Shown: positions 1 to 25,967 of the stretch, one piece after another
How the letters are laid out: each line of letters starts with the position of its first letter
Numbering within the stretch: position 1 is the stretch's first letter
Assembly (NCBI GenBank): GCA_910579535.1
Contig: CAJTUR010000022.1
Span: 1 to 25,967, forward strand
Reading direction: 5' to 3'
Source: an uncultured Bacilli bacterium
GTDB taxonomy: Bacteria; Bacillota_I; Bacilli_A; RF39; UBA660
Length of the DNA stretch: 25,967 nucleotides
The notes under the pieces: generated by a model
Told to the model about the DNA's origin: nothing
Database searches by the model: none
What the model saw: only the letters and a program-made list of their open reading frames with translations
Made by a program: the position numbers and the translations under genes

Positions 1-45
1 TACCTTATTTGTAATTCAATTATATATCACTTACCATTTTTTATC

Positions 46-74
46 AAATAAAAAAGATAAACACAAGTTTATCT
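46..74 (-). terminator. Possible rho-independent terminator of the rhomboid gene
   Basis: Inverted repeat AGATAAAC-ACAA-GTTTATCT (55-74) overlaps the TAA stop. On the minus strand it is followed by TTTTTATTTGAT. The stem is AT-rich and weak. Confidence 0.35.
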
Positions 75-1208
75 AAATAAAATAAAAAACAAAAACAAAA
101 TATAAATAAAAGTTACAATCCATCCATTCATTTGCTCTTTTTGAGAAGATTTGCCTTTAATACCTAATGCCATAGTAATAAAATAACCACCAATGAGTCC
201 TCCAATGTGCGCCGCATTATCAATTCCTGAAAAAGTAAATCCAAAAAATAAATTTAGTAAAATAACTGGAATAATTTGCGTTCTCATCGAATTACCCAAA
301 TAAACACGAAAATGATAACCAAAATAAAGCAAACTTCCAAGTAAACCAAAAATAGCACCACTCGCTCCAACAGATAATGAAGTCTGACAAACACAAGACA
401 TTAAACTACCAGTAATTGCACTAATTAAATAAACACTTAAATACTTTCCTCTTCCTAAAAAAGTCTCCAGTTGAGTTCCTATAACATATAAAGAATACAT
501 ATTAACTAACAAATGAATCAATCCGCCATGTAAAAAAGTTCCAGTTACAAGTCGCCATACCTCGCCATTTTTAATAGCAAATGAAGAAACAGCTCCTAAA
601 TCATAAAGTGTCTCTCCATCCATAGCACCATGACTAAAAATATATGAAAGCATAAAAAGAACAGTACTAATCGCCATTAACACAGGTGTAACAACTATTT
701 TCTTAGGTTTAAACGTAGACTCATAAATCTTATTATTTTTTTGAGTTTTAGCGTTAATCCCTTCTGTAACATTTAAAATCAAATCAATACCTTGAGTATC
801 TTTTAACAATTTTGTTTCAATACCAGGAAAAAATTTTTTAATTTTTTTGGTCTCATTGTCACTAACATCCTTTAAGAAAATAGATTTAATATATTTATCA
901 TCAGACAACTTCACATCATCATTAACATCTAAAAAAATATTAAGAGTAGTCATTGAAAACGATAAAGTTTTTTTCTTAATTTGATGAACTACATTTTTAA
1001 TTTTATACATATCAGTCATAAACTGTTCATCATTATAAATATAATTCGAATTAATACGTACAATTTTATATTTGGCATCACTATTTTCAAGCCACACCTC
1101 ATCTTTTACTCCATTTACAATAATAGGTGTATAGTTTTCTTCAGTTATAAAATAATGCACTAAACGCATAACGATTTCATCTTTCTTAGTAATTGTAATT
1201 GTATTCAT
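69..1208 (-). CDS. Rhomboid-family intramembrane serine protease with a ~170-aa N-terminal cytoplasmic domain (GluP/YqgP-like)
   Basis: 379-aa ORF. The C-terminal half carries rhomboid signatures: WRLVTGTFLHGGLIHLLVNM (WR and HxxxN), GASGAIFGLLG (GxSG catalytic Ser) and AAHIGGLIGG (catalytic His). It also has multiple hydrophobic helices. Confidence 0.85.
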   Translation of the reverse strand: MNTITITKKDEIVMRLVHYFITEENYTPIIVNGVKDEVWLENSDAKYKIVRINSNYIYNDEQFMTDMYKIKNVVHQIKKKTLSFSMTTLNIFLDVNDDVKLSDDKYIKSIFLKDVSDNETKKIKKFFPGIETKLLKDTQGIDLILNVTEGINAKTQKNNKIYESTFKPKKIVVTPVLMAISTVLFMLSYIFSHGAMDGETLYDLGAVSSFAIKNGEVWRLVTGTFLHGGLIHLLVNMYSLYVIGTQLETFLGRGKYLSVYLISAITGSLMSCVCQTSLSVGASGAIFGLLGSLLYFGYHFRVYLGNSMRTQIIPVILLNLFFGFTFSGIDNAAHIGGLIGGYFITMALGIKGKSSQKEQMNGWIVTFIYILFLFFILFR

Positions 1209-1268
1209 TACGTCCTCCTTGTAATAATATTTTAGTATAAAACATATATTTAGTAAAGAGGTGAGCCT

Positions 1269-1601
1269 ATGCTTATACTTATCTTTACTTTATTTTTTTT
1301 ATCAAGCCATATTTTACTCTTTTTTCCATTTAAAAAAATTATTTTATCCAATAAAATAGACAACGATTTATTATTTATTTATTTAAGTAATCTTATTCTT
1401 TTACTAAGTCTTATCTATTTTTACCTTTTTGCTAAAAACATCATGTTTTCTTTTTACCTATCTTTTTTTCTGATGACTTTTTCTTATCTACTCATCTACC
1501 ACATAAAAAATATTTTAGGTAAATATCAAATTTATAGTCTTCCCTATTTTTTCTGTTGTGTTTACATTTTTTCAAAAATTTTAATCCTTTTTTTATTTTA
1601 A
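1269..1601 (+). CDS. Small, very hydrophobic membrane protein of unknown function (3-4 predicted TM helices)
   Basis: 110-aa ORF with an ATG preceded by a strong SD (AAAGAGGTGA, 5-nt spacing). The composition could partly be an AT-rich artefact. The 3' end overlaps the convergent rluD end by 9 nt. Confidence 0.45.
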   Translation: MLILIFTLFFLSSHILLFFPFKKIILSNKIDNDLLFIYLSNLILLLSLIYFYLFAKNIMFSFYLSFFLMTFSYLLIYHIKNILGKYQIYSLPYFFCCVYIFSKILILFLF

Positions 1602-2480
1602 TTGATTAAGATACGTTTGAAAATAATCTGGAAGAGGCACTTCAAAATGCATTTTTTCTTGAGTAATAGGATGCACAAAATCAATATTTTTGGAATGAAG
1701 AAACTGTCCATATTCTTTTAAAACTTGATGTCCATAGACAGGATCATTAAAAACAGGATAACCAATATAATGCATATGAACTCTTATTTGATGCGTTCGC
1801 CCAGTTTCCAAATTTAAAGAAACCAATGTATTCTTTTCATAACGTTGAAGTACTTTTAAATACGTAATAGCTGGTTTAGAATGTTTACTCGTCACAGCCA
1901 TTTTTTTTCGCTCTTGTTCATCTCTTCCAATAGGTGCATCAATCTTAGCTTGAGCATGAGGAAATACACCGTTTAAAAGAGCAACATATTCTCTTTTTAT
2001 TTCATGTCTTGAAAAACAATCACTCAGTATTTGATGAGCTTGATTGGTTTTTGCAACCAACATCACTCCAGAAGTATCTTTATCTAGACGATGTACTATA
2101 CCTGGCCTTGCCTCTCCATTTAAATCACTTAAAGAATTCGTATAATACAAAAGGCCATTTGCTAACGTATTAGACGTATTACCATTTCCTGGATGAACCA
2201 CTAACCCGCTTGGTTTATTGATAACCATAAGGTGTTCATCTTCATAAAGAATGTCTAAATCCATTGAAACAGGCTCTAGTTGACTTTCTTCTTTTAGTTC
2301 TTGTACAATCTCTATTACATCATTTAATTTCACTTTATAACTTGGTTTAACAACTTGATTACAAACCAATATAAAACCTAAATCAATCATTTTATTAATG
2401 ATACTTCTTGAATAAGAAACCTCATCAACTAAAAAACGATCAATTCGTTCTCCTTCACGATTCTTTACTACCATTTTCAC
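1593..2480 (-). CDS. rluD: RluA/RluD-family 23S rRNA pseudouridine synthase with N-terminal S4 domain
   Basis: 295 aa with catalytic motif HRLDKDTSG. An S4-like N-terminus (RIDRFL...) is present, and the lspA-rluD gene order is conserved. Confidence 0.9.
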   Translation of the reverse strand: MKMVVKNREGERIDRFLVDEVSYSRSIINKMIDLGFILVCNQVVKPSYKVKLNDVIEIVQELKEESQLEPVSMDLDILYEDEHLMVINKPSGLVVHPGNGNTSNTLANGLLYYTNSLSDLNGEARPGIVHRLDKDTSGVMLVAKTNQAHQILSDCFSRHEIKREYVALLNGVFPHAQAKIDAPIGRDEQERKKMAVTSKHSKPAITYLKVLQRYEKNTLVSLNLETGRTHQIRVHMHYIGYPVFNDPVYGHQVLKEYGQFLHSKNIDFVHPITQEKMHFEVPLPDYFQTYLNQLK

Positions 2481-2928
2481 GTTTATCTTCTCCTTTAAAA
2501 ATAGCTATAATAAGTAAAAATACCCCTATAACAATAAAAACATCAGCCAAATTAAAAACTGGATAATCATAATGGAACAATTTAAAAGATAAAAAATCTC
2601 GAACATACCCAATAAACAATCGATCAATTAAATTCCCACAAATACCACCAAATAATAAACCAAAAGCAATGTTATTGCGCGTATTTAATTTAAAACTATA
2701 TAAATAACGAAATAAAATAAACAAAGCAATAAAACTAACAAAAATTAAAAACTCAACCCGATAATTAAAAATACTCCATGCTGCTCCATAATTTTCCAAG
2801 TAATGCAAAGAAAAAAAATGAGGAATAATAACCAAACTCTCAAAATTTAAAAAGACACTCATAATTATTTTAGAAATTTGGTCTAAAAACAAAGAAATAA
2901 CAGCTACAATAAATATTTTTCTATTCAT
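2455..2928 (-). CDS. lspA: Lipoprotein signal peptidase (signal peptidase II)
   Basis: 157 aa with 4 TM helices. Motifs NYGAAWS and FNLADVFI contain the two catalytic Asp boxes. The gene overlaps the rluD start. Confidence 0.9.
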   Translation of the reverse strand: MNRKIFIVAVISLFLDQISKIIMSVFLNFESLVIIPHFFSLHYLENYGAAWSIFNYRVEFLIFVSFIALFILFRYLYSFKLNTRNNIAFGLLFGGICGNLIDRLFIGYVRDFLSFKLFHYDYPVFNLADVFIVIGVFLLIIAIFKGEDKRENGSKES

Positions 2929-2963
2929 ATAAAAAAGCTCCCTAAACCATTATACTCGATTCC

Positions 2964-3185
2964 TTAGATTTCAACAAGTATCACATCTTCTCCAATTTTT
3001 TTAATTTGCTTCATACTCACATTTAACTCCTCTTTAGCACTAAAAAAGCGAAAAAATCTTTTAGGTTCTACGACAAAATACTTAATCACCCCTTCAGGTT
3101 CAAGTTCAATATCTGTTATTCTTCCAAGTCTTCTTCCATCAAATAAGCTGATTACATCTTTCATTTGCAAATCAGAAACACGCAT
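2964..3185 (-). CDS. YlmC/YmxH-family sporulation protein (PRC-barrel)
   Basis: MRVSDLQMKDVISLFDGRRLGRITDIELEPEG... matches the YlmC/YmxH N-terminal pattern. I prefer the ATG at 3185, which has SD AAAGGTGG at 5 nt, over the GTG at 3194 in the ORF track. Confidence 0.85.
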   Translation of the reverse strand: MRVSDLQMKDVISLFDGRRLGRITDIELEPEGVIKYFVVEPKRFFRFFSAKEELNVSMKQIKKIGEDVILVEI

Positions 3186-3267
3186 AAAAACCACCTTTTT
3201 AAATCTTATGTAAAAAGATAAAAAATATTAAAAAAAGACATTTTCTATGCCTTTACTATATCTTTCA

Positions 3268-4632
3268 TTAATTCACTTTCCAAGGACTTTCACTTGTTCC
3301 ATCTCCACTAGCTTGAATTCCTGATTTTAAAGTAATGATTGGGCGAAGATATTTTGCTTCATCATCCTCAAAATATCTATTATTATAAAAATATAAATAA
3401 GATGCTGATACCATATCATAAGAATTTACACCACGCACACAAAACTGCCAATTACTATTAACAATGTAAAAAAAAGTACGACTAGCCAACCAATATTGTG
3501 ATAACGTAGTTGGGGCATTTACTTGATAAGCTTTTAAATTACCACAAGCCGCTCTTACTAAATCTGTATCATTTTCATAAAGCATATCACCACCACCTTG
3601 AGCTTCTCTTTCACTTCCTTTAGGACTGTTTTCAGCCGTTGTATTTTCTGTCCAAGGAGCCGATGTTATATTTAACATTGTTTCATCTATAATATTCTCT
3701 GTTTGTCCATCATATCCTATATACCTTGAACCACTAGTTATACCACTGGTTTCATAACTTTGAGCTACTTTATTTAATGTTCCTATATAATTTTTATAAC
3801 CCTCTTTTCCTTTGAAATATACTTCTGTACTAGATACATACTCAGAAACTAAATCAATACTTCCATCATCATTTTTTCGAATGACTCTCCATAAGTTAAG
3901 TTCACTTGGATTAATCGTTTGATTCGAAGTATAACCAGTTAAATTACTTGCTATTTCATAACTTGTCTTTTCTGGTGTGTAACTCACATAATCACCAATA
4001 TTAGCTACTTCACTCATATTACCTGGAAGTGGCTCAGTTCTTAAAGTTGCCCCAACAGTCACTTTACTAATAAAAGATTTATTCATAACGTCATCTTCTA
4101 AAGTAACATCTTTACTCATCCAAAGCTTAATACGATAACTTTTACTCTTCTTAGCTCCTAAACTTCCATTTATAAATTCATATTTTTCAGAGACAGTATA
4201 ATTATCATTATATATATTTTTATAATAGCTCTCACTTGCTACTGAATAAGTAGTTAATTTTTGATACGCTTGATCATCAACTTGTAACTCTATAAATGAA
4301 CTATTTAATCGATTAGCAACATTCATAACTTCTAAATTCACTTTATAATTGACATTTGTATTACAGATATTTTCAATCGTAAATGTATAAGGCTCTAATA
4401 AATTGGCTTCTTCATCAGTTAACGGGTAAGCGTTATCTAAACGGATCGCTTCACTTTCACTTGTCAAATTAAGCTTTAAACAATCACTTGTAATTTTATT
4501 AACACTTTTTTGAGAAACATTGGTTGCCCAATAAGCATAACTCACCCCAATAACCATCGCTAATAATCCCAACAAACTAACACCCAATATGATTCTTTTT
4601 TCCATACTCATTTTATTTTTTGACTCTTGCAT
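3268..4632 (-). CDS. Secreted or membrane-anchored protein of unknown function, with an N-terminal signal resembling the TasA/CalY (SipW-cognate) class
   Basis: 454 aa with SD AAGGAG 7 nt before the ATG. The N-terminus is basic, then hydrophobic (IILGVSLLGLLAMVIGV), then SYAYWATNVS. The rest is hydrophilic and N/S/T/Y-rich. The C-terminus (YWLASR...RPIITLKS...GDGTSESPWKV) resembles C-terminal domains of uncharacterised Firmicute surface proteins. Confidence 0.75.
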   Translation of the reverse strand: MQESKNKMSMEKRIILGVSLLGLLAMVIGVSYAYWATNVSQKSVNKITSDCLKLNLTSESEAIRLDNAYPLTDEEANLLEPYTFTIENICNTNVNYKVNLEVMNVANRLNSSFIELQVDDQAYQKLTTYSVASESYYKNIYNDNYTVSEKYEFINGSLGAKKSKSYRIKLWMSKDVTLEDDVMNKSFISKVTVGATLRTEPLPGNMSEVANIGDYVSYTPEKTSYEIASNLTGYTSNQTINPSELNLWRVIRKNDDGSIDLVSEYVSSTEVYFKGKEGYKNYIGTLNKVAQSYETSGITSGSRYIGYDGQTENIIDETMLNITSAPWTENTTAENSPKGSEREAQGGGDMLYENDTDLVRAACGNLKAYQVNAPTTLSQYWLASRTFFYIVNSNWQFCVRGVNSYDMVSASYLYFYNNRYFEDDEAKYLRPIITLKSGIQASGDGTSESPWKVN

Positions 4633-4714
4633 ACCTATACTCCTTACTCTCTTAGTATTTCCCTATCTTTTCTCTTTATTCTTATTTACAGGAGATTACC
4701 CTATTAATAATTAA

Positions 4715-4743
4715 ATTATAACAAACTAAATTATTTTTATCAA
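4715..4743 (-). promoter_or_regulatory. Near-consensus sigma-A promoter for the 454-aa secreted protein
   Basis: The minus strand reads TTGATA-17 nt-TATAAT with TGT immediately upstream of the -10 (extended -10). The predicted leader is about 76 nt. Confidence 0.6.
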
Positions 4744-4780
4744 TACAAACTAATATCAAAATAGTTTCAAAATAAAACGA

Positions 4781-4811
4781 AATAAAAAAATGTAATAAAT
4801 TTTTATTACAT
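4781..4811 (-). terminator. Rho-independent terminator after dut
   Basis: Inverted repeat ATGTAATAAA / TTTATTACAT (4790-4811) is followed on the minus strand by TTTTTTTATT. It lies 12 nt after the dut stop. Confidence 0.5.
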
Positions 4812-4822
4812 TTCTAATAAAA

Positions 4823-5293
4823 TTACTTATCAGTAGTTCCAAATCCGCCTTTACGTACACCCTCAGCATGATCTTCATCGACAACTAAAAATTTTTGAAA
4901 AATAACTTGACCTATCACATCCCCTTTTTTTATTTCCAAATCATGATCTAAAATATTATAGTATTGAAAATAAAAATGCCCATCATTCGTTTCGTTTCCA
5001 TAATAATCTGCATCAATGATACCGATACTATTACTCATAACCAATCCTTTTTTAGGTCCACTACTTCGGTTCACTAAAATATAGTATTCATCATCCCCAC
5101 AATAAGCCTTTAAACCGGTTGGTATAAGCGTTGGTTTTCCTCCTAGTTGAAATGGCGGAATAACAATATCTTCTGCGGCCTCTACATCGTATCCAGCACT
5201 GTTTTTAGTCTTTCTAACTGGTAAATTTATCTCTTTATCTTCCCATCCTTTAGCAATTTCAAATCCTCGTTGTCTTAACATCGACAAGCACAT
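4823..5293 (-). CDS. dut: dUTP diphosphatase (trimeric dUTPase)
   Basis: Motifs SAGYDV, NSIGIIDADY and the C-terminal RKGGFGTTDK (motif V). The true start may be the ATG at 5281 (MLRQRGFE...), which overlaps the nrdG stop as ATGTTAA. Confidence 0.9.
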   Translation of the reverse strand: MCLSMLRQRGFEIAKGWEDKEINLPVRKTKNSAGYDVEAAEDIVIPPFQLGGKPTLIPTGLKAYCGDDEYYILVNRSSGPKKGLVMSNSIGIIDADYYGNETNDGHFYFQYYNILDHDLEIKKGDVIGQVIFQKFLVVDEDHAEGVRKGGFGTTDK

Positions 5294-5850
5294 CCTTCCA
5301 TAGTTACCTCTCCATTATTTTTTATTAAATCTTTATTATCAATATATAAAACTATTTCTCCCTTTTCTAAACTCTTTTTCACATCAATAATTCTTTGATT
5401 GCTACTTCCAACATATCGTACTTTTTCACTTGCTAATTTCAAAACAAATCTTCCTTCAAGTAAAACATCAATATTATTTAAAATATCTTTTAAATATTCA
5501 TCTGTTTCCATTTGCTCCATTAACTCTTCCCACGTATAACCTGTGTACGACCAAATAGTTTTAGTAGGATACAATTTTTTCACATTGGTGACTAAATCAC
5601 GAATCGTTTTTCTAGACTTTGGAAACAAGGGGTCGCCTCCTGATAAAGTAAGACCACTACACCAGTCTTTTTCAAGTTCTTGATATATTTCGTTGATAGC
5701 CTCATCATCAAAAGGAAGACCATCATTTTCATCCCAAGTTAACGCATTTTGACACGCTGGACAGTGATGCAAACACCCGCTAGTCCATAAAACTACACGT
5801 AGCCCTTCACCATTTAGCATATCCGCTTTTGTTATATTATGATACCTCAT
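5275..5850 (-). CDS. nrdG: Anaerobic ribonucleoside-triphosphate reductase activating protein (radical SAM)
   Basis: 191 aa with radical-SAM cluster motif GCLHHCPACQN (CxxxCxxC). It sits directly downstream of nrdD. The C-terminal tail ends EGCACRC. Confidence 0.9.
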   Translation of the reverse strand: MRYHNITKADMLNGEGLRVVLWTSGCLHHCPACQNALTWDENDGLPFDDEAINEIYQELEKDWCSGLTLSGGDPLFPKSRKTIRDLVTNVKKLYPTKTIWSYTGYTWEELMEQMETDEYLKDILNNIDVLLEGRFVLKLASEKVRYVGSSNQRIIDVKKSLEKGEIVLYIDNKDLIKNNGEVTMEGCACRC

Positions 5851-5858
5851 ATTGCCTC

Positions 5859-8015
5859 CTACATACTTTTTCTTTCTGATATTTCAATCATTTTAGCCTT
5901 GTTAAGTCTTGTATCGCCATGAACACGCGAATAAGACAAATACCCATTCATTCGATCAATTTTTGTTAAATCAGAACTTCCACACTTTGGACAGGTATCC
6001 ATATCAAGCTCTTCATGTCCACAATTATTACAATAAGATAAAGATAAGTTTACTCCTTCGTAGAAACCTTTTTCCATCGCTCTTTCAACATAAGTAATCA
6101 TAGCCTCTTTATTATAATTTAAATTATACCTGACATACTGAATCCTTCCTCCACGGAACAAATCCCAAAATCTTCCTTCTAAATCTTGTTTTTCAATACC
6201 TGTAATCTCTTCCCATACACCACAGTGGAAACTATTACTCACATATTCTCTTGAAGAAACACCTTCAATCACACCATATTTTTTTCTAAATTGCTCTACT
6301 TGCAAACCACATAAATTTTCCGCTGGCGTTCCATATATAGCATAAAGAATTTTATCTTCTTTTTTATATTCATTAATTTTACAATTAATGTATTTCATAA
6401 CTTCAATTGCAAAATCTCCATCCTCTACTAAAGATTTTCCATTATAAAGCATTTGTAATTCATTCAAAGCCGTTATTCCAAAAGAAGCCGTCGAAGCTTT
6501 TAAAAGAGGTTCAATACAATCTCCTGGTTTTAAGTTTCCTCCATAGAAACCTCCTTCACAATAAGCAAGAGGATTCGTACTGGCTTTTTTCTTACCTAAA
6601 TAATTATAAGTGCGAATATGGATTTTACGAATCATTTCTAAATAATAATCCAAAACTTCATAAAAATCTTTTTGTTCTTCACGAGCTTTTGCTAAAATCA
6701 TCGGTAAATGTAAAGATACCGCTCCAATATTAAATCGTCCAATAAAAACAGGTTTATCGTCTTTATCCGCGGGTTCCATTCCCCCTCTTTCAAAGTAAGG
6801 ACTTAAGAAAGCACGACACCCCATAGGACTAATCGCACGGCCATACTTTTTATACATATCTGGAACATAGCCTTCACCAGTTAATGAAAGATAATCAGGA
6901 TACATCGTTTTAGCACTACAATCAATGGCTTCTAAAAAATTCTCTCGCAAGCTTTTTCCTTCTCCGTGTAAATTTTTATCATAGAAAAAAACCAATTTAG
7001 GAAACAAAGTCGGTTTCTTGTGCCCTTCTTTTCCTTGACCTTTTTTATGTGTTTTAAGAATAATTTTAGCAATCATTTTTCCAAAACGAGAAGTATCAAT
7101 ACCAAAAGTAAACGTTACAAATGGATAATCTCCCCGCGAAGAACCAACACTATTCAATTTATATTCAATACCTTGATACCCTTGTTCACATTCTCTTTCT
7201 ACCTTTTTAAGAGCATACGCATTAGCCCCTTCACTATCGGCATCCTCACCCTTAATCTCTAAATATTCTTGATAATATTTCTTATAACTTTTCTCCGCAT
7301 AAGGCGCTAAAATCGTGTCTACTTCGGGAACGGTAAACCCACCATATTGCATTGCTGCAGTATTAATAATGACGTCTCCCATAACATCAAACGCTGTATC
7401 CAGTGTCTTTGGTTCGTTATACCATAAATTACCCATTTCGAATCCCCCATGCATAACATTACCAACATCACACAAACAGCAATTCATCGTATCTCTTCTT
7501 GCACTCATATCATGAACATAGATATACCCATCTTCACAAGCTTCAACTTCACTCGTTGTTAAGAAGAATTTCTTATACAGTTCTTTATTTAAAGACCCAT
7601 ACACCAAACTTCTTTGAGTAGAAACTAAAGCACTATCAGTATTGGAATTTTCTTTATCGCCAATATAATTAATGGCTTGAGCCTTTTTATAAACTTTATC
7701 TAAAATATGAACAAATTCCTTTTTATAATTACGATACTCACGATAACTTTTTGCAACCAAAGGATTCACTTTTTCTAAAGCCGCCTCAACACAATTATGG
7801 ATTTGTTGAACCTCAGGATTCGTTGTTTGAGTTTCTAGAAACTCTAAAACAATCGAAACAACTTCTTCTTCCGCTTGTGGTGTTAACTCTACCATCACTC
7901 TTTCAGCACTTTTTCGGATTGCCACTTTTATTTTCTCCGCATCAAAATCCTGTTGATTACCATTTCTTTTAATAATTTTAATCTTTTTTGCCAAATCTTT
8001 TTCTTTCTTATTCAT
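5859..8015 (-). CDS. nrdD: Anaerobic (class III) ribonucleoside-triphosphate reductase
   Basis: 718 aa with an N-terminal ATP-cone (IKIIKRNGNQQDFDAEKIKVAI). The C-terminal Zn ribbon is CNNCGHE...CPKCGS, followed by glycyl-radical motif RMNGYLSY. Confidence 0.95.
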   Translation of the reverse strand: MNKKEKDLAKKIKIIKRNGNQQDFDAEKIKVAIRKSAERVMVELTPQAEEEVVSIVLEFLETQTTNPEVQQIHNCVEAALEKVNPLVAKSYREYRNYKKEFVHILDKVYKKAQAINYIGDKENSNTDSALVSTQRSLVYGSLNKELYKKFFLTTSEVEACEDGYIYVHDMSARRDTMNCCLCDVGNVMHGGFEMGNLWYNEPKTLDTAFDVMGDVIINTAAMQYGGFTVPEVDTILAPYAEKSYKKYYQEYLEIKGEDADSEGANAYALKKVERECEQGYQGIEYKLNSVGSSRGDYPFVTFTFGIDTSRFGKMIAKIILKTHKKGQGKEGHKKPTLFPKLVFFYDKNLHGEGKSLRENFLEAIDCSAKTMYPDYLSLTGEGYVPDMYKKYGRAISPMGCRAFLSPYFERGGMEPADKDDKPVFIGRFNIGAVSLHLPMILAKAREEQKDFYEVLDYYLEMIRKIHIRTYNYLGKKKASTNPLAYCEGGFYGGNLKPGDCIEPLLKASTASFGITALNELQMLYNGKSLVEDGDFAIEVMKYINCKINEYKKEDKILYAIYGTPAENLCGLQVEQFRKKYGVIEGVSSREYVSNSFHCGVWEEITGIEKQDLEGRFWDLFRGGRIQYVRYNLNYNKEAMITYVERAMEKGFYEGVNLSLSYCNNCGHEELDMDTCPKCGSSDLTKIDRMNGYLSYSRVHGDTRLNKAKMIEISERKSM

Positions 8016-8048
8016 TGAACTCTCCCACTTCTATTTTCTATTTAGTTC

Positions 8049-8057
8049 ATTTTAGCA
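8049..8057 (-). promoter_or_regulatory. Extended -10 element (TGCTAAAAT) of the nrdDG promoter
   Basis: The minus strand reads TGCTAAAAT with no good -35 at 17 nt, which is typical of activator-dependent promoters. SD GGGAGAG lies before the nrdD ATG. Confidence 0.5.
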
Positions 8058-8072
8058 CTCTTTTTCTAATAT

Positions 8073-8094
8073 TTTTGTTGCAATTGCAACAAAA
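8073..8094. promoter_or_regulatory. Perfect 22-bp palindrome TTTTGTTGCAATTGCAACAAAA; candidate Crp/Fnr-family (or Rex-like) operator shared by the divergent nrdDG and crp/fnr promoters
   Basis: It is self-complementary over all 22 nt with its centre between 8083 and 8084. That centre lies about 41.5 nt upstream of the start site predicted from the nrdD -10. The core is TGTTG-N6-CAACA, or TTGTTGC-N4-GCAACAA. Confidence 0.55.
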
Positions 8095-8103
8095 GAAAGT
8101 TTT

Positions 8104-8112
8104 TGTTAAAAT
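8104..8112 (+). promoter_or_regulatory. Extended -10 element (TGTTAAAAT) for the Crp/Fnr-family regulator gene
   Basis: The plus strand reads TGTTAAAAT at 8104-8112. The palindrome centre would be at about -35.5 of this promoter. Confidence 0.4.
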
Positions 8113-8145
8113 AATTTTAGAACAAATTTGAAAGGGCTTGAAACT

Positions 8146-8781
8146 ATGCTAGATAATGGGCAAAAAAAAATAAAAGATTTACAATTAGAAGTCATGTCAA
8201 ACTGTGTCAATATAAAAAAAAAGAATTTTAAAAAAGGCGAATACATTTTAAGTTTTGGACTCAGACAAAAAGTCATTGGCTTTATTCTATCAGGAAAGGC
8301 AGACATCATTCGAATCACAATTGATGGAGAAGCTTCAATTATTCAAAAATTAACCACAGGCTCGATTTTTAATGATGCCTTTTCTTGTTTTTCCAAAGAT
8401 AGCGTTTTTGTTATTAGCAAAACCGATACTGAAATTTTTTTCATCGATTACCCCATTATATTTAAAAATTGTCCAGTTAAATGCCCTTATCACAATCATT
8501 TAATAGACCAATTACTAAACTTAATCACTGAAAACAATATAAAAGCCAATGAAAAAATCGAGATTTTAACTCATAATAAAATTCGTGACCGAATTCTTGC
8601 CTACATTTCAATAAATATTGGGAATTCAAACACTACTTTAATAACAATTCCCTATTCTTTTACAGAATTAGCTGAATATTTATGTGTGGATCGAAGTAGT
8701 TTAATGCGTGAACTAAAAAAAATGGAAGAAGAAAAGTTGATTAAAAGAGAAAATAAAACCCTTATTTTATTAAACGTTTAA
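8146..8781 (+). CDS. Crp/Fnr-family transcriptional regulator
   Basis: An N-terminal cNMP-binding-like beta-roll (FKKGEYILSFG...GKADIIRITIDGEASII) and a C-terminal HTH (FTELAEYLCVDRSSLMRELKKMEEEKLI). I see no N-terminal FNR-type Cys cluster. I prefer the ATG at 8146 (SD AAAGGG, 9 nt) over the TTG at 8128. Confidence 0.85.
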   Translation: MLDNGQKKIKDLQLEVMSNCVNIKKKNFKKGEYILSFGLRQKVIGFILSGKADIIRITIDGEASIIQKLTTGSIFNDAFSCFSKDSVFVISKTDTEIFFIDYPIIFKNCPVKCPYHNHLIDQLLNLITENNIKANEKIEILTHNKIRDRILAYISINIGNSNTTLITIPYSFTELAEYLCVDRSSLMRELKKMEEEKLIKRENKTLILLNV

Positions 8782-9538
8782 CATTGCTTATAGCATTTTT
8801 TTCAATTCGAGACACTTGAGCTTGACTAATGTGTAGAGCTTCTGCAATTTCCATTTGTGTTTTCCCAATAATAAAACGTTCCATTAAAACATTTCTTTCT
8901 CGTTCTTTAATCTTATTTAAAGCTCTTCTTAATGAAATCAACATATCTTTATCTTGATTCGAATCTTTCTTATCAGCAATTTGGTCCATCAAATAAATGG
9001 TATCTCCTCCATCATTATAAATGGGTTCAAAAATACTTTTTGGCTCTTTTAACGAATCTAAAGCATAATTAATTTGATATTCCGAAATAGATAACGTTTT
9101 GGCAATCTCTTCATTCGTAGGATAATTCCCATGATTTTTTAAATACTCTTCTTTAAACTTCAAAATTTGATACGCCAAATCTTTTATGCTTCGACTTACC
9201 CGTATGGATGTATTGTCCCGAATATACCTTTTAATCTCTCCAATAATAAGAGGTACAGCATAAGTTGATAACTTTAAATTGTAAGACAAATCAAAATTAT
9301 CAATAGCTTTTATAAGCCCAATCACTCCAATTTGAAACAAATCATCTAGATTATGTTTATCTTTATTAAATCGTTTTAATATACTTAAAACTAATTTTAG
9401 ATTCGCTTCAATTAATTTATCTTTAGCTTTTAAATCCCCACTTTGATACTGTTTAAATAATTCATTCATTTCACTTTGTTTCAAAACAATAATTTCACTT
9501 GTATTAATACCAGTAATATCTACGCTCTTTTTATTCAA
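8762..9538 (-). CDS. sigG: Sporulation sigma factor SigG (forespore, late)
   Basis: It aligns along its length to my recollection of B. subtilis SigG. Examples are GINTSEIIVLK vs GVDTSKLPVLK, DLFQIGVIGLIKAIDNFD, STYAVPLIIGEIKRYIRDN, FEPIYNDGGDTIYLMDQI and GKTQMEIAEALHISQAQVSRIEK. The TTG at 9538 has SD GAAAGGA 9 nt upstream and matches the SigG N-terminus. The ORF-track GTG at 9556 has no SD. Confidence 0.9.
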   Translation of the reverse strand: MNKKSVDITGINTSEIIVLKQSEMNELFKQYQSGDLKAKDKLIEANLKLVLSILKRFNKDKHNLDDLFQIGVIGLIKAIDNFDLSYNLKLSTYAVPLIIGEIKRYIRDNTSIRVSRSIKDLAYQILKFKEEYLKNHGNYPTNEEIAKTLSISEYQINYALDSLKEPKSIFEPIYNDGGDTIYLMDQIADKKDSNQDKDMLISLRRALNKIKERERNVLMERFIIGKTQMEIAEALHISQAQVSRIEKNAISNVKRLIK

Positions 9539-9595
9539 AATAAACAGTCCTTTCACTACTGTTTTGTCATAAAAAAAACTTTTTTATTCATTTTA

Positions 9596-9604
9596 TGATA
9601 AAAT
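9596..9604 (+). promoter_or_regulatory. Extended -10 (TGATAAAAT) upstream of HipA-like paralog 1
   Basis: A TGnTAAAAT motif lies 25 nt before the ATG and is duplicated before paralog 2. Confidence 0.45.
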
Positions 9605-9628
9605 TAAAGAGAAGAAGGTAATAAATTT

Positions 9629-10579
9629 ATGAAAAATGTAAAAAGAACAAATGGTTTTATTGATTTAGATGAACTAGAAAAAGACTCAAATTTTAAAATA
9701 ATTCCTTGGCCAGAAGGAATAGATAATGAATACTGTTGCTCCAACGTTCAGTTTATTTTTTCTTATGAGGACGAAGAGTTTATTTATAAAACTCCTGAAT
9801 ATACATGTCAATGCTATTATGAATTAATTGCTGAAGAACTAGCACATGATTTTTCTATACCCACAGCTCACTATGATTTAGCTAAGTCACACGAATATGG
9901 GGAAGGTGTCATTTCAAAAAATTTTAAACTGCCAAATACAACTTACATTAGAGGAGACATAATTTTAAAAGATTATGTAAAAAATTGTTTATATAAAGAT
10001 AAGGTTCTAAACAATTTTGAAATTGAAAAAGAAACAGAAATCTATAATAATCTAGAAGCCATTTGGGGCTCTTTCGAATATCGATATCTTAATCACCCTA
10101 ATCGAATAGAAATCGTAAATAAATTAATGAGTCAATTGGTAGATATGTTTATTTTTGATACATTAACAGGACATAATGACCGTCACATCAAAAATTGGGG
10201 TATTGCTGAAAATAAAGATGAAATATTCTTACAACCTCTCTATGATAATGAATTCATTTTATTTAATGAAACCTATTTTTACTTTACTCCTCATACAGAA
10301 TCTAATAAAGGTTCTTACTTAAATTTCAATGAAGGATTAAAAAAATCACTTTCAGAATTTCTTAGTGTTTCTGATGATGAATTCATAGAAAGATTAAAAG
10401 AAAAAATCCCACTTATTACCAAGGAGAATATTGATAACATAATTTTAAGAATAGAAAAAAGAATCAAAGCACCTATTCCTAAAGGCATAAAAAAACAAGT
10501 CAGTACTAATTTTAAAAAAATAGAAATACTAGTAAAAACAGTGATATCTGAATACGAAGAAAATAAAAAAACAAGATAA
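9629..10579 (+). CDS. HipA-like Ser/Thr kinase core protein (HipA_C-type), paralog 1
   Basis: 316 aa with catalytic-loop motif FDTLTGHNDRHIKNWG (D-x-H-x-x-N) followed by QPLYDNE (Mg-binding Asp). An upstream ELIAEELAHDFSIPTAHYDLA segment is typical of HipA-family kinases. There is no HipA N-terminal coupling domain. Confidence 0.7.
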   Translation: MKNVKRTNGFIDLDELEKDSNFKIIPWPEGIDNEYCCSNVQFIFSYEDEEFIYKTPEYTCQCYYELIAEELAHDFSIPTAHYDLAKSHEYGEGVISKNFKLPNTTYIRGDIILKDYVKNCLYKDKVLNNFEIEKETEIYNNLEAIWGSFEYRYLNHPNRIEIVNKLMSQLVDMFIFDTLTGHNDRHIKNWGIAENKDEIFLQPLYDNEFILFNETYFYFTPHTESNKGSYLNFNEGLKKSLSEFLSVSDDEFIERLKEKIPLITKENIDNIILRIEKRIKAPIPKGIKKQVSTNFKKIEILVKTVISEYEENKKTR

Positions 10580-10614
10580 TCTTTTACTTTCTCCTAAATA
10601 AAAGATTTTGTATT
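10579..10614 (+). terminator. Rho-independent terminator between the two HipA-like genes
   Basis: ATCTTTTA-12 nt-TAAAAGAT (10579-10606) is followed by TTTGTATTCATTTT. Confidence 0.45.
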
Positions 10615-10621
10615 CATTTTA

Positions 10622-10630
10622 TGTTAAAAT
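10622..10630 (+). promoter_or_regulatory. Extended -10 (TGTTAAAAT) upstream of HipA-like paralog 2
   Basis: It has the same sequence context as the paralog 1 promoter. Confidence 0.45.
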
Positions 10631-10653
10631 AAAAAAAGAAAGCTGTGACTATT

Positions 10654-11610
10654 ATGAAAAATGTAAAAAGAACAAATGGTTTTATTAATTTAGATGAGCT
10701 CGCTAATGACCCAAGCTTTAGAATGATTCCTTGGCGTAATAATGAATCAATGGTAGAAGAATTTGGCCATTCTCATATTAAATACATCTTTTATTACAAC
10801 AATGAAATCTATATTTACAAAACTCCTGATTATACACACCAATGTTATTATGAATTAATTGCTGAAGAACTGGCACACGATTTTTCTATACCTACCACTC
10901 ACTATGATTTAGCCTATAAATCTGGAGAGGGCAAAGGTGTTATTTCTAAAAATTTTAAACTTGCCAATCATAATTATACAAAAGGTTACGACCTCTTAAA
11001 AGATTATGTAAAAAATTGTTTATACAAAAATAAAAATATAACAGATTTTGATACAGATGAAGAAATAGAAAAATACAATTGTCTAGAAGGAGTATGGGCC
11101 GCCTTTGAGTATCGTTATCTTAGCCACCCTAATCGAATAGAAATCGTAAATAAATTAATGAGTCAATTAGTAGATATTTTTATCTTTGATGTATTAACAG
11201 GACAAACCGACCGTCACGAAGAAAATTGGGGTATTGTCGAAAACGACGAAGAAATTTTTTTACAGCCCCTATTTGATAATGATAGACTTTTATATATGGA
11301 CAATGATTTTTGCTTTAGTACTCAGACAGACAATCACATTCATTATTCTTTAAAATTCACTCAAGGAATAGAAAAACTCCTTCATGATTTTCTAAGCGTT
11401 TCATCTGCAGAATTTATAGAAAAATTGAAATCAAAAATACCTCTAATTTCAAAAGAAAATATAGAAAAAGTATTTTTAAGAATGGAAGAAAGAATCGAAT
11501 TTGCTGTTCCTTCACATATAAAAGAAAAAGTTTACGCTAATTTTGAAACTATAAAAGCAATTGTAAAAACAGCATTATCGGAATATGAAGAAAAAAGAAT
11601 TACAAGATAA
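10654..11610 (+). CDS. HipA-like Ser/Thr kinase core protein (HipA_C-type), paralog 2
   Basis: Motifs FDVLTGQTDRHEENWG and QPLFDND. The ATG at 10654 gives MKNVKRTNGF, identical to the paralog 1 start. The GTG at 10645 in the ORF track is unlikely. Confidence 0.7.
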   Translation: MKNVKRTNGFINLDELANDPSFRMIPWRNNESMVEEFGHSHIKYIFYYNNEIYIYKTPDYTHQCYYELIAEELAHDFSIPTTHYDLAYKSGEGKGVISKNFKLANHNYTKGYDLLKDYVKNCLYKNKNITDFDTDEEIEKYNCLEGVWAAFEYRYLSHPNRIEIVNKLMSQLVDIFIFDVLTGQTDRHEENWGIVENDEEIFLQPLFDNDRLLYMDNDFCFSTQTDNHIHYSLKFTQGIEKLLHDFLSVSSAEFIEKLKSKIPLISKENIEKVFLRMEERIEFAVPSHIKEKVYANFETIKAIVKTALSEYEEKRITR

Positions 11611-11612
11611 CA

Positions 11613-12068
11613 TTATAATTCTTTTTCTTTACAAAACTCATAAAAAGCAAAACACCCCTCTAAAATATCTACATAAGTACTTTCAAAATCTCTAGTATAC
11701 CAAGGGTCTTTTATATCTCTTGGTTGCTTCGTAAAATCTAAAAGTCGAAAGACTTTTTCTTTTTTTCCATTACAAATTCTTGTAATTGCTTCGATATTAA
11801 TTTGTTCCATAGCAATGATATAATCGTATTTTTCATAATCCTCCAATTTTAATACTTTTGCTTCTCTTTCTTGAAAATCTATTTTCTTTTCTTGTAACTT
11901 CTCTTTTGCTAAATAGTAAATAGAATTTCCTACCTCTTCTTTACTTGTTGCTCGAGATTCTATCAAAAAATCAGTTCTTCCTTTTCTCCTCACAATCTCT
12001 TTAAAAATAAACTCTGCCATCGGCGACCTACATATATTTCCTAAACAGACAAACACTACTTTTATCAT
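11613..12068 (-). CDS. Low-molecular-weight protein tyrosine (or arginine) phosphatase
   Basis: 151 aa with N-terminal P-loop VCLGNICRSPMAE (CX5R-S) and general-acid loop IKDPWY. Confidence 0.9.
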   Translation of the reverse strand: MIKVVFVCLGNICRSPMAEFIFKEIVRRKGRTDFLIESRATSKEEVGNSIYYLAKEKLQEKKIDFQEREAKVLKLEDYEKYDYIIAMEQINIEAITRICNGKKEKVFRLLDFTKQPRDIKDPWYTRDFESTYVDILEGCFAFYEFCKEKEL

Positions 12069-12101
12069 TTAAATTCCTTCTTTCCAAAAAGTATTTTTGA
12101 C

Positions 12102-12131
12102 TCAAAAAAACTCTTTTTTTAATAAAGAGTT
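12102..12131 (-). terminator. Rho-independent terminator of the ABC transporter operon
   Basis: On the minus strand, AACTCTTT-7 nt-AAAGAGTT is followed by TTTTTTT. It starts 5 nt after the permease stop. Confidence 0.65.
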
Positions 12132-12135
12132 CTTT

Positions 12136-13455
12136 TTATCTTTCTTTTAAAGATTTAAATATTTTTTTCCATAAATCTTGACTGGAATAATTTAAAATAC
12201 CCACTTTATAAATACGAAGTCCAAAATGGAATAATAAGTAGGTGACAACACCACATATAAGAGTAGATAAAGCAAGCTCAAAGATGGATATCTGACCGAG
12301 TAGGAAAATCACAGGGGCGATTAAGAAAGAAAGCATAGGTATATAAGCCATCACTTTTACAAATAGCGCACCTTCAAAAGCCGAAGCCATAATGGCAATA
12401 TAGTAGCCTACTAATAAAATAATCATTAAAGGGGTTTGAAGTTGTTGATAGTCTTCAATATTAGTAGTCATTGAAGCAAGAACTCCCGCAAGTGTTGCAT
12501 AGGCAAGAAAACTAAATAAGAAAAGTAAAATAATAAAAGGCAACCCTTGAATTAATAAATCAAGTACTCCTGTATTCTTAACGGTATCAAGTGTCTCCGT
12601 AATAAATCCTGAAACATCACTATTCATTCCCCCAAGTATCGAAGCACCAAGTAGCTTTCGAACAACAAAAGCAATGAGCACATCAACAAATAATACCAAC
12701 GCCTGAATTAAAACAAAAGCCGTAGATGCAATAATCTTTGATGAAAAATGAACCTTTGGTGAAACATTGGAAATAATAATCTCCATACTTCTTGTTGATT
12801 TCTCATCATTAATTTCAGCACCAATCATCTGAGTTAACATCGTAATAAGTAAGAAGAAAGGAACAATCATAACCACGATAAGACCCGATGAAACAATGTC
12901 TTTCCCTTCAGCATTCGAGTCAAGTTCTGGATTAGTCACATTTTTTTGTATCGATACATTACTTGTCAAGGCTTGTATGTCTTCTTCACTCATTCCACTA
13001 TGTTGCAAAACATAAGCTGACTTCACTTGATTTAAGCTGTTTTGAAAGAGTTGTTCTGTTAAGGTATCAATTGGATCAAAACTAATCACATCAGCTTTAA
13101 TATATTCTAAATCAGAAGATTGAATAGTTAAAATAATGTCTTCTTTTTCTTTTATTTCTTCTTTTAATTCTTCTATATTTTTAGTCGTATTCTCCAGTTC
13201 ATAATTTCCTAAATCTTCTAATTTTTCAGATAAAGCCTTAAAATTAGTTTCAAAAAGAGAATAAGCATTTGCATCATCTACCACATAAACTTTCGTTACA
13301 TTTTGAAAATCCCCACCAAAAAAACTAATAATACGATCAACATTAATAATACCAATTAATAAAACCAAAATTAAAATGTTTGCCACTTTAAACCATTTGG
13401 TATCTAATTTTTTCTTAAGACTTTGTTTAACTAAAAATTTTAGTTTATTCTTCAT
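12136..13455 (-). CDS. ABC-2 type transporter permease (YhaP/NatB-like)
   Basis: One N-terminal TM helix, a large extracytoplasmic loop, then 5-6 C-terminal TM helices. The ATG at 13455 (SD AGGTG, 6 nt) overlaps the ATPase stop, indicating translational coupling. Confidence 0.85.
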   Translation of the reverse strand: MKNKLKFLVKQSLKKKLDTKWFKVANILILVLLIGIINVDRIISFFGGDFQNVTKVYVVDDANAYSLFETNFKALSEKLEDLGNYELENTTKNIEELKEEIKEKEDIILTIQSSDLEYIKADVISFDPIDTLTEQLFQNSLNQVKSAYVLQHSGMSEEDIQALTSNVSIQKNVTNPELDSNAEGKDIVSSGLIVVMIVPFFLLITMLTQMIGAEINDEKSTRSMEIIISNVSPKVHFSSKIIASTAFVLIQALVLFVDVLIAFVVRKLLGASILGGMNSDVSGFITETLDTVKNTGVLDLLIQGLPFIILLFLFSFLAYATLAGVLASMTTNIEDYQQLQTPLMIILLVGYYIAIMASAFEGALFVKVMAYIPMLSFLIAPVIFLLGQISIFELALSTLICGVVTYLLFHFGLRIYKVGILNYSSQDLWKKIFKSLKER

Positions 13456-14347
13456 AAGAAGCACCTACTTTCTCTAAGAAAATTTCATTAAGTGTAGCAT
13501 CTTCAACAGCAAATTTAGTTACATTTTTACAATTTTTAATAAAATCAAAAACATCACTAACATTCTCATCACTACTTATTTTTACTACGATTTCATTTTC
13601 GTTTTGTATAACTTCTAGTACTCCACTTACTTTTTGCAATTTTGTTATGTCGACCTCATCACAAACAATATGAATATTTTTCTTTCGATATTCTTTTTTT
13701 ATTTGTTTTAATTCTCCCGATAAGACACTTTTTCCTTTAACCAAAACAACTAACTTTTCGCAAAACATCTCAACGTGTTCCATTCTATGCGATGAAAAAA
13801 TAATACTTGTTCCCTGTTTTTTTAGCTTTTTAATCACATCCATAAACATTTGAACATTAATAGGATCTAAACCAGAAAAAGGCTCATCCAATATTAAAAG
13901 TTTCGGTTCATTAATAATGGCGGTTATAAATTGTACTTTCTGTTGATTTCCTTTAGAAAGTTCTTTTATTTTTCGATCTTTATACTCAGTAATGTGAAAA
14001 TAATTAAGCCACTCATCAAGTTTTTCTACTATTTCTTTTTCTTCCATTCCTTTTAAGATACCATAAAAGATAACTTGTTCTTTAACCGTTAACTTAGTTA
14101 ATAAACTTCTTTCTTCTGTTAAAAAACCCAATTTATTTGTCAAATCATAATTTATAGGTTGTCCATCAATCGTAATGGTTCCACTACTTATATCTAGAAG
14201 TCCATTAATCATTCGAAACGTGGTCGTTTTACCAGCACCATTTACGCCAAGTAACCCAAAAATTTCTCCATCTTTAACGGTAAAAGATAGATCATCTACA
14301 GCTTTATTCTCTCCATAATATTTTGTTACGTGTTCTACTTTTAGCAT
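13445..14347 (-). CDS. ABC transporter ATP-binding protein (YhaQ/NatA-like, with C-terminal accessory domain)
   Basis: Walker A GVNGAGKTT, signature LSKGNQQK, Walker B LLILDEP and H-loop SSHRM. SD AAGGGAG precedes the start. Confidence 0.9.
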   Translation of the reverse strand: MLKVEHVTKYYGENKAVDDLSFTVKDGEIFGLLGVNGAGKTTTFRMINGLLDISSGTITIDGQPINYDLTNKLGFLTEERSLLTKLTVKEQVIFYGILKGMEEKEIVEKLDEWLNYFHITEYKDRKIKELSKGNQQKVQFITAIINEPKLLILDEPFSGLDPINVQMFMDVIKKLKKQGTSIIFSSHRMEHVEMFCEKLVVLVKGKSVLSGELKQIKKEYRKKNIHIVCDEVDITKLQKVSGVLEVIQNENEIVVKISSDENVSDVFDFIKNCKNVTKFAVEDATLNEIFLEKVGASYEE

Positions 14348-14410
14348 TTTTTTACACTCTCCCTTAACATTGTAACACTTCTATTCCTAAGAAACAATTT
14401 TTATATTTAA

Positions 14411-14441
14411 ATTATACCCCCCCCCCACTCAATTTTGTCAA
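14411..14441 (-). promoter_or_regulatory. Consensus sigma-A promoter (TTGACA / TATAAT) with a 19-nt spacer containing a G10 tract, upstream of the ABC operon
   Basis: The minus strand reads TTGACA AAATTGAGTGGGGGGGGGG TATAAT. The -35 overlaps the TGA stop of the upstream gene, and an A-rich tract lies immediately upstream (UP-like). Confidence 0.6.
14417..14426. repeat. C10/G10 homopolymer tract
   Basis: Ten consecutive C on the plus strand in a window where I saw no other G or C run longer than about 5. Confidence 0.95.
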
Positions 14442-15676
14442 ATCTTTCTTCTTTTTTTTCGTTTTCTTTTTTTTAACTTACAAATCGAAAAAAGACAGAT
14501 AATCAAAAAAACAAGGACGATTCCCATAATTTTATAATCCGTATAATTATACTTAATTTCACGATTTAAATAAACATCATAAGAATAAAGAAGATTTTCT
14601 TTATAAAACACCTTTACTTTACCAAGAAAATCATTTTGTTTTATCTTTCGATTTAGGACTTCTATACCTTCATATTGATAAGAAAAATCCTTTATCTCTT
14701 TTTCTAAATAAAACGAAACATCTTCACTACTCTTAATAAAATAATCTTCTAAAGTTGCGTCTTGAACTTTTAAATGAGCAAGAACACGATCCTTTTCTAA
14801 AACATTTATATAATCATAATGTTCATTAAAATAATTATAAATTTCTAAAGAATCTACAATATGATTAGGAAAGCCATTTTGATACATTGAACCAGCAAGA
14901 ATCAATAAATACTCTACATTATCAAATTCATATAAACTTGATAAACAAAGCCCTGCATCTTTAGTAAAACCAGATTTGGAACCCTTTATTGATCCCACAT
15001 TTAGATGGTATTTTTCAGAGGGTCCAACTAAGGTACTATAAAGTTCTAAATAATTCGTCGTCTTATAATAACGCGTGGTATAAATAGTTTCAAACACTTC
15101 ATTTTGAAGAGCATAGAGAATCAACTTTTTTAAATCTTCTAAAGTTGAATAATTATTTTCATCATCTCTTCCTACAGGATTACTAAAATGAGTCGCATTC
15201 ATTCCTATTTTATCTTTTAATTCATTCATTAAAACCACAAAATTGTCAAGATTTCCACCAGTAAGTACAGCTAAGGCTTGGGCTGCTTCGACTCCACTTG
15301 GAAGAAGTGTTCCATAAAGTAAATCTCGAATGGTAACTTTTTCATTCATTTTAAATCCAGCCATTGCATAGCCATTTGTATTATAGAAGGCTTCTTTAGG
15401 AATAGTAACGATTTTATCTAAATCTTCATTGTTTTCAATCGCTACCATTGCCGTCATTATTTTTGTTAAACTCGCAATCGAAATTTTATCTTCATAGCCT
15501 TTTTGATAAACAACTTTTTCATCTTTTAAATTATAAAGCAAAAGATGATTAGTTTTTACATCTAAATTTAAGTTTTCTAAATTAAAATAATCGTATTCGC
15601 TTGCTTTCGCCCAAACATTAGAGAGTAATATTAAACTAAAAAACAAGTAAACGATTAAAAATCCTATTTTTTTCAT
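14438..15676 (-). CDS. Serine-type D-Ala-D-Ala carboxypeptidase (S11, PBP5/DacB-like) with C-terminal TM anchor
   Basis: It has a signal peptide, SxxK motif SIASLTKIM and a KTG-type motif GSKSGFT. The SxN position reads PSGVEAA (Asn replaced by Val). The C-terminus is a TM helix plus KLKKRKRKKRRKI. Confidence 0.8.
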   Translation of the reverse strand: MKKIGFLIVYLFFSLILLSNVWAKASEYDYFNLENLNLDVKTNHLLLYNLKDEKVVYQKGYEDKISIASLTKIMTAMVAIENNEDLDKIVTIPKEAFYNTNGYAMAGFKMNEKVTIRDLLYGTLLPSGVEAAQALAVLTGGNLDNFVVLMNELKDKIGMNATHFSNPVGRDDENNYSTLEDLKKLILYALQNEVFETIYTTRYYKTTNYLELYSTLVGPSEKYHLNVGSIKGSKSGFTKDAGLCLSSLYEFDNVEYLLILAGSMYQNGFPNHIVDSLEIYNYFNEHYDYINVLEKDRVLAHLKVQDATLEDYFIKSSEDVSFYLEKEIKDFSYQYEGIEVLNRKIKQNDFLGKVKVFYKENLLYSYDVYLNREIKYNYTDYKIMGIVLVFLIICLFSICKLKKRKRKKRRKI

Positions 15677-15691
15677 AATAACCTCTAAAAA

Positions 15692-15721
15692 ATTATAGCA
15701 TATTTTAAAAAAACAAGTAAA
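15692..15721 (-). promoter_or_regulatory. Candidate sigma-A promoter of the carboxypeptidase gene
   Basis: The minus strand reads TTTACT-18 nt-TATAAT with TGC immediately upstream of the -10 (extended -10). Confidence 0.4.
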
Positions 15722-15744
15722 AAAAAAGAAATCCGAAGATTACT
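15719..15744 (-). terminator. Rho-independent terminator after the ytxH-like gene
   Basis: The minus strand reads AGTAATC-TTCG-GATTTCT (one mismatch, UUCG tetraloop) followed by T9. It overlaps the stop codon. Confidence 0.55.
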
Positions 15745-16138
15745 TATTTTCTAATTTTTCAATTGCTTGCTTCGTCACTTCAATCGCTTTTACTCTTAAA
15801 GCATCCACAGCCTCTTCTAAAATAGGTTCACTTTTATCCTTTACATATCTTGCTAATTTTTTACAATCCGCTTCAATTTTTTTAGCTTTATTCTTTGCTG
15901 CTTTCAAAACCGTTTCTTTATCTAACGCTTTTAAATCGGTTTCCAATTTTTCTATTTTTTCTGAAACATATTTTTTTACATCTTTTACTTTAACGTTTTC
16001 CAACTTTTCTTTTAATTCTGTAATTTTATTTTTCAAATCTTGTCTTGTTTCCTTTCCACTTTTTGGAGCAAACAACACACCCAATCCAGCACCAATTGCT
16101 GTTCCAGCAACTAACGTTGCAACTGTCTTTTTCTTCAT
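15740..16138 (-). CDS. YtxH-domain general stress protein (N-terminal TM anchor, coiled coil)
   Basis: It begins MKKKTVATLVAGTAIGAGLGVLFAPKSGKETRQDLK, the YtxH signature. The remainder is K/E-rich and helical. Confidence 0.85.
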   Translation of the reverse strand: MKKKTVATLVAGTAIGAGLGVLFAPKSGKETRQDLKNKITELKEKLENVKVKDVKKYVSEKIEKLETDLKALDKETVLKAAKNKAKKIEADCKKLARYVKDKSEPILEEAVDALRVKAIEVTKQAIEKLENK

Positions 16139-16176
16139 ATTTCACCATCCCTACTATAAGTATAGTATTAAAAGTC

Positions 16177-16221
16177 AAAAAAAACAAACGAATTCATAAA
16201 ACAGTTGACATTCATTTGTTT
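16177..16221 (-). terminator. Candidate terminator after the TtcA-like gene
   Basis: The minus strand reads AAACAAATGAAT...ATTCGTTTGTTT (12 bp including one G-U pair, large loop) followed by T8. It overlaps the TGA stop. Confidence 0.45.
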
Positions 16222-17039
16222 ATATCATAATCATCTAAGAAAGAAACTTTTTTATCATCCACCCGATAGCCTAAGATACAATTCAAATTAATATTCTCTA
16301 GACTTTTAAAAATATTTTGATCAATCTCATCACTTTTTTCTCTTAACAGTTGAATGAAAGACTTAATCTCTTTTCGTTTACTATTCTTTTCTAAATCATT
16401 TTTTTCAGTAAAAGAACAAGCACAATTTAAAAAGGTCAAACGATTATAACCAACCCAATCTTTAATTGATTTTTCTTTAATAAGATACATTGGACGAATA
16501 AGTTGTAAGCCTTTAAAATGGTCACTGTAAAGTTTGGGCATCATAGTCTTCACTTCAGAGGCATAAAACATAGAAAGCAAAGTCGTTTCAATAACATCAT
16601 CAAAGTGATGGCCTAAAGCAATTTTATTGCACCCCAGTTCTTGTGCTTTATTATAGAGATGTCCTCTTCTCATTCTGGCACACAAATAACAAGGGCTTTT
16701 TGGATTCAACTTATTCGCCACCTCAAAAACATCGGTATCAAAAAGTTCTAAATCAATATTTAATAAACGACTATTCTTTTTAATTAAATCGATATTTTTT
16801 TGGCTATACCCAGGATTCATCACAACATACTTTAACTCAAAATCAATTTTTCCATGTCTTTTAAGTTCCTCTAAACACTTAGCCATTAAAAAAGAATCTT
16901 TACCTCCACTGATACAAACCATAATCTTATCGTGATTTTCTATTAATTGATAATCGTTAATGGCTTTAACAAAAGGATGCCAAATTTCTTTTCGGAAACG
17001 TTTGATAATGCTTCTTTCAATGTTTTTATAGTCTTCCAT
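16212..17039 (-). CDS. PP-loop ATPase of the TtcA / tRNA thiolation family
   Basis: PP-loop motif CISGGKDS, with Cys motifs PCYLCARMRRG and LNCAC consistent with Fe-S ligands. I prefer the ATG at 17039 (SD AAAGGA, 6 nt) over 17054. Confidence 0.8.
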   Translation of the reverse strand: MEDYKNIERSIIKRFRKEIWHPFVKAINDYQLIENHDKIMVCISGGKDSFLMAKCLEELKRHGKIDFELKYVVMNPGYSQKNIDLIKKNSRLLNIDLELFDTDVFEVANKLNPKSPCYLCARMRRGHLYNKAQELGCNKIALGHHFDDVIETTLLSMFYASEVKTMMPKLYSDHFKGLQLIRPMYLIKEKSIKDWVGYNRLTFLNCACSFTEKNDLEKNSKRKEIKSFIQLLREKSDEIDQNIFKSLENINLNCILGYRVDDKKVSFLDDYDINK

Positions 17040-17511
17040 TTGGATTCCTTTCATTATCTACATTATGATTATAAAAAATTTCTTCATAAAAACAAATCTT
17101 TTGCTGATAATCGCTTTCCTTTTTCTTAAAACGAGCAAAACCTTCTTCTGTTAGTCGATCCTCTTTTCGAAATAAAAGAAGCTGATAAAAATTTTGATGC
17201 ATTCTATTTTCATGAATCAAACTTGTTTCTAAACACTTTACCATCATTTCTAAGTCTTCCTTAATAAAAGATTCTTGACTTACTTCTAAACGTTTAATCA
17301 ATTCGACCATAGTCGCCATCATTTTCTGAGTCTTTTTTTCTAAATCTTCTAATAAACAATAAGGCTCATCTAAAATAATATCAGTTAAAAGAAAAGGAAA
17401 ACGCTTGACCATTTCAAAAATTGCTTTTTGCATTTTTATTTCATAAACCGTTAAAAAAATCACTTTTTGCTTTAACGTATAAAACCAATTATCATAAATC
17501 ATAATTCTCAA
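17026..17511 (-). CDS. Hypothetical cytoplasmic helical protein
   Basis: 161-aa ORF that abuts the AI-2E transporter stop and overlaps the TtcA-like start by 14 nt. The start is uncertain (TTG 17511, ATG 17502 or ATG 17433) and there is no clear SD. I recognise no motif. Confidence 0.45.
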   Translation of the reverse strand: MRIMIYDNWFYTLKQKVIFLTVYEIKMQKAIFEMVKRFPFLLTDIILDEPYCLLEDLEKKTQKMMATMVELIKRLEVSQESFIKEDLEMMVKCLETSLIHENRMHQNFYQLLLFRKEDRLTEEGFARFKKKESDYQQKICFYEEIFYNHNVDNERNPNGRL

Positions 17512-18627
17512 TTACAAACCTTTCTTCTTTAATTTTACATAAATGAATTCTCTAAACAAAGCATAAAGAATCGATGCCAGTGGAAGTCCAATAAGCATGC
17601 CCACAATTCCAAACAAACTTCCTCCTACACTTATAGCCAGTAAGGTCCACATAGGAGATAATCCTACTGATTTACCAACCACTTTTGGATAAATAAAATT
17701 TCCTTCAATTTGTTGTACTACTTGGAAAACGATTATAAAAATAAGAGCATCTAAAGGTTCAGAAGTAAAAATTAAAATAGCGCCTATAACCATGGCAATC
17801 AAAGCACCAAAGATAGGAATTAAAGCGGTAATAGCGGTTAAAACTGAGATAATTAAAGTATAAGGGAATTGGAAAAGTGATAACGCCAAAAACATAAGAA
17901 GACCTAAAAGAGCTGCTTCTAAACATTGACCAGTAATAAATTTAGTAAAAGTTTTATTAACTTGTTGACCAATAGTAAATACTTTTTCAGCTTGTTTTTT
18001 ATTAAAAAGAGCTAAAATAACTTTTCTACTTCCTTCACTTAAATATTCTTTACAACTAAGCATATAAATTGCGAAAATAATCGCTGTAAAAAAAGTAATA
18101 AATCCAGAAATAAGACTTCCAACAAAGCCCGAAGCGCTACTTAATAAATAATTTAAAACGTTAGATAACAAATCAGTCATCGTCCCACTATTAGAGAAAA
18201 ACGTTTCTATTTCACTTTGCATTTTAGGATACTGATTCAATAAATCTAAAATATAATTTTTCGTATTTTCGATTAAAGTTGGAAGATTATTAATAAGTAA
18301 GGCAATATTGTCTATCAATTGAGGAAGAAGTAAAAAAGCAATAAGAACCAAAACAAAGATAAAGATAAGTAAAGAAATTGAAATAGAAAGAATTCTTAAA
18401 CGCTCTTTTCTTATTTTAACTCTTTTACAAAGAAAAGTTTCTATTTTATTCACTAAAATATTTAAAATAAAAGCGAGAACGCCTCCTAAAATAAAAGGAA
18501 GAAAAACATAATAAATTTTATTAAAAAAACGAAGAAGCACATCAAGATGATGAATTCCCCAAAAAGAAACCACAAAAATTAAAATCAATAAAATAAGCTG
18601 TTTCATTCCTAAAACGTCTTTTTTCAT
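17512..18627 (-). CDS. AI-2E family transporter (PerM/UPF0118 permease)
   Basis: 371 aa with about 8 TM helices. It shows the typical topology and a C-terminal GLPLASILYALF segment. Confidence 0.8.
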   Translation of the reverse strand: MKKDVLGMKQLILLILIFVVSFWGIHHLDVLLRFFNKIYYVFLPFILGGVLAFILNILVNKIETFLCKRVKIRKERLRILSISISLLIFIFVLVLIAFLLLPQLIDNIALLINNLPTLIENTKNYILDLLNQYPKMQSEIETFFSNSGTMTDLLSNVLNYLLSSASGFVGSLISGFITFFTAIIFAIYMLSCKEYLSEGSRKVILALFNKKQAEKVFTIGQQVNKTFTKFITGQCLEAALLGLLMFLALSLFQFPYTLIISVLTAITALIPIFGALIAMVIGAILIFTSEPLDALIFIIVFQVVQQIEGNFIYPKVVGKSVGLSPMWTLLAISVGGSLFGIVGMLIGLPLASILYALFREFIYVKLKKKGL

Positions 18628-18687
18628 ACAATTTCACCCCTAAATCATAAATTGGCTTTATTTTATCTCAGTTTCTATTTTTTGTCT

Positions 18688-18715
18688 ATAAAAAAAAGCT
18701 CTTTTAAAAGCTTTT
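18688..18715 (-). terminator. Rho-independent terminator after tRNA-Glu
   Basis: The minus strand reads AAAAGCT-8 nt-AGCTTTT, directly followed by T-run TTTT and then AT. Confidence 0.6.
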
Positions 18716-18725
18716 AAATATCAAT

Positions 18726-18802
18726 TGGTAGGATGTACGGGTTTCGAACCCGTGAATACCACCTTGAGAGGGTGGCGTGTTAAACCCCTTCACCAACATC
18801 CC
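18726..18802 (-). tRNA. tRNA-Glu (anticodon CUC), CCA encoded
   Basis: The minus strand reads GGGATGTTGGTGAAGGGGTTTAACACGCCACCCTCTCAAGGTGGTATTCACGGGTTCGAAACCCGTACATCCTACCA. It folds as a cloverleaf with the 3-bp D stem typical of tRNA-Glu, anticodon loop CU-CUC-AA and T-loop GGTTCGAAACC. The first acceptor pair is G1-U72. Confidence 0.85.
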
Positions 18803-18834
18803 AAAAAATAATGCCTTTTTCTTAAGACATTATT
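18803..18834 (-). terminator. Possible terminator after the 136-aa gene, immediately 5' of the tRNA
   Basis: The minus strand reads AATAATG-14 nt-CATTATT followed by TTTTTT. The stem is weak and the loop large. Confidence 0.35.
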
Positions 18835-18869
18835 ATGTTATCATACCTACATTCTTTTTTCAATAGCAA

Positions 18870-19280
18870 TTAACGTCCTCTACTTTCCGTTGCTGTTTTA
18901 TCATCTGGAAGCAAAGCTTTTAAATCTTCAACAGTTTGTGGAACATAGCCACGTAATTGTTCAGTAGTAAAACCTATTTTATTTAGTTCAATACTAGCTC
19001 GAACAATTTGTTCATTGATAGATAAATCATCTTCAGGACGATAAGGCATTAAATATTTTCCTATTTGCTTTCCCTGAAATAAAAGTAATTTTTCTAAAGG
19101 CTTAAGATAATACCTTTCAGCAATCTGATACCTTTGTTTTAAACTTTGTCTCATATTTTCATCTAGAATAGTATGAAACTCACTAGGTTTCATATAGAGA
19201 AAAGATTGCATTTTTTCTTCTGTATCTATTGAATTTAATAAAGCATTAATATCCTCCATTGAAAAATCAAATTCATCCAT
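18870..19280 (-). CDS. Hypothetical acidic cytoplasmic protein
   Basis: 136 aa with a good SD (AGGAG, 7 nt). I recognise no motif. Confidence 0.65.
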   Translation of the reverse strand: MDEFDFSMEDINALLNSIDTEEKMQSFLYMKPSEFHTILDENMRQSLKQRYQIAERYYLKPLEKLLLFQGKQIGKYLMPYRPEDDLSINEQIVRASIELNKIGFTTEQLRGYVPQTVEDLKALLPDDKTATESRGR

Positions 19281-19358
19281 ATTATCACTCCTATTCTATA
19301 TTTATTATACCCAAATCATAAATTTAATAAAAGGATTTTCGTCTAATTTACGTCAAAT

Positions 19359-19721
19359 TTATTCCTTCTCTAAATCAATAGAATCATAAGCCCCCAAATC
19401 ATACACTTGATACCCCAAACCTTTTAAAGTATTATAAGCCAGTTTACTTCTATTGCCACTTCGACAATAAACGAGCAATACTTTACTTTTATCAAGAAAA
19501 GAGAGATTTTCACGAATAATATCATGAGGAATATTTAAAGCCCCAACTAAGTGCCCCTTACTAAATTCTTCTTCTGATCGAACATCCAAAAGAATATAAT
19601 TATTTTCAGAAATAAGTTGTTCCAATGTTTTTTCTTCTTGAACCTTAGATTCAGAACTTTTACACCCTGTAATACAAAAAATAAAAAGTAAACATCCCAA
19701 AATAAAAATAATCTTTTTCAT
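19359..19721 (-). CDS. Rhodanese-domain lipoprotein (sulfurtransferase-like)
   Basis: The ATG at 19721 with SD AAGGAG at 8 nt gives MKKIIFILGCLLFIFCITGC, which contains a lipobox. The active-site loop is CRSGNRS. Confidence 0.85.
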   Translation of the reverse strand: MKKIIFILGCLLFIFCITGCKSSESKVQEEKTLEQLISENNYILLDVRSEEEFSKGHLVGALNIPHDIIRENLSFLDKSKVLLVYCRSGNRSKLAYNTLKGLGYQVYDLGAYDSIDLEKE

Positions 19722-19755
19722 AAAATACACTCCTTATACACGGTTTTATTATACC

Positions 19756-19783
19756 ATAAAAAAAGTAAAACTGTGTTTACTTT
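19756..19783 (-). terminator. Rho-independent terminator after the VOC gene
   Basis: AAAGTAAA-6 nt-TTTACTTT is followed on the minus strand by TTTTTTTAT. Confidence 0.55.
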
Positions 19784-19788
19784 AAAAT

Positions 19789-20169
19789 TTAATCAGCAAG
19801 GGTTAAAATAAAACCATTATTATCAAAAATAGCAAATTCATTTTTACCATAAAAAGTTTTATGAAGTTCACTTGCTAGTTGAACCTTCTCTTTTAAGATA
19901 TCATACATCTCCAAAACATTAGATACCGTAATAAATAAGGTTAAACAAGGTTTAATTTCTTCACAATCTAAACTTGGGTACTCTTGAATCAAATTTTTTT
20001 GTTCTTGAAACATAAGCGTAATGTTATCTTTCTTAAGAATAGCAAATTGTAAATCTTCTCCCGTTTCTGGTACCGTTAATACTTTTTGAAAGCCCAACAT
20101 CTCTTCATAAAATTTTAACGATTCAAATACGCTCTTAACCATTAAATTTGGTGTTAAATTTTCATACAT
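19789..20169 (-). CDS. VOC (glyoxalase/bleomycin-resistance fold) family protein
   Basis: 126 aa. The pattern LTPNLMVKSV..SLKFYEEMLGF...NEFAIFDNNGFILTL is typical of small VOC proteins. Confidence 0.7.
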   Translation of the reverse strand: MYENLTPNLMVKSVFESLKFYEEMLGFQKVLTVPETGEDLQFAILKKDNITLMFQEQKNLIQEYPSLDCEEIKPCLTLFITVSNVLEMYDILKEKVQLASELHKTFYGKNEFAIFDNNGFILTLAD

Positions 20170-20233
20170 ATCTTTTTTCCTCCAACCTTAAAATAGCAAA
20201 AAAATAAAAAAACGTATTGTAAAAAAAAGACAT

Positions 20234-21004
20234 TTAATTTTGTATAAGTTCAAGTGGAGAAAAACCTGTATATCTTTTAATTTCTTTTATAAAATGAGAT
20301 TGATCATAAAAACCGCATAAAGAAATAATTTCCATTAAATTTTTTTGTTCCAGTAACAAAGTTAAACACAAATGTAATCTTAAAATATTTAAAAGTACTT
20401 TAGGAGACACACCATAATATTTCTTAAATATTCGATTCAAATGCCTTGAGTGATAGCCAAAAGTTTTAGCCATTTCATAAACTCGTTGTTCTCGTGGTTC
20501 TTTATACAACTGATCCACCCATAAAAGCATTCTTTTATCTTCTATATGTGTGACTTTTGATAACAAATAATCTTTTAATAATAGCTTTCTATTAAAATCT
20601 TTTTTTATCATAAAAATATTTTTTAAAGTATCACTAGAATCGATATCTTCAAAAAGAATAGGATGATCCATCACTTTTGATGCCTCTATATGAAACATCA
20701 GAAAAAAACTACTTGGCTTTAAACGCACTCCCAGAATGTCAATTTTTTGCTTAAGTTCTAAAACCATCGTTTCTTTACTAAATCCGGCAAAGCAAATGAT
20801 TTCATTTGTAAAATCAATAACAATATCAATACAAGCATCAGGTAAAATAGACACCGCTATCTCATTAGAGCAAATCCTTTTCGATTGCATACTCCAAAAA
20901 CACATCACATAATCCTTTAACTCTTCTATTTCCTGTTCTTGATAATCTACATTAATTTGAAACTCCTTATTTAATAAATAAGGAACTTGTTTAGGATAAA
21001 ACAT
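20234..21004 (-). CDS. AraC-family transcriptional regulator
   Basis: The C-terminal double HTH includes VYEMAKTFGYHSRHLNRIFKKYYGVSP and CGFYDQSHFIKEIKRYTGFSP. Confidence 0.85.
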   Translation of the reverse strand: MFYPKQVPYLLNKEFQINVDYQEQEIEELKDYVMCFWSMQSKRICSNEIAVSILPDACIDIVIDFTNEIICFAGFSKETMVLELKQKIDILGVRLKPSSFFLMFHIEASKVMDHPILFEDIDSSDTLKNIFMIKKDFNRKLLLKDYLLSKVTHIEDKRMLLWVDQLYKEPREQRVYEMAKTFGYHSRHLNRIFKKYYGVSPKVLLNILRLHLCLTLLLEQKNLMEIISLCGFYDQSHFIKEIKRYTGFSPLELIQN

Positions 21005-21016
21005 AAACGCACCAAA

Positions 21017-21044
21017 ATTAAAAAAAGTTCTAAATCAGAACTTT
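21017..21044 (-). terminator. Rho-independent terminator after the lipoprotein gene
   Basis: AAAGTTCT-5 nt-AGAACTTT is followed on the minus strand by TTTTTTAATTTT. Confidence 0.6.
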
Positions 21045-21498
21045 ATTTTGTACAAGTTGCTCCAACACTTGATGATTCATACATAGCTTTGATATCATCA
21101 ATTTTGATTTTACCATCTTTAATTAATTGAGCATTAGCACTATCAATTTCAATCATTTTTTTAGTGTCTACTTTACTGTAATCAACTTCTAAAGTACTTG
21201 TTAAAGTATCACCGTCGATTTTAAGCTCATAATTATAATGTTCAACATCTTTATAAGGTTCATAAATAGCTTCAACAGCTTCCTTATAGTTTTCTAAAAC
21301 ATCTTTAGAACTACTTGTTACTTTTTCAATAGATTTTACCTTTGTAACCGTATTTTTTGAATACTCTACTTCATAACGTAAATCCATACCTAAACCATTT
21401 TGGTTCATACTTCTTGTACATGTCATTGTTTTAGTTTCATTTCCACAACCAGTTAAACAAAACAAAGACACAACAATTAGCATCATTATTTTTTTCAT
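21043..21498 (-). CDS. Lipoprotein, YehR/DUF1307-like
   Basis: It has lipobox LFCLTGC. The size and alternating pattern of the mature part (MTCT...YEVEYSKNTVTKV...) resemble DUF1307 proteins. The family assignment is tentative. Confidence 0.65.
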   Translation of the reverse strand: MKKIMMLIVVSLFCLTGCGNETKTMTCTRSMNQNGLGMDLRYEVEYSKNTVTKVKSIEKVTSSSKDVLENYKEAVEAIYEPYKDVEHYNYELKIDGDTLTSTLEVDYSKVDTKKMIEIDSANAQLIKDGKIKIDDIKAMYESSSVGATCTK

Positions 21499-21548
21499 AT
21501 AAACACCTCTTCCTATTTAATTGTATCATAAATAATTAAAAAAATGTA

Positions 21549-21574
21549 CAAAAAAAGTAGAAAAAGGTCTACTT
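21549..21574 (-). terminator. Rho-independent terminator after hsp20
   Basis: The minus strand reads AAGTAGA-6 nt-TCTACTT followed by TTTTTGTACATTTTTTT. Confidence 0.6.
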
Positions 21575-21989
21575 AATCAATTCGAACGTATTTTTTTTCT
21601 GGAAGTTCTTTCTTTTCCTCAACTTTAGGAATTTCTAATTTCAAAACGCCATTATTAAATTGGGCACAAACATCTTCTGTTTCTAGAGCTTCTCCAACAT
21701 AAAAACTTCTTGAACACTCTCCAAAATACCTTTCACGGCGAACATATTTTCCCTCTTCCTTCTCCTCTATTTCATTTTTTTTAGAGGCATGAATGGTTAA
21801 ATAACCATTTTCTACTTCAATCTTAATCTCTTCTTTTTCATAACCTGGTAAATCAACAATTAAAGAAAAACCATTTGCATTTTCCTTTATATCGGTTTTC
21901 ATAACTTTTGTTTCACTTTCTCTAAAAAACGGATCACTAAAAATATCCTCTAAAAGTCCAAAATCATTTCTTCTTGGTATCATCATCAT
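21573..21989 (-). CDS. Hsp20/alpha-crystallin family small heat-shock protein
   Basis: 138 aa with an alpha-crystallin domain (DIKENANGFSLIVDLPGYEKEEIKIEVENGYLTI...FNNGVLKLEIPK). Confidence 0.9.
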   Translation of the reverse strand: MMMIPRRNDFGLLEDIFSDPFFRESETKVMKTDIKENANGFSLIVDLPGYEKEEIKIEVENGYLTIHASKKNEIEEKEEGKYVRRERYFGECSRSFYVGEALETEDVCAQFNNGVLKLEIPKVEEKKELPEKKYVRID

Positions 21990-22076
21990 AAATAATCATT
22001 TCCTTTCTTTTTTATAATACACAATACCATAAAAAGTATACCATTACTTTTTACATCTTAATCCTACCACTTTAAA

Positions 22077-22103
22077 TTAGCACTGTCAATACAAAAGTGC
22101 TAA
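22077..22103. promoter_or_regulatory. CIRCE (HrcA operator) upstream of hsp20
   Basis: TTAGCACTG-N9-AAGTGCTAA compares with consensus TTAGCACTC-N9-GAGTGCTAA, matching 8 of 9 positions in each arm. On the minus strand the spacer contains TTGACA, followed 17 nt later by TAGGAT, a candidate hsp20 promoter. Confidence 0.75.
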
Positions 22104-22108
22104 TTATA

Positions 22109-23329
22109 TTATTCTGGAATTTTCATAATAAAATAGCCATGACTAACTTCATCCCCATTATAAGCATACAATTTTCCTTTACTTACACCAAGATGATTAT
22201 ATTTAACAGCAATGATTCCTTTCTCATTACTTTTAGAATTTCTCGTTCCATCATACACCACTTTAAACTTACCATCACTAAGATATTCAATATCAGTAAT
22301 CACAACCTCTCCCTCATTCACTGTAGACACAATTCTTAATGTACTAGGAATTTTTTGTTTTACATTTTCTTGAAAAGTATAATAGGTTTCTTTATTATAA
22401 ATGGTATCCTGATCAATAACATAATTCCCATCTTTTCGTGCTTCTTTTAAAGAGTAATCATTAGGAAGAAGTTCTAACTTTCGAAATTGCGTATCGATCG
22501 AACAAGAATTACCTATACCATAATTAATATACACTTTATTAAAAATTTTTCCCCTTATAAATCCATACTCCGTAATCGTATAATCCTGTTCTCGATTATA
22601 ATAATAGTGCTTTCCATCACAATCTAAAATTTCATATTGACTAATAATTTTTTCCATTTCCTTTTTTAAAGAATCATAACTTCTTGGACCTGAAAAAATA
22701 GCATTATAATTGCAACACTCTTCACTTAATTTCATAAATTTAGGAACATCCAATCTTTTTTTGGACGCTTCTGATAAATGAGTACTCACCCCATACGGAA
22801 ATTGATATAAAACAACTAAGCCTCCTAAGAAAAAAACAAAAAATAGCCATTTTAGTTTAAACTTTCTTTTCTTTGGAACAACTTTCTTTTCTTCTTCAAA
22901 AACCTCTTCAATAATTTCTTTTCGTTTTGTTTCAACTTCTAAATCTAGAAGTTTCTTCTTTTCGATTTTTTTAGACGTTTCTTTTACTTTTTTTGGAACT
23001 TTTTTTTCTACTTTCTTCTCTATCTTATCTGTTGTTTGATTCTTTTTATTTTTTTTAAGTTCTTCTTGTTCTAAAGCCCTTACTTTATTTTTAACTTGCT
23101 CCTCTTTAACTTTTTTTACTTCTGTTTTTTTTACCGTCTCTTTTTTAACAGCACTCGTCTTTTTCTTGACTTCACTTGACTTCTTTTTTACCTCTGTACT
23201 TTTATTTTTAGCACTTTGGGTCACTTTTTTTTGAACTTTTTTCTTCTTATTTTTAATCTCTTTTTTTTTCGTAGTCTGACGATTCAGTTGCTTTTTCTTC
23301 TTTTTTACATTTTTCTTCCTCTGTGCCAT
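22109..23329 (-). CDS. Bitopic membrane protein: ~155-aa lysine-rich disordered N-terminus, one TM helix, extracytoplasmic domain with a DUF4362-like C-terminal part
   Basis: 406 aa with SD AAGGTGAAG. The N-terminus is K/E/V low complexity (EVKKK-type imperfect repeats). The TM helix is WLFFVFFLGGLVVLY. The C-terminal stretch NYVIDQDTIYNKETYYTFQENVKQKIPSTLRIVSTVNEGEVVITDIEYLSDGKFKVVYDGTRN resembles the DUF4362 pattern. Confidence 0.7.
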   Translation of the reverse strand: MAQRKKNVKKKKKQLNRQTTKKKEIKNKKKKVQKKVTQSAKNKSTEVKKKSSEVKKKTSAVKKETVKKTEVKKVKEEQVKNKVRALEQEELKKNKKNQTTDKIEKKVEKKVPKKVKETSKKIEKKKLLDLEVETKRKEIIEEVFEEEKKVVPKKRKFKLKWLFFVFFLGGLVVLYQFPYGVSTHLSEASKKRLDVPKFMKLSEECCNYNAIFSGPRSYDSLKKEMEKIISQYEILDCDGKHYYYNREQDYTITEYGFIRGKIFNKVYINYGIGNSCSIDTQFRKLELLPNDYSLKEARKDGNYVIDQDTIYNKETYYTFQENVKQKIPSTLRIVSTVNEGEVVITDIEYLSDGKFKVVYDGTRNSKSNEKGIIAVKYNHLGVSKGKLYAYNGDEVSHGYFIMKIPE

Positions 23330-23421
23330 TTCTTCACCTTATTTTCTTGGAAATATTATAACTAAATTACTAAAAAAAAGAAACTCTTTTTCATAAATTT
23401 TCCCAAAAAAAAGAAGACGTT

Positions 23422-24699
23422 TTATTCTTTAGGTTTTAAAATCGTCACTTCCATATTTTTAAGATCAATTTTTTCCATAACTTGTAAAACTTTATCAAAC
23501 GTTATAGACTCAATATGTTCTTTTAAATCATCGACAATCTCTCCATAAGAAATAATCTCCTCTTGCATCATTTCATTAACATTTTGAATATCATCATAGT
23601 TTAAAACTAAAGTAGCAATACTTGAATTAATTTTTCTTTTAAAATTTTCTTCTGTCATTTTTAATTTCTTAAATTGATTCTTCACTTCTTTAATAGCATA
23701 CTCAGGATAACTGGTTTCCATTGAAACCGTTAATAAAACATACTCTCCACAAAAATGACGATTAAAACTTAAATAATGAATCAACTCTTTTTCCATTAGC
23801 TCTTCTTTTAAATCACTTGTTGAACCAAAATTACTATTTAAAATCAAAGACATAATGACCCTTAGTTCAATTGGATCCACCATTTTAAAATTACTAATAG
23901 GTGTTTTTATCGTAATTTTAACTTTTGTATTTTCAACATTTCCAGTTATTTCACATTTTTCTTTGACCACATTTACAGGTTCTTTAATTTTCTTCATCTT
24001 TGGATGACGATAATTTGGAATCTTTTTTTTCTTTAATTGGTTTTCTGTTACCTTAAAAATATCATAAGGATTAACATTCCCTGTTACAATTAAAAACATA
24101 TTCTCTGGATGATAAAACGTATCAAAAATCAACTCTATATCTTCTAAAGTAATTTTTTTTATGTCCTCTTTTTCTCCAGTAATAATTTCTTTGTATTTAT
24201 ATTTATGAAAAACATTTTCATAGTTTTTATAAAAAATCTGACTCTCTGGAGAATCCTTTTGCATGCCTAACTCTTCTAAAATAATATTTCTTTCTTTATT
24301 GACATTTTTTTTATTAAAACAAGGGGTTAATACAAATTCTAACAAATGCTCTAAATTTTCTTTAATGGCTTGAGTAGTATAAACATGATAGCAAGTGTAC
24401 TCAAACGTTGTAAAAGCATTAACATCACTTCCATACTGATTAAAAAAATCCGTTGCGGTGGTTCCATCGGGTTCATAAAACTTTAAATGTTCTATAAAAT
24501 GAGCAATCCCACTAGGTACTTTATGGTACTTCACTTCATTATTATTCTTAAACTCTTGATGAATTGAACCATATTTTACACCAAGAGCCATAAACGTTCC
24601 TTTGACTTTATCATTTTTTAAAACATACGTTGGCATTTTATCTAAAATCTTCTCATACCAAACGCTTTCATCTAATCCTTTTAAAACAATTTCTCTCAT
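23422..24699 (-). CDS. M16-family zinc peptidase, catalytic subunit type (YmfH-like)
   Basis: The inverted zinc motif HFIEH (HxxEH) has a downstream ERNIILEE glutamate region. The start overlaps the upstream gene stop (ATGA). Confidence 0.85.
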   Translation of the reverse strand: MREIVLKGLDESVWYEKILDKMPTYVLKNDKVKGTFMALGVKYGSIHQEFKNNNEVKYHKVPSGIAHFIEHLKFYEPDGTTATDFFNQYGSDVNAFTTFEYTCYHVYTTQAIKENLEHLLEFVLTPCFNKKNVNKERNIILEELGMQKDSPESQIFYKNYENVFHKYKYKEIITGEKEDIKKITLEDIELIFDTFYHPENMFLIVTGNVNPYDIFKVTENQLKKKKIPNYRHPKMKKIKEPVNVVKEKCEITGNVENTKVKITIKTPISNFKMVDPIELRVIMSLILNSNFGSTSDLKEELMEKELIHYLSFNRHFCGEYVLLTVSMETSYPEYAIKEVKNQFKKLKMTEENFKRKINSSIATLVLNYDDIQNVNEMMQEEIISYGEIVDDLKEHIESITFDKVLQVMEKIDLKNMEVTILKPKE

Positions 24700-25967
24700 T
24701 TGTCATCCCCCTTACTTTCGAGTTCATAAACAAAATTAATTTTAAATTTTTTGCCTAAATTGACTAAATCTTTTATCGTAACCAATTCGTATTTTTCTTT
24801 TAAATCCTTATATAAAGGCGTTCCCGTAATACTATGAAAAGTATAGTTATTCATCAAACTGTTTTGATTATCAACAACAATATCTAAAGAAGTATAGAGT
24901 TGTTTTTTAGCGGTTTCAAACTCTTCTTTACTAATCTTACCACTCATCATCTCTTTCATACTCTTTTTAATAAGCTTAATGGCTAAGGACACGTTCTTTT
25001 TATCTAAACCGACATAAACATAAAACATATTATCGTACTTTGAAACAATCGACGATACACTATAACAAAGTTCATTTTCTTCCCTTAAAGCCTTATATAG
25101 CTTCGAATTTAAACCACTACTACATAAAATCTCATCAAATAAAGTCAATGTAATAAAACGTTCTTCCCTTGTTAAATCTCTCATATTAAAACCAACAACT
25201 AAACTGGTTTGATTAAAATCAGCCGTTTCTTTTACCTTTAACTCACGACTTCTTCTTTTATTGTCAATATAAGGATCTAAAGCATGATTCTTCATGCATC
25301 GGTTATGAAAACACGCTCCAATAATTTTGTTCACTTCATCCATGTCTAAATTTCCAATAATATAAATGTTACACAAACTCTTAGAATAAAATTTATGATA
25401 ATACTCATATAAAGCTTCTGGTGTAATTTTTAAAACTTCTTCTTTCGTTCCTAAGATACTTTTTGATGTAATGGAATCCTTATCCATATGATATAAAGCT
25501 CTTCTAAAAGCATAATTAACTGGATTTTCTTTAATCGATTCTATATCCGCTAGAATTCTTTTTTGAATAATTTTAAACGTTCTGTCATCAAAACTTTTAT
25601 CCAAAACATTTGGATTTTCAATAACTTCAAAAGGAAATTGTAAAACATTTTTTAAATATTGCTCATCTTGAACATAACTTGGATTTAAAAAATCTAAAAC
25701 AAAATTCGACAAAACCATATTTCCAACTTTACTCGTCACACCGTAGAAAAAAGATTGATACAATTCTTCTAATTTAATGACAATATCCTTACGTTTTGGG
25801 TATTTTTTAGACGAATGGCAAAGCATATCCACTAAAAAGTTTCTCAAAACAAGCTCTTCTGAACAAGCATTATCATAAAACATAATTTCCATATGACAAT
25901 TTTTAAACTTATCCGTTTTAATTGTATAAACATTATAAGTATCAAATTCAAACTTTTTGTATTTCAT
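24696..25967 (-). CDS. M16-family peptidase-like protein lacking the HxxEH motif (YmfF-like, probable non-catalytic partner)
   Basis: 423 aa with an M16 fold pattern, but the HxxEH position reads DMLCHSS. The ATG sits exactly at the window edge (25965-25967). Confidence 0.75.
   Translation of the reverse strand: MKYKKFEFDTYNVYTIKTDKFKNCHMEIMFYDNACSEELVLRNFLVDMLCHSSKKYPKRKDIVIKLEELYQSFFYGVTSKVGNMVLSNFVLDFLNPSYVQDEQYLKNVLQFPFEVIENPNVLDKSFDDRTFKIIQKRILADIESIKENPVNYAFRRALYHMDKDSITSKSILGTKEEVLKITPEALYEYYHKFYSKSLCNIYIIGNLDMDEVNKIIGACFHNRCMKNHALDPYIDNKRRSRELKVKETADFNQTSLVVGFNMRDLTREERFITLTLFDEILCSSGLNSKLYKALREENELCYSVSSIVSKYDNMFYVYVGLDKKNVSLAIKLIKKSMKEMMSGKISKEEFETAKKQLYTSLDIVVDNQNSLMNNYTFHSITGTPLYKDLKEKYELVTIKDLVNLGKKFKINFVYELESKGDDK

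Follow-up and report, generated by a model that had tools for sequence, protein, structure and literature searches.

The locus raises the question why a stretch of DNA with about 28% GC carries a run of ten G residues precisely between the two hexamers of a consensus promoter, and whether the length of this run controls the ABC-2 exporter operon that follows. The window, i.e. the whole stretch of 25,967 nt that was analysed, contains this promoter (P1, the distal one of two) on its minus strand. The earlier note on this DNA had described exact sigma-A consensus hexamers at a distance of 19 nt, ten of which belong to a single G run, and our reading of the minus strand confirmed this architecture: the spacer of P1 consists of AAATTGAGT followed by G10 (Table 1). 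The G10/C10 tract is the sole G/C run longer than 5 in the window, just as had been claimed, against about 9e-4 expected under an iid model, and the pattern TTGACA-N15-21-TATAAT has one match in the window, namely P1 itself, compared with 0.11 in shuffled sequences. Chance is without power to account for the combination of G10 and the hexamer pair. The overlap of the -35 hexamer with the stop codon of the upstream carboxypeptidase gene is equally real, as the TGA of this gene falls inside TTGACA. An A-rich, UP-like tract had also been proposed to precede the -35; the A-richness is there, but it is already explained, because it encodes the Lys/Arg-rich C-terminal tail of the carboxypeptidase.

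At ten residues the tract belongs to the uninterrupted G/C runs of about 8 or more whose length is hypermutable, and in the window as well as in the orthologous promoters a simple-sequence repeat is located between a recognisable -35 and -10, which is the hallmark of the spacer-length class of phase variation. No ORF of at least 20 aa was found to span the tract in the window, and a frameshift switch was thus ruled out for this site. Our preferred reading, to which we assign a probability of roughly 65%, is that the tract represents a slippage-driven switch of the putative promoter P1, that it belongs to the spacer-length class of phase variation, and that it tunes the ABC-2 exporter operon above a baseline provided by a second, proximal promoter (P2).

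Table 1. Features of the promoter region and the adjacent genes in the window, and the corresponding promoters of orthologous operons.
Feature	Position	Strand	Sequence or product	Basis
P1 (distal promoter), -35 hexamer	14441-14436	minus	TTGACA	sequence read
P1 spacer, non-repeat part	14435-14427	minus	AAATTGAGT, 9 nt	sequence read
G10 homopolymer, proposed slippage-prone tract	14426-14417	minus	G10 (C10 on + strand)	sequence read and length polymorphism
P1, -10 hexamer, directly abutting the G run	14416-14411	minus	TATAAT	sequence read
P2 (proximal promoter), weak -35-like element	14397-14392	minus	TTGTTT, 17 nt upstream of TACAAT	sequence; putative -35
P2, extended -10	14377-14369	minus	TGtTACAAT = TGTTACAAT	GTG-TA-AAT invariant in 8/8 aligned lineages
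Shine-Dalgarno sequence of the ATPase gene	14365-14359	minus	AAGGGAG	sequence; aligns with AGGAGG in relatives
ABC-2-type transporter ATPase gene	13445-14347	minus	300 aa, ABC_tran + DrrA1-3_C	ORF and domain match
ABC-2 permease gene, overlapping the ATPase stop	12136-13464	minus	ABC2_membrane_3	ORF and domain match
D-Ala-D-Ala carboxypeptidase gene, upstream of the ABC operon	14438-15676	minus	Peptidase_S11	ORF and domain match
P0006 promoter			TTGACA-AATCTAGTC	
P0016 promoter			TTGCTT-TTTTAATTC	
P0014 promoter			TTGACA-AATTGTGTC	
P0035 promoter			TTGACA-AACACATTC	
P0024 promoter			TTGACA-AATACCTTC	
P0044 promoter			TTGCCA-TTTGGCATC	
P0050 promoter			TTGCAA-TTTTGCGTC	

The operon downstream of the tract has the composition that the earlier note had outlined, with a Shine-Dalgarno sequence ahead of the ATPase start codon (ATG at 14347) and overlapping genes for ATPase and permease. 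Gene callers place the permease start at 13455 (439 aa). The drrA subfamily score of the ATPase is under the cutoff, and for the label NatAB/YhaQP-type of the earlier note the comparison yielded matches at the family level only (ABC_tran plus DrrA1-3_C, and ABC2_membrane_3). Relatives in the Bacillus group show about 50% identity. The permease matched none of the NCBIfam models and had no relative in the PDB, and the domain, NCBIfam and PDB comparisons did not narrow the substrate of the transporter. The safe name of the system is “ABC-2 type exporter, substrate unknown”.

Exact-protein look-ups in NCBI MAGs, ENA and Logan assemblies recovered 12 further contigs of the window species, all of them with the tract site. 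Nine read G10 and one reads G9 (L002), and two ENA scaffolds (L003, L087) have a 13-N gap inside the tract; for L087, the Logan assembly of the identical run reads G10. Two strain groups, with a mutual identity of about 99.1%, make up these contigs, and the tract is the sole indel in their conserved part. One example is the pair L001 and L002, whose difference over 6.9 kb amounts to three SNPs and a single G. The 26 kb through which the window species was sampled contain one such tract.

Two-colour Illumina chemistry is known to generate spurious poly-G, and the earlier note had allowed for a homopolymer error of sequencing or assembly. The tract indeed attracts sequencing artefacts, as poly-C/G junk is fused to it in L094 and L165, and these junk poly-C ends, too, speak for an error as the source of the whole run. 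The tract is, however, internal to contigs and flanked by defined sequence, and it recurs in more than 60 contigs that cover many runs and three assembly sources; because of this replication across assemblies an artefact is rejected, and we give it next to no chance. Many contigs begin or stop in or beside a tract of this kind (L094, L110, L112, L119-L121, L165, L166, L008, L051), and this assembly behaviour, like the N-gaps, counts in favour of the switch. The breaks of L098-L102, about 200 nt upstream, are not tract breaks, since they sit at an IS-like repeat end farther upstream. Some of the length calls that deviate by +/-1 stem from low-coverage Illumina assemblies.

The arrangement is conserved beyond the species. 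An ATPase-alignment search of genome contigs detected no tract before the operon in 80 more distant species (77% identity or less), but this search missed the window species itself, with a best match of 77%. The view of a species-specific oddity was overturned by exact-protein look-ups of closer relatives, which carry the same promoter. Many metagenomic homologues of the ATPase exist, and eight of the nine that were looked up (79-85% identical) have a G tract directly before TATAAT or TACAAT, ahead of the operon. Ten lineages of the orthologous operon, with ATPases that are 79-100% identical, carry the G~10-TATAAT core. Wherever the upstream part lies inside the contig, a -35 starting with TTG is found exactly 12 nt before the first G, and the non-repeat part of the spacer always comprises 9 nt of varying sequence (Table 1); the contigs of P0003 and P0004 start at the tract. 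Different lineages have different genes ahead of the operon, among them dac (carboxypeptidase), DUF4932 and PedC-like genes as well as an IS-like end, which indicates that promoter and operon move together.

The intergenic region, aligned for eight lineages, is otherwise poorly conserved with a mean column identity of 51%; the columns without any variation are those of the G run, of TA-AAT in P1 and of GTG-TA-AAT in P2. The NJ tree of the ATPase unites the tract-bearing lineages in one clade, and its outgroups are devoid of the tract. P0007 is the sole tract-less member; it is nested inside the clade and has a terminator plus TGCTATACT. The simplest history compatible with this tree would be that the tract arose once, was maintained for a long time and was lost once. 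When contigs from JGI metagenomes were scanned for the DNA pattern of the window promoter, only the unrelated locus L006 was returned, which has no G tract, and the window species is apparently missing from this collection. The different lengths of the carboxypeptidase in the P0024 lineage (416 vs 401 aa) were discarded as an effect of the tract, as their actual cause is a SNP that creates a stop codon.

The earlier note had proposed to compare tract length among strains and MAGs, and this comparison is positive. Among the fully spanned tracts with a canonical -35 (n=54; assemblies rather than independent mutation events, including some contigs of low coverage), G10 occurs 47 times, G11 four times and G9 once, and the run is uninterrupted in 52, both exceptions being G3AG8. 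Where the -35 is replaced by other sequence and the flanks are identical (n=11, again counted as assemblies), we found G10 six times, G9 and G7 twice each and G6 once. Tracts shorter than 10 accordingly occur in 1/54 promoters with a canonical -35 vs 5/11 without it, and the corresponding Fisher test (p=3e-4) is indicative only, because the samples are not phylogenetically independent. The number of repeats varies among close strains with unchanged flanks, as is characteristic of the spacer-length class: near-identical strains of the window species have G9 or G10, and sister lineages differ by G10 vs G11, G9 vs G10, and G6/7/9/10. In alignments within lineages, the tract is a site of 1-nt indels in four of eight groups and the only recurrent one; further 1-nt indels were limited to two kinds, and A/T runs of 8-9 nt are never variable. 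According to these data, the length of the tract is far less stable than the DNA around it, and with the -35 present something holds it at ten.

The very strong G10 mode (47/54) argues for selection on length in addition to mutability, and the shortening of the tract upon loss of the -35 suggests that this selection operates when the -35 is present. Such a mode would equally fit a fixed-length element under selection. The G10 run could then be a protein-binding or DNA-structure element in cis, with a promoter that works at 19 nt, deviations of +/-1 that represent noise, and no switching at all. This scenario draws on the uniform geometry of the canonical promoters, where G10 predominates in eight lineages and always together with N9, hence always at 19 nt, and on the imperfections of the data, namely the artefactual poly-C/G contig ends at the tract and the origin of both N-gap scaffolds from one assembly series, with G10 in the Logan assembly of the same run. 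It has to contend with non-modal lengths in each of five separate lineages and in assemblies from NCBI, ENA and Logan alike, with the fact that artefacts of two-colour chemistry would lengthen tracts and not shorten them, and with the coexistence of G6, G7, G9 and G10 between identical flanks where the -35 is missing. We consider a fixed-length element unlikely, and the poly-G tracts at other loci described below weigh against it as well.

The DNA upstream of the tract is itself subject to change. In three lineages the ATPase is identical, yet the upstream DNA is entirely different in some contigs, with a divergence that sets in only few nt upstream of the tract. A 21-nt “module 2” (TTGGGTATAAGCTCCATTCTA and variants) is common to most of these contigs, which lack a -35 at the proper distance; the module was detected in three contexts from two lineages, and the fourth context, L106, has only CCATTC in common. 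The occurrence of identical ATPases behind three or four upstream contexts, which part from one another within few nt of the G run, and the recurrence of module 2 among them, would be understandable if the tract were mainly a breakpoint or a target for rearrangement or insertion, with a secondary effect on the promoter. But the positions of the breaks are upstream of the tract and not inside it, the canonical -35 is retained in most lineages and samples, nothing was found when viral contigs were scanned for module 2, and the conserved N9 and hexamers would be left unexplained, which makes a mere breakpoint very improbable.

A switch at P1 has to be seen together with the proximal promoter P2 (TGnTAyAAT), which is located about 25-30 nt before the ATPase ATG and carries no tract. 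At the sequence level P2 qualifies as an extended -10 promoter, with a TG one base upstream of a good -10 that is conserved among relatives, and the position equivalent to its TTGTTT is partly conserved (TTTCTA) in other lineages. The earlier note had regarded this element merely as the “weaker” one; instead, it shows no variation among the eight lineages of the alignment, and the P0007 lineage, the clade member without a G tract, has a comparable element, TGCTATACT (TGnTATACT). Judged by this conservation, P2 is probably the basal promoter of the ABC operon, and the tract would then most likely be a volume control above the basal level and not a full on/off switch. The leader of P1 has no significant structure in fold prediction (z = -0.88), and an Rfam search of the window returned tRNA only; a riboswitch or attenuator in this leader was thereby excluded.

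The same properties of P2 can be turned into a more radical proposal, in which P1 is unused in any state, transcription of the operon is due to P2 and/or to read-through of the carboxypeptidase gene, and the tract is a mutational oddity that is simply tolerated. P2 could be sufficient for the operon, an element like it is present in the lineage that lacks the G tract, P1 has an unfavourable modal spacing of 19 nt, and no terminator-like site was found between the carboxypeptidase gene and the ABC genes. A neutral G10 with two consensus hexamers would, however, not persist uninterrupted over about 20% ATPase divergence and repeated changes of the upstream gene, and the shortening of the tract where the -35 is lost implies that its length is under selection in the presence of the -35. 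We rate the disuse of P1 as very improbable and retain the slippage-driven switch above a P2 baseline as our reading of the locus.

Poly-G tracts of this kind are not confined to the ABC operon. In 450 kb of DNA from 80 related species, G/C runs of 6, 7 and 8 nt occur 4, 2 and 1 times, and those of 9-10 nt occur 8 times vs 0.017 expected. The distribution is bimodal, and an excess over composition together with a separate length class is typical of a phasome. One example is L028, where a tandem pair of paralogues encoding small secreted proteins, situated just downstream of the ABC operon, has tracts in its promoter spacers with the layout TTGACT/TTGACA-N9-G10-TATGAT. Another example is L023, with a tract in the promoter spacer ahead of a pseudouridine synthase gene; here, too, a proximal element, TGTTATAAT, follows the tract. 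In two IMG/VR contigs (L142/L143) a spacer tract precedes pilin-like genes with an N-terminal methylation motif, whose ATG lies 6-7 nt after the -10. Genes adjoining the ABC operon in L008, L014, L051 and L107-L111 hold tracts in the 5' coding region for the signal peptide; L107-L111 belong to the P0016 lineage. The vicinity to genes for surface and secreted proteins, including the 5'-intragenic cases and a further N_methyl pilin-like one (L054), is another trait of a phasome.

Two of these observations bear on the fixed-length alternative. In the tracts within 5' coding regions only frameshifting makes sense, and viral contigs with perfect-hexamer poly-G promoters have total spacers of 14, 17, 17, 19, 19, 21 and 21 nt, thus indicating that no single spacing is preserved in general. 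These viral promoters were found by a less constrained scan, in DNA of 33-63% GC. In the best explanation of the data, the window tract is one member of a larger group of poly-G contingency loci present in a clade of uncultured gut Bacilli.

Homopolymers with comparable functions are known from several bacteria. In Mycoplasma hyorhinis, the length of a poly-A run in the promoter spacer of vlp leads to high-frequency variation, and in M. fermentans the same holds for poly-A in P78, a lipoprotein gene of an ABC operon. Like the window locus, these mollicute systems combine a low-GC, Bacillota-related lineage with a homopolymer in a promoter spacer or an ABC operon, but they are based on poly-A and target lipoproteins, whereas the window has poly-G and a whole ATPase/permease operon downstream.

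In porA of Neisseria meningitidis, as in P1, the G tract forms part of a sigma-70-type spacer, and its length sets the spacing and hence the transcript level (PMC7864442); both porA and tp0126 of Treponema pallidum have poly-G between -35 and -10 and are transcribed best at 17-nt spacing (PMC7864442). The porA gene encodes a porin of a Gram-negative pathogen, its modal lengths lie around the 17-nt optimum and it is described without a second tract-free promoter, whereas the window locus has its mode at 19 nt, an ABC-2 exporter as target and a conserved proximal extended -10 promoter after P1. In T. pallidum, poly-G is located within the promoter not only of tp0126 but also of tprL and tprE/G/J, which resembles P1 (PMC7864442). 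The tprL promoter is active with G8 and near background with G10, and in a near-clonal treponeme population about 81% have one tract length while +/-1 minorities coexist (PMC7864442). A dominant modal length is therefore no argument against switching. T. pallidum differs as a spirochaete pathogen with outer-membrane protein targets, in which switching was followed via fragment analysis and reporters; the evidence for the window locus is comparative.

The low-GC genome of Campylobacter jejuni has a distinct class of G8-G11 tracts, intragenic as well as intergenic, that serve as contingency loci (PMC6321876, PMC3025981). The related gut Bacilli are reminiscent of this phasome in their bimodal run lengths and 5'-intragenic tracts, but Campylobacter tracts are mostly intragenic frameshift switches, whereas the window tract is a candidate promoter-spacer switch in an uncultured gut commensal of Gram-positive type. 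Graded rather than strict on/off tuning has been reported for sabA of Helicobacter pylori, where a promoter-proximal T-tract acts as a “rheostat” (PMC4081817). The sabA tract adjoins the -35 and works via DNA geometry and regulator binding, whereas the window tract would work via the -35/-10 spacing.

What the sequences show is the architecture, its conservation, the differences in tract length between samples and the excess of such tracts; the use of sigma-A, the start sites, the “on” length, slippage and heterogeneity within populations are inferred, and we propose the following mechanism. P1 would be the housekeeping-sigma (sigma-A type) promoter of the ABC-2 exporter operon, with a start at about 14404 and a 57-nt leader that contains P2. 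Slipped-strand mispairing in replication would add or drop G residues. By analogy with tp0126 and porA, G10 would set a spacing of 19 nt and leave P1 weak or off, G9 (18 nt) would be intermediate, G8 (17 nt) would be strong, and G11 and longer tracts would be off. Each tract length would be heritable yet reversible, so that a population would always hold cells with different exporter levels. Basal expression would come from P2 and possible carboxypeptidase read-through, and P1 would act as a heritable volume control instead of an absolute on/off switch. The shortening of tracts that have lost their -35 suggests a deletion bias, against which selection would have to act: counterselection of shorter, i.e. 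stronger, alleles in most conditions could park the tract at G10. If the 19-nt modal state is “off”, P1 would be silent in most of the sampled populations; if poly-G geometry shifts the spacing optimum, the assignment of on and off would be reversed.

The design as such is already known from the spacer-length class (porA, tp0126, vlp), to which the window locus adds a candidate member. It departs from the known systems in its host, in the ABC-2 exporter as the presumptive target, in the combination with a proximal promoter that is conserved and free of a tract, and in the stereotyped N9+G10 layout. The host clade comprises uncultured low-GC gut Bacilli, with Candidatus genera in “Bacilli incertae sedis” as the closest relatives that have a name, and its MAGs derive from several animal and human gut studies. 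A literature search for repeat-driven phase variation in RFN20, Erysipelotrichia and gut Firmicutes retrieved no relevant description. To our knowledge, repeat-driven phase variation is known almost entirely from pathogens, i.e. Neisseria, Haemophilus, Campylobacter, Helicobacter, Treponema and mycoplasmas. The switches known so far from gut commensals are mostly DNA inversions.

A broader proposition is that a poly-G contingency system operates throughout this clade of uncultured gut Bacilli with low GC. A stereotyped TTG-N12-G10-TATAAT promoter would have been kept for a long time before the ABC-2 exporter, similar tracts would precede pilin-like and secreted-protein genes, and selection would counteract the deletion bias and keep the tract at the smallest length that is still “off”, from which a single slip leads to “on”. 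We offer this extension tentatively, as a proposition whose chances we put slightly below even. If it is true, a repeat-driven phasome in commensal gut Firmicutes, for which we found no earlier description, would have been discovered purely from metagenomes.

With this locus, a gut lineage that is abundant yet uncultured offers a conserved and testable candidate example, and the signature TTG-N12-G~10-TATAAT is searchable in metagenomes. A practical warning is that poly-G tracts break assemblies and are prone to mis-calling. As tract length can be read from shotgun reads, existing metagenomes and metatranscriptomes could reveal shifts of expression states without culture, and such shifts would allow the states of exporter, pilin-like and surface-protein genes to be related to host, diet, phage or antibiotic pressure.

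Promoters with a poly-G tract in their spacer also precede genes for pilin-like and small secreted proteins (see table; L-numbers designate the compared loci and contigs). In the IMG/VR contigs L142 and L143, a terminator is followed directly by a TTGACA-N9-G10-TATAAT promoter (N9, the non-repeat 9 nt of the spacer) and, 6-7 nt further on, by the ATG of a gene that is pilin-like and has an N_methyl motif. This short distance between promoter and ATG suggests that the genes are expressed from leaderless mRNAs. Another pilin-like gene (MKKKGFTLIEL; L054) has a G10 tract upstream, without clear hexamers. A tandem pair of paralogues that encode small secreted proteins is located immediately 3' of the ABC permease in L028 (uncultured Bacilli MAG, Hadza). 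Their products exhibit the pattern MKK.IKSRIFLVII...YKATDV.Y.ASDGTSMNVNEALNELY, and neither copy has a match in Pfam. The spacing between the two copies is 718 nt, and each harbors one TTGAC(T/A)-N9-G10-TATGAT promoter with identical flanks on both sides.

Coordinates of features in the window and in the compared loci
Feature	Locus	Position	Strand
Poly-G promoter and pilin-like gene	L142	9885-10328	
Poly-G promoter and pilin-like gene	L143	13061-13252	
Pilin-like gene with G10 tract	L054	5332-5410	
Secreted-protein paralogues	L028	4740-5891	
Signal-peptide tract (G9-G10)	L107-L111	~190 nt past permease stop	
Signal-peptide tract (G9-G10)	L008	4825-4834	
Signal-peptide tract (G9-G10)	L014	4822-4830	
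Signal-peptide tract (G9-G10)	L051	5-13	
Promoter and tract in carboxypeptidase ORF	L132-L141	~1418-1463	
Module 2	L123/L125/L130/L131, L150/L157, L154-L156/L158	~1400-1440 in each	
CCATTC adjoining tract	L106	~1400-1440	
CTTTAAG motif	L098-L102	1-60	
CTTTAAG motif	L023	~1650-1670	
Chance or convergent match	L006	2835-2868	
Interrupted tract	L159	~1430-1441	
Interrupted tract	L163	~970-981	
Poly-C-rich contig end	L094	1-90	
Poly-C-rich contig end	L165	1-130	
Tandem HipA_C-like genes	window	9629-11610	+
tRNA gene (Rfam)	window	18729-18802	-
P2 -10 to SD	window	14361-14377	-

Tracts of G9-G10 are moreover present within the sequence that encodes the signal peptide (…L-G-G-G…) in genes that adjoin the ABC operon. 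These tracts look like frameshift-type switches; they are also a repeated end point of contigs and scaffolds. In the P0024 lineage of the orthologous ATPase, promoter and tract are nominally located inside the carboxypeptidase ORF (416 aa), and a G-to-T SNP in some loci results in an earlier stop (401 aa). Because the ORF reads through promoter and tract, the C-terminal tail of the carboxypeptidase would also be altered by tract length in some P0024 strains.

In several loci, the -35 and N9 immediately 5' of the tract give way to an alternative 21-nt "module 2" (TTGGGTATAAGCTCCATTCTA and variants). It includes GGGTATAAG, a look-alike of the tract/-10 junction, and its gene contexts differ (LysR, MatE, NUDIX) while the ATPase is identical; in L106, the CCATTC adjoining the tract is the only part in common with it. 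The motif CTTTAAG(C/T)TTACCACT(A/G)CA is found 50-60 nt 5' of two unrelated poly-G promoters and represents the end point of five contigs; in L098, TTGTCTACT stands twice in front of it. The motif resembles the terminus of an IS or another multi-copy element. The unrelated JGI contig Ga0310343_10036780 (L006) has TTGACAAAATTGAGT…TATAATTTAAAT in common, with an 18-nt spacer that lacks a G tract; it was taken for a chance or convergent promoter match.

Two samples of the P0050 ATPase lineage harbor an interrupted tract (GGGAGGGGGGGG) of 12 nt in total, and the resulting 21-nt spacer may correspond to a stabilised "locked-off" allele. The poly-C-rich junk at the contig ends of L094 and L165, which is joined exactly at the G tract, most likely stems from two-colour-chemistry poly-G reads assembled onto the real tract, and demands caution for tract-length calls made from such data.

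Within the window, the two strain groups differ most in the region of a tandem pair of HipA_C-like genes (316 and 321 aa; mutual DNA identity ~75%), and Rfam detected nothing besides a single tRNA gene in the whole window. The -10 of P2, the proximal extended -10 promoter of the ABC operon, is separated from the SD by only 3 nt (GTT), and alignment A2 with the relatives exhibits a 2-column gap in the window row at this position. Given this distance, the P2 transcript of the window species would have its 5' end within the SD or at the SD margin, and the operon of this species could thus depend more strongly on P1, the promoter with the G10 spacer tract.
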